Shown here piece after piece: positions 1-64,000 of a stretch of 64,000 nt of DNA (positions are counted from its first letter, which is position 1; each line of letters opens with the position of its first letter). The stretch comes from Podarcis melisellensis (taxonomy: Eukaryota), in NCBI GenBank assembly GCA_964234715.1, contig OZ174276.1. The stretch is one strand, 5' to 3'. The translations under genes were made by a program, and so were the position numbers. The notes under the pieces are model-generated. The model saw nothing but the letters and a program-made list of their open reading frames with translations. It made no database searches and was not told the origin of the DNA.

Positions 1-346
1 CTTTTTGGCTGTTTCTCCTCCCCGTAAGCAGCTGTTTAAAGAAAAAGAAATCCAAATTTATAAACAGTGAAGCACCCTCATAGGCCAAACATTGAGTTCC
101 TTTCCAGCAGGAGAAAATTTACAAGGAAAACCACTCTTTCTGTCCTTCCCACCCCTAGTAGAAGATGAATATGCAGGTAGCGAGCAGAGGGAATAACTGA
201 GGTTGGGTTTCTGATACTAGATGGCAAGGGACATTGCTCCAAATGTCATTTCCCAATTAAACTGCACTTACACTGTTCCCTTGGAAGATTGTGGGTTCGT
301 TTCCATTGGGCATATTGCCTGATCCTGGCTCTGCACATTTCTACAG

Positions 347-3300
347 AGACAAGTTGAAGCCAATGTTCGCAACAAGATCCTGTACTTGATCCAGGCATGG
401 GCTCATGCCTTCCGCAATGAACCCAAGTACAAGGTGGTGCAGGACACTTACCAGATCATGAAGGTTGAAGGTAAGGATGAGTGACCTGTGCTGTGAAGAA
501 GGGAGGGGGATGGGGGGGAAGACTTAGTATGTTCAGTTGGGGATCTGGAGAAAGCACATTGGTGCATTTGTTTTAAGAAACAGCAATGACCAGCTTCCAT
601 GTAGCATGTCCGTGTTTTAGGTATAAGCCCTAACAGAACACCGTAGCTTCCAGAGCCGAGAAGAATTCTTGTGATCTTTGTCACTTGTGATATTATGGTA
701 TGTTGGACTATGGGTCAGGCGGTTTGTTGGACTTAATTCTGGAAGGCCAGTCTAGGCCAATCGCTCTAGCCTCATCCCCTCAGTCCCTTGTGGGGATGTC
801 ATGTTTTCTTTGGTTGGGACAGGGAACGTGGTGAGCAAGTGAATGGCTTGTGTGCACAGCTTCTCAGGTCTGTCACTTGGTGCCCCCATCCCAAGTACCA
901 GCAGGTGCCAGTGCTTGAAGAGCCCAACAGAGTGACATTGTTGATCTTCCTGCAGGTCACGTTTTCCCAGAATTCAAGGAGAGTGATGCCATGTTTGCAG
1001 CGGAAAGGGTGAGTGTCCCAGTTGGGAAAGGGGCACGCCTCACATATGGAAATGATTTGGACTTTTTTGTGGTAATTATAATCTGTCTTGATAGTTCTGT
1101 TGCTGAGTTTGGGCTGAATCAGTCTCCAGTGAAAATCCAGCTGCCTGGGGGTGGGTGATAGCAAAAATAGAAAGTATCCCATTTGATTTGTACATTGTGG
1201 GCTGTGGGAAGTAAGAGAAGCTAATTGTGTTACTTACTTGCTTATCTCGTTTTTATAATGTTCTTCACAACAGCATCCCAGAGCGGTTCACAAAAGGTAA
1301 AAAAAATGCGCAGAACTAAAGCCAACATTAAAAGCAACAGCAGAAAGTAAATCCTTCTAATAGATTGTTACGGAATCAGATTGCTCATACCCCAGGGGTG
1401 CCCAAACTTTTTTTCAAAGAGGGCCAGATTTGATGAAGTGAACATGCATGAGGGCCACCCAGAATTGTTGAGCTTTTTAAAGGATTTTGCCCCAGGACAT
1501 ATATAGCCACAGGGGCCCAAACTAGGCCCCTGAGACGGACTTTGGACATGCCTGCCTTAGTGCATTTCAAGCAACCTATGTAACTGAAGTAGGAAGGACA
1601 CCTGGTAGATTTCCAGAGGCAGGGAAATGCCACATGGAGGGTGCCACAACTGAGAAGGCCCTCACACGGGTCTCTCTCACACAACCACACCCTACATACT
1701 TCCAGGCTTTGTGGCGGCCTTTTTGTTACCCAATACTTGCTTTGTCTCTGTGCGGCAGGCCCCAGACTGGGTGGACGCGGAGGAGTGTCACCGGTGCAGA
1801 GTCCAGTTTGGGGTGGTGACTCGTAAGGTGAGTGGTGCAGCTCCCTGTCCCAAGCTGGAGCTTCTTTCCTGTGGCAGCTGACATGACACAGAGCCATGTT
1901 ATAATGGCAGCAAGAGGAGGTGGTGGCCGTGAGATTTAAATTCTAGTGGGCTTCTATTCTCAACCTCTCCCTGTGTTCGCAGCACCACTGCCGGGCATGC
2001 GGGCAGATTTTCTGTGGGAAGTGCTCCTCCAAGTATTCCACCATTCCCAAGTTCGGCATAGAGAAGGAAGTGCGAGTGTGTGAGCCCTGCTACGAGCATC
2101 TCAACAAGTAAGTATCGGAGTTCAGCTAATGAAGAGGGTCATTGGCACAGAAAGGTTGGGGAAGAATGAGGGGGTTTTTTGGCAGCCTTTCTTTCTACAT
2201 GTGCATACTCTGGAGGGAGAGAGTTCTTATTCTTCTAACAGTAAACTGCATACAGTCGTACCTTGGTTCTTGAATGCCTTGATACTGGTACGTTTTGGCT
2301 CCCGAATGCCGAAAGCTCGGAAGTAAGTGTTCCGGTTTTGAACGTTTTCCAGAAGCCGAACGTCCAACACAGCTTCTGCTTGAGTGCAGGAAGCACCTGC
2401 AGCCAATAGGAAGCTGTGCCTTGGTTTTCGAACTGTTTCAGGAGTCGAACGGATTAAGTTCGAGAACCAAGGTTCCACTGTAGTCTGGCAAGTTGCAGCT
2501 TAAAGAGAAAGAGCTAATTGGCTTATTGCAGTTCAACAGATGCTACAATAGAGCAGGTGTTGAGCGGTCCTCTCTTCCCCCCAAACCCCTGGCCGACCAC
2601 CAGATTGCAGTTCAGCTGTGGTCATGATCCTGGCTTCTCTGTATACACAGGAAAGCAGAAGGGAAAGGAACTGCAACCACGGAGCTTCCTCCTGAGTACC
2701 TCACCAGCCCTCTTTCCCAGCAGTCCCAGGTGAGCACTTGGCTGTGATGGCAAGGGATGGGTCTCCAGCTTCACCCGTCACCTCTTCACCCAGGTTACAG
2801 TGACTGCTGTTTCTTCTGCCCTCAGCTGCCTCCCAAGCGTGATGAAACTGCCCTGCAGGAGGAGGAGGAGCTGCAGCTGGCCATTGCACTCTCCCAGTCA
2901 GAGGCAGAGGAGAAGGAAAGGATGGTTTGTGTCTTGAGAATTAGGGGGGGATTCCTGTGACATTAATACTCGGAGGTACCCCGCAGGGTTGACTGCCTTG
3001 TAGCGCCCAAAGAGCTTAGGTAGCTCAGTGTTCTGCATAAATTCCCTCTTTCACTGCAACAGCCTAGCCCTCAAATATGGGAAACTTGTGCTGATGTCGT
3101 CTTCCCCCTGCCAAAAGGAGGCATTTTAATTTTGGGGTGCTTTGCCAATTGGGTTTTGTAACTACCAGAAGCGATTCCAGGAAACATAGACGTTATGTCA
3201 TGTTCAGTTAATTAAAATGCTGCACTAACTTTCCCATTTTGTTGTCTAATTAAGAGCAGATAAAGACCATGCTGATTCTGGGTGAATCTTAATTTCATCA

Positions 3301-6300
3301 CTAACTGCACACTTATTTGTGTCATTCTGAGATGCCCAGACGTGGCTGGTAACTGTCAGGAAGCACGCTTCATGCTTGATTCCCGATGAACTTCTGGCTT
3401 GCTGGCCGACGGCAAAAGTGGTTCCTGGCTTGCTGTGCAAGTTCAGGAATCGGTGAAGCATTCCTATATCGTTCTCCCTCTTGCTTTTCCTCTGCAGAGA
3501 CAGAAAAGCACGTATTCCACATACCCCAAGGCTGAGCCGACACCAGTCACCTCATCGGCTCCACCAGTCAACACCCTCTATTCCTCACCTGTGGTAAGTG
3601 CCCACCCGCTTGGGGAGATTTCCCCTATTGCTATTTAGACACTTCTCCCGTGTCATGAACATTCTGTGGTACTTTGGTAAGTCCAGCCAAGTCCATGGGA
3701 GAGGAAGAGAATGTGTGTTGGCTTTTCCTGTCACCTTGCTTCAGCAGCTCCTTCTGCTCACAAATCCCCTCATGCCATGAAGCTTGAAACAGGCAGCGTT
3801 TCAAGCTTGATCTCCTAAGAGAAGGGGAGGCAGTGGGGGAACCCATCTTTGCATGGGTGATTAATCCTGTAATATGTGTCTTATTTCAGAACTCCTCTGC
3901 ACCTCTGGCTGAGGACATTGACCCTGAGGTAAGACCCCCCGTCCCCATAAGCCATTTTGTAGTTTGCTGGTATCACCGACACCCTGGCTAGTGACAACCA
4001 GCTTGCTTCCTGTTTCCCAACATCTCCTTGCAGTTGGCTCGGTACCTGAACCGCAACTACTGGGAGAAGAAGCAGGAGGAGGTGCGCAAGAGCCCCACCC
4101 CTTCAGCCCCGCTATCCATGGGGGAGCCAGCAACCCAGAACACCGAGGTCCAGCCTGCCCCGCTCAGTGTGGTGGAGGTAAGAGCAGCCTTCCCTTTCTG
4201 TGTGTTCTTAGGATGCTCCACAGTAAGGCAGAATTAGGCTCAGCCGCTGGGTTTGTTTGGTTTTTTCCTGAAATGGTTGCCAACTGCTGTTTCTTTCTCC
4301 AATGTGAGCAGCGGGATTAAAGGAGGCCGGGCACGGAGTGCGGCAAGCTTTCTGTGCTGCATTTGAACAGTCTGGAGGTTTAAGGTTTTTACAGGAGATG
4401 CATCGCCTTGCAGGGAAACAGGACAGGGGTAACCCAAGGCAGCTGAAGCCACATTGAAAAATGAACTTGGTTGACTTAGTTGGAATTGCGCCTTCCAGTT
4501 AATGGTCTCCCCATCTCTCTCTGATGGTCTCCCCAGCAGCAATACCAAAACGGTGAGACAGACGAGAGCCACGACCAGTTCCTGAAGGCTCTGCAGAACG
4601 CCGTCACCACCTTCGTCAACCGCATGAAGAGCAACCACCTGCGGGGCCGGAGCATCACCAATGACTCCGCCGTGCTCTCGCTCTTCCAGTCCATCAACAG
4701 CATGCACCCTCAGCTCCTGGAGCTGCTGAACCAGTTGGATGAGCGCCGCCGTAAGTTCCCAGGGCCCCGGCCCTTAATGTGGGCAGAGGCCTGCGGGAGG
4801 AGCTTGTAGCACGGTTGGGATCACCTCTCTCCCCATTAAATCGTAGGCGGTTAATTGACTTCCTTGCGTTGAACCAAAATGGGCATTGGGGCTTCCTTTC
4901 CACTTTTTGGGGTGGGAAGGAAGGGAAGATGGCGTGATGCCTTTGGCCCATGCTGAGGAGTCTGCCCTGCTTTCCTCGAGGTGGGAGCTATACCTCCTGT
5001 GGATCTCACGGGGGTGGGGCTTCTGACAGCGCCTTTTTTCGCCCCTTCCCCCCCGACTAGTGTACTATGAGGGACTTCAAGATAAACTTGCCCAGATCCG
5101 GGATGCGCGGGGAGCCCTGAACGCTCTGCGGGAGGAACACAGGGAGAAGCTGCGCCGCGCTGCCGAGGAGGCCGAGCGCCAGCGCCAGATCCAGCTAGCC
5201 CAGAAGCTTGAGATTATGCGGCAGAAGAAACAGGTGAGGTGGCCGGTGCCAAGTGTGTCCGGTACAAAAGGTACATCTGCCCTCTGCAAAATGGTTTGCA
5301 AGTGGTGCAGCCTAGTAAAGCATGAAGCCCCATGGCTCCTGTGTTGTAACACATCCCATGTGCTTCTCCAACTTGTAGGAATACCTGGAGATGCAACGGC
5401 AGTTGGCGATCCAGCGCCTTCAGGAGCAAGAGAAGGAGCGCCAGCTGCGGCTGGAGCAGCAGAAGCAAACGATCCAAATGCGGGCCCAGATGCCTGCTTT
5501 CTCCTTGCCGTATGCTCAGGTATGACGGGTGGAGAGGCCGAGAATCCCTCCTCCTCTTCCCTTCCGTGGCTTCCAAGTCACCGTCCCTCTCTTAATCTGC
5601 TTCCTGTCTCTGTAGCTGCAGGCCATGCCTCCCGCTGGCGGGGTGATCTACCAGCCATCAGGCCCCACAAGCTTCCCAGGCACCTTCAGCCCAGCAGGCT
5701 CTGTGGAGGGCTCACCTATGCACACAGTCTACATGAGCCAGCCTGCCCAGGGCAGCACCGGACCGTACACTGCAATGCCTGTGGCAGGAACAGGTAAGAG
5801 CAATAGGATGGAGGGGGAATGTGTTAGCTGAAAGCACCTGAAACGGGATACCGGGTCTCGGAAGGCTGCCCTTTTCTCATATTTCACCTGTATTTCAGAT
5901 CCCAACATGGTGAGCACCTACATGTACTCAGCAAGCACTAATAATGCCCAGGCAGCTCCGCAAGGGCAGGCTGTGCCCACCACGAATCCTGCCTACTCTT
6001 CCTACCAACCTACACCTACCCAAGGCTACCAGGCAAGTTTGACCCACAGCCCAAATTTCCTCTGCCCCAAATCAGGCGATTAAATCCCAGCAGATTATAT
6101 GTGCTGCTGTGAAAGTGGAGGGGGGAAGAGTTCAAGCCAGTGTGGTGATGTCTTTAGTGTTTGACTAGGACGGAGAAGACCCAAATTCAAATCATTCTAG
6201 TGGTGATGCTTCTGTTATTATTTAGCTGAAGCACCTATTTTAAACCATTTTCGGAAGGGTAGCCAAATTAAGTCTGTTGCAGCAAAAATAACGGAGCCTT

Positions 6301-7400
6301 GTGGCAACATAAGACAAAAAGTAATAATCATTGCATCAGCTTCAATGGGCTACAGTCCAGTTCATCACATTATGTGTGTTGTGGTTCAAGCATTTGGATT
6401 TGGACCCGGGAAGTCCAGGTTCAAGTCTTCTCATAGCCATCAAGCACAGTGCAAGTAGCAAGCTCTCCGTCTTACCTATAGCACCTATGTTAGTGGAGAG
6501 GACTGTACATGCCGCCTTGATCTCCTTGGAAGAAGAGTGGAATATAAATAGTCTTTGCTAGCTTGCAAGTAGCAAAAGTTTCTCCCTGTGTGTTCTTGCC
6601 TGTGTGTTGAGGTTTGTCTAGACTTCTCACCCATTCCTGCCTCCTTTACCTTTCAGAACGCAGCTGCCCCTTCCCAGACCCAGGCGATCCCAGCCATGAC
6701 ACAAGCACCACAGGGTTACATGGGCAATCAGTCGGTCTCCATGGGCTACCAGCCCTACAATATGCAGGTGAGAGACTCCTTGAAACTGTTGCGCTGTGCC
6801 CCTTCTCCAGTGTCCAGTGTAAGGGCAGCCAGCAGACAGGACTGAAGGGGAATTCTTGTATGTGCATAGAGGCAGCAGAGCCACCCCTAAGCTCCAGGCT
6901 GACTCCTGTTATGAATGGAGCCATGTGGATTGGCGGAAAGTCTTATGCCCTCTTCTTTTCCTGCCAGAACCTCATGTCAACCCTCCCTGGCCAGGAACAG
7001 GGCTTGAGTAACCTGCCACCCCAGCAGCCTTACCTGTCAGGACAGCAGCCTATGTATCAGCAGGTGAGTCTTCGACCAGCCACTTTGGGGGCAACTGTTT
7101 TGGCAACTTCTTCATTTGATGTTAGGCTGATGCCCTGATTTGCTTCAGCTCAACATTGTTTGGCTTTTTAGCCTCTGTGCCAATCCATGGGTTGGAGGAC
7201 CGTTATCTACAGTAGCTTTAAATGGGGGGGAGGGTGCCTTTTTAAACATGACTTCCTTACTCGCTTCCCTGTTTGCCTCCTTACAGATGGCACCTCCTGG
7301 AGGACCTCCCCAGCAGCAGCAGCAGCCTCAGCAGGCTCCAGTCCAGGTGCAACAGGCACAAGGCGGCAGCGGAGAGGCTCAGCTGATCTCCTTTGACTAA
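347..7400 (+). CDS. HGS: Hepatocyte growth factor-regulated tyrosine kinase substrate (ESCRT-0 subunit Hrs), 5'-partial; 17 coding exons in window, 662 aa + stop
   Basis: Exon join 347-470, 956-1008, 1759-1827, 1983-2107, 2651-2729, 2826-2924, 3498-3593, 3890-3928, 4034-4177, 4537-4750, 5061-5233, 5379-5519, 5616-5793, 5899-6032, 6657-6767, 6968-7063, 7287-7400 totals 1989 nt with consistent phases. The translation contains the VHS C-terminus (RNKILYLIQAWAHAF), FYVE (WVDAEECHRC..RKHHCRACGQIFC), UIM (QEEEELQLAIALSQSEAE), PSAP motif, coiled coil and the terminal clathrin box LISFD*. Confidence 0.98.
1393..1554. mobile_element. Degenerate hAT-type MITE in an HGS intron
   Basis: Imperfect TIRs caggggtgcccaaact / actttggacatgcctg; no clear TSD. 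Confidence 0.55.
2253..2480. mobile_element. Tc1/mariner-superfamily (Tigger/pogo-like) MITE
   Basis: TIRs cagtcgtaccttggttcttgaa / ttcgagaaccaaggttccactg flanked by TA (2251-2252 and 2481-2482). Confidence 0.85.
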
Positions 7401-8120
7401 TCTCTTGGCTTATGAGGAAAGGGAGGGGTGGGTTTCTAAGACATTGTAACACTACCATCTGTTGGTCACTGCTGTACTCGCTACACCATTGCTATTACCT
7501 TGCGCCATCCCCACCCTGGGGAACGGAGAGCTGAGCCCCCGCTGTCCTAGGTAGTTTCCTGTTGGCTACCTGTACCTCCCCCCTCCATAAGTGAGCCTTC
7601 TGGGAGGAGCGAGAGACACCTGTGCTCAAATAACCTTATACACTGTTCCTTGGCTGTGGAGAGAGAGTAGCCCACTGCCTGATCCTCCTAGCTTTGTGTT
7701 GGCTGGGTAGCAGAGCAGAATTCTCAAGGAGTGCCTCCTATGTGCGCCGTTACAGGTTGGGAGAGCTGCTCTTCTCATTGGAAACTGCATTTAAGCATGC
7801 TCCAAAGCCAGAGTAAATGGGTCCAGCCCACAGCATGATCTGGGCCTACATCCTTCTCCCCACCTCCCCTTTAGTACATTCTATGGTTGCATCTTGCCAA
7901 TCAAGTGGCCTTCACCTCGAACACCACTGCCCCCTCCCCCTCCATGATCTCACAGCCCTCCATGTCTCTTCTCAGTCCCTTTGGAGAACCCACGACATTG
8001 AACACAGCCTGCTCCAGGCCCGCGTTTCTTCTCCCCTTCCTCTTCCCTACTTATGCTCGCTGCTTTTGAAGACTCATCTCTTGTGTTTAGTGCTGGTGTA
8101 GACAGAATGGAACCAGTGAC

Positions 8121-8126
8121 AATAAA
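8121..8126 (+). terminator. HGS polyadenylation signal AATAAA
   Basis: AATAAA about 720 nt after the HGS stop, followed by a T/GT-rich tract (tttgtttcagtctgtg). Confidence 0.75.
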
Positions 8127-8361
8127 GTATTTAAAACTTTGTTTCAGTCTGTGCTTCCTCATAGGCCTTGGGTTAAAAGTTTCTGTCTCTGCAGAACTAG
8201 TTGGTGGGTTGTGACCTCCAGTGTATGCAACTGGGTACAGGAGGCATTTGTCATCCTGGGGCAGCACAGAGAATAGAATTCTTTAAAGCCATTCTGAAAA
8301 CGTTATTCCCCCCCCCCTTCCCCAAAGAAGCTGCAGAAGCATCTCCATTTCTTTTTCTTAA

Positions 8362-8367
8362 TTTAAT
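8362..8367 (-). terminator. Probable polyadenylation signal (ATTAAA) of the METTL26-like gene
   Basis: tttaat on the + strand reads ATTAAA on the - strand, about 60 nt after the TGA at 8426-8428. Confidence 0.5.
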
Positions 8368-8425
8368 TTCCACACCCATCCATATAAATAGGGCAGTCCT
8401 CCTTTGACTTTTCCGTAGCCAGAGA

Positions 8426-11400
8426 TCATAACTCCCTCCGCCGAAAGATCAAACATTTGGTGTATTCAGGCATCTCCAGCTGAGGAAGAAAAATAGGCGC
8501 CGAGTCATTGCATGAGGGAGGATGAGCAAAATGGAAGCCTATGGGAGGAACTGCAGAGCTGGTGGGATCCCCCTCCCCAGGAAACAAAGAGTGGGAAGTG
8601 GTGCTTGTGGTTTCTGCAGTTCTATTTCATTGCCCCCTACAATATTGTAGGCTGACCTCAGCCTCTTACCATGCGCTCGAGCCGCAGTGCATTAGTGTTT
8701 GCCAGTTGACGAAGCTCCTCCACATCCCTCAGTCCCCACTCAGGATTTCTGCCATTTTAAAAGTATAATGTGTTAAAATAGAACATGGCCTCATCACAAC
8801 AAAATCTTTAGAGCCTTTCCCAAGGAGGGAAAAACAGTAGGCTAAAGGCTAAACACAGTCTTTGCCTGTAGCTCATCTTCATCACCTAACACAATCTTGC
8901 CCTGTTGTCCATCTTCCATGCTATTACACAACAAGTAAATAGTGAGGAAATAAATCAATGGGAGCTTTCCAAGTAGCCTTCCCCCACCCCGCCTTGACCT
9001 CACTAGGCCTTTGGTGGTCACCACAAAGAAGACAAGAGATGTCCTTCAGCTCTAACATACCTGGCCTGGAGCATGTTATCCAGTTGCACATTGCACTCTG
9101 GAAGGATGATCCCATTAACGGCGAAGGGCTGTGGAGTGGAAGCAGAGTGGGAATTAACTCCGGGCCAGCATTCTATGGGGCTCTTAGGCCAAAGGTCTAG
9201 AATGAAGGCAACAAGCCTAACATCAGTGATCCTTGAGCAAGCCCCATTGAATTCAGTAGGATTTACTTCTGAGGAGGCATTGTGCTGTAAGACTCATGAG
9301 CACGGTCACGGAAGAGCAAGAAGTCTTGTGGCAGAACTGGATCAAAATATGAGCTGCTTTCCAACCTTAAGGTTCTCCTTTTCCATCAAGTTGGTGGTGG
9401 TGGATACTGCTTAGAGCTGGGCTTAGGTGCACAAAACTCTTACGCATCCGAGCAAAGCAATAAGCAGAAGCACTCGGCCTTCCTATTGGCTGATGTGGAG
9501 GGAGAGTGATCAATTCAAAGGCTCTCAACAACGAGCTGGTGGTCAGGCACTTTGAGAGCTGCACAAATCAAGACTTCTAGCAAGCCCCACCCATACCTAG
9601 ATGTAATGAAATAAGACCTTGCAGGTCAGATGGGGAATCCTGGCAAGCCCGGACTTTGCCTGTGATTGCCTTCCCACTGAGCTTAAGCTGTAATGGATGG
9701 TTTTCCTATACTCACCCCATAGGCCAAGCAAATGCCTCCAGGTTTCAGCAGTTGCCCTATGCCTTTAAACATTCCCTGTAACACAAAAGGTTATCTGTTG
9801 AATAAGTTCCTTTGCAGAGGTCAGTTTCCATAATATTGACCTAAGTGCTTTGTCATACCTCCAGGCCTTGATCAGTCATATGCAGCAGGTTAATAATAAT
9901 GATGAAGTCACAACAGCCTTGACTCAAGCCAGCCCACTGGTCCCATGGCTGTGTTACATCTATGGCAAGGGGTTCTCGGACATTGGTCACCTTGGTGGCT
10001 TGGATGTACGCAGAGATGCTGTGGGAAAAGATGGAAGATTATTATTTTTGTGTGTAAAGCCATAATAAAAAAAGGGGATAACTACTTTCTCCAGTTTCCT
10101 TCCCTCTGGCCCCACAAAAAAGCAGCACTGGGTTTGAAGTACAGTCAGGCAATATAGTGGGATGCTGAACCAGAGAAAGGCTAGACAAGGGTATGATATA
10201 TGCCTCCAACATTGATTCTCCAAGTTAAAGGGGTGGACACATTTTGATTTTTCCAAGTGACAGCGCTAAGATTTCAGATGTGACTGCTCTATGAATTATG
10301 GTCAGTGTAAATGACACAGGCACTCAATCCCATGTGTATGTGACGCTAGCAACAAGCAATACAGCACACTGACACAATCTCCCATGCCATTTTGTGCCCT
10401 TCAGTTTCTGTCCTCATCCCTCCCAACACCTCTTGGTGAGCAATGACTATTACAAATGTTATTGCTATTTGAAAAGGAATACCCCACACAACACCCTCTT
10501 TACTCCACCTGTTGACTTAAGCTGTTTGCGCCAGATGATTTTTGCACAGGCCAAGATGCCATCTACGAAATGCGGTTACAATTTTATCCTCACCCTTGTG
10601 CATGTTTTGCAAATTGTAAATTTCAGGAATAGCTAACAATAAAATAAAATGTAATGAAGGAACGTCTGGAAAAGCCCTTGGACGCTCGTCAACCGTTTGT
10701 TCATGTTTATCATACAACAACTCTAAAAAAATAATCCTCATTTCTCATACTGTAATCTAGTGCACATTAACCATGATAATTTTAATCTACCCACAATCCA
10801 CAGACCCAGGGGCTAAGCAGTCAAAGCGACACCAGGTATTAAAACCAAGTTTTTAAAAAATGCATCTACCTTGGCATATACTGTTTTATTGCCAGATTAT
10901 TCTATAGTCTAAAACAGGTTGCCACCAAGAAGTTCTCATTATTCCGTTCAAATGTACACATGCCGTTACTGCTTCAGCAGCAAGCCTTTCTTGCTTACCA
11001 AGAATATATGCACAGCTAGGATCTGTCCAATGCAGAACAGTCTAGCTATTTCTTGGAAAGGCATTTTCAGTCTACTGAACACAAGCTGCCATATGGTTTT
11101 TGACAGTCCCTTTTGGCTGACTATAAACAAGGACTAAGAGCCAGTTCTTTTTAGTGCAGATTTTGTGCCAACATTCTGCTGGGGCCAAGGCAAAGCATGG
11201 TCTACACGCCACTACAACACCCATCCCTTGCTGTCATCACAGGCCGCAGTGTACCTCTGTTGAGAAGCTGGGCTGATCTCTGAGGGTTGCCAGATGACCG
11301 TGGGCAAGGCCTGAGCAAAGTGCACCACATGCTGTCCTGTACCAGATCCCAGTTCAAGCCCAAAAGCTGAGCTTGTGTCATCCACATAGTCAGCCAGCAC

Positions 11401-11448
11401 CTCGAGGATGGTTTCCTTGTTTCTCTCAGCCATCGGTGAAACTAGCAT
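8426..11448 (-). CDS. Methyltransferase-like 26 family (DUF938, class I SAM-dependent methyltransferase), divergent METTL26B-like paralogue; 6 coding exons, 204 aa
   Basis: Minus-strand join 11448-11255, 10018-9859, 9775-9716, 9128-9061, 8748-8670, 8479-8426 (194+160+60+68+79+54 = 615 nt), all introns GT-AG, open throughout. Protein: MLVSPMAERNKETILEVLADYVDDTSSAFGLELGSGTGQHVVHFAQALPTVIWQPSEISPASQQSISAYIQATKVTNVREPLAIDVTQPWDQWAGLSQGCCDFIIIINLLHMTDQGLEGMFKGIGQLLKPGGICLAYGPFAVNGIILPECNVQLDNMLQARNPEWGLRDVEELRQLANTNALRLERMLEMPEYTKCLIFRRREL*. Family motifs: AERNK, LELGSGTGQH (SAM motif I), WQPS, YGPF, RNPEWGLRD, KCLIFR. Confidence 0.95.
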
Positions 11449-12899
11449 CTTTTCTGGAGATAGGCTGTTCTCTTCTCCTGGGATTTCTGTTTGCTTTCTG
11501 ATATCTCCAGCCCTACAATGATGCCCTAAGCTAGATTTATTAAAGCAAAGGAGATTACACTAAGATGCACTTGGCTACAGCAGGAAAGGCACGTGTTGCC
11601 CTTGCACCTGCAGCTCAGACAATCCTGCTGCAAGATTCAACACAATGTTTTCACTGAGATATTTTGTACAGACCTCTGAGCTGCGTGTCTGCTTCATACA
11701 CCTGATCTATTCTACAAAGTAGGCTGATCAAATACTCATCATGCTGCAATAAGATGATTGCCTTTTAAGGGACCACAGAATCCTGTTGTTTTTATTCAGA
11801 AACATGTTGCCTTTGGGATCTTGTTTCTGTTTGATTTTTTGTTAGATTTTATTTATACGCAAATGCAATACAGTAATACATAACTTTAACAGCATTACTA
11901 TACAAGATCACTTTTGTCTAGGAGTTTGTTTTGTGGGCTATTAAGATCATTGCCAGCTATTGGTAATAGGCTGGCTGCAATGCTCCTGAATCAGGAATGT
12001 GTTCTAAATCAACAGTGCTGAGACTTGCGACCATCACTCACTGTATAAGAGGTTAAGAAATGGAACTACTGAAACTAAAAAGTACAACTTCATTTTATTG
12101 TGAAGGATCACATTAATGCATGCTTGTCTAAAGAAAAAGGTTTTAGCAGGCATTGAAAAACAATACAAAAAGGCACCTTGTTGATAATACTGATAAAGCC
12201 TTCAGGGGGCAGGATGAGCTCAGCTGTGGGGCTTCTGGTGTGCAGCATTATTTGGGAGCTTTTCCCATGGAGTTCTTCATTTGTGGTGTCTGGTGGGCAA
12301 GTCTGTTTCTAAAAACTTTCAGTTCTTATCAGCATTGGCTAAAATCAAACTAATGCAAATCCTTGTCTCTGCATCTCTCCCACACAAAAAGCCCTTTGTT
12401 TCAAGAAGGCAGACTGGGTGAAACACAAAGCTAATTCTGGATCCAAGCCAAGTTAGACTGCACATATTTGTGTTCTGTACATATCCAGCACGCTGGTATA
12501 TATCAAATTACCAAAAAAAAATAGTCAGGACTAATTCTGTACATCACCAAAATCCATTTGGAGATTATTGTTTACTCAGTAGTAGGTCCCACTGAATCCA
12601 ATAGGGCTTGCTCCCAAGTGTTTCAAGGCTGCAGCCTTAGCTTAATTATCAGCTTTGTAAACAACCCGTGATTTGCTAGGCCGAATTTTAATTGTCAGCG
12701 GCCCCAGCGCCGTGCTGTTAGTATGTGCACTTAGTAATATAAAATTATGCCTTCCCAGCTTTTGAATCCCACCGGTCTCCTTGCTAAACGAATCAAACAA
12801 CCACCTCTGAAGAGCTCAGTGGCACGTTCCGGGAACACCATTTTACACCCATTTTACAGTTTACACCGCCTCCATTCCACGGGCTCCAAACGCTCCTTC

Positions 12900-13620
12900 C
12901 TCTTCCCGCGCAAAGAAAACACCCTCCCAAATCCCGCGCGACTTCCGCCGTTGCTAACAAACGCGTCTGCAGCCACCGCCGAGCGCAGCAACGCCTACCA
13001 TAGAGTCTTCCTCCCTAGCGCGGCATTATGTAAAGGTGGGAAGCGGCCCTAACGTCACCTCCGTCAACCACGGAGATGCACGGCGGGCCGCCTAGAGCGC
13101 CGTCGATCGAACTCGGCCGCGATAGGTGCACCCCGCTGGATCAGAGAGAAAGAGCGGGCAGAGCGTTCCCTCGGCGTCCTCTGCCGCTCGCACGCCGGAG
13201 ACAGAGGAGAGCGCCGGTGTGTCTCCGTCCTGCCCGCCTCCTGGAGCTGCCGCCATGGCCATGTTGCCCGCGGGCCGGCTCGGGACCGCTATCCGCCTGC
13301 TGCTGCGGTATGCAAGAGGCGGGAGGTGGGCTGGGCGGTTCCTCGGGGCGCCGAGGGGCCCGAAAGAGGTCGAGGTTAGGCGAGTTCACGTGCCAAACTC
13401 CCAGCGGAATCCCGCCTCTCCCGCGTGAGGGATGAGGCGCCCACGCGCGCTTACTCCGCCGTGAAATGTTCAAAGCTGCTTCGGGTGCTTCCCGTTTGGT
13501 GGTGCCCGCAGCAGCTCTGAAAGGCGGGCCGCCCTCGCTAACCCCAAATCACCATCGAGGGCGCGAAGCTGGTGGTGGCAAGTTTGCCGAAGGCCGACCT
13601 GCTGGTTTTTATGGCTGAGG
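12900..13620. promoter_or_regulatory. CpG island / probable bidirectional promoter (MRPL12 on +, METTL26-like gene on -)
   Basis: CpG-dense, GC-rich tract containing the MRPL12 start. It has an ETS/GABP-type site (acttccg, 12941), an E2F-like tcccgcgc and a CRE half-site acgtca (about 13052). The METTL26-like ATG is about 1.5 kb away in divergent orientation. Confidence 0.8.
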
Positions 13621-16600
13621 CGAGACTTAAAACCAGAAACGTCCTGCTTCCTGGCTCCTGCTTTTAGTCAGAAGGCTAGGAGTGGGTAGGAGCTTAAAAC
13701 TGAACGAAGGATGGGGTTCCCAAGGGTCATCTAGTCCAACCCCCTGCAACACCACTGGCCAGTTTCTGCTGGACAACCTAGTGCTATCTCTGCAGGTGTC
13801 GTCCCCCCCCCTTGTTCTCAATATCCACTTTCCAGTCACAAACAGCAAGTTTGAGAAATAGTCCGGGTAGAATCGGAAGATAGAAGCTGTGAACTGTCTG
13901 GACCGTTTTTGACAAAAAACTGTAGATTAGCTGGCTCTTGATCTGTTCCAAGGTAATTTTTATGTTTATAAATAAGAAGGCACATTTGAGATTACTTAAG
14001 CCTTATTAAGATATGAATATACATTCTTGCTTTGTGGAGCAGAGGACTTCCTTTTTGAAAATTAGAGTAGACCATACAAGATTGAAGTCAGTCCACCCTG
14101 CACTTCACCTGCTCTGTTGACAACTATCTGCTCTTGAGTTATCCCACTGTGGAGCTCACAGTGCGAAAACAAATTTCTTTATACCTCATGTTGGAAAACA
14201 CTTCAAGCTTTTAAAAATGCCTTTTAGTAATATGGACATTCTGAAGGAAATCAGCCCTGAGTGCTCACTGAAAGGACAGATCCTGAAGCTGAGGCTCCAA
14301 TACTTTGGCCACCTCATGAGAAGAGAAGACTCCCTTGAAAAGACCCTGATGTTGGGAAAGATGGAGGGCACAAGGAGAAGGGGACGACAGAGGACGAGAT
14401 GGTTGGACAGTGTTCCAGAAGCTACCAACATGATTCTGACCAAACTGCGGGAGGCAGTGGAAGACAGGAGTGCCTGGCGTGCTCTGGTCCATGGGGTCAC
14501 GAAGAGTCGGACACGACTAAACAACAACAATAATATGGACATCTCCTTACATTTGTTTTTAAAATTACACTACAGTTTTGTCGCTGCCAAGAGGTGTTGC
14601 TTCTTCCCCTTTTCCACAGCACCTACACCAAACCATGTTTATATCACCCTTTCTTCTCACTTGGTTGGCCTTGCTGTTTCTCCTGAAGCACATCTGTTCT
14701 CATTTTTTCGTTCATTTGCTGCTTGCACAGGTCTTTATGTTGTGAACCATAAAGTGCTGACAAACTCTATGTTGATTTTTCTACAGGCAGCATCAGCCAC
14801 GAGCATGTGCTGTTAGGATGCTGAAGACTACCAGCTCACAGCGAAGTGAAGCCTTGGCAACTCCGCCTCTTGATAATGTTCCCAAGGAGTACTCGCCCAA
14901 GATTCAGCAGCTAGTTCAAGACATTGCCAGCCTCACCCTACTGGAGATTTCTGACCTCAATGAACTGCTGAAGGTGCCAATGTTTGCATGGGAAGCAGAG
15001 TGATTGCTGTACTAGGGAAAGATGGGGCAGCAGACAGCTCATTGTTGGTCATGTCTTTCTCTTTTTCTGTAACAGTGGGATGGGGTGCTTTGGAATTCCT
15101 TCCCCAACTTCTGTGATGCATACGATATATAAGAAGGCTTAATATTTCTCTAACACTCTTTTTCTTCAGAAAACCCTCAAGATCCAAGATATGGGACTCA
15201 TGCCAATGGCTGGGATGATGCCACCAGCACAAGCAGCAACTCCAGTAAGGGATCATCCTTTTTACTTGCTGTTTATTTGGGCTGAGTAGCAGCTGTAGCT
15301 GGGCAAATGTCTGAATGGAAAACTTCAGCAGCCCTACAAATGAGCATTCTGTTGAGAGAGTTGTGTGTGAAGGCACCAAAGTATTATATAACAGGCATGT
15401 TGATTGCTTGAGGCTGTTGGACTAAGCATGCAGCCAGCCTGTTAGTTCTGCTGCAGTGTCATGAAAAAGGTTGTTTCAGTGTTGCTAACTCATCAGATGA
15501 CATTTTCCTGGATGTTACTGGTGTATAACAAACTCAGCAACTGGAGATGGGAATGCAGGGGTGAGAAAAGTTCTCTGCTAATAGGGGTTGTGGTTGTGCT
15601 TGGTATCGCAATCATCTTGCCACATTTATTTATTTACATACCCTGTCTTATGAACTCTTAAGAAATAAGATGATCTAAAGAGTAAATAGCACTAATATCA
15701 GTGCAGTGGGCCTGCCACTTATGTGAGGTTCAGTTCCAGGGGTCCATGTGTAAAGGCAAAATCATGAGTAGTCTGTCCCTGAAAAAGAGGGTGCCATTGC
15801 ATCACATATTTTCAGGCCACTGCAACAATTTAAATCTAACACATGATGTGTTGGGCCTGCAATAACCAAGGATAACCCTGTCATTATTGTGGACATCACA
15901 AAGACCTGAGCTGCAGGTGATAGGGAAGCCTGGACATGGATGTTAAAACCCTTTACCTAAGATTGGGCAGATAGTTGTAATAACTCTTACTGCAGTTGAC
16001 ATCTCAGGGCTGATACTACATCCAGAATCAAGTTGGGAGCTGTTGGATCAAAACAGGTCTGCTTGAATTATGCACTGAGTTCTTAGTTCTATATTCCTGG
16101 TCAGTAGCGTTCACTAGAATTAAATACTCAGTGGTAGATGTTTTGTTGACAGTTGATTTGGCATTAATACGTTGCCCCTTGGCGCCTCACACACGCACAA
16201 ACAAATCCCACTGCAGCCAACCAAAGTCAGTCAACCACATCCTAGGCCATCCCAGCCTCTCACACCACCAAGGAAACATAACAAGCGAATAGAAAGAGAA
16301 CCTGTCCAAGTGACGCTGAAACAACCCCCCTCCCCCGCACACATGCTATGTCAAAGAACATGCACTTTACCATCCCACACCCCCTCTCCCATCCCCTCCC
16401 TCTTTTCTTCCCACTATAAGTTGCCCCTTGGGGCCACACCTTTCTGTGACCCATCCCCCTTATTAAGATTTTCTAAGTACCATGTCAAGACAGTCTTTAT
16501 AGTTGCTCTGTTTTGAGATCAACTTCCCATCACAAAAAAATGCAGGGATTTGCGTAAACTGCATGCAAACACTTCCAAAGCTGCCGGCAAGTGCTCCTTA

Positions 16601-18649
16601 AATGTGAAGATTTCCCCATCCAAGTCTCCTTTCTCAAAGGAGGTTACTTATACAACATTATGATACTTCTCCCTAGTAGCCTTAGATCAGCGTTTGCCAA
16701 CCTGGTGCCCTCCAGATGTCTTCGACTACAACTGCCATCTGGAGCTGTAGTCCAAAACATCTGGACAGCAGGAGGTTAGTGAAAGTTGCCTTACTGTATT
16801 ACATTGGTTAAGATCTTGAGCACCAGCTTTTTATTATTGGAAGTGGCCCACCACCTGTTTCCCATTGTGGACAATCAGAAGTTTCTGGTCCATATGCTGG
16901 GCCTTTCAAGTCAATAACAATTTGCCTGATATTACTTCCAGTAACTGATTAGATATGCTCATTGGGCCACTTCCAATAATAAAAAGCTGGTGTTCAATTA
17001 AGGCAAGGCTTTTGGGCTGACCTACTGTCTCTATTCCTTCATCATTAAAGGAGAACTAGCATAGATGGTGAGATGTTTTAATCTTCTTTCTAGCTTACTG
17101 TTGATTTTGATCAACTCTTAAATGTTTTAACTACTTGCTTCTAACTTTTCATTGATGGTTTTCATTTCTTGTAAACCGCATAACAGTTTTGTTGCAGTCA
17201 AGTGCTATATACATTATGGTTAAATAAAAATAAAGATTCAGCAATGGTCTTGCAGCCCAACACAAGAATTTAGGGGAAATAATGAAGGAGTAGCTGGTGC
17301 AAGTTTTGTTAGATCTTCCCTCTGTATTTGGTACTTTGGTACTACCATTGGCTAATGAAACTTCAGGGGTGTGAGGGTCAGGCTCCTGTTGCCAATTGTG
17401 AGTGGGCTTTTATCTTTTTTGCTAGGAAGCTGAAGAGGATTTTGTCCCCAAGAAGCCGGAGAAGATAAATTTTACAGTCAAGTTGACTGAATTGAATGCT
17501 GCAGATAAGGTGAAACTTATCAAGGAGGTGAAGAATTGTATGCAAGGCTTAAACCTTGTCCAGGTAAGCAGATGGTGCTCAAGGCTGACTTAACAGGTGA
17601 ATGTGCTAAAGGCTTGAGGGAGGCAAGTTTCCTTTTACTTGTGCCATACAGAACTTAATTATCAAGTAGCCCCATCTACTTGGGCTACTTTTGTGCATTT
17701 AATGGTGGTGCAAGTACCTCCTTGCTCTCTGCCTCTTGTCTGATATATCCACAAGAGGTCTGCAGTCAGTACTTAGGGCAAATGCACATTTTGCTTGACC
17801 TGTACTTTGATTGTATTGTGTACCAATTTATTCCCCTGGGTCTGGGAGCTTTTCTTTTTCTGTGGCTGTGCCTTCTGAAAATCTGCTCCTACCTGCTGAA
17901 TTAAAGCTCTGTTAAGCAAAATTTCTCTTTGGATTTTCTGCGCATCAAAAAAGATCTGAGTCAGGGGGAAAGATCGAATTTTCACAAGGCACAGTCACAG
18001 AACAATGAGAAAAGCCCATGGACCTTTAAGCAGTACATGGTAATCAGGGGAAATTAATCAGTACACAATACAGGTCAGGTGAAGAGTGGATGAGCCCTTG
18101 GTCATACCACTTGGGGGCAGCAAATTACAAAGAGATGAGCTGCCAAAGTAATGTTCACATGAGGAAAGTGAGGAGCTAATGCAGAGTTAGTGGAAGCGAA
18201 TTTGCATCCTTTGAGATAGTACCAGCTAGTGTGGCAAGTCCCTTGCGAATCATGATGCTCCAAAGAGGATTCTTCTAAGCATTTGGACTCTGGTCAGAAA
18301 TGGCTTACTGTTTCTTGCCAGGAACTTGGCCAGCTGAAAATTAATACTGCCGCTTCAGCCTAGGAAACGCTTCTGCTTGGCTCATCTTCTAGGCTGCGTG
18401 ATCTGCCAAGTGGGGAGATAGGGGCGAAGTCACAGAGGGTCCCATACTAGTGGGAGCAGGCAGCAGCAGCTTCTTGGGTTCAGCGTTATCCCTTTCCGTG
18501 GCTAACTGGAGTGGCTCTCTTATCTCTTGCAGGCGAAAAAGTTGGTAGAGTCTCTTCCTCAAGAGATCAAGGCACACGTCTCTAAAGAGGAAGCAGAGAA
18601 AATCAAAGCTGCTCTGGAGGCAGCAGGAGGGACTGTCGTTCTGGAGTAA
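13255..18649 (+). CDS. MRPL12: Mitochondrial ribosomal protein L12 (bL12m); 5 exons, 189 aa
   Basis: Join 13255-13307, 14787-14973, 15170-15244, 17426-17563, 18533-18649 (570 nt, in frame). It has an Arg/Leu-rich presequence ([30 protein letters not shown]), then [92 protein letters not shown]. Strong Kozak gccgccATGg; a second in-frame ATG lies at 13261. Confidence 0.97.
14240..14530 (+). mobile_element. BovB (RTE) LINE 3' fragment in MRPL12 intron 1
   Basis: Encodes the BovB RT C-terminus ([53 protein letters not shown]), ends in a (CAA)n tail, and has a 12-bp TSD taatatggacat at 14228-14239 and 14531-14542. Confidence 0.93.
16688..16789. mobile_element. Short palindromic non-autonomous DNA element (gactacaact..tgtagtcc family)
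   Basis: Internal inverted core tccagatg..gactacaact / agctgtagtcc..catctgga, shared with the copies at 41750 and 53124. Confidence 0.6.
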
Positions 18650-19109
18650 CGGTTGGCATCGGCAGCCAAAGGACTAAAGCAGAGCAGGGGAAAGTCCTGC
18701 GCTCTGTCACCCACCTGAAGCTTTTATTTGCCTGCTGACTGGTGGTGGTGGGGTGCTGTGCAGTTCCATGAAGCTGTGCCCCGCCTTGTTTTCTCTGCAA
18801 TGTGGTTGTCCACTGAGATGGCCCAGTGTGGGATGAATGTCTTCGGCACAATGGGGGTCTGTTGTTTGTACCAACACTGCAAGGAACTGAATCTATAAAG
18901 AATATACACGGGGGCAAATGCCTTTAGAACAAGTGTTGTGTGAGCAGACTTTCTTGCATACCAGTGTCCCTCCTCACCTGGAAGGGCTCCCTGGTTTGTG
19001 CGTTTTTGCACCAGATCCTGCTAGCTGCTCATCTTAGGGTCTCTTGGTGGTATTCAGGGCCACTCTCAGCTGCAGTTTCTGACATGACCCACAATGACAG
19101 CCTTCCCAG

Positions 19110-19270
19110 TTGACTGGGAGGCTGTGGACTCTCCTTCCTTGGAGGTTTTTAAGCAGAGGTTGGATGGCCATCTGTCACGGATGCTTTAGTTGAGATTCCT
19201 GCATTGCAGGGGGTTAGGCTAGATGTCCCTCTGAGTCCCTTCAGACTCTTCAGTTCTTTGATACTGTGAT
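19110..19270 (+). mobile_element. CR1 LINE 3'-end fragment
   Basis: Typical squamate CR1 terminus ggactctccttccttggaggtttttaagcagaggttggatggccatctgtc..ttcctgcattgcagggggtt with a degenerate tail. Confidence 0.8.
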
Positions 19271-22200
19271 GGGAATTGTAGCCCAGGTTGGGGAGAAGCA
19301 TGGTGATGACTAGCCACTCAACATAGAAGTGGTGTGGTCCAGGGACCTGCCTTGCATTGCAGGCAGCTTTCCCCATCATGAGCTGTTCCTCCCCATGAAA
19401 GATATTGAATGTGAAAAAGCCTGATCTCTTTTCTCCTCAGGATATTAACTTAAATTACAGGTTTTTCCGCACCAGGTAATCCTGGGCAGGGACGATGCAT
19501 TGTGCAGGTCCGCACCATGCACAGATACCCTGAGTAATACTAGTTGCCCTGTTTCTTTCCACCTGCTTTCTGCACCAAGAACCTGAGCTCGTGGGAAAAT
19601 CTCTCTGGCCATCTTCCAGAACTCCTGGCTGTTCTGTTACAAGTGGATCAGTTTTACACTCCTTCCCTCAACCCCCTCGGATGTGATTTATAGGCAACTC
19701 GGCTTTTCTTACTGCTGGGCCCTTGCTGGCTTGTAGCTTCACCAAATGAAAATTGGGCAGCTAAATCTATCCAAACAGGAGCTCCTGTTTCAAGGGATGA
19801 GGGGAGTCAGTGCTTGGAAGAGACCGTTCTTGGAAGGAGTGGAGCACAAAGGGAAGGGCCTCTGGGACACAGTGAACCTCTTTCAGCCTGTTCCATGTTC
19901 TCTTCATAAATGACAGTGTGTTCCTTTTCGCTACACCGTTTTGAAGTGGCCAGAATTGATCTTCTCAGTTGGTTTTAGATAAGGCACCCAGTGAAACAAG
20001 CTGGGTTATTAGTCCAAAGGCCATATTGTCACACCTTTCACCTTGACTTGTTCCTGAGTTATATTTGGTATGGAAAGTAATGCCGTATTTGACCACTTTT
20101 GCTTTCTTGCCTTCCTCAGCCTCATAAAAGCTAGTTAGTTCCAAGCAGTCTATCCTGGAAGTGGCCAATTGCATAGGCATTTTGCTAAGAAGCATGGAGT
20201 TTGGTTTCTCTTTCTTTCTTGAATGTCTCTTATTAGGCATTTCCCATTAAATCAGTTCACTACAAAGTGCCAAATATTCCCAGTGAAGAACTAGTTTAGG
20301 ATATTTTTGTCCGATGCATCTCAGCGGTTGTGCACAGAACCTGTGCTATGATGTAGTCCTCTGTGGATACAGCTATGCCCTCTTGCAAGAAATTCCACAT
20401 ACTAGGAAGCCCTGATTACTTTCTGCGGTCACATACATCACTTATAGGAGGCCATGAGAGTGGAGGGAGGCAGCTGCATCCTTCAAAGTTGGCAGATGTA
20501 TTAATAGTGGGGAGAAAATATTAAAATGGCTAAAGCACTCCAAATTCCTCCCTCGTAACCATACTGTGTGTCTAAATGCCATTTTGTTTTAAACATAAAT
20601 GGTTTCCTGCTTCCTGTGTCCAGTGCAGTAAAGAACTCTATTGCATCGCCCTTGTTAGTACATCCATCAAGGTGTGTGCTCTTAAAGCAGTTTGCGGGGA
20701 GTGGAGTGGGAAGGGATGCTTTTGAAGAGAAGGTTGAACAATAAACAGTGTCCCTGGCCAGCTCGGAGAAGAGCATGATGCTAACATTCGACTTTCAATC
20801 AGCTTTGATTTCTGGGTTTTTTGTTTTTTAAATGCAACAAATAATACAAAATGAAGGAAATGTTTAGAAACATTTATTTGACCCTGCCCATGTATTTCCA
20901 TGCTTTTGCACACTGGGGGCTAGAAACACACAAAATTAAATTTCCACAGTTTTCTACATTGCCTTCAGCTTCAGACATCTCTGAGATGCTGCATAGTGCA
21001 ATTGTAGTCAGGCACATATTTAGGTGCTCCTTTCTACTAAAGGTGCTGTAGTACCACTGTGGCAGTGGCTGCTATGGCAAGACTACTGTTTACAATCCTA
21101 AATACAAGAAGAGTTACAGAAACAAGATCCAGTAGCCTGTGGGTGTTTCACTTGCATCTCTGCCAACTGACACTAGCCGTGCATGGTGGGCACGTCAACC
21201 TGCAGCAATGGTACAAATGTCACAGAACACCCCACTCCTGCCCCTCCCACATACAGGTCCTAGCTTCAATCTCTGGGATATCAGAAATACTGGAGAGCCA
21301 CGGCCAGTCCAAACTAGACCGTACTGAACTGGATGGACTAATGTTCTGACTTCATGTAAGGTGGTTTCATATGTTCTCTCTACATGCAACAGACAAAACT
21401 ATGAGGTAGCCAGCACTTCCACTGGAAGAAGTCAAGGCCCATCAACAACAAGTACTCCAACGTACAAGCGCTCCCAAGGTTTTTCCTGCAAAGGAACTCA
21501 AATCCCCTGCCAGCCCAAACAGCCAGTATTAACAGCATGAAGGAACATCAGCAGCATTCAGGCTACCATTTAGACAAGGAAAGTGGGAGTGCCATTCTGG
21601 TTGCCAGAGCCATCTGGATCCATGGCCCAATACATAGCAGAAGGTCCATATATGGAATGTTAGGCCACAGGCTCCCCAAGAGAAGAGGTTGGCTAGGGTA
21701 GAGCAGCTGATAACATTCAGATCACAATACAGAATATGTTTGTGTTGGTTTCAAGGTGCAGTGGGAGAAGAGAAGTTTATTGCGAGAGGTGAGGGTAAGT
21801 GGATGGGGACAGAGAGTGTGGGCAAATAAACACTGCCAGGAAGCTTTCAAGAGGCAGGTCAACAAACTATAGTAGCTCAGGGAAAGTGTAAAGCAATGAG
21901 AAAAATGTTGACCCTCATCTCAGGCAAAGCCAGTAAATTTGATCCTCATCTCAGGCAAAGCCAGTGACCACAGGACTGGAAGAAAAGTGGCAGGATCTGA
22001 TCCAAAGAGCTCTATAACTGGACCTGTGACTCCTTGTCTCCCAGAGGCCTGGCCCACTGCATGCCTTTTTCCTACTCAACATGAACCCAGAAATCTAGGT
22101 CAGGGGTACCCAAAGTTGGACTACAACAACCATCATCCTTGGCCATGAGAGCACTACATTAGCCACTCCTGTTCTAGGTAAAGCCATTGCTCACTGCACC

Positions 22201-23659
22201 AGCATAGGATTAGCACATGAACCGGCCTGGATCCCAGCTATCACACTCCTAGCTGAGAAGATGAGAAACCAGCAGACTCTTAGGACAATGCAGTGTGGTG
22301 CTCTGTCAGATCACATACATAATTCAAGGGCTAATGGTCTCACTCTGACAACTGTGGGCCCCCACAAAGCCTACAAGTCTGCTTGATTTTGCTAGACTGT
22401 TGTATCTTCAGTCTCTGTCGGTGCAAGGGAAATTAGGAACTATATTATTGCTGGCCAGAAAGCACGTAGCTCAGGGATAGGAGGATCATACTGTTTGCGC
22501 TTTGATGTGTTAAGAAAGTGAACACTGATAGAGAGCAGATTTCGAGCTAGAGCTGGCGCTGGTACAACAGTGCTTTGATAATTCAGGTGTTGGCTCAAGG
22601 TAAATAATATTTTGTCAGAGAACACTTTGGTGCTAGTTAAGAATTATATGTTATAAAAATTATTAATCAATTCCCACCCTTCACCCTGAGGTCCAAATTA
22701 TAAGGTCCACCATTTCCTGTTTTGGACAAGTGTGACTCACCAAGAATGGCAGTTCAGCCTAACAGTGGAGTTTGATCTCTTTGCTATCCTGGAGTTAGAG
22801 ACAAGATGCCTATAATAAACACATGCCTGCTTGGGAATGTGGTGGATTGTTTTTTTCCCCTGAAGGGAGCAAATCTCTAGGATCCTATTGATTTTTGAGG
22901 ACCAGTTTATGCGCACGTGCAAGCCACTTGATAGCTTGCAGCCAAGAGTGGAAACAGATTATGCTTGTGGGCTGAATGATGCTGGCCTGTGCCTTCAACA
23001 GTTCTTATCTAGTGCCATCATATTAGTGAATATTTCTGCTCCATATGATGAGGATACCCAGTGTGATGGTTGCCCTTCACTGTGTATAGAATTTGCCAAG
23101 GGGATGCCATCTTCTGTGGCATTCAGCTCCCTGCAATCCTAAATGTCAATAAACACAGTAGGATTGCATCTGAGTAAATATCCATAGACCTGGCCTATGA
23201 ATACAAGGACTGTTGCCAATGAAAGATAGTGTGATTGAGGCGATATGACACGGCTTTGAGATGCGGGGTTAATACTGTAAACAGGTTTTTCAGATATTGC
23301 AAACAGTCACTGCCAACAGTTTTTTCTTCACAAACATTCCCTGGAAAGGGTAAGTTCTTAAATGAGGGGGCAGGAGACATAAGGGCATAAGGGTATTTTG
23401 ATGCCAGTCATGTCTGTTACAAGGCTGCAGAAATATCCACCTGCACAAGGAACACACACTTTCACAATAAACATTTCTCTCAGCACTCCGAAAGTCATAT
23501 GTAGAACAAGAAACTACAATGGCGTTATGTACAATAAGTGTTTGGCTGATGTAACGCAAGAACAAATCCAGGTTTGCTGCCAAATATACACTTGACAGGG
23601 AGTCGTTGTTGCCAGCTAGTGCACTCTTCTCCTTTTGCAATTGTGTTTGACCTATCTAT

Positions 23660-24393
23660 TTGTTGTTGTTTAGTCATGTCCAACACTTCATGACCCCATG
23701 GACCAGAGCACGCCAGGCACTCCTGTCTTCCACTGCCTCCTGCAGTTTGGTCAGACTCATGTTCGTAGCTTTGAGAACACTGTCCAACCATCTTGTCCTC
23801 TGTCGTCCCCTTCTCCTTGTGCCCTCCATCTTTCCCAGCATCAGGGTCTTTTCCAGGGAGTCTTCTCTTCTCATGAGGCGGCCAAAGTTTTGGAGCCTCA
23901 GCTTCAGGATCTGTCCTTCCAGTGAGCACTCAGGGCTGATTTCCTTCAGAATGGATCGGTTTGATCTTCTTGCAGTCCATGGGACTCTCAAGAGTCTCCT
24001 CCAGCACCATAATTCAAAAGCATCAATTCTTCGGCGATCAGCCTTCTTTATGCTCCAGCTCTCACTTCCATACATCACTACTGGGAAAACCATAGCTTTA
24101 ACTATACCGACCTTTGTCGGCAAGGCGATCTCTGCTTTTTAAGATGCTGTATAGGTTTGTCATTGCTTTTCTCCCAAGAAGCAGGCATCTTTTAATTTTG
24201 TGACTGCTGTCACCATCTGCAGTGATCATGGAACCCAAGAAAGTAAAATCTCTCACTACCTCCATTTCTTCCCCTTCTATTTGCCAGGAGGCGATGGGAC
24301 CAGTTTTTTTGTTTTTTGTTTGATGTTGAGCTTCAGACCATATTTCGCGCTCTCCTCTTTCACCCTCATTAAAAGGTTCTTTAATTCCTCCTC
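23660..24393 (-). mobile_element. BovB (RTE) LINE 3' fragment immediately upstream of the SLC25A10 promoter
   Basis: ORF 23674-24123 (-) is the BovB RT C-terminus (KAMVFPVVMYGSESWSIKKADRRRIDAFELWCWRRLLRVPWTARRSN). (TTG)n tail at 23660; 9-bp TSD cctatctat at 23651-23659 and 24394-24402. Confidence 0.93.
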
Positions 24394-24429
24394 CCTATCT
24401 ATACTGTACCACAAAACCCAAAAAAGGAG

Positions 24430-25330
24430 TGGGCGGGGGGGGGGGGGCGAGGAACTGTGTGTGAATTTTCAACGAAGCAGTCAGCAGCAGCTTGGCTGCT
24501 CGATTTAAACAGAGCCGGGATTTCCTTCCAGATTAGCCATGATCTTGGCGGGCAGCGGAGATCAGCGGCGCCCGACGCTGCAGAATCCGTCGTCGAAAAG
24601 TGATTGTCCAGAAGCCGGAATGCGCGGGGGCGGACAAAGACGGGGGCTCCGCCTGAGCGGAGGAAGGCTGCGTACCCTCTCCCGGTTACTCTCCCTCCCC
24701 GGTACACCCAGCCGGGCCTCCGCGTTGCTCTTTTAAGGCGTCCCTCCCATGGCGGGCGTTGCCCCTTTAAGACCTCGTCGGTTCAGCGCAGGGAGCGGCG
24801 GCGGTGAGCAGGAGGAGGCGGCGGCCGGGCTTCCCGGGTCCGTGCAGCGGGGAGGTGAGGAGCAGCAGCAGCCACGCAGAGCCGGCGGCGCGATGGTGGA
24901 GAAACGTGTGTCCCGCTGGTACTTCGGAGGCCTGGCCTCGTGCGGGGCAGCCTGCTGCACCCACCCGCTAGACCTGCTCAAGGTGCGTCTTTGCGTTAGA
25001 GAAACCCGCCAGGAAGGAAGACGGGGCACCCCTTTCCCCGGCGACGGATGGGGGGACCTGGCCCCTAAAATCCCTCTCCGGCCCTCTGCCTCCCGTCTTC
25101 CCCCTGGGCTCCCCTGCGCTGATCTTTGCTGGCCCCATCCCTGCTAGTTGTCTCTCGCCGCCCCCTCCGCTTCAATATTGCCGCGTGTTTCCTTTGCAGC
25201 TTGGGAATTCCTTGCGCCGCTTCCTTCCCCCGCTTGGCTGCAGGCAAAGGTGGCTCAACAGCAAAGTGCTCTAAGGAGAGGTTCTTCACCTCTAACCTAC
25301 CATTTACGTCTAAGGCAGCGCGAGCGACGG
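24430..25330 (+). promoter_or_regulatory. CpG island promoter of SLC25A10
   Basis: CpG-dense tract with ccggaa and a GC box ggggcgg (about 24615-24633) and TTTAA boxes at about 24732 and 24766, upstream of exon 1. Confidence 0.8.
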
Positions 25331-28300
25331 CAAGGCGAGGAGACAGACACTTCCTTAGCCCTCCCCCACTCTGGGTTGGAGACTATAGGGGGTTGACAGT
25401 GGTGTGGCATTTCCCTTTTCTCTCCCCCCCCCCCCATGATTTCTATCTGCCATTTTGGCTCCGTTGATAACTAGGAAGTTGGAACTGCCTGGGCACCACC
25501 ACCGTGGTGCACAGATGTACCCCATTTCCCAGGCAAGAGACGTGGCCTGCGGTTGGTATTCTGGCCCTGGCTGGCACCCCTTGGTGTCTCGTTTCCTGGG
25601 CACAGCAGACTGGCATCTGCTGCCGCTGTATGCCCTGTAGTGGCTCCCTCTGGCCAGACGGTTGGCTGCCTTCCAGGAAGCAGTGCCTAAGGAGCTAACT
25701 GAAGGCAACAGTCTTGAGTCTGTTCAGATTGATTGATTGATTAAATTTGTATTCATCTGAAGATCACAGAGCAAGTTCGAAACATAAAAATACAAAAACG
25801 AGAACAGACACCTCCCCCTCATTTCCAGTTCATTCTATGTAAGGTAAAGGTAAGGGACCCCTGGACAGTTAACTCCATTATGTGTAGTATAATTTGACCA
25901 GCTAGCATTCTCCACTACGAATTAGAGAGCACAGATCAAGGCATAATTATCATCACAGTAGTTGGGCCCCTGCTCTGTTAAATATTACTGTAGTGTACTT
26001 GTAAAACAGGTATAGCCTGTCTGGTTTCTAGCTTCTACTGTGTGTCAAGTGATACAGAATTTGCACAGCGTTTTCTTGGTTTGAGAGACTGAGGCCTAAT
26101 TGTATTGGTTAGGAAGTGAGGACTTCCAAGATAACAGCTTGAATTCAGGGGCAGTATCTCCTGGTATGAATGGAGGCCTGCAAAAAACAAAGAGGCCCCA
26201 TTCAGCCACGATTCTGCACTTCTGGCATTGTGCAGACCCCTCACAAGTGGCCAGATACCGTAGTTTCTGCCTTGAAAGGCAAGCACACAGAGGGAAAGTG
26301 GCATGTCCAAGGTCAGCGGGGCCATTAAGAGTTTTTCTTAATGATCTCTGGCATGCAGCCCTGATCAGCAGATGCAGTGTTTTCCTGTACTCTGTTGAAT
26401 GGGTACAGATAAATTATTTTCTTTTGCCTTGTAATCTTTATTGCTGTTATTTCTCAGATACATTAGTCGTCATAGTGGGCGCTCTTAAGTTTTTTTGTTT
26501 TCTGTTTTAAAAACAGAATCCAAGGTTCCTCAAATGTACGCGAAACACATTCGTCCTTGACATGGGGCAATCCAATCAGAAAGGAAGAAAGAGGGAGGCC
26601 AAAACATGGGGAAGAATTCAAATGTCGCAGTAAAACAAACATTCTGGCAAGGCAAGCATTTCTGTTTGCTCAAGGGAGCAGTCCTCCCTTTCCTCCCCCA
26701 TGTGCTGTTCTAAGGGTTCTCCTGATTTTCCCCACAAGCCAATTTGGGAAATGTGGGGTGAAGAGAGGGGAAGAAAGCGCCATTGCACTAGTAGCAGTCC
26801 TCATGTGGGCTTTTTTGAGCTGTGCCAGTTAGTCAAATCTGTCCTATAATCCAGGAAGAGACCAGTGTCAACAGGCCTCTCCTGGCTGCTGTCTAGAGCT
26901 CCACACAGAAGCCTGCTTGGGATTTTAATGATAACTTTTCTAAGCCCTTTTATTACCCAACTGCCCTGCATTTATTTTTTGTGTACCTAGACAAGAGACC
27001 TGCCAACTGCCTTTCTCTGTCTAGGGCCTATTTCTCAGGGGTATCTGTCAGGGGCCACACATTGGTGATAAGTGAGGCTACATCCTGTTTCCACCTTTCT
27101 TTCTGCCTGGCCCGGCCCCTTCCCCTTTCCCCATCCCTTTGTCACCTGCATGAACTTAGGCCAGAAGATGCATGCAGTCCTAGGGGCATAAGGTTGCCCA
27201 CTCCAGCAAAAGTGGTCTCTGAGGTGTTACTCATCATGGCACCAAGGTGTCCCCAGCTTTGGTCCTTGCTCTTCAAAGTCAAATGTCAAAGGCTGCATAC
27301 ACAACATACATCTGAAACACACTCACACACCTTAGAGAATCCTGGGAACCCTGGTTTACTCCCTTGCAGACCTACAGTTCTCAGCACCCTTATCAAACTG
27401 CAATTCCCAGTATTCTGTGGGGGTGGGAATGTATGGTGTGTACATGGCCCAAGTCTGCCCCACAGGCTGCTTTAAAGCTGACAGAAAGGGGATGGACTTG
27501 TCAAACTCAATAAACTTGAAAGATAGCTTTCTTAGGAGGGGAGTTTATGGGGCTACGAAGTTTTTCTGCCCAGCCACTGACAAGTTACCAGGCAAGGCCT
27601 GTTCTGAGATCCTCACCCACTCCACCCGCCTCTCCCTGAGCATTCTGCATACTTAGCCCTGGTCCCTAATGGGGTGGGAACATTCTTTTCCCTTGTTATG
27701 GTCTGGCAGGGGCACACTAATGCCAGCATGAAGCTGCTAACCCTGGAGATTCCTGCAGATTTGAGCCTCCATCGTTTGCTTTCCCTGTGTCACTGCTGGG
27801 CCTGCCAGCTGCTTGATGAGCACATTCCAGCTTCATCCTTCACAATGGGATCTTTGAGCTGCCACTGGCTGCCTGGGAACACTGCCCATCTGAGCTGCTG
27901 TCCACCGCTTCACTGCCCTCTCCTGGCTGCTGGTACTTCTGCAGCCTCAGCTGATGTGTGTTTCCACCGGGGGCTGCTTCAGTCCACTTGCTTCTTAAAA
28001 GGGTGGGTCTTACCAAAAATGGCGAAGCTGTGGGTCTTGTTGTTGTTGAACTCTAACCCTGCTCCTAGAAGGCTCTTGGATTGATTGATTGCTTTTATTT
28101 AAATTAAATTTATTTAAATTTATATATTTATATAAAATATATTTTATTTTATTTATTGCTTTTCTCCCAAAAACTCAAGTACATGGTTTCTGCTCATTTA
28201 ATCCCCAGGACAACCCTGTGAGGTAGTGCCTGGCTTTGTGGCCAAGTGAGGATTTGAACCTCGGTCTCCCAGCTGTTAATCCGACACTCTAACAAATATA

Positions 28301-31300
28301 AAATCACTGTAGAGTTGGAAGGGGCCACAAGAGTCACCTCGTCCAATCCCTTCCAATGCAGGGATATTTCGCCCAATGTGAGGCTAGAACCCACAACCCA
28401 GAGAGATTAAGAGTCCCATGCTCTACCAACTGAGCTATCCCCAGCTGCCTATGAGACACTGGTACATTTGCGTTCAAGAACTGCTGGTCAGATAATTGCT
28501 TGGACTCCTTATTCCTTACAGTAATATCATTCAGGATGGGAGAAGGCCAGTGTTGAGAAGTGCAAGTGTTTTGTACTATTTCATTTCTGGGTCCAGTTCA
28601 GAACTTGTGTAGGCTATATTCTCTTGTTGCTTGAATTGACCTCTCCCCTTCTTCAGGATAAGGGCTGGTTGGCCAATGGCCCTGCCAAGGTTTTTTTGAT
28701 TTTTATCAACGTGGCAGCCTTTTACCTAAATTCTCTCTGAGTTGGCTGTACAGTACTATAAACACGAGCTGCTCCACTGCGAGGTCAGGGTGCTTGCAGG
28801 TGGGATGTTGACCTGCATTTCTAAACTACAGAAGCAGATGGGTCCGCATTTGTCTGTGGATGCAGGCAGCAGACTGTTCAGGGGAGCCCCTTGCCAGGGC
28901 TGGAACAAGTGCCTCGCAGCTGTGATTGCAAAAACATCCAAAATTAATAGCACCCATTAGGTTATGGGGTGAAGAATGCAGGAATCTTCTTACAGCTCAC
29001 CGGGGGGGGGGGGTAATATCTGGGAGGAATTGGGGGAGATAGCTGGGAGGTAAGACTTGTCTTTCTGGAAGGAGTGGGTTTTGTTGGGTAAGCCACATGT
29101 CCCGATGGAGGGGAAAGGGTTTTGTAAAAGCAAGGAAACCAGAAGTCAGGAATCCTTTTCAAATTTTACGGGGGAGAGTGGAGCAGGATAGCAAAATATA
29201 AATTCTTGTGCAAAGGGATTGTCTCTAGGGGGTAAACATCAGTCATGGCTTTAAAAATAGAATCTCTCCTTAAACTCTGGTGGGCAGTATTCTTGGAGTA
29301 GAAGATTCAAAGTGGATGTTTACAATGAATTCCTGAGATCTTGTTGACGTGGAGTTGCAGTTTCATTTGTTTGTTCTATCAGAGGTGCATGGACCATGGC
29401 TGCTTAATCTTTTCCTTGCCCTGGCCCCCCTGGAATATCCCTCGGAGAACGAAGAGCCTGGCAAATCCAGCCTGACCTGTTTGCTACCTGCTTTCCTTGC
29501 CTCTAGGTCCACCTGCAAACCCAGCAGGAAGTGAAGATGCGCATGACGGGCATGGCCTTGCGTGTGATTCGCAACGATGGCTTCCTGGCCCTCTACAGTG
29601 GGCTTAGTGCCTCCCTCTGCCGGCAGGTGAGTTGTTGGGCCGCTGCAACAATTGCTTTACCCCGATCTGTTCAGTCCTGCTCCTTTCGTCTGGCTTCCCA
29701 TGCCAGCTTTTTGGTTCCGTCACGCTACCTGTGAGAGTTCTGCAGCTTCTTCCAGCACCCTTCAAAGCATATTCCACAGATGTAACACTGAGACTCTGTT
29801 TGGCTTCACGGACAGAGCTTTGTAAATTAGGTCGACTTGCAGTCTCTGAAACTGAGAGGCCATTTGGTCACAGTTAACGGCAAAAATCCCGCAGAATATT
29901 GTCAATAGTAGAATATAAGGATCCAATAGCCCCTGCCATCTGAGAAGGTCAAGCAGGTTTTTAGACTAGGAATTTTTGAAATGAGGCATGTGCTTCTAAG
30001 CTATGTCCTCCCCAAGACTTTGATGAGTCAGGCATCTTGTGCCGATGAGGAGAAGCTGAGAAAAGCGACAGCTTCTTGAGTTGTATCCTTCTTCCCTTTT
30101 AATATCTTGCTTATTAGCAGCACACCGACAGTCACAATGGCTCCCTCCACTCCTGGCACACTGTTGCTTCTCCCACCACTCTGCAAGGGAATTCTCAATC
30201 CTTGCAAACGGCTCTGTAATAAGGTTACATTGATTTCTGCAGCCACCATAAGCCCTGCTTGAATATCATTCTGCTTGCAGAATCTATGATTCCTGAATAG
30301 TTGGGTGTTAGGGTTGGCCTCTGCTATGGCAAGCAGGGTTCGGGGAAGAAGAGGGCTTCACTTGGGGTCGCACCTCTTGCATATATACCGGGTGGTGCCT
30401 GTTGATTGGCGAAAAGGACACTGCTGCCATGGCTCTTAAGGGCACAAGCGCCATAATGCAAAGGCTGTGGCCATGCCAGCGCAGGGGCTGCACCATTGCC
30501 AAGCTGATGCCATGGCTGAACGGTGATTCTGCTGAGCGATTGCCCTGTGCTGGGCAGGACCAGGGCCTGAGAGCGTGCTGCCAACCTGCTCTGACTCTTT
30601 CTGCTTCTCCAGATGACGTACTCCCTCACCCGCTTTGCCATCTATGAGACTGTGCGGGACCACTTGAGCCAGGGTGCCCAGGGGCCAATGCCCTTCTACC
30701 AGAAGGTGCTGCTAGGTGCAGTAGGAGGTGAGCTGGGGCTTGGCAAGCGCAGGATGACGGGCCACGCCAGTGCAGGCTGCACAGTCCCCTTTCACCTGCT
30801 GTTCTCTGGTTGCAGGTTTCACCGGTGGGTTCGTGGGGACCCCAGCGGACATGGTGAATGTCAGGTCAGTGGTCTCCTTCCCCATTCCCTATGGCTATGC
30901 TTCAACCTTGCCCAGTTCAGCTCCCCCTGACCTGTTCACGTGACTCTTCACACCCCTACTGAACTCGGGGACATTCCATGGGGCTGGATAAGCCCACACA
31001 AGGACTTTCACCCGTTCAGTGGTGTTTTTCCTCTTCGTGCCCCCTTAAATTGGCTCGGGTGGGCAGGGGGGTTTGGAGAGTCCCTGCAGCAGCATGCGGG
31101 GGGAGGAGAGGGCTGATCATTTCACCATCAGAAATGCTTCTGCTGACAGAGAAATCTGCTTAGTGCTAGCTGGATAGCTCAGTGGGTTAGAGCATGGTGC
31201 TGAAAATGCCAAGGCTGCAGGTTTGATCCCAGCTGCATATTCCTGTGTTGCAGGGGGCTGGATTAGATTATCCATGGGGTTCCTTCCAACTCGATAATGA

Positions 31301-34300
31301 TGATGATGTACTATTTATACCCCTCCCATCTGGCTGGGTTCACCAAGCAACTCTGGGTGGCTCCCAACAGAATATTAAAAACACCAAACATTAAAAACTT
31401 CCCTTCAGATGTCTTCTAAAAGTCAGATAGTTGTTTATTTCCTTGACATCTGATGGGAGGGCATTCCACAGGGTGGGCACCACTACCGAGAAGGCCCTCT
31501 ACTTGGTTCCCTGTAACCTCACTTCTCGCAGGGAGGGAACCGCCAAAAGGCCCTCGGCGCTGGATCTCAGTGTCTGGGCTGAACGATGGGGTGGAGATGC
31601 TCCTTCAGGTATATGATCACAACATTCTGAACAGCTACACAGAATTTAGCCCATTGTCTCTGTGGTTCACCTTGCTCTGGGGCAAACTCAGCATCCTATG
31701 GTGGCGGGTGTGTGTGTGTGTGTGTGATTTGGGAAAGGCTTTTGTCTCCCTGCCCTCATGAAAGTGTCTTTAACGCTGTGATGCTTTTCCCTCCACAGGA
31801 TGCAGAATGACATGAAGCAGCCGGTGCATCTGCGGCGCAAGTGAGTGTCCAGATTGCAGAGGGGGATTGCACAGGAGGTGCACAAGTGCGGGAGAGGCAA
31901 ATAATAGCATTAAGGAGGCGGACCCTGTGAAAGCCTTTATCCATCCGAAAAGAGTTGTATTGAAGCTGCATGGCCACAGAGGGGCAGCATGGATCCTCAA
32001 ATTCCAATTGTTTGAAGCTCAAAGACACCTTTCTGAATCATTACAGCACCCCCTGGCGACCAAAGCCCAGGGTTCTATAAGTCCCTACTAGATCTGGAAG
32101 AGTCTATAGTTGCAGCCTTCTGTCTGGTGTGGCCAGCAGAAGTGGCAGCTGCAGCAAGATGGGTTTAGGTGTCTAATATGGTCTCTCTTTGCTTTCTAGC
32201 TACTCACATGCTCTGGATGGGTTGTATCGGGTGCTTCGTGAAGGTAAGGATTTGGTCAGTGCACAGTGTGACTAGTTTGAGCTTCTGAGAGGCCACAGGG
32301 AGCTCACCCTGAATGAAAGAAATTGGCCTTGGGGAGAATCTGCTGCAGCCTCTGCCCCCTTTTCTATACGGAAGTGGGAGCTGTTAGGTTACAGGCCAGT
32401 CCCGGTGCCAGGAAGCTGGCAAAACCAGTGCCAGGAGAAGGGGCAACACCATCCAAGGCAAACTACCTGGAAGTAAAGCTGGTGGCAGGATGAGAGCCTG
32501 CGAAAGTTGCAGGTACAGCCTTTGTTTAGCGGCTCTTTGGGATCAGTGATGAGAGCCACTTGCAAGCTCCTCTTGAGTCTGGCAGCCGCTGAACGTTTGG
32601 AAGGGAGAGGGGTGAGTAAGCTGATGGGAAGTGCAGAGGAATATGGTGACCTGGAGTTCACACGGGTAGAATTCAGAGTTGACCACATACTTGGCTTCTA
32701 GAGCGTCACAGAGAACAAGCATATGGGGCCCAGGGAAAAGGGAGAGAGGAGACTAAAAGGGTTGTCCCTTCATGTGTGTTAGAGGGGGGCAATGGGGGGA
32801 GAGGGAGATTGGCAAGTGGAGAAAATAAGACCCACCCCTCCTGCCTTTAAAGTCCAGTGGAAGGATGAGGAATGGTAGCTTCCTGCTCCATGTTGCTCTG
32901 GAAATTGAGGAGAAAAGGCAAGGAGCAGAGTCTACAAGTCATGCAGCCTTCATTGGTTCAGATCCACTGTGGCTTGCCCCCAGGCAAGTGCTCATAGATT
33001 GGCAGCTGGACTGGGTTTCAAAAAGTGAAACTGTGCAAGAGCAGAGAGACCCACTCTGAGCAACTGCCCCGTCCTCTGTCCCTGATTAGTTTGAGCAGTG
33101 TTCTCTCTTCCACAGGCATCTAATTGGAGATCTTATCTTCTCTGATGCTTTGATTTCTAACCACAGATTTGTATTTTAATCTTCCAACCACAGATATTTT
33201 ATTGTGATGGGGCATCAGTATCTCTGCCCTATCAGGGCTTCTGATCGTCTGGCTTTGGCTAAATGAGGAGCTATTTCATAACCTTTTAAAACCAACCTGT
33301 GCTAGAATACAGTGAAGTCTTTTATGGATTGGCTCTGCTTTCTAAGCACCTAGTAGATTATAACATCATTCCTGTATCTTTGGGAGCAATAGAGAATATC
33401 TATTCCTGTGCAGTGTCTTAGGGGCTGGGAGGCTGTGGTTTCTGAAGAGTTGACGAGCAGAAAAGCACTGCTGTTTGTAGACTGTGCAACCTAGTGTATA
33501 CCCCCATGCTTTGAATCCCTTTTGTCTTTGCAGAGGGTGTGAAGAAATTGTTTTCGGGAGCTTCAATGGCAGCAAGTCGAGGGGCCCTGGTTACTGTTGG
33601 ACAGGTAGTGATAAAAAAAAGATCCATAGTTGCTTATGTCTGTGCACCTAAATCCAGCCTACATGTGTGCATATTCAGCTAGGCATATACCCACCACAAT
33701 GCACACCAAGGCCATATCTATATGCCCACTTTTCACCCCAGGCATGAAATCGATTGACATGTTCTCTAGCCACCTGGGGAGGGAAAATAGGATTTAGTAG
33801 AAATCCTGTCCTGTTACTGTCAGATGTAATGGAAGAGACACCCGCTCTGCAGTTGATGCGAGGTAAGATTTCTAGTCCAGGCATAACCTCCCCACAAGAG
33901 CCAGTCTTCCCATTGGGAGGCTATAGGAAGCTGCGTTCAGACAGCAGGATGCAGAAGGCAGCATGTATTTGCAAAACCTGTAGACAGCACTAATAGCTTT
34001 TGACTCAAAATGTTAAAATGTTTGAAGGCTTCTCTTAGTCTCTGCGCCCAAGGTTAGTTTGTAGGTTCCTTCGTACTGTCTCTCCTGTCTCTGGGGCTGC
34101 AAGGGGGTGGGGGTGAGAGGAGAGGTCAGGCTCTGTAGCAATTGCTTTCTCAAGGTGAGAGATTTGTGCAAAAGGGTGTAAAGGCACAAGTGACCCAGTG
34201 TAGGCTGGAGAATGAGATCCTATATTTCCCAGTCCACCTGTGTCCTCAGCATATTGGCTTAGGGCTTTTAAAGATGGGTTAGGCCAGGGGTGGGGAACCT

Positions 34301-36827
34301 GCAGCCCTCCAGATGCTATTGGACTCTCATCACTCCCAGCCAGCAAAGATAATAAGGGTTGGTAGTCTAGAGAGCCCAAGTTCCCCCGGATTAGACCTAC
34401 AACTTCCTTGTCTCCCTGGCAGTACTGATGAGACAGGAGATTTGTCCGAGAGGGCTGAGGATTAGTCACACTTTTGCCACTTGTCCTCCTGATACACTGG
34501 AGGGGCTGGTGTCGCTGTCTTGCCTGATCCCTTGTGGTTCAACAGAGAATGGACACTCCGTTTCAGGGCCAGTCTCTCTGCTTGCTCATGAGTGCTGGAA
34601 GATTTGGGGCCAGTCTCACATCTTTCTGCTTCTCTGCAGCTCTCCTGCTATGACCAGGCTAAGCAGTTGGTTCTTGGGACCGGTTTCCTCTCCGACAATA
34701 TTCTCACCCATTTCTTGGCCAGCTTTATTGCTGTAAGTGGATACCTGGGTGTGAGTGCAAAGTCAAGGATTTTATTTTGTTTGTGTGTTTGTATTCATTG
34801 GGGTTAAAGCCATGATGCTTGTTCCACCTTCTTGGGAGATGGAGGTCCAAAGTCGAAGTCCATGGAGCTACCAAGAATGGATTGTGATGAAGGTCCTAGT
34901 CCTTCCCTGCAAAGATAGCATTTCAAACACAGAAAGCTCATCATTTAAAGTTGGATTGTCTGGCAATTGAGCCATAAGAGTTATCTCTTATGTTAACCAG
35001 ACCTGCACAAGTAGAAATGCTCCAAGATAAACACAATGTTTGACCTGCCTGAGATTGTAAAAATCTGGGGGAGGGTGGTAGGTGGTGAAGTATCTACCAT
35101 ACTTGACTGGGGCTTGTTTTGGGCTTGGTGGGGACCATACACTGTTTAAGCCTGTTCTAGGCTCAGGACTGCTTTGTAGCTCGTTTGTAAAGCTGTTACA
35201 TTACTGAGCATCTGCTTGGACCCAGTAGTTAGTCTGTTGGGTGCTGTTTGGAATGAATAAGACCATGAGCCTCTGGATTGAGGACTAATGGAGAGAGCAA
35301 GGTTTGACAAAGGGGAAAAGGTAAAAGGGAAGGTAGGGCTAATAGCAGGCACTGCAGTGTAGAAGAGGCTGTTGTGATTCTGAAACGGTTTTGCCCAAGA
35401 AGTTGGTTTTATAGAAGGCTTTGAAAGGTTGGTGAGAAAGAGAATTAGCTGGATAAAGGGATGGCGTTCTTTAAGGTCTGGGGCACTATGAAGGAGGCGC
35501 TTCAGGGAACTATATATTCCAGTGCAGATCATGCAAGATGATTTTGTGGCCTCTACCCATTTATTCTGCTCCATGGCTTAAAAACACAGCACATGCCACG
35601 CACTAATTTTAGGTAACTGTTTGGTAAACCAGTGGTCTGTAACTAGAGAGAAATGCCTTGCCACTCCCCTGCTTCATCACTGGATTTCTACTCTTAACAC
35701 AGCGATGGGGTGAGATATCGCCCCTTCCTCCAACTACCACTTAGCAGTATGTCAGTTGATAACTAGCTTATCAAGTGGGCATGCTTCTAGTGACATTCAC
35801 GCCATGCCCTGTAACACAGGATTTCAAAAAGGCTCTGCTGCCATCACACACACACCCCTTTTCATTGCAGGGAGGATGTGCCACATTCCTGTGTCAGCCC
35901 TTGGATGTGCTGAAGACACGCCTTATGAACTCCCAGGGGGAGTATCGGGTGAGTGATCTGATCCCTGTCAATGGCTGTCCTGATTCCCAGTCTCTTGATT
36001 CATTGGTTGCTTGAACTAAGCATCATCCTACAGATATCACTGGCCTTCTGGCCAACTTTCTGTTTTTTCTTTTGCTGCTGCTTGGTGCCATGCCCCTGAG
36101 CATCATTCTGGCTGCTGCAGCGCTTCATCAGTTTGTGACTGGCAGAGATTGAGCCTTGTAAGGAGAGGAATGGGATCTGTACAGGGGGCTGCCTGGGCAT
36201 GGGCTGACTTCTTTCTCATTCTCTCTCAGGGTGTCGTGCACTGTGCAATGGAGACAGCCAAGCTTGGGCCACTGGCATTTTATAAGGTAATGCAGATGCA
36301 GCAGAAGCATCGATGGGTGATTGCACCAAGTAGACCAGGCACGCAATGCAGACAGCACAACTCCTAGCCCTTCCTAGTCCTGCATTCCTGCCCTTTTGGT
36401 CCCCAGCCACTGTGCTTCTCCAGTTTGCCTCCCTATTCCCAAGATGGCTCCACTGCCTCCATTGCATCCCTTCCCCTGCTCAAGTGCTACAGCTGCATGC
36501 CAGGCTACCTGGCCTTTAGGTGATGCCAGGTGAGTGAAAAAGCCTCATATGACTCCAGATACTGGAGTAGACACACGGGATCAAAATCTGGGCTTCTCTC
36601 CACTGGGACCCTTTGCCAGCTGCCCCTTTTTCAAGCCCCACCTTCCCTCCTTGGTCTAGCTGTGCAGCTTGCGGCCACGATTCCAGGATTGACAGAAGCT
36701 GACCATAACCAATTTCCTCTTCTAGGGCCTTGTTCCTGCTGGCGTCCGCTTGGTCCCTCATACGGTGCTCACCTTTGTTTTCCTGGAGCAGCTGCGCAAA
36801 TATTTTGGGATCAAAGTGTTGGCCTGA
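24893..36827 (+). CDS. SLC25A10: Mitochondrial dicarboxylate carrier (DIC); 11 exons, 286 aa
   Basis: Join 24893-24982, 29507-29626, 30613-30727, 30816-30864, 31799-31840, 32200-32243, 33534-33604, 34640-34732, 35871-35948, 36230-36286, 36726-36827 (861 nt, all GT-AG). It starts MVEKRVSRWYFGGLASCGAACCTHPLDLLKVHLQTQQ, has three carrier signatures (PLDLLK, PADMVNVRMQND, PLDVLKTR) and ends TFVFLEQLRKYFGIKVLA*. Confidence 0.98.
25841..25877 (-). mobile_element. Sauria SINE 3'-tail remnant
   Basis: aaggtaaaggtaagggacccctggacagttaa matches the reverse complement of the tails of the copies at 39.8 and 50.9 kb. Confidence 0.6.
28302..28443 (-). mobile_element. tRNA-derived SINE with CR1-type tail
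   Basis: Reverse complement starts gggatagctcagttggtagagcatgggactcttaatc (A-box head) and ends cccttccaactctacagtgatt. Confidence 0.75.
31169..31295 (+). mobile_element. tRNA-derived SINE with CR1-type tail
   Basis: ggatagctcagtgggttagagcatggtgctg..gcaggtttgatccc head, then gcagggggctggattagat..ccttccaactc. Confidence 0.7.
31300..31613 (-). mobile_element. L2-type LINE 3' fragment
   Basis: tatttatacccc..catctggctgggtt..ctctgggtggct end, plus gggagggcattccacagggtgggcaccactaccgagaaggccct. Related older fragments occur at about 1590-1670 and 46200-46540. Confidence 0.7.
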
Positions 36828-38663
36828 GGGAGAAGAGGGCCTGCCTTAGTCAGAGGCATAAACCTGGAGGACCGGGGGCGGGGAGGGCTTGGACACTATG
36901 ACCCCCACAGTGCCCGGGTATCACACAATATTCCTTTGCCAAGGTGAGGCATTATTAACAGTGCCCTTTTTAGCGCTGCGGCACCAGCTGAACTCTCGCA
37001 GATTGCCCCCTTTCAGTGCCTGACAGTTTCTCACAGCTGCTAGCCAACCCTTTGGCATTGCTTGGTGCCTGATGGTGTGACAGACAGCCAATCAGAACTC
37101 TCTCCTTTAGTGCCCAGTAGCAGTGAGCGGCCAACCTCTTCCCACAATGCCTTTCTCCTATGCCCAGCAGTTCACTGGAGCCTCCATTCCTTGCCGTTAG
37201 CAGCAGCACCACAATACTGTCTGCCGTGCAGTAGTAACCCTGCTGGCCCCACAGCATCTCCTCTCAACGCCCAACAGCCCCACGAATGCCCTTGTCTTGC
37301 CCGTCGGCATTGCAACATTTCCTACCACTTACTACAGGAGCTCTGCAAGACTGAAGTTGCTCCTGCGCTGTGCCATGGGCAGTAACTTGCCTCTTCTGCA
37401 ATACCACCATATTTCTCTGTCCTCTCAGTTTCCTTCGTTGTTTCTTTGGGGAGGGAATTGGGTGCCACGGCCTCCCAGCTCCCAGTCACCTTGCCATGCT
37501 GAGCACTGCTTTCTCCCCTGCTCTTCTGGAGCAGACGTGCATCTCCATGCGGGGAGGTAGAAACTTAATAATAATAAGGTTCTCTGTCCATTTTTAAAGG
37601 TTTACGAGTGAACTGGAGAGGGGTTCTATTAGTTAATGGGGGCTGTCGATAGCAATACACATGGCAGGCACCTTTTCCTTCTTACCCTTCAGCGTCCCAT
37701 ATTTTTAAATGTTTCTACGAACACAAGGTTTCCCTCACTGCGTCCGGCCTCCTCCCTTTATCCTACCTCAGTCTCTTCTTAACCCTCAGGTCTGCTGTAT
37801 GAGGCACAGATGGCCCCTTGTATTTAACTGTGACTGGTAGCATAGGGCAAGCAACACTGCAGTCTACGGCCGGCCTAGCAAGCCTTGCCTCCTTCATTTT
37901 GCTTCTCGCTTTAACCTTGTTCAGCCAAAGCCTCCTGAAACCAAAGGGCCTCCTGGGGGAGGGGCACTAATGAGAGCAGAGAATAGATTTCTGAGGTATT
38001 CCTCTAACTAGCAAGAGCCAAGTTAGCTCAGCCAGGGGGAGAGGACATTTGAATCCCTTGTGACACCTCCTTCGCTTCTCATGTACCCCAAGTGAGCAGG
38101 CCTCTTGGCATATGATGGTGAGGGGGCTGTCGTAAGTTGGCAAGGCCTTCACGGAGGATCTGGGACGGGGAGAACATGGTCCATATTTAGACCCATGGCA
38201 TGGGCTAAGGTGGCAGGGCAGGGGGAGGCCCTCTGTTTACTAGGTTTACTCTAGAGTAGATGTCACAGATAGACATTGTGTGCCTCTTAAGCTGCCAAAC
38301 TTTCCCTACTCCCTGCCCGATTTATCCTTTGGCAGTTCCCCTGAGCCTCTTGGCAGCTTTGGAGGGAGCCTAGACGGCTGTGAAATCTTTCCACGTTGCC
38401 TTGCTTTTTCTGTGATGTTGTCAAGGCCCTGTTCTGTAGCACTGATTTTTTTTTTTTAAATGCCTCTGGATCTGGCCCACGCCTAATGAAGTGATTGTCG
38501 TATCAGCCGTTTGTCCCTTGTTTCTGCTGGCCTTTGTTTTGCCAGCATGTGGTGCCCCCCTCACTGGTAAGCCCCCCCGGGTGTGAAGCGTCATTCCAGA
38601 GGGTAATGACTCTGCAGGGTCGAAGAGCCAGAGCAACTAAATCAGCACTTTTGTAATCATGAC

Positions 38664-38669
38664 AATAAA
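38664..38669 (+). terminator. Probable SLC25A10 polyadenylation signal AATAAA
   Basis: First AATAAA I found after the stop, giving a 3' UTR of about 1.85 kb, with GT-rich sequence downstream. Confidence 0.6.
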
Positions 38670-39568
38670 GTAATTGTGAAAAGCAGGTGTTGCTCGTTCC
38701 TGAAGCACCAGTCCCTTTCAACGTGTGTCATATGACTTCGGATTTACATCCTCCAAGTTCGCTCTGTTGGGAAAATGACTGAGAAGGCTAAACGGTTTTG
38801 TACAGTGCTGTTATTTAAAATGTCCCTCAAATGTGGCGTATTGAACCATTTTTAGTTAACAGTTTCCAGAGAGAGAGAGAGAGAGAGAGACGTATTCTCA
38901 TTTTCAACAGGTGCCAACCTAGCATGGTTGAGTGAGCAGGGCTAGTCCTTGTCGCAGCAAGTTGCTTCTGTTGCCAGACTTTAAGGAATTTGATGTCCAA
39001 ATTGTGTAGATCCACTTTCTCCTATGCAGTATCTTGCTGTGGTACAAAGTGCAGCGGGAAGCTACAGGACAAGATTGAGTCCCTTTATTGTATGAGGCAA
39101 ATGGTATAAACCCACGTAGGGGGGTGGACCAGTGTTAGAGCCTCCGTCTTACATACAGAAGGTCCCAGGTTCAGTCCCTGGAATCAGCAGGATTTTAGTG
39201 GGCAGCCCTGTTCTGTCTCAAACAGAGCATGAGGAAGTGGTGTCTCAAACACAGGTGTTGTCCCTACGCTATGGCTGCCAACATTTATCTACCCCATACT
39301 GCGTGGCTTGCATGAGAGGTGCGTCTGGACAAGGCGCTAATTGGGCAGTAGAAGAAGGCCAAGGGAATGCAAATCCGTCATCTTAACAAAGCTTAATTAG
39401 GTCTGGCAATAACAGCGCTTTGTTCCCAACCCTGCTCTTTGAGCCACATTCCAGTATCCCCAGGTAAGAACAACCTATGGACCTCTTAAGTGGCTGAGGC
39501 ACATAGCGACAAAAAGACTGGAAGTTGTAATGCTGTGGTAGGCGACAGGTGGTTCTGTGCCATATATT

Positions 39569-39875
39569 GCGCGGGTGGCGCTGTGGTCTAAGCCACTGAG
39601 CCTCTTGAACTTGCCAGCCTAGCAGTTCGAAAGCACACCAGCGCAAGTAGATAAATAGGTACTACTGTGGTAGGAAGGTAAACGACATTTCTGTGTGCCC
39701 TGGCTTCTGTCATGGTGTTCAGTTGTGCCAGAAGTGGTTTAGTCATGCTGGCCACATGACCCAGAAAGCTGAAGTGGAGAAACACCAGCTCCCTTGTCCT
39801 GAAGCGAGATGAGCACCGCAGCCCATAGTCTCCTTTGATTGGACTTAACCATCCAGAGGTCCTTTACCTTTACTT
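39569..39875 (+). mobile_element. Sauria SINE (internally deleted)
   Basis: gcgggtggcgctgtggtctaa head, cctagcagttcgaaagcac..gataaataggtac core and cctttacctttac tail. Confidence 0.88.
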
Positions 39876-41749
39876 TTTTACTGCAACTCTCCCATCCTTG
39901 ACCATTTGTCATGCAGGCTGTGGCAGCTAGGATTTGGGAGTCTAACAACATCTATAGAGCCACAGGTTCTTCACCCCTGGGGATCTGACTTGCACCCCTT
40001 TTAAGACACATTAGATCCCTATGTCTTAGTGTGATTCTGGGGGCCAGCAGCTGTTGGTTGGCACTTATCCTCTGTTCCTTTCCCCTATTTATTTAGCCTC
40101 TCCAAGTAGGATGCAGATTGGATACTGAAAGCTGCACTGTTCTGCACAGCACAGAGAGCTTACTGCCCGCAGAGGCAAGTCTGCTGCTCTTCCTTTCTCC
40201 CCAGCTTGATGCATTCAGTCCTAGGTTGCTGCATGATGCATAAAGCACTGGAGCTGTGGAGATGGCTCCAGGCACTGTCGGCACTCAGCAGATGGAGCTT
40301 GGGTGCCGACTGTGCTCTCCCTAGCCCCAATTAGTGATGGAGAGGAGATAAGCATATGTGACTCCTGTCTCCTCTCTCGCCCCTTCCAGCAAGTTGCCAG
40401 AATAACCTGGGTCTGGCTGACCTGTGCTGCAGCAGGACAGAGGGAGGTATCGCACATTGCATTTGTTTAGAGGCATGTCCTGACGGTGCTTTCAATGCAT
40501 GCCAAAAAATGTAGGTCTAGCAAATGCCTGTTTGGCTATGATTGTCAGAGAGCGAGGATTGAACATAATACAACTGCCTTGTTGGTGGCTAGCCAGAGAA
40601 TTGTGGGATGTCTACAGGTGGGGCATGAGTACGATGCCCCCTCTCTTGCTGCTGTTCTCCAGCATGCTGCCTCTTGTCCTGAAAATAGTATTCGTCCACC
40701 ATGGCAGCTAATTGTTTGATTTGCTGCTGTGTGTGTAAAATTGACTACAGAACACTAAAGAAGATGTGGTCAGTCAGTCTTTTTTATGAATATATGCAAC
40801 ATCATTCAGAGATGCCAAGAACCTAAGCCACATGGTTTGGTCCAGCAACTGCACCCCTGTCAATTCACAAAATACATGCCAGGATGTAGCTGGATGTTTC
40901 CTACGAAGGACATTGGTTTTTCCTAGGATGGAGCAAGGACTGCACAATATCCTGGCTAAGCAGGTGGGGTCAGACTAGGAGGAAGCTGGCAAATGCCTCT
41001 AATGTCTTGCCATTCAAAACAACTACCAAATGAGTGTGGAGAGTGCTACAAAACACTGAACAGAACTGCACAATCCCTGATCTGAGTAGTTTCTTGGCTT
41101 TGCACATTATTTCTCCTATTTGTGTGTCGCTCTGGCAAACCTAGGCACTGGGATCAGGTATTCAGCTTCTAGTATTCGTTAGGCTTGACTTAATGGTCAT
41201 AGTGGTGTAACTTTGCTTAGCCATGGAAGAAACGGCACAAATGACAAATGTCAACTGGGGCAGTGGCAAGGTGTGTGTGTAATTTAGTTCAACCAACATG
41301 CGTCTCAATCTCAGCCCCTGTTCTGAGTTGGTGCTCATTCCACAACTAAAAGGGTAGTCTGACTTGCTTTCACGACTGCTACTGCTTCCACTTGACTAGC
41401 GTAGTTTGGTTTAGGTACCATAAGGAGCCCTGAGTAGTATAAGCAAGGGGGCAGGGGTGCCAACTTGAATAAAATATTGGAGAGGGGGTGCCCAGGTAAG
41501 CCCTGCCCCACATAATCACATGATGTGGCACACACACACCATTTGAAAGGCAATGCCCACCAACTTTTGGGGAGGCTAGCCCCCTCAAATATTTTATGGG
41601 GGGGTGAAGGGACCTCAGCCCCTACAAATTGGCTCCTATTTGTACCTGGGACTGAAGTTGTTCAGCACTGGTGCTTATGAACACTCAGGGTTAGTTTGTG
41701 CATTGACGCAGGATCAAGCTGTGAAATTTTCCCTGCAGAGGCCGTAGCA

Positions 41750-41885
41750 CAGGCTTCCTCAAACTCAGCCCTCCAGATGTTTTTGGCCTGCAACTCCCAT
41801 GATCCCTAGCTAGCAGGACCAGTGGTCAGGGATGATGGGAATTGTAGTCTCAAAACATCTGGAGGGCCCAGTTTGAGGAAGTCTG
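41750..41885. mobile_element. hAT-type MITE with palindromic core
   Basis: TIRs caggcttcctcaaact / agtttgaggaagtctg; 8-bp TSD ccgtagca / ccatagca (one CpG transition). Confidence 0.85.
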
Positions 41886-42049
41886 CCATAGCACTTCATG
41901 CTGCATATAATTACAGTGCTCCCTCCTGAAACATTTCCCTTCATTGCACTCTCCTTGTTCACATGACAAATGTGTATGCAAAATGATATTTTTAAGGATG
42001 CAGCATGTTTCAATGTATAATACACATTCTGATGTGATGCCTGCTGCCA

Positions 42050-42250
42050 TGTGGTTAGAATGTCAGCCTGGGACTGGGAGGACCAGTTCGAAACTCCATC
42101 AGCCATGCTCCTCACGAGGTGACCTTTAGCCAGTCATCCTCTTTTGACCTAGCCTAACCCACAGGGTTGCTAGAAGGATAAAATGGGGACGGGGGGACGG
42201 GACTGTTTGCTCCATCTGGAAAGTCTTGGAAGAAAGGTGAGATATTAACC
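42050..42250 (+). mobile_element. Old MIR-like tRNA-derived SINE
   Basis: gtggttagaatgtc..gttcgaaactcc..gtgacctt..gccagtca..cctaacccacagggttg..ggataaaatggg. Similar decayed copies lie at about 6140-6550, 28170-28295 (-) and 59680-59840 (-). Confidence 0.6.
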
Positions 42251-43614
42251 CCATTTGATGTAGTTGTTGTTGTTTACAATCAAGCAGTATATAAAGTTGA
42301 TCAAATAAATAAATAAAATGCAATAAGACAAAAACTTCAGACTACATACCACAAAACGAGCCTCCGGGTAATGTAATAAAATTTTAACTGACATTTTGTA
42401 AATGTTTTCTTTCGTCTGGGATAATGAGACAAGTGTTCAAAGTGATAGATGAAAACACAGCTGTTGTTATTGTTGTCCTTTTGCTGCTATATTCCTTACA
42501 CTTTTTTTTGCCAGGTTTCCCCCCATAGTGGCTCCCGCAGCAGATATAAGTATTCTGGAAGCCTTCCTGAGAGCACCAAGCCAGGCAGCGTGATGCTCTT
42601 TCTGGATTCTCATTGGCTCTTAGTCGCCCCCCTAACACAGTGGGGAGGAGAGAATGGGAGAGATGTCACTGGCCAGCTACTGTTAATTGCATGGTAGGAG
42701 CCAGCCATGTTCTTTTGAGTGCAGAACGAGCCGTCTGCTTGAACAATAATAGTTAGGAACTTCAGCATCTCACACTTGGTCAGGATGTTGAAATAGTCGC
42801 CAGGAGCTTTTTGTTTGTTTGCAAAAAGAAAGAGGAGAAACACGGTAGAGATTTGTAGAACTACAAAAAGCGTAGAGAAAGAGAATAGAAATGTGTCTGT
42901 CTCAGATGGTGCAGTGGGTAAGATGGTTAATTTCTGCACCCTTCCACTGATCCAGCCACCTGCCTGTCACCATTTAGCACTAAGAGTACCATCACCACTT
43001 TGCGGCTGCAACAAAAGGGTCCATGGCACTCCTGCAGGGATGTCCTCAGGGCCCTTCCACAGAGTAAGGCGTATGGGGAGAGGGGGCCACAGAGAATGCC
43101 TACACCTCCACATTGCTCTGGCAAATACGGCTTATCAAGCAGGAAACTGTTAAAACTTTAAATAGAGCTTCTTCTATTTGTCACAACTGTGACAAAGAAG
43201 CAGTGGGAGCAGGCACTCTTTAAGGTCACCACAACCACAATGCCTTGCTGTGGAACAACTCTGCAGTCCCAGTTTGTTTTATTGTAATTGGATTCAGCAG
43301 CTTTACAGTTGCAACTTGCTATTTAATGTATTGCAAACTGCTTTGTGGGAAGATTGTTCTAAAAAGGGGCATTTTTAAAAACCTTGGTCTTCTCTATGTG
43401 AGCCTGTCCATCGGTTAAGATAGTGTTTGGATACATTTCTCTGGAGGTCTTCCAAAGCCTTTGGATAATGATGGCTGTCAGACACGCGGCCTTTTCTGTG
43501 GTGACAGCAGAAGAATGGATTTCCCTTCCTAGATGTGTTCACCTGGTACCCATTTTCCTATATTTTGGCTCCATGCAAAGACTGTCTTATTCTCTTGTTT
43601 GATGGTTCTTAACT

Positions 43615-43739
43615 TAAGGTTACCAGTCGTCCCCGTTTCCCGGGGACAGTCCCCGGATTTACAAATCAGTCCCCATACAAAATTAATTGATGTTGAAAAG
43701 TGTCTCCGGTTTCATTGGAAAAAAAATCTGGTTACCTTA
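43615..43739. mobile_element. hAT (Tip100-like) MITE, 125 bp
   Basis: TIRs taaggttaccag / ctggttacctta (1 mismatch); perfect 8-bp TSD tcttaact at 43607-43614 and 43740-43747. Confidence 0.88.
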
Positions 43740-46700
43740 TCTTAACTCCCCCTTTGACATTTATTGATTGCTGTTTAATAACTTCTGCCCCTGAATCGTT
43801 TCGTGGCTTCTCAGTCACTTTATTCCTGACATGTCATTGGTGTTCTATTATTGTTTTATATTATGTGGTTAACTGTCTTGAAGCAAATGCAAAAGGCAAA
43901 GATATAAAACCATAAAATAAAACAAGAGGCAAATAACGTAATTCTGTTTCCCAGACTGCTAAGACCCATTGTTGTCCGATGAGAAAAGTGTAACTTTCAG
44001 GACAATAAAAAAGTGCCTCCTAAATAATTGATGGCGTTAATTTCCAACAAGTTGTGTTGATGGCCACTAGCTCAGACAGCTTGGGGGGGGGATAAGATAA
44101 ATTACTGGAAAGCAGATTGAGAATTAGACAAATTAAGAATTAACAAAATTACTGGAAGTTATGTCGGCAGCTGAGGCAGAAAAGTCCCACAGGTACCTTT
44201 CTCCCTCGTCAGCAACAACAGCAGCAATATCAAATAAATTACAATTTGCTGCCCTTTCATGACACTCAAAATCAGTTTCCTGGGATGGCCACCTCACTGT
44301 GCTTAATGGCAAGGTCTACATGAATAATTGCTAAAATTGAACCTCCAAGTTCAAAGGCTGTGAGCAAACAATAGTAAATGGGTGTCTCCAACCTGCCGTG
44401 CTTCTGAGCTGACCACCGTTGGAAACAGAGAGCTTCGGATATCAATACGTAATAAACTTAGCCAAGCCTGCCCTACCTACTTAACTGACCCACTCAGTGA
44501 AGGAGGGTCTTGATTTTCCCCTTCAGTACGACTCTCAGGCTCTTGGGAGATGCTGTTGTGTAATTCCCAGAGGCAGAAGAGGGGGGGGGAAGCCCCTTCA
44601 TATGCTGGGTTTGTCATACGCTAAGAGTAGCAGCAGCATGAGATTTACAGGCTAGAAGAGCATACAGCTGCAGGGCCAGGAGAATGTCTGGCATTTGTGT
44701 CCATCCATATCCCAGGCAAAGAGGCATCCAGCGGTCCGATTAATGAGCACACAGCAGGGTTCCTTGGCCCGACACTGCCATTGTGAAAGGAAAGCTACCA
44801 CTTAATATGTGTGTGTGTCGGGCGAGACAGGGAGAAGAGGAGGGGGCCCAGGACACAATGGAGCAGAAGCTCACATTGCCAGAAGGAACAGTATCTAGTC
44901 CCAGTAGAAGCGAATTGAGAATCATTGAACCTTGGGCCAGCCCCTCAGTAAACAGGCCTGTGTTTGGCAGCACAGATGAGCGTGAGGGAGCAGGCCGAGC
45001 TTCTGTGGGGCCTAGCGGTGGGGTGGCCCTCAAAGATAAGAAGCAAGTGCAGCAGCAGCACGGAACGGCAATATTTGAAAGCATCAGACTGTATCCAGCT
45101 ACGTTTTGCTCACTTAGTAGACCCACTGAAATGAGTGGGCTTAAATTAGTCATGCCCATTGGTTTCAACAGGCCTACTCTGAGCATGAGTAACATGGGAT
45201 GCAACCCATGGCGTATTAAGCGGCTACAGTGTGTGTTAGAGATCAACATCATCTCCCCTGTTCCCCAAATTAATCAGTAGAGCTGTCAGAAAGTGATGAT
45301 TCTTGGTCGTGGGGCTCTTATAGGGCTTACCATCATGAAGCCTGGAGAGATGTCTTGGCTATTTGCTGGCTGCACCAGATTTGACGAGAAATAAATTACA
45401 ACATGACATTTTCCTCGAGTTTGTATCCAGTGGCAGCCTTCCAGGAGAAATGATTATGGCTTTCCTTCTGAAGCAAGAACAATTAGAAACTAAAGCAGAC
45501 GGTCCTTAGCTGAGATGAATGGGCATAAACTAACCAAGGTTGAAAAAAATACTTGATTCCCGTTGATTTTGACACGAGAGTTACAGTGCAATGCTATGCC
45601 TGTCTATTCAGAGTTAAGTTCTGCTTGCTCAATGGGGATTATTCCCTAGTAGAGGATGAAAAACTTGTGGCCCTTTAGATGTTGTTGGGCCACTTCTCCC
45701 ATCAGCAGAGGGAATGATTTACTTAATAGTTATTCAGATATTGCATATACCACTTAATGTTTTCAGCAACAACCCATGAGCAGTTTACAGAAATCACAGA
45801 GTGGAATTCAGCATTGCACTAATACAATTGTTCCTTCAGTGCAACCATTTTTGCTTGCCAGATGGAACAATCTCTCCTCTCCTTCCCCTGCATGCTGTTC
45901 TGGGGGGGGGGGTCTCCCAGCCCCACAGAGTATATCTGGGGGTGGAGCAGGGAAAAGCCCCATTGTGCAAGCATAAGTCCTTGTGCTGGCTTCCCCTGAC
46001 ATGCTGCGTTAGTGGAAGCCAGCTAAAAAAACCAAACCAAAATGCAATAACTATAATAGATGTCAAATAAATACTGTATCAGAATGCAATAAATACATTT
46101 TTAAAACCATCATTTAAAACAGCAAGTTGCAACTGAGCACAATAGCATTCTCAAACAGACCTGCGTAACCAGCTGATATCTTGGGAAGCCTTTGAAGCAT
46201 CCAGCAGACGGAGCTTCTCAGATCTTTTTTGGGCGAGTGTTCCAGACGGTTGGTGCTATAACTGAAAAGGCCCATTTCTGAGAGGTTCCCAGATGGTACG
46301 GCCAGCAGGGTCTCCTCTGATGAGCATAAAGTTTGATTTGGCCTATAGCAGGGAATGCAGTCTGCTCGGTACCATCACCCCAAGTTGGTTGGGTCTTTAT
46401 ATGTCCATAATAAAACTTGGAACTTAACTCAGTGGCAAGTAGATGGCAGCTGCAGATCCTTAAGAACCAGTGTCATACGTGGCCGAGCTAGATGTAGTCA
46501 GTAGTCACAGCATTCTGCACTAGCTGCAGCTTCCAAACCAACCAATAGAGTTTAATATTTAATGTGCCTAATATGGTGGGGTAGGAATGGTAAGGTAAGG
46601 CTTTACTTCTCAGCAATGACTGTTGGCTTTTGTTTATCAATTGCAAGTGGTCCTTAGAATAACTTTTTTAAAGTATTCTGTTGGGGTCTTGTAGCATGCT

Positions 46701-49454
46701 AGTCAAGTATTTGCATTTCATCGATTGCTTAGTAGATTGGATAAAAAGCCAGAACATTAATCAGCTAACGATCTTTAATCAGTTGGCAGTCCAGCTTCTA
46801 CCCCACTTGCACGTGAACAGGTCAATAGGTCACCCCGCGCAATGTTTGCTGTCACTGGAATTGAGCACATCAACGCTGCCCTGCTGCCAACTGGCGAGCA
46901 ATGGAATTGGGCAGCTATGAGGGGTGTGGTCGTGCTGCTTAGCTCATTGGACTGTCCTACAACCGAAGCTCCTGCTCACCATGGGGAATGCAACAACTTG
47001 GCCATCTGAGCAGGAAAAGTATAACTGAGGCAAATCACTGCTGCTACAGTTTTTGAATCTTAAAACTGCTTTGACTTAGAATAGTGGCAGAGAGGTATTT
47101 TAGTGGCCCTCCAGATGTTGCTAGACTCTCTACTCTCATCAGTCTGAGCCAGCATGGTCAATAGCCCTGGATGATGTAGTCGAGTGACATCTAGAGAACC
47201 AAAGCCTAGCCACCCCTGCCTTAGACTGTCCTAGCGCTTGAAGTTGGGGAACAAGCAATAGTGGAGGGCATAGCGGGTCTTTGCTAGAGCAAATTCAGTG
47301 TCCTCCAGTAGGTGAAAAGAGCATGGGAGGAAATGCTTGCTAGCCAGGTTCTCTCCTGACGTCACTTGGGAACCATGGAAGCTGCCTCACACCAAGGCAG
47401 ATGATTGTTTTTGCACAGGCAGCATCCTAAGGGTTTCAGACTGGAGGTGTTTCCAGTCCTACCTGGGAAAGCTGGGGGTGGAACCTGAGACTAAAGCAGA
47501 GCTACAGCCCTTCCCAAGCAAGAACCAACAACCATTGGCAAACATGGGGCAGGTGAGCAAAGCAGATGAACTCAAAACCTAGGAGAGTTGGTGTAGCTTT
47601 CAGCCCCGTTCCACAGCATGCTGTTTGTTTGCTGGAGAATGTGAGGTGCTCCCAGAGGCCTCCGACCCCATTCCCTGACCACGTTTGGCCTCTGTGAGTC
47701 TCAGTTCTGCTCCTGCTATGTGCCCCTCTTCCCTCCCTCTCTGCCACAGTCACTTCCGATGTCCCGAGACACCCCAGCTGCGGGAACCATTCTTAGCCTT
47801 TCCGTTCACCCAGAGGAGCAGCTGAGCCCTTTGTTGGGGCCGGGGGTGGCTTTAATTTCTCTTCCACTCTTTTGAGCAAACAAAAGTGCCAGAGGAACAT
47901 CTCCTTGGAAGCTGGAGCCCTGTTTAATTTGCAATGATCATGGGCTTGGAGGGGCCCAAACTTAGTTCCAGGGCAAGCAAAACAAAAGGTTTCCTTTCTA
48001 TCACAGCTTTATGCTACAGAACAGAATCTCTGAGATTTTTTTAAAAAGGCAATTTGGCATTCTTAGGCATGTTAACTGTCATACTCAATGTCTATTTTAT
48101 TTATTATTGATTAATTGATGGCATTGATATATCACCCTTCTTCCAAAAATATTGATGTAAAAAAACCCACAGGGTTTGGCTTTTGCTGCCCAACTCCACA
48201 TGGGACTCTGAGTCCCCTAAGTCCATGATCGGACAGAGAAGAATGGATGGAGGCAGGATTCACTGGAAAACAAAACATAATTTTCTTGGCCCCGCACCAC
48301 CATCACACTTTGCATAAGCAACTGCAATGTAATTACCATCTGATTAAAAGGATTAAGACAAAACAGGTGACGTTGAGTAGCACCGGGGTCTGGTTAGCCG
48401 TGAGGTCAGAGTGCTGTCCGAAAGCAGCCTTTGAAGCATAGGGTTTGATGGCATCCACTGTGCTTTCTGCATCTGTCCAATTTGGAGAGAGGTCAGAAGC
48501 AGCAGGAGCTAGTGTGTTGTTGTTTTCTAAAGTGCTATCTCTTTCTGCTTAGAAAATTCTTGTGCGCAGAACCTAGCTTCCCCCCCCCACTCCCCATACA
48601 CACTCACTCCCTAATGAGCCCCAGCTATTCATTGCTATGATGCACCAAGCATGTGTTCTCTCCCCCAGCTCCCAGTATGATGGCTCAGCTGGTCTCCAGG
48701 GGAAGCTAAGTAACTCAGAGGCTGTCCTCACACGAAAACATTACCACTCTCTGGACACTGAGCAGACACCTCTGCCCTTTGCTGCCGTCCTCTAGGAAGC
48801 CGAGCTGTCTTCCTAGACCTTTCCCCTGCATGCCTTCCTGAGCAGCGAGGCAGGTGTCCCCGAATCCCAACTCAGTCCCCATTTGCTACCAAGATGTAGC
48901 ACAGTATCTAACAGCCTATCGGCTGACTTAGCACAGCACTAAATGCATTTCCCTTTCCCCCAGAGGCTGGTGGAAAAGGGCAGCATATTGAGAGATCCTT
49001 CTTAAAAGGAATTAACAGGCATCCTTTCACTGGGCAGGGGGTGATGTGAGGAGGGCACAGCTCAGATCTAGGACCACATTTCGCAAGCTGTTGTCAACAC
49101 TCTCATTACCTAACTCCCCAGCCTTACAAGGGATTTGTGGTCTCTATTACTGCAGCTAATGTGATAAGCTCCCTTTCTTTTGACAGGCTCATCAGCAATA
49201 ACCAGTTCAGAGCATGATTGTAATGGCCCCATCCAATTACCGAGGGTCAGTCACTAAAAAATGGCACTGGGGGACTAAGTGGTATTTCTTTAAAGTGTTG
49301 TTAAAGGCGAGCATTCAGAAAAAGCTTGCACAGACAATTTTTTTAAAAAACTGGTGCTTGATTACTTGCTCTGTAGTATCTCTTAGAAGGGCCTACTTGC
49401 AGCGGGAGGGGAGTGTTCAGAGGGAGAGGGAGAGACAGAACAAATGAGAATGTG

Positions 49455-50017
49455 AATCATAGAATCATAGAATCATAGAGCTGGAAGAGACCACAAGGGC
49501 CATCGAGTCCAACCCCCTGCCAAGCAGGAAACTCTATCAGAACACTCCTGACATATGGTTGTCAAGCCTCTGCTTAAAGACCTCCAAAGAAGGAGACTCC
49601 ACCACACTCCTTGGCAGCAAATTCCACTATCGAACAGCTCTTACTGTCAGGAAGTTCTTCCTAATGTTTAGGTGGAATCTTCTTTCTTGTAGTTTGGAAC
49701 CATTGCTCCGTGTCCGCTTCTCTGGAGCAGCAGAAAACAACCTTTCTCCCTCCTCTATGTGACATCCTTTTATATATTTGAACATGGCTATCATATCACC
49801 CCTTAACTTCCTCTTCTCCAGGCTAAACATGCCCAGCTCCCTTAGCCGTTCCTCATAAGGCATCGTTTCCAGGCCTTTGACCATTTTGGTTGCCCTCCTC
49901 TGGACACGTTCCAGTTTGTCAGTGTCCTTCTTGAACTGTGGTGCCCAGAACTGGACACAGTACTCCAGGTGAGGTCTGACCAGAGCAGAATACAGTGGCA
50001 CTATTACTTCCCTTGAT
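49455..50017 (-). mobile_element. CR1 LINE 3' fragment with intact ORF2 C-terminus
   Basis: ORF 49627-50001 (-) reads [62 protein letters not shown]; (ATTCTATG)n tail at 49455-49480. Confidence 0.95.
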
Positions 50018-50626
50018 GTGGACTACAACCTTTATCCAAGATCCCATGTAGGATGCTCTGTGGCTCAGTGGGATTTTCTTCTGTGGATATCCTGGTCTTA
50101 CCTGCATTTTTCATGCCTTAAAAGTGCCCACTGAACAGAGGGCTCTGGAATTGAGAAACAGGTAACACCTCCACACATACCCTTCCTCTTCTGTCTCTTG
50201 TTGCATTAAAAATGCACTCCAGTTCCCATCCGTGCCAGCCAGAAGGGCCAGGAATTATGAGAGCTGTAGTCCAACAATATCTAGAAAACCACAAGTTAGT
50301 TCCCCATCCCTGGAATTTCTGTTGTTCATGCTGCAATATATATAGAAAGAACAGAGACCCGTCCTTATTTTTCTGCACACATTCTGTAAAGTTACCTCCA
50401 AAAATATTTCAGGAATCTGCACACATTTCTTCTAAGGGTGTCCCCCCCCCACCCTGCCCACCCATTTCAATTTATTATTTGGAAGCCAAGCTGCCCCGTT
50501 TTCTAATGGGGTCGTTATCCTCCCACCTATGAAGGATAGCTTGCGTTGCCACCAGGAAGGCCCTTTGGAGCCAGGCAGCTTCTGTCTGAGGCATGTGTCT
50601 GGAATTGCATGTGAGTAATGACGAGT

Positions 50627-50958
50627 GATGCTGGTGGCGCTGTGGTCTAAACCACTGAGCCTAGGGCTTGCTGATCGGAAGGTCGGCGGTTCAAATCCCC
50701 GCGACGGGATAAGCTCCCGTTGCTCGGTCCCAGCTCCTGCCAACCTAGCAGTTCGAAAGCATGTCAAAATGCAAGCAGATAAATAGGTACCACTCCGGCG
50801 GGAAGGTAAACGGAGTTTCCATGTGCTGGCCACATGATCTGGAAAAAAACTGTCTGTGGACAAACATCGGCTCCCTCAGCCAGTAAAGCGAGATGAGTGC
50901 TGCAACCCCAGAGTCCTTTGTGACTGGACTTAACTGTCAGGGGTACTTTACCTTTATT
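50627..50958 (+). mobile_element. Sauria SINE
   Basis: ggtggcgctgtggtctaaaccactgagcc..ggttcaaatccccgcgacggg head, conserved core and tttaccttta tail; possible taatgac direct repeat at the flanks. Confidence 0.9.
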
Positions 50959-51912
50959 TAATGACCACAGCATATGACTAAGTTTAGTCCCTGAGGCCTG
51001 ACATCACCACCAGTGGCTAGGCTTGTTTGTCCTGCTTATACGGGAAGTGGATTTTATATATATATATAAAACTGGATCACACAAGAGTATACATACCTCC
51101 GGCAAGGCAGTATCAGTAGCTTTTGGGCTGTTGTGAACTAGGTTGCTTTTATAATGCCTTTTGAGTCTTTGTTCCACAGTTCCCTTCCATTATTGCAGTG
51201 GCTTCTTTGAGGCAAATGTGCCTGAGAATGGGACAGAGGAAAGCCACCAGAGAGTGTACTCTCCCTGCGGCACATAGGGGAAGGAGAAGGCAAGGAATGA
51301 GAGAAATGAAACCCACAATGTAGATCTGCACATCCCTGAAATTCAGGAATGACCATGTGAGGAAACTGCCTAGCAATTCCAGAATTAATGGTCTGGAACT
51401 TAAGAGTGTGCCATCGTGACCTTGCTCAGAGTCACCAGATAGATTTAATTCCATAGCCTAAATCTCCCAGTAGCAATGCACAATCTCTCAAATCTCATCA
51501 GCTGTCAAAAATGGCAATGGTAACCAGAGGAGATAAGAACTCCCCCTGTAGAATCAGCATCCTGCTTTCAACAGCGACCAACTTCTCCAACAATTCTATA
51601 GCACCTCCACTCTGCACACAAGGAAATAAAAGCAACTTCCACTCATAATAACTGTTGAGCATAAAACTAGCAATGTGAATTGTTTTCATTGTACATGTGA
51701 ACTTTCCCCAACATTGTAGGATTCAAGGGATGGAGTAGGGACAGCATCCAATCTCCCACCCAAATTAAAATAACAACTTCCCAAAAGTAGATATATATTT
51801 TTAAAAAAAGATTTGTGTAGCTATTTTGTGCACAAAGACAAACCTATACAGTGTATGAACACAAGTGGAATATTTTTGTTTATTTGAAGAACAGTTTTAT
51901 TTCTTTTTATTT

Positions 51913-51960
51913 CATTCATTCATTCATTCATTCATTCATTCATGCTTGCTTGCTTGCTTT
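51913..51960 (+). repeat. Compound (CATT)n(GCTT)n microsatellite
   Basis: cattcattcatt... followed by gcttgcttgctt... Confidence 0.9.
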
Positions 51961-51992
51961 CTATAAAGCACACACCTAGCAATGATTCTAGT

Positions 51993-52082
51993 TACAGGTA
52001 GGTAGCCGTGTTGGTCTGCCAATAACAAACTTAGTTGGTCACTAAGGTGCTACTGGAAGGAATTTTTAAATTTTGTTTCGAC
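51993..52082. mobile_element. Probable Penelope-like retroelement fragment
   Basis: tacaggtaggtagccgtgttggtctgcc..aacttagttggtcactaaggtgctactggaagg resembles lizard Penelope terminal sequence (recognised from memory). Confidence 0.45.
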
Positions 52083-53123
52083 CTAGCAATGATGTCAATC
52101 AAGAAACAAAACATGCCTTCTCATTGCTATCATTTGTATTCAGAGACACACTGCCTCCAACAGTGAAGGTAGAACATAGCCATCATGCCTGGTAGCCTTG
52201 TTCTCCACGAATTTATCCAATTCCCAGAGTGGTTCAACAATCCCTCTTCCCAGAGAACCCTGGGATTGTAAAACAGAACTTCCCTTTGGACAAGCCAGTC
52301 TAATTCTTCTGTGCCAACACTTGCTCTTCTTTATGTTTACTAAGTCTATTTTTAATAACGCCTTCCAGCAATTTATCAAGGCCAAACATTAGGCTAACTG
52401 GCCTGTGATTTCCTGGCTCGCTGCCCTCACCCCTTTATAAAAATTGGTGCTGCGCTGGCTTACTTCCAGTCATCTGGTAAAGATGCTTATTTTAGTTACA
52501 AATCTGTTTCTGCTAGATGCATTTCCAGAGGGAGGTATCCATGTATTACCATCACAAATGGGTGGCGTCAATGCTAAATGGAAAGGAAGGAAGGAGGAAG
52601 AGACCACAAAATTTGAGCTTGAAATTAACAGGCATTAATTGTCACAACTGATATGCTATGGAGGAGGCAGGTGGGCTCTCCCCCCGCACCCACTGCAATA
52701 GAAATATTGCCAGAAGAAAAAAAGATATCCACATATTTAATGTTTCAGACACCTTCTCTCAGGTGTGAACATCTTTTTTCCAACCAGATGTCCTGCATTA
52801 CACCTGGATAAGGCAGGTGCAATCATGGGCGCATCCAGGATTTTTGCTAGGGGGCAGCCCTTTTGTGGGGGGGGGCAGAACCTCAGTTAGCTATGATTTT
52901 TATTTATTTAGGGGGTGGAGCTGCCCCTCCCTGCCCATGGATGCAACTGATGCACTATAAATTGAGTCTGGAATCAGCCCTAAAGGAGGGTTGGTGTCTT
53001 ACACAGATGTTCTGTTTTCTCTTAACAGTTCAGACCACAGGGCTGATCTGCTTAGCTTTCTTCAAGCCATATTAGGTAGGGAAGCAGACTTCCAGACCTC
53101 ACCATAAGCCCATCTGATTCATT

Positions 53124-53258
53124 CAGGGGTTTCCCAAACTTGAGTCTCCCACTATTTCTGGACTACAATTCCCATCACCCCTGACCATTGGTCCTGCTAG
53201 CTAGGGATGATGGAAGTTGTAGTCCAAAGACAGCTGGAGACCCAAGTTTGGGAAACAA
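53124..53258. mobile_element. hAT-type MITE with palindromic core, at the 5' edge of the CpG island
   Basis: caggggtttcccaaacttg..ggactacaattcccatca / tgatggaagttgtagtcc..caagtttgggaaac. Confidence 0.8.
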
Positions 53259-53289
53259 CATTAGTGAGAGGAAGGCCTTGAGCTTGATG

Positions 53290-54320
53290 ACCGCCTGGCC
53301 CTTTGCCCCCTTTCCCCGATGCCGCTCAAAGAGTACACGCGTCCCAGGAACAGGATGGCGCCCCCTGACGCGAGGCCCTGGGAAGAATGAGGCGGCCTGA
53401 GCCTCGGCTGCCGACCTCCTCCGAAGTTGGGGTGGGCGGGGTGGGGGTGGAGAGGAAGGAGGAGGTGGTCTGCGCAGCCCTCCCTGACACCTCCAAGTCT
53501 CGCTTTCCTTTTGCGCGTCAGCAGCAGCAACGGCGGGTGAAAACTTGCGACTCCGGCAGGAGAGAAGGTCCCTTTCTGGAGAGCTGCTTCCCTGGCGCGG
53601 GGAGAACGCGGCGCCCCTCCGGCTGCCCGCCCGCCCGCCCGCACCTGCTGCTCCGCGAAGAGGCTCGGCCGCTGTCTCCTCCTCCCTCCCTCCGGGCGCC
53701 CACCCCCCAGCTCGCCGGTCCCTCCCCCCGAAGCCGGTCACTGAGGCTGCATTGAGCCGCGGCTCTGGCAAAAGTTTTGAGCGGAGCGCCAGCGCTCAGG
53801 AGCCGGCGCAGAGCGACCCCTTGGCGGGGAACTTCCTCGACCCTTTGCCCGGCTGCGATGCGCCCGACGGGGAGCGCCGAGAACTGAAGCCACACAGGCA
53901 GGTAGGTCTGGGCCGGCGGCTGAGGGAAGAAGGAGGGCTGCCGTCTTCGCGGGTTTTTCCTTTGGTCACGTCGAGGGGCGCGAGCGCGTGGCGGGGAGAT
54001 CCCTCAGCCGGTTCCAGGGGCACCGAAGGCGCTTTCTCTGGGCTCGCTGAGGGCGGCGGTGTGGAAGGGGGCTCTCGCTCTCCCCCCTTCTTCTCCCCTT
54101 CAGCCTCGGGCATAGCTGTCAACTTTTCCCTTTTCTTGCGAGAAATCCCGTTCGGAATAAAGGAATTTCCCTTAAAAGGGGACAAACGTTGACAGCTATG
54201 GCCTCGGGTTCCCCGCGGTGAACGGGATGGAGCTGAGCACATGCAACAGCCAGCCTCGTCCCTGCCTTGCGAGGCGACAACGGCCTCGGTCCGGGGCGTC
54301 CACACGGCAGCCGAATATAG
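53290..54320 (+). promoter_or_regulatory. CpG island promoter with a probable non-coding first exon ending at 53901 (next gene, GCGR expected from synteny)
   Basis: CpG-rich island with GC boxes (gggcgggg about 53434, cccgcccgccc about 53626-53640), an E-box cacctg (53642) and a good donor CAG|GTAGGT at 53901/53902. I recognised no coding exon in 54-64 kb. The gene identity rests only on the human order SLC25A10-GCGR. Confidence 0.6.
54111..54200. mobile_element. 90-bp hAT MITE, copy 1
   Basis: Perfect 13-bp TIR catagctgtcaac / gttgacagctatg; perfect 8-bp TSD gcctcggg (54103-54110, 54201-54208). Confidence 0.92.
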
Positions 54321-54358
54321 CGGGACAGCTTTGTGGAGGGTTAAAGGAAGGGACTTCT

Positions 54359-54511
54359 GGAGAGCTCCGTTGGTTAGAACGTGGTGCTGGTAACAGCAAG
54401 GTCTCAGGTTCAGTCCCCATATGGGACAGCTATACATTCCTGCACTGCAGGCTGGGGGATTGCACTAGTTGATCCTTGGTGTCCCTTCCAACTCTACAGT
54501 TCTATGATTCT
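54359..54511 (+). mobile_element. tRNA-derived SINE with CR1-type tail
   Basis: gagagctccgttggttagaacgtggtgctg..caggttcagtcccc head; ccttccaactctacagttctatgattc tail. Confidence 0.75.
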
Positions 54512-55202
54512 GCAACTGTTAAAAGGGGAGCAGCGTCCTCTCCCGAGAGGTCAGAGACCCACTTGGACGCCAAGTATATAGTCAACTTTGGCAGAATTTC
54601 TAGCGAGCCTGTTAGAATATGCCACGCACCACCCAGTTTGCTTTGCTGGCTTGCTAGTCTGTGGTAAGGTTGCCATATTTCATAAAGTAAAAAAAGAGGA
54701 CTCCCCAAAAGACATCAACTCTGCCTTTGTAATGTCCTGGGAAATCCGGACTGTAGCAGCCCATGTCTCTGGACACACAGGGTAATCCTTGACCAGATAA
54801 CCATACACACACATGTGTCAGTCAAGGACCTCCTTAGCTACTTCTTAAGAGCAATACAATTTTTCTCCCTTCCCAAGAGCAAACAGTATCGGGTATGATT
54901 TCCAACTCCCCTTTGATCAGCAATGGCTGCAGCAAAACGAGATGACCCCAAATTACTCTGCCAAATGAAGAATGCTTGAAGGTAACCAGGAGTGGTTTCC
55001 AGGTGGAAGGGCTATGAGTTCAGTTCATTCTGGTACCCAAAATTAATTCCCTGGATCTGAATTGTTTAATGCTACACTGACTCCACTTGGTGGATCTTGT
55101 GGGTTCCGGTTAAACCACCACCACCACCACCAAGCAAATCCTGCAAGCCTGAGGTCTGACCAGCCCTGAAATAGATAGTGCCTTGTTTTCTAGTCCACAG
55201 TT

Positions 55203-55304
55203 CATGGGCATAGCCAAGGGGGGTCAGCTGTTCCCTATGATCAATAAAAATATTTAACTAACTAAGGTTCTGCACCCCCCAAAAAAATCCTGGCTATGCC
55301 CATG
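55203..55304. mobile_element. 102-bp hAT MITE
   Basis: Perfect 14-bp TIR catgggcatagcca / tggctatgcccatg; perfect 8-bp TSD ccacagtt (55195-55202, 55305-55312). A decayed relative in opposite orientation lies at about 52824-52950. Confidence 0.92.
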
Positions 55305-55569
55305 CCACAGTTTTTTTATGCTCTTTGCTTTGAAAACCCAAACAGGAGAATTGCATCAGTTGCACAGGGAACCTCTGGATTTTGGGAAGAGAAAGTGTGG
55401 GGCAGTAGTAGTTGGAGAACACTGCATGGATGAGGGGGAATGAAAGGAGGCACAAAGGGGTTCACAAGTCACATTAAGCCAAGGCATGGAAGGGGCCACT
55501 GAGAAAGGGGGCACGTATACCCACCATGGAGTTGTGCTTATGGCTAGGCGTGTGTGTGTGTGTGTGTAC

Positions 55570-55654
55570 CATAGCTGCCAACTTTTTTCTTGCAAGGAAT
55601 CCTATTCGGAATAAGGGAATTTCCCTTTAAAAAATGGAAAAGTTGACAGCTATG
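55570..55654. mobile_element. 85-bp hAT MITE, copy 2 of the 54111 family
   Basis: TIR catagctgccaac / gttgacagctatg; same internal cctattcggaataagggaatttccctt; perfect 8-bp TSD gtgtgtac (55562-55569, 55655-55662). Confidence 0.92.
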
Positions 55655-55658
55655 GTGT

Positions 55659-55697
<39 letters not shown>

Positions 55698-56035
55698 CAT
55701 ATACACAGTACATACAGTTCCTCTTCTGCCCTGCTTCTCCTCCTCCTCCATGCTAGTATCACATCACAGGGCTATGTTCTTGTCTCCTGCCCACAGCCTC
55801 CTGCAGACACCCAGCCACACAATCAGTCACGTAACACCTAGCAGAACTTGAACCTAATTAATACTAATGGCAATCTGCTATGTGTGCAGGAGAAAAGGTG
55901 GCAGAGGGGAGAGTGTGTGTGCCTGTTGAATGGACAAACACATGCCCCGTGTGAACTATAACCCAAAGGTGAAAAAAACAACTCCGGAGACGACAGCCAA
56001 TTGGTTAAAAAAATTCTTTTATTTTATGTATGACT

Positions 56036-56219
56036 GGGATAGCTCAGTTGGTCAGAGCAGGAGACTCTTATGCTCTGGGTGGTGGGTTCGACCCACATGT
56101 TGGGCAAAAAGATACCTGCATGGAAATTCTGTTTCTTCCTTAGAATCATAGAGTTCGAAGGGACCACAAGGGTCATCTAGTCCATGACCCTTTTGGTCCC
56201 TTTGAACTCTATGATTCTA
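56036..56219 (+). mobile_element. tRNA-derived SINE whose 3' part is rearranged into a fold-back inverted repeat
   Basis: gggatagctcagttggtcagagcaggagactctta..ggttcgaccc head and a CR1-type tail ..gaactctatgattcta; see the hairpin finding. Confidence 0.8.
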
Positions 56220-57321
56220 AGGAAGAAACAGAATTGGAATGGCCACTTTTACAATATATAAGGACCCGAGGCACAGGATTGTTTGTTACGCACTGTATTG
56301 CAAAATCACAAAACGTCCATATGAAAATCTCTGGTTAATGTGACACACTGCTAAACAACAAACAGATCTGGAAGCCCAGCAGGTTCAATGAATACTGAAT
56401 TTAAGCATGGTTATACCCATCTCTGCAAAAGTGGGGTGAACATTGGAGCACAAGGCGTAAGGGAGAGTAATACTGTACTGTATACTGGTCCAGTTACCCA
56501 TTCAGGCAAATCTGTCCTAAATTTTTGGCATGTGCGGTATAATCCTACATTGGTAACTTGGGGAAGTTAGGAAGGATAAGTAGGCTTTTCCTCTACAGAT
56601 GCTGTTGTTGTTCAAATAGGAGGTGTTAAAAATGGTGTCCAGTGTATAAATGAACTTCTAAAGATTTATATTTAGGAATGGATTGGTTCAGAGTCCACCC
56701 TACCCTGCTTGGGATTACTGTTAACGTTATTGCTGTAAACACACGATCTCATGCAAAACTCACTAAATTGCCTATACCAAGAGTAGTGTGTTGCACTCAC
56801 CAAGGCAGGATAATTGCAGGACACCAGATATTAAAATCCCAAGCAAGCCTGACTTTTGCCTTTCTCTTGCTACAATGGACAGTGTTGGGTTAACTGCCTT
56901 GCCTTGGATACATTGCTGGTTAGGACAGAATGGCAGCCTGTGGGGATCTGGCTCCTCCAGTGTCACTAGTGAGGCAGGATAGGAACCAAAAAGAGACTTG
57001 TAGCAGCAATCATGGCAGCCTCTTAGTGTGTGCACGAGGAGTAGAAATCGCTTCCTATTGGCTTTCAGGCTTAGTTCTGACCTCTGATCCTTATGTACAA
57101 GCCCAGAACAGCAGTGGAGTTTAGGTAACAGCCCCGCTTCTTCCTAGATTCAGTTTCCCTTGTTTGAGTGTGACGACATGTACAGCAAATTCTTGGAAAA
57201 GCTGCATGGGAGCAGACAGTCTCCCTTTAATTAACCACTTGGTCCTATATCATGGAATGGAGCATTGATATGACCTTTCTTAAAATGCCTTGCAGGAATC
57301 TCCCCTCCTTGCTGCATGATA

Positions 57322-57545
57322 CAGTGGTACCTCGGGTTAAGAACTTAATTTGTTCTGGAGGTCCGTTCTTAACCTGAAACTGTTCTTAACCTGAAGACCA
57401 CTTTAGCTAATGGGGCCTCCGCTGTCGCTGTACTGCTGCCACGCGATTTCTGTTCTCATCCTGAAGCAAAGTTCTTAACCCGAGGTACTATTTCTGGGTT
57501 AGTGGAGTCTGTAACCTGAAGCGTCTGTTACCCGAGGTACCACTG
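57322..57545. mobile_element. Tc1/mariner-superfamily (Tigger/pogo-like) MITE
   Basis: 16-bp perfect TIR cagtggtacctcgggt / acccgaggtaccactg with TA TSDs (57320-57321, 57546-57547); internal ttcttaacc repeats. Confidence 0.9.
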
Positions 57546-60394
57546 TACAGTCCTTAGCTCCAACCCCATTCCAGTATGGGCCCATCAGGTGGAACTGACA
57601 GCACATTTTGTGACTATTTCTGCTTCTATCCACAGAGGTGGATTTAAGGGAGTGTGACTGGTTCAGTTGCACTGGGCGCAGAGCCTCGGGGACACCGCAG
57701 GGGGGGGGGCGCTGCAACTATGATGTAGAATGGAATGTGAGAGGAGAGGGTGCCGCTGAAATTTGAGACCCCCAAATCTATCCACCTACACCCTTCCAAA
57801 ATGCAGTAGCAGAAGCAAATTACCAGTAGCAAATTCTTGTAATGTGATCTTGATTTATGCACTTAAAAGCAATCCAGCTCTTAATGAGAAACCTGCAATT
57901 CTCCAAGGATCACTTGTGTAAATTATGCAGAGATGCAAATATTTCAACATGATGTGAACCCAGAAATATGTTAGTTTTTTTTTAAAAAAGTGATACTGTG
58001 TGCCAGTTTTTAGGGAATTTTAAATATTTGGTGGCAGAAACACATGACACAGAGAACAGTGTGTACAAAGGTCTTGAAGGGCATTTATGGGATGGGACAG
58101 GAGATATACAGAGCACAGACTTCCTTGCCTCTGGCCACTGAAAACCCCACTTACAACTTCTGTTTTCACAAAGTACTGTCTGCACATTTTCAACCCCCCC
58201 CCCCAAACAATGCTGATGACTAGAAACTTCAGTGTTGCTTTTTTAAAAGTAAAACTGAAATTAATGGAAACAGAAAGATGTGTCTCGACATCCCAGATTC
58301 CATTGCAATTGCAGTTATGAAGATTTTCAAATGCACATGCCCTTCCCATTCTCATTCACCTAATACTGCCTTTCACTCAGTGTGTTAAGACATCCCCATT
58401 ATCTATCCCCTCCCAACAGTCCTGACCTATTGGATTTTTGAGACCCGATGTGACAATCTCCCATACTCTTTGTCCACTTTACCTTTAGCACATATTTTTC
58501 TTGCCCTGTGTATCAAATCCTCTGCTGCTTGGGGCCCAGAATAGATGTTTTTCACTGTTTGGCTGTGAACACAGTGAAGAGTCTATTCTCTGTGTGCCAC
58601 AAAATGCCCTGGGTGTAATTGGAGGACAGTGTATCATGATACCACCCATTCATTTGTCTGATATAATTCAGCTCCTCATGTAGCATGGATGATATGAAAA
58701 TCCTAATTTCTGATCCCCCATCTGGCATAAGTCTCAATATAAGACTCTGGGAAACATATCTCGTTAGATATGTTTGTTAAGCTTGTTAGAGTGTTTCAGC
58801 TTTGTGCTTGGTTGGCGGCTGGTGCTTAATTTGTAAAATGATGGCCAGAGTTCAGCCCTATCTGGAAGCCAGGCCCTCTAACCAGGAAAACTTATTCTGT
58901 AGCCACCAATGAAAACAGAGGGACAGGCTAGACTTGTTGAGTTTGTGCATGCTCAAGAGGCATGGACTCTTCTCTTTGGATAACCAGAACAAGAAAAAAA
59001 GAAAGAAAAAAGCAACCCCAACCTCTACTAGTGCAGTATTTGGGAGACTCCGTACACACAGCCCTGCCAGTTTGTGTGAGTTGATTGCATCTTGGGCTGG
59101 ATTTGGCTGTGTGATTGCTTCACAGAATGCTCAAATCAAGACTGGGGGAAAAGTCTCCTGGTGTTCCACTGCTGCATCATAAATGCTTCGTAGTTGGACT
59201 GCAATAGTAGAGTAAAATCTCAGCTTGCATTGAAAAATTATGACTGGAGAGTCTAGAGAACCTATTGCACCATTGTTTCACTGCTTGGTGAAAAGATTGA
59301 ACAGATTCACTCAATCCGCATAAGGGCACCCATCCCAAGTTGTGTGATTTGAACCTCAGATTCCAGGATCCAGGACTAGCTCCTCTAGCAGAACCTATGG
59401 CTTGGCAAAAACAGGTTCCAACTCAAATTAAGCACCAAATCTGGTTCTTCTGTTGTGTCTAGCTGGCTATGGATGTCACCTACTTATTTGGGGATGTTAT
59501 ATACTTCTTGATATAGACCACTGGTGTCAGGTGGATGTGTTTTTACATGCTTTCAAGAGGCAACAATTTCTGGAAAACATTCTGGCAGGGCTTTGCGTTA
59601 AGTTGCCAATACAAATGGATTGAAATCTGCCTTCATTCATTTGCAGCGTTTCTATTCTGCATTTTCCACAAGGAGGGGTCTGCATAATTCTACCCTCCCA
59701 GGTTATCCTCGAAACAACCCTTTGAGCTAAGGTAGCTTCAGCTTGTGTGACTGACTCACCTGGCTGAGTGAGTGGGGATTGGAACCTGGATCTCTATCTC
59801 TTCCTTTCCTAGTCCAACCCTCTAACCACTACACCACACACTTGCCTATCAGATTCTGAATGGAAAAATGTCTTCTGGGGCTGAGCCTGCAAAAGACGCA
59901 GTATGTAGTCTTTTGCACACCCTGTAGTTCTGCCTGCACATGTGCTTCTTGGCATCCGTGCTTGCCCGCTAAGTGGCAGACAGGTAGGCCTTCTCGAGCG
60001 CTGTTCCTTGCACCACAAGGGCCATGGTGGTGAGTGAGTGAGTGCTGAGCTGTGACCACTTGGTTCTGTGGGGATATTTGCAGTGATGGGAGGCCCTGAG
60101 CAGGGTCCTTTAGGTTCAGTCTCAGCCTCTCCACTGTGCCCTTTGTGCCTCTGCTCCGAGTTGGGCTGTGTCAACAGAGTGATTGCAAAGTATCCTGTTT
60201 GAACAAGTCTTACTCACTACCAGACCTTGCAAGTTGGGAAGTTGCCTGGTGCATCAGAATAACAACTGCTCCAATCTTGCCCCCTTCAGTTGGGGGTGTG
60301 TCTCGTCACCAGCCCCCAAGCAGACGGCAGCCACGGATGGGTCAAGTTGCATGCTGGGAGGATGAAGAGGATCCTTTGTCGCCTTTTCTGTGTC

Positions 60395-60686
60395 TTGCAG
60401 CGCTCATCTCGCTTTATTGGCCGAGGGAGCTGGCGTACAGCTTCCGGGTCATGTGGCCAGCATGACTAAGCTGCTTCTGGCGAACCAGAGCAGCGCACGG
60501 AAACGCCGTTTACCTTCCTGCTGGAGTGGTACCTATTTATCTACTTGCACTTTGACGTGCTTTCGAACTGCTAGGTTGGCAGGAGCAGGGACCAAGCAAC
60601 TGGAGCTCACCCCGTCGTGGGGATTTGAACCGCTGACCTTCTGATCCTAGGCTCTGTGGTTTAACCCACAGCGCCACCCGCATCCC
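60395..60686 (-). mobile_element. Sauria SINE (3' tail missing)
   Basis: Reverse complement begins gggatgcgggtggcgctgtgggttaaaccacagagcctag and carries the cctagcagttcgaaagcac core. Confidence 0.88.
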
Positions 60687-63600
60687 TGGAGATTAAATAT
60701 TCAGCCTCAAACAATGTGACAATGAGCCCAGGAAGCTACCAGAATAAGAAGAGCCACATAGACATCCTTCTGCAGTTCATATAGCTGGAGCAAATGCTCT
60801 TTGCAGGATACCTGGGCTGTAAAGCCTTTGGCCATGTCCTCCTTAAAAGGCTCTCCAGCAACTGTGCTGGCCATTCACCATACTTAACAGGCTGCCAGTG
60901 GGAAGGCACAGTTGGCTCTTCAGAAGGCTGTGCCAGCTCTTCAGCCTGAGTTGATGGAATTTGAAAGAGATTACCTGCAACAGAGTACCAAGCCCTTCAT
61001 CAACCCCACCTTGTACAGGGATTCACAAGTCCTGGCAGTCAGGTGATGAGCAGGATTTGTGAAACCCAGTTTACAGCACTGCATCAGGGCTTGCAAAGTT
61101 CAAGCCTGTGGCTTTGCCCACATGGTTTGATTTCAAACCACACAGGCAAAAAACCTAGGTTACCCAATGTCATTATGGCATCAGGTGGCTGACAGAGGAG
61201 CAGCTCCACCTACCTGTCAAACTTGGCCTGCAGAGAATAAGGATCTGGCCCTCTGACCATATCCAGTTCCCCACCCTTGCCTTATTGCAATATATGTGAG
61301 ACTAGAAGGGCGTTGATTTTGGCATTACAGGAAGTAGTAAATTGTGGCGGTAGTGACACATTTTTGCTTTGCCCTCTGTGTGGTTTACAGGTGTTTTTCT
61401 TGCACTGTTGGATGAAGTCAGAGATTCTGTGCTGTAAGACCGAAGATGGTTTTTCTCAGCAGATCCGTTTCTAGAGATCTAACTGGTGGCAGGCGTCTTT
61501 CATCTGAAAAGGCCACACAGCCTTTTTTGCAGCTGGCATGTCCTCTCATAGATCAAGGATGGCTAATCTTGGACCCTTTAGGTGTTGCTAAACTACAATT
61601 CCCCCCACCCCGACCATGGGCCATGCCTGCTGGGGTTGATGGGTGTTGCTCTCTTTCTAGTATAAACTGCTGACCATCTCTCCCTTTAGCCACTTTCCTT
61701 TACAGCACGCAGTCTGTGTCCCTATGTGGGATAAAGTGACCAATGAGGCAGGAGTCAGCACTCAGGCGGACTTTGCCTCCTCCATTTCAATCATGGGTGG
61801 GAAACTCCAGCTCCCATCAGCGCCAGTAAGCATGGACAGTGGTCAGGGGATGATGGGATTTGTAGTCCAGCAGCAGTTAGCCAAATAGGGAATGTCACCT
61901 GCCTGCCTGCGTTTGCTATCTTGCCAAACTGTCCTTTGATCACTCTCATTTTATTCCTTTCTCTCCAGTTGGCTGCTGCTGTTTTCTTACCTCCCAAGGC
62001 CAGGAAGCGTCTCATCACATTTTACAATACAAGGTGCTGTGTGGGGATTATCATTAATACTGAGGAAAGCTCTTTTCATTCCTCTGCCTCATAGTAGGGG
62101 TTCTGGATACTCATGGAGATGAGCTGTTGAAATCAAGAGCTCACCTATCCCTAAAGAGTCATTTTACGTTCTAGTACCATTTTTTTACATTAGAGTGTAA
62201 ACACTTATAAAGTTGTCTGAAGTTTTCTTTGGCCTATTTTTATATTAAAACAGAAACAAACAAACCCCTGCACCCTCACATCTGAGTAATGTTGAAATGT
62301 CATCCTCTATAGCTGTTTCACAGCTAAATACAAGAAAAGTGCTGTGGAAATTGAATTACCCCGGCCGTTTGTGACATCAGAGTTGTCCCAGCTAATCAGA
62401 TACTTCTCATCATCATCACTATGATTTAGTCCGTTATTTCTTTCTGCAGCCGAGGCTGATGATGGTGGGGACAGCAGAGGGTAATGAAGATCAAAATTAA
62501 GATGCAGAAACAGAGCCATGAGGCCTTTGGTCTGTGGGTGTGCGCACTCATAGGACCAAAATAGCGGGATAATGGCAGAGGTGCAAGTGCTTGATGGATC
62601 TAATGACTCTCCCCCTAAGACTGGCTGAAGCCACCTGATCCCTAGTGGGAAATGGGGTGTTAGTGGCAGAGCCAGCCTTACGTTGTTGGCATCAGTTCCT
62701 GCCTCAGACATCCCCTCCCCTGCCAAGCACTGAAGCCCCTGCTGCGGTTGGATTGTAGCTTCAAGGTTTGTGCCATTAACGCACTAGGGGCTAATCCTTT
62801 TGTGTTTTAACAAGAGAGCAGCTTCCCCCTTCCTCCTCTCCCCACAGCCTCTCTCTTGAGCAATCAAGGGGAGGGGATGGGTGAAATTGTATGTGTGTGT
62901 GAGAGAGAGAGAGGGGGGGAGGCAGGATCAGAGCAGCTTTGATGCTTGTTTGCTGAGAGAAGAGTCTGGAAGAGAGAATGTACTGCATTACATTCCCAGC
63001 ATGGGTGATGCTGCAGCACATCTTTCTTTCACCAGGCATAGTTTTTCTCCCCCCCCCCTTTTTTTACAGAAGCCCTATTTCTTCTTCTTCTCCTCCTCCT
63101 TCTTCTCTTTTTCAAGAGACAATCCCACCCACCTCTTGGAATTCAGAAACCACTCATGCAGTCCTACTGCAAAAGCCTAAAGCATATGCATAGTTTGCAG
63201 CACAGAGATGAAAATATAAAATTATCAGAAACGGTGGTGTCTTTCCCATAGGTTGGCCATAGAACTGGCATTGTTCTGAAAGGAAGGACTAATGGTGTCT
63301 TCCTAGGTGCACTTATGTACAAGTAAGCACTATCAAACTTCAGAGTAAACAAGCATAGGATTGGGCTGTACTTGAGCTTTAAACTAGTGTACAATGAAAT
63401 CCTGAGTCACAGAACTACGATGCTCTTCTGAATAAGGAAAATAAATAAGCTTAACACAACAGGCACCTGATAGTTCTGTCAATTGGATTATAGCACCCAA
63501 CATGTAGGAAATATACCCACACTCGAACCGTGTCTGCTTTGCACATTGTTTGAAGAACCACGAGTGTTTTCAGATGGAAGCTTACTGTTGCAAACTGATC

Positions 63601-64000
63601 GTTCAGATATTGCAAACGGGTTACTGGCAGCAGGTTGTTGTTTTTAAAACTTGTCAGGTTTTTTCATGGAAAGGGTAAGTGTGGAGAAGAGACAAGGTGT
63701 GATTTTGATATCAACAATGTTCTCCAGATGCCAGGAAAACTCCCAAACATGAGTGCATGAGGAACACCAATCCTACCAAAATAAAATCCACCTGGAAGCA
63801 GCCTCTGCTACCCAGAGGTGACAAAGAACAACAACATTAATGGAATTCAGTTGACAAATTTAAATGACTCACCTGAACCAGGTGGCATTCACTGAATAAT
63901 TATTAAAGAACTCAAAATGTGAAGTTGTTCATCTTCAAGGTAATTCTAAACCAAAATGACCCTCATATCACAGGGTTAATAGCTAGTGGAATGCTAATTT

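Follow-up and report, generated by a model that had tools for sequence, protein, structure and literature searches.

Few human METTL proteins still lack an assigned substrate, METTL26 being one of them, and a gene of the same family lies between HGS and MRPL12 in the lizard Podarcis melisellensis. We analyzed it within a 64,000-nucleotide stretch of contig OZ174276.1 (assembly GCA_964234715.1), referred to here as the window. The locus raises the question of whether this gene is a second METTL26 paralogue or a canonical METTL26 that has moved, and whether it still encodes an enzyme. The evidence set out below makes it very probable that the gene is lizard METTL26B, the second of two ancient vertebrate METTL26 paralogues, a DUF938 gene that corresponds to fish zgc:103625.

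Gene structure

METTL26B of P. melisellensis consists of six coding exons on the minus strand that together hold 615 nt, or 204 codons and a stop. Exon 1 (11255-11448, 194 nt) opens with the ATG at 11448-11446, carries residues 1-64 and two bases of codon 65, and encodes the SAM-binding motif I (LELGSGTGQH) and WQPSE. It is followed by exons 2 (9859-10018, 160 nt), 3 (9716-9775, 60 nt), 4 (9061-9128, 68 nt), 5 (8670-8748, 79 nt) and 6 (8426-8479, 54 nt), the last of which ends in a TGA at 8428-8426. A 3' UTR on the same strand extends at least over 8379-8425, a minimum set by a spliced contig of sequencing run X1 that reaches 8379. All five introns begin with GT and end with AG when the minus strand is read directly, the exon phases are compatible (AG/C gives Ser and AG/A gives Arg across joints), and no internal stop was found when each of the six exons was translated. 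The window protein was analyzed exon by exon or through orthologous proxies rather than as a joined 204-aa sequence, the proxies being residues 53-191 of Podarcis muralis isoform X2 (P0167) for the tree and the Salvator orthologue (P0155) for the fold.

The exons match the Pfam family DUF938 (PF06080) colinearly and along the whole profile, at positions 3-60, 65-113, 120-139, 140-161 and 163-188 of 202, and exon 1 alone scores 64 bits (E=2e-17) against a cut-off of 27. Orthologous 26B proteins align by tblastn to precisely the six exon blocks, and exon 6 is 100% identical to the lizard and turtle C-termini LEMPEYTKCLIFRRREL. The model of six minus-strand GT-AG exons encoding a 204-aa DUF938 protein, as the initial annotation had it, is therefore borne out by per-exon translation and Pfam. 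A processed pseudogene was considered and rejected because the locus contains introns.

The gene is also an ordinary annotated one of modest evolutionary interest. METTL26B is already known and has been named by NCBI in many reptiles and fishes, and RefSeq annotates it in P. muralis (XP_077780246.1), in a protein that matches window exons 2-6 at 100% identity; exon 2 corresponds to its residues 53-105, likewise at 100% identity by tblastn. In other reptiles the protein is 203-207 aa long. The suggestion that this was a novel, uncharacterized element does not survive the existing name, "methyltransferase-like 26 B," although a search for publications under the gene names (mettl26b, zgc 103625) returned none.

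Paralogue assignment and genomic position

In a database protein search, every one of the best relatives carries the name "methyltransferase-like 26 B" or Zgc:103625, and the group spans turtles, lizards, lungfish, coelacanth, bichir, sturgeon, gar, teleosts and Callorhinchus. A separate "methyltransferase-like 26" protein occurs together with 26B in Varanus, Elgaria, Pogona, Latimeria and Chanos. In a maximum-likelihood tree (LG+G4), the 26B sequences form a clade with support of 100/100 on a branch of length 0.4, and the P. muralis proxy (residues 53-191) falls inside its lizard subclade (support 100/98); canonical METTL26 was not resolved as a single clade, and the Callorhinchus branch is long. 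By tblastn, identity of the window exons is 77-100% with reptile 26B as against 37-64% with lizard canonical METTL26; for exon 1 the figures are 80-95% (lizard 26B proteins) and 51-54% (canonical METTL26). The reading of the gene as a second paralogue, already proposed in the initial annotation, is upheld by the fully supported clade and by the presence of both copies in the same species.

The distribution of the B copy needs more careful wording. The same annotation had described it as kept in squamates, which is too narrow, since turtles retain 26B and no snake 26B was found. Among the best 120 database matches there was no 26B of a mammal, bird, crocodilian, snake or amphibian. Only canonical-type METTL26 proteins were found for mammals, both among the best matches and in the tree (human METTL26 proteins were left out of all analyses after look-up). 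The proposed loss in mammals agrees with that protein search of the 120 best matches. The two paralogues would probably date to the early vertebrate genome duplications, an origin suggested by the location of the canonical copy in a 16p13.3-type neighborhood and of the B copy in a 17q25.3-type one. We infer that mammals, and probably further tetrapod lineages, subsequently lost the B copy.

Within the window, METTL26B lies tail-to-tail with HGS, of which a plus-strand exon encoding the Hrs_helical domain was identified at 5060-5233 (PF12210, E=2e-11), and head-to-head with MRPL12, whose plus-strand exons at 14779-14979 (Ribosomal_L12_N) and 17432-17578 (Ribosomal_L12) were located by tblastx against the Elgaria MRPL12 region and by Pfam. 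The order SLC25A10-MRPL12-METTL26B-HGS is common to a turtle, two lizards, a sturgeon and a teleost, as read from the domain order Mito_carr, Ribosomal_L12, DUF938, VHS/FYVE/Hrs in Emys, Elgaria, Paroedura, Acipenser and Chanos. The location between HGS and MRPL12 was thus correctly recognized at the outset and is ancestral, going back to the common ancestor of bony vertebrates or earlier. In the Elgaria assembly, canonical METTL26 is on another chromosome, where it adjoins FAM195 and a WAP/Ig/Kunitz/NTR gene. The locus in a skate has a Ras/SOCS-box (RAB40-like) neighbor, which fits a canonical-type position and is no proof of one.

Selective constraint

METTL26B is under strong purifying selection. 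Its dN/dS is 0.085 in comparison with Emys, 0.082 with Elgaria and 0.097 with Paroedura, so that the ratio, which the initial annotation had named as a check on the gene, is 0.08-0.10 and far from 1 for the turtle and two lizards compared. In both lizard comparisons the strongest constraint falls on exon 1 (against Elgaria, pN is 0.021 and pS 0.41). The window exons keep every one of the 24 columns that are invariant in an alignment of 43 sequences, including motif I, LE-x-x-SG-x-GQH (E-x-G-S-G-x-G-Q-H), and W-Q-P-S-E, as well as W..W, N, P..GL.D and C..F.

Transcripts and upstream exons

Introns 2-5 are spliced in contigs of the public runs X1, X2 and X5, which come from two related organisms and are presumed to be RNA. 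The joints fall at 9774/9858 (intron 2), 9128/9716 (intron 3), 8748/9061 (intron 4) and 8479/8670 (intron 5), so that exons 4 and 5 are joined on both sides, as is exon 3 in each of the three runs. Exon 5 differs in the related organisms at 8685 and 8727, both third codon positions and both synonymous. No joint between exons 1 and 2 was seen in contigs of four runs, which represent few samples of unspecified tissue. Read depth over exon 1 is 1-5, equal to that of introns, and over exons 2-6 it is 7-30. Of the five introns for which the initial annotation had looked to junction reads, four were therefore seen spliced and intron 1 was not, and a full-length METTL26B mRNA in lacertids is unproven, there being no exon 1-2 joint among the runs examined.

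Exon 2 has other partners upstream. A 906-nt contig of run X2 joins it directly to a non-coding exon, here called exon 0, whose 3' end lies at 12177-12208 on the minus strand (donor GT at 12176-12175); the loose contig end at 10020 is placed at 12179-12208 with two mismatches, and no chance match is expected. The reading frame from exon 0 into exon 2 is blocked by stops. Farther upstream, exon A (12858-13009, minus strand, donor GT at 12857-12856) was located by tblastn with residues 2-52 of P. muralis isoform X2, a RefSeq isoform that omits exon 1 and joins exon A to exon 2. Its identity to the isoform X2 N-terminus is 90%, with W* in the window replacing WQ. We take exon A in the window to be 5' UTR because its frame contains this stop, and for the same reason the isoform X2 N-terminus was rejected as genuine coding sequence. 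Contigs of X1 and X5 break off precisely at the 5' boundary of exon 2, a pattern that competition among several upstream exons would produce.

Between METTL26B and MRPL12 lies a CpG island (12501-13750) with a GC content of 0.48-0.67 and a CpG observed/expected ratio of 0.85-1.10 versus 0.1-0.3 in the flanks. From its base composition and position, the island is likely to be a bidirectional promoter common to the two genes. Transcripts also begin at non-coding exons within it, and those that omit the ATG exon, as some do, cannot code for the enzyme. The earlier gene model was right about the coding exons and missed both the upstream non-coding exons and the ATG-skipping transcripts.

Predicted fold and function

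The Salvator 26B orthologue, which was modeled in place of the window protein and is 77-100% identical to it per exon, gives an AlphaFold model with a pLDDT of 94.2, a pTM of 0.90 and an alternating beta/alpha core. METTL26B is predicted to fold as a compact class I SAM methyltransferase of the Rossmann type, with a seven-strand sheet. A fold search of the PDB with this model returned at least 500 methyltransferase matches at E<=0.001, headed by sarcosine/dimethylglycine N-methyltransferase, DnrK, MfnG, RebM, CouO and similar proteins at TM scores of 0.7-0.8; these neighbors share 12-20% identity with it and are such as any small class I methyltransferase would have. A sequence search of the PDB found no true relative (best E-value 0.064), and in the literature we found no enzymatic activity or substrate for any DUF938/METTL26 protein. 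We infer that the product is a putative active S-adenosylmethionine-dependent methyltransferase. The solved folds closest to the model belong to O-, N- and C-methyltransferases of small molecules, and a small molecule or short peptide end would for this reason be a more likely substrate than RNA or DNA.

Alternative readings of the locus

Several other accounts of the gene have to be set against this evidence. If canonical METTL26 had merely been relocated in squamates and remained the only copy, the Pfam family and protein length that the two share would be explained, and P. melisellensis itself was read within the 64-kb window only. Such a relocation is hardly credible, given that several lizard families carry 26B and canonical METTL26 together, that the two Elgaria copies are on different chromosomes with different neighbors, that the 26B clade is fully supported, that the window exons are just 37-64% identical to lizard canonical METTL26, and that sturgeon and teleost share the HGS-MRPL12 position. 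A translocated single copy was accordingly rejected, being refuted for related lizards, which carry both copies.

If the gene is METTL26B, it could still have lost its enzymatic role, either at the level of the transcript or at that of the protein. The lacertid locus might be becoming a mainly non-coding or truncated-product unit, in which the promoter is shared with MRPL12, the ATG exon is skipped and little or no full-length enzyme is made. The missing exon 1-2 joint and the intron-level depth of exon 1 in X1, X2 and X5 would agree with this, as would the splicing of exon 0 to exon 2 in X2 and of exon A to exon 2 in P. muralis isoform X2, with the exon 0 frame closed and the exon A frame stopped in the window. 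We nonetheless regard it as very unlikely: The six exons are intact with all invariant residues retained, the exon said to be skipped is the most constrained in the Elgaria and Paroedura comparisons, exons 2-6 are protein-identical to P. muralis, and both differences in related organisms are synonymous. Contigs, moreover, lose minor isoforms, the breaks in X1 and X5 fit competing upstream exons, and few samples of unspecified tissue lie behind the missing joint. Somewhat less improbable, and still unlikely, is that METTL26B is a pseudo-methyltransferase, a non-catalytic SAM-binding or scaffold protein. No METTL26/DUF938 activity has ever been shown, and the His of an I-N-x-x-H stretch after strand 4 is Gln in teleost 26B; however, more than 400 million years have left motif I, like the acidic residue that follows strand 2, unchanged or almost unchanged in the two paralogues, and the elements forming the pocket match, in the model, those of active small-molecule methyltransferases, as does the fold.

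Significance

The window contributes no new type of element, and the gene model is already in RefSeq. The interest lies in the paralogue: Many vertebrates have a second, strongly constrained METTL26 copy fixed beside MRPL12, mammals appear to be without it, and this copy offers comparative and genetic handles on the substrate through zebrafish zgc:103625 and lizard tissues. A bolder and rather doubtful proposal is that METTL26B is an ohnologue of distinct function that acts on a substrate of its own, which may be a metabolite. Under this proposal, mammals, archosaurs, snakes and amphibians would each have lost the gene independently, and in lacertids its output would depend on whether transcripts from the promoter shared with MRPL12 include the ATG exon or skip it. 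If that were true, zebrafish, lizards and other species with both copies would offer the best chance of finding what substrate the METTL26 family acts on.

Comparison with known systems

Small-molecule class I SAM methyltransferases (sarcosine/dimethylglycine N-methyltransferase 2o57, DnrK 1tw2, RebM 3bus, CouO/NovO 5m58/5mgz) share with the METTL26B model a SAM pocket and a Rossmann-like core of seven strands, a likeness in predicted fold only. Many of them have added N-terminal dimerization or substrate-lid domains, which the 204-aa METTL26B lacks. The P. muralis METTL26B is the same gene, with the same exon structure and the same place between MRPL12 and HGS, and its isoform X2 differs in that exon 1 gives way to 52 aa read from an exon farther upstream, in a frame that has a stop in the window. 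Canonical METTL26 (C16orf13, JFP2) shares the family, fold and length of METTL26B, about 50% of its residues and the same 24 invariant ones, whereas it belongs to a separate clade, sits in a different neighborhood (FAM195/WFIKKN-type), is present in mammals, and reads MPANNKCLIF and TPQSNVDFD where 26B reads MPEYTKCLIF and LPECNVQLD.

A second METTL26 paralogue with an intact reading frame

The minus strand of 8200-11700, read for exon structure, carries an intact gene of the DUF938 family: METTL26B, the second METTL26 paralogue. Its six coding exons (11448-11255, 194 nt; 10018-9859, 160 nt; 9775-9716, 60 nt; 9128-9061, 68 nt; 8748-8670, 79 nt; and 8479-8426, 54 nt) total 615 nt, or 204 codons plus TGA, and every one of the five introns between them starts with GT and ends with AG. 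The in-frame portion of all six exons translates free of stops, and the two split codons are Ser (AG/C) and Arg (AG/A). We worked exon by exon, or with orthologues as stand-ins, and the exon peptides match Pfam DUF938 (PF06080) colinearly at 3-60, 65-113, 120-139, 140-161, and 163-188 of 202. The six-exon, 204-aa gene proposed in the initial annotation is thus borne out by its splice borders, its open frame, and the profile search named there as a check.

Assignment to the second paralogue draws on several signals. A search of 1.8 billion representatives with exon 1 finds relatives that are 81-95% identical, then fish proteins, and then canonical METTL26. A full-length turtle relative (P0006, residues 50-256) retrieves 1666 proteins, the best of which are named “methyltransferase-like 26 B” or “Zgc:103625”; carriers among these best matches include turtles, many lizards, lungfish, coelacanth, bichir, sturgeon, paddlefish, gar, teleosts, and Callorhinchus. 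A separate “methyltransferase-like 26” is also present in Varanus, Elgaria, Pogona, Latimeria, and Chanos species that have METTL26B. In tblastn searches of the window, relatives match exactly the six exons, with 77-100% identity for reptile METTL26B versus 37-64% for lizard canonical METTL26, and the Podarcis muralis protein XP_077780246.1 is 100% identical to exons 2-6, which points to P. muralis or a species very near to it as the source of the window. In a maximum-likelihood tree of 56 proteins, all B-named proteins, those of fish included, and this P. muralis protein, taken as proxy for the window (residues 53-191), fall on one side of a 100/100 branch of length 0.4, with the canonical proteins of mammals, snakes, lizards, fishes, and elasmobranchs outside it. 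Given the poor resolution among the canonical proteins and the long Callorhinchus branch, any exact date for the duplication is an inferred one.

The tree, the co-occurrence of both copies within species, and the identities show that the original paralogue reading is correct. The accompanying claim of a novel element does not hold, because RefSeq already annotates and names METTL26B, in the nearest species as well. The importance of the finding is modest; what is added here is the ancestral position next to MRPL12, strong constraint, upstream non-coding exons, and, unexpectedly, no evidence from the few lacertid runs compared that the ATG exon is included.

Genomic neighbourhood and distribution

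Domains of SLC25A10 (Mito_carr), MRPL12 (Ribosomal_L12), METTL26B (DUF938), and HGS (VHS/FYVE/Hrs_helical) follow in the same order and orientations in Emys, Elgaria, Paroedura, Acipenser, and Chanos. Plus-strand exons for Hrs_helical of HGS (5060-5233), MRPL12 (14779-14979 and 17432-17578), and Mito_carr (24884) show the same arrangement in the window and confirm the proposed position between HGS and MRPL12. Canonical METTL26 in the same Elgaria assembly lies on a different chromosome (CM068570.1; locus L006), between a FAM195 gene and a WAP/Ig/Kunitz/NTR (WFIKKN-like) gene, a neighbourhood that is paralogous in type to that of METTL26B. Human METTL26, at 16p13.3, is flanked by MCRIP2 and WFIKKN1, and human HGS, MRPL12, and SLC25A10 are at 17q25.3; the two regions have long been held to be paralogous. 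The skate “26” gene adjoins a Ras/SOCS-box gene, not MRPL12 or HGS.

The best 120 of the 1666 proteins retrieved with the turtle sequence include no METTL26B from a bird, crocodilian, snake, amphibian, or mammal; canonical METTL26 of snakes, marsupials, and monotremes does occur among them. Judged from these sequences, loss in all five groups is likely, since an orthologue there should score at least as well as those of lungfish and coelacanth. The human HGS-MRPL12 interval is not known to hold a METTL26-type gene, a point already made in the initial annotation.

Splicing and upstream exons

Small public sequencing runs that are 90-99% like the window (X1 and X2 from organism A, X5 from organism C) yield spliced contigs joining 8479 to 8670, 8748 to 9061, 9128 to 9716, and 9774 to 9858, with CT..AC on the plus strand, so that introns 5, 4, 3, and 2 are removed exactly as modelled. 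That these runs are RNA is only a guess, but spliced contigs at depth 7-30 are otherwise hard to explain. A fourth run (X4, organism B) gives one unspliced 1339-nt contig over 8200-8995, at depth 49.5, that runs colinearly through exons 6 and 5 with their introns and extends below 8200; its source may be a long HGS 3' UTR that crosses the end of METTL26B in antisense, or else a DNA or capture library.

The junctions suggested as a check are therefore present for introns 2-5, but the joint of exons 1 and 2 (11255 to 10018) is found in no contig of the runs compared. Exon 1 has the same depth as intron 1 (1-5), and low-depth contigs cross their border unspliced. In a 906-nt X2 contig, exon 2 continues instead into letters placed at 12179-12208 (two mismatches; zero chance matches expected), an upstream exon that ends ...CAACAAG before a GT; stops close the frame that leads from it into exon 2. 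Another upstream exon, with its end at 12858 (GT at 12857-12856), is the source of the first 52 residues of RefSeq P. muralis isoform X2, which lacks exon 1; because the window reads W* where that isoform has WQ, it is not conserved coding sequence. Both exons lie at the edge of or within a CpG island at ~12.5-13.75 kb (GC up to 0.67, CpG observed/expected ~1.0-1.1), where MRPL12 begins on the opposite strand. Some METTL26B transcripts therefore skip the ATG exon, and the leader exons are non-coding and driven from a promoter that is probably common to MRPL12.

Selective constraint

The initial annotation had held that a dN/dS near 1, together with absent junction reads, would speak against the gene; Nei-Gojobori counts, summed across the six exons for their in-frame portions, give 0.085 (Emys), 0.082 (Elgaria), and 0.097 (Paroedura), which is strong constraint. 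Exon 1 is under the tightest constraint in both lizard comparisons (for Elgaria, pN 0.021 and pS 0.41), whereas in the comparison with Emys pN is lower in exons 5 and 6 than in exon 1. Related organisms visibly differ from the window exons at two positions, 8685 and 8727, both of them third codon positions with synonymous changes. The window exons also keep all 24 columns that are invariant when 43 sequences from both paralogues are aligned. In the same alignment, the His111 column (lizard numbering), in an I-N-x-x-H stretch after strand 4, is His in reptile METTL26B and every canonical METTL26 and Gln in teleost METTL26B (INLLQY), which may be a functional shift.

Repeats in the window

Contigs of all four runs pile up at high depth on 9235-9280, where the letters to either side are unlike; this is an interspersed SINE-like repeat within METTL26B intron 3, and a stretch near 12570-12610 is similar. 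The ORFs at 14217-14816 (+), inside the MRPL12 region, and 23674-24123 (-), upstream of SLC25A10, have a long motif of 52 protein letters in common and look like a LINE tail, BovB/RTE-like, present in two copies. A 124-aa ORF at 49627-50001 (-) resembles the C-terminal region of a CR1-type LINE reverse transcriptase.

Predicted fold and activity

No METTL26 protein has a known substrate according to a 2021 evolutionary survey and 2026 papers. Our literature search found no paper mentioning mettl26b or zgc 103625, and a sequence search of solved structures returned no relative. An AlphaFold model made for the Salvator orthologue has high confidence (pLDDT 94, pTM 0.90), with a core of alternating strands and helices as in class I methyltransferases. 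Taken with its nearest solved folds, the model suggests that the product would be an active SAM-dependent methyltransferase, for which a small molecule or peptide end would be a likelier target than nucleic acid. Those nearest folds (TM-score 0.7-0.8, identity 12-20%) are small-molecule methyltransferases, namely sarcosine/dimethylglycine N-methyltransferase, DnrK, MfnG, RebM, MitM, and CouO/NovO.
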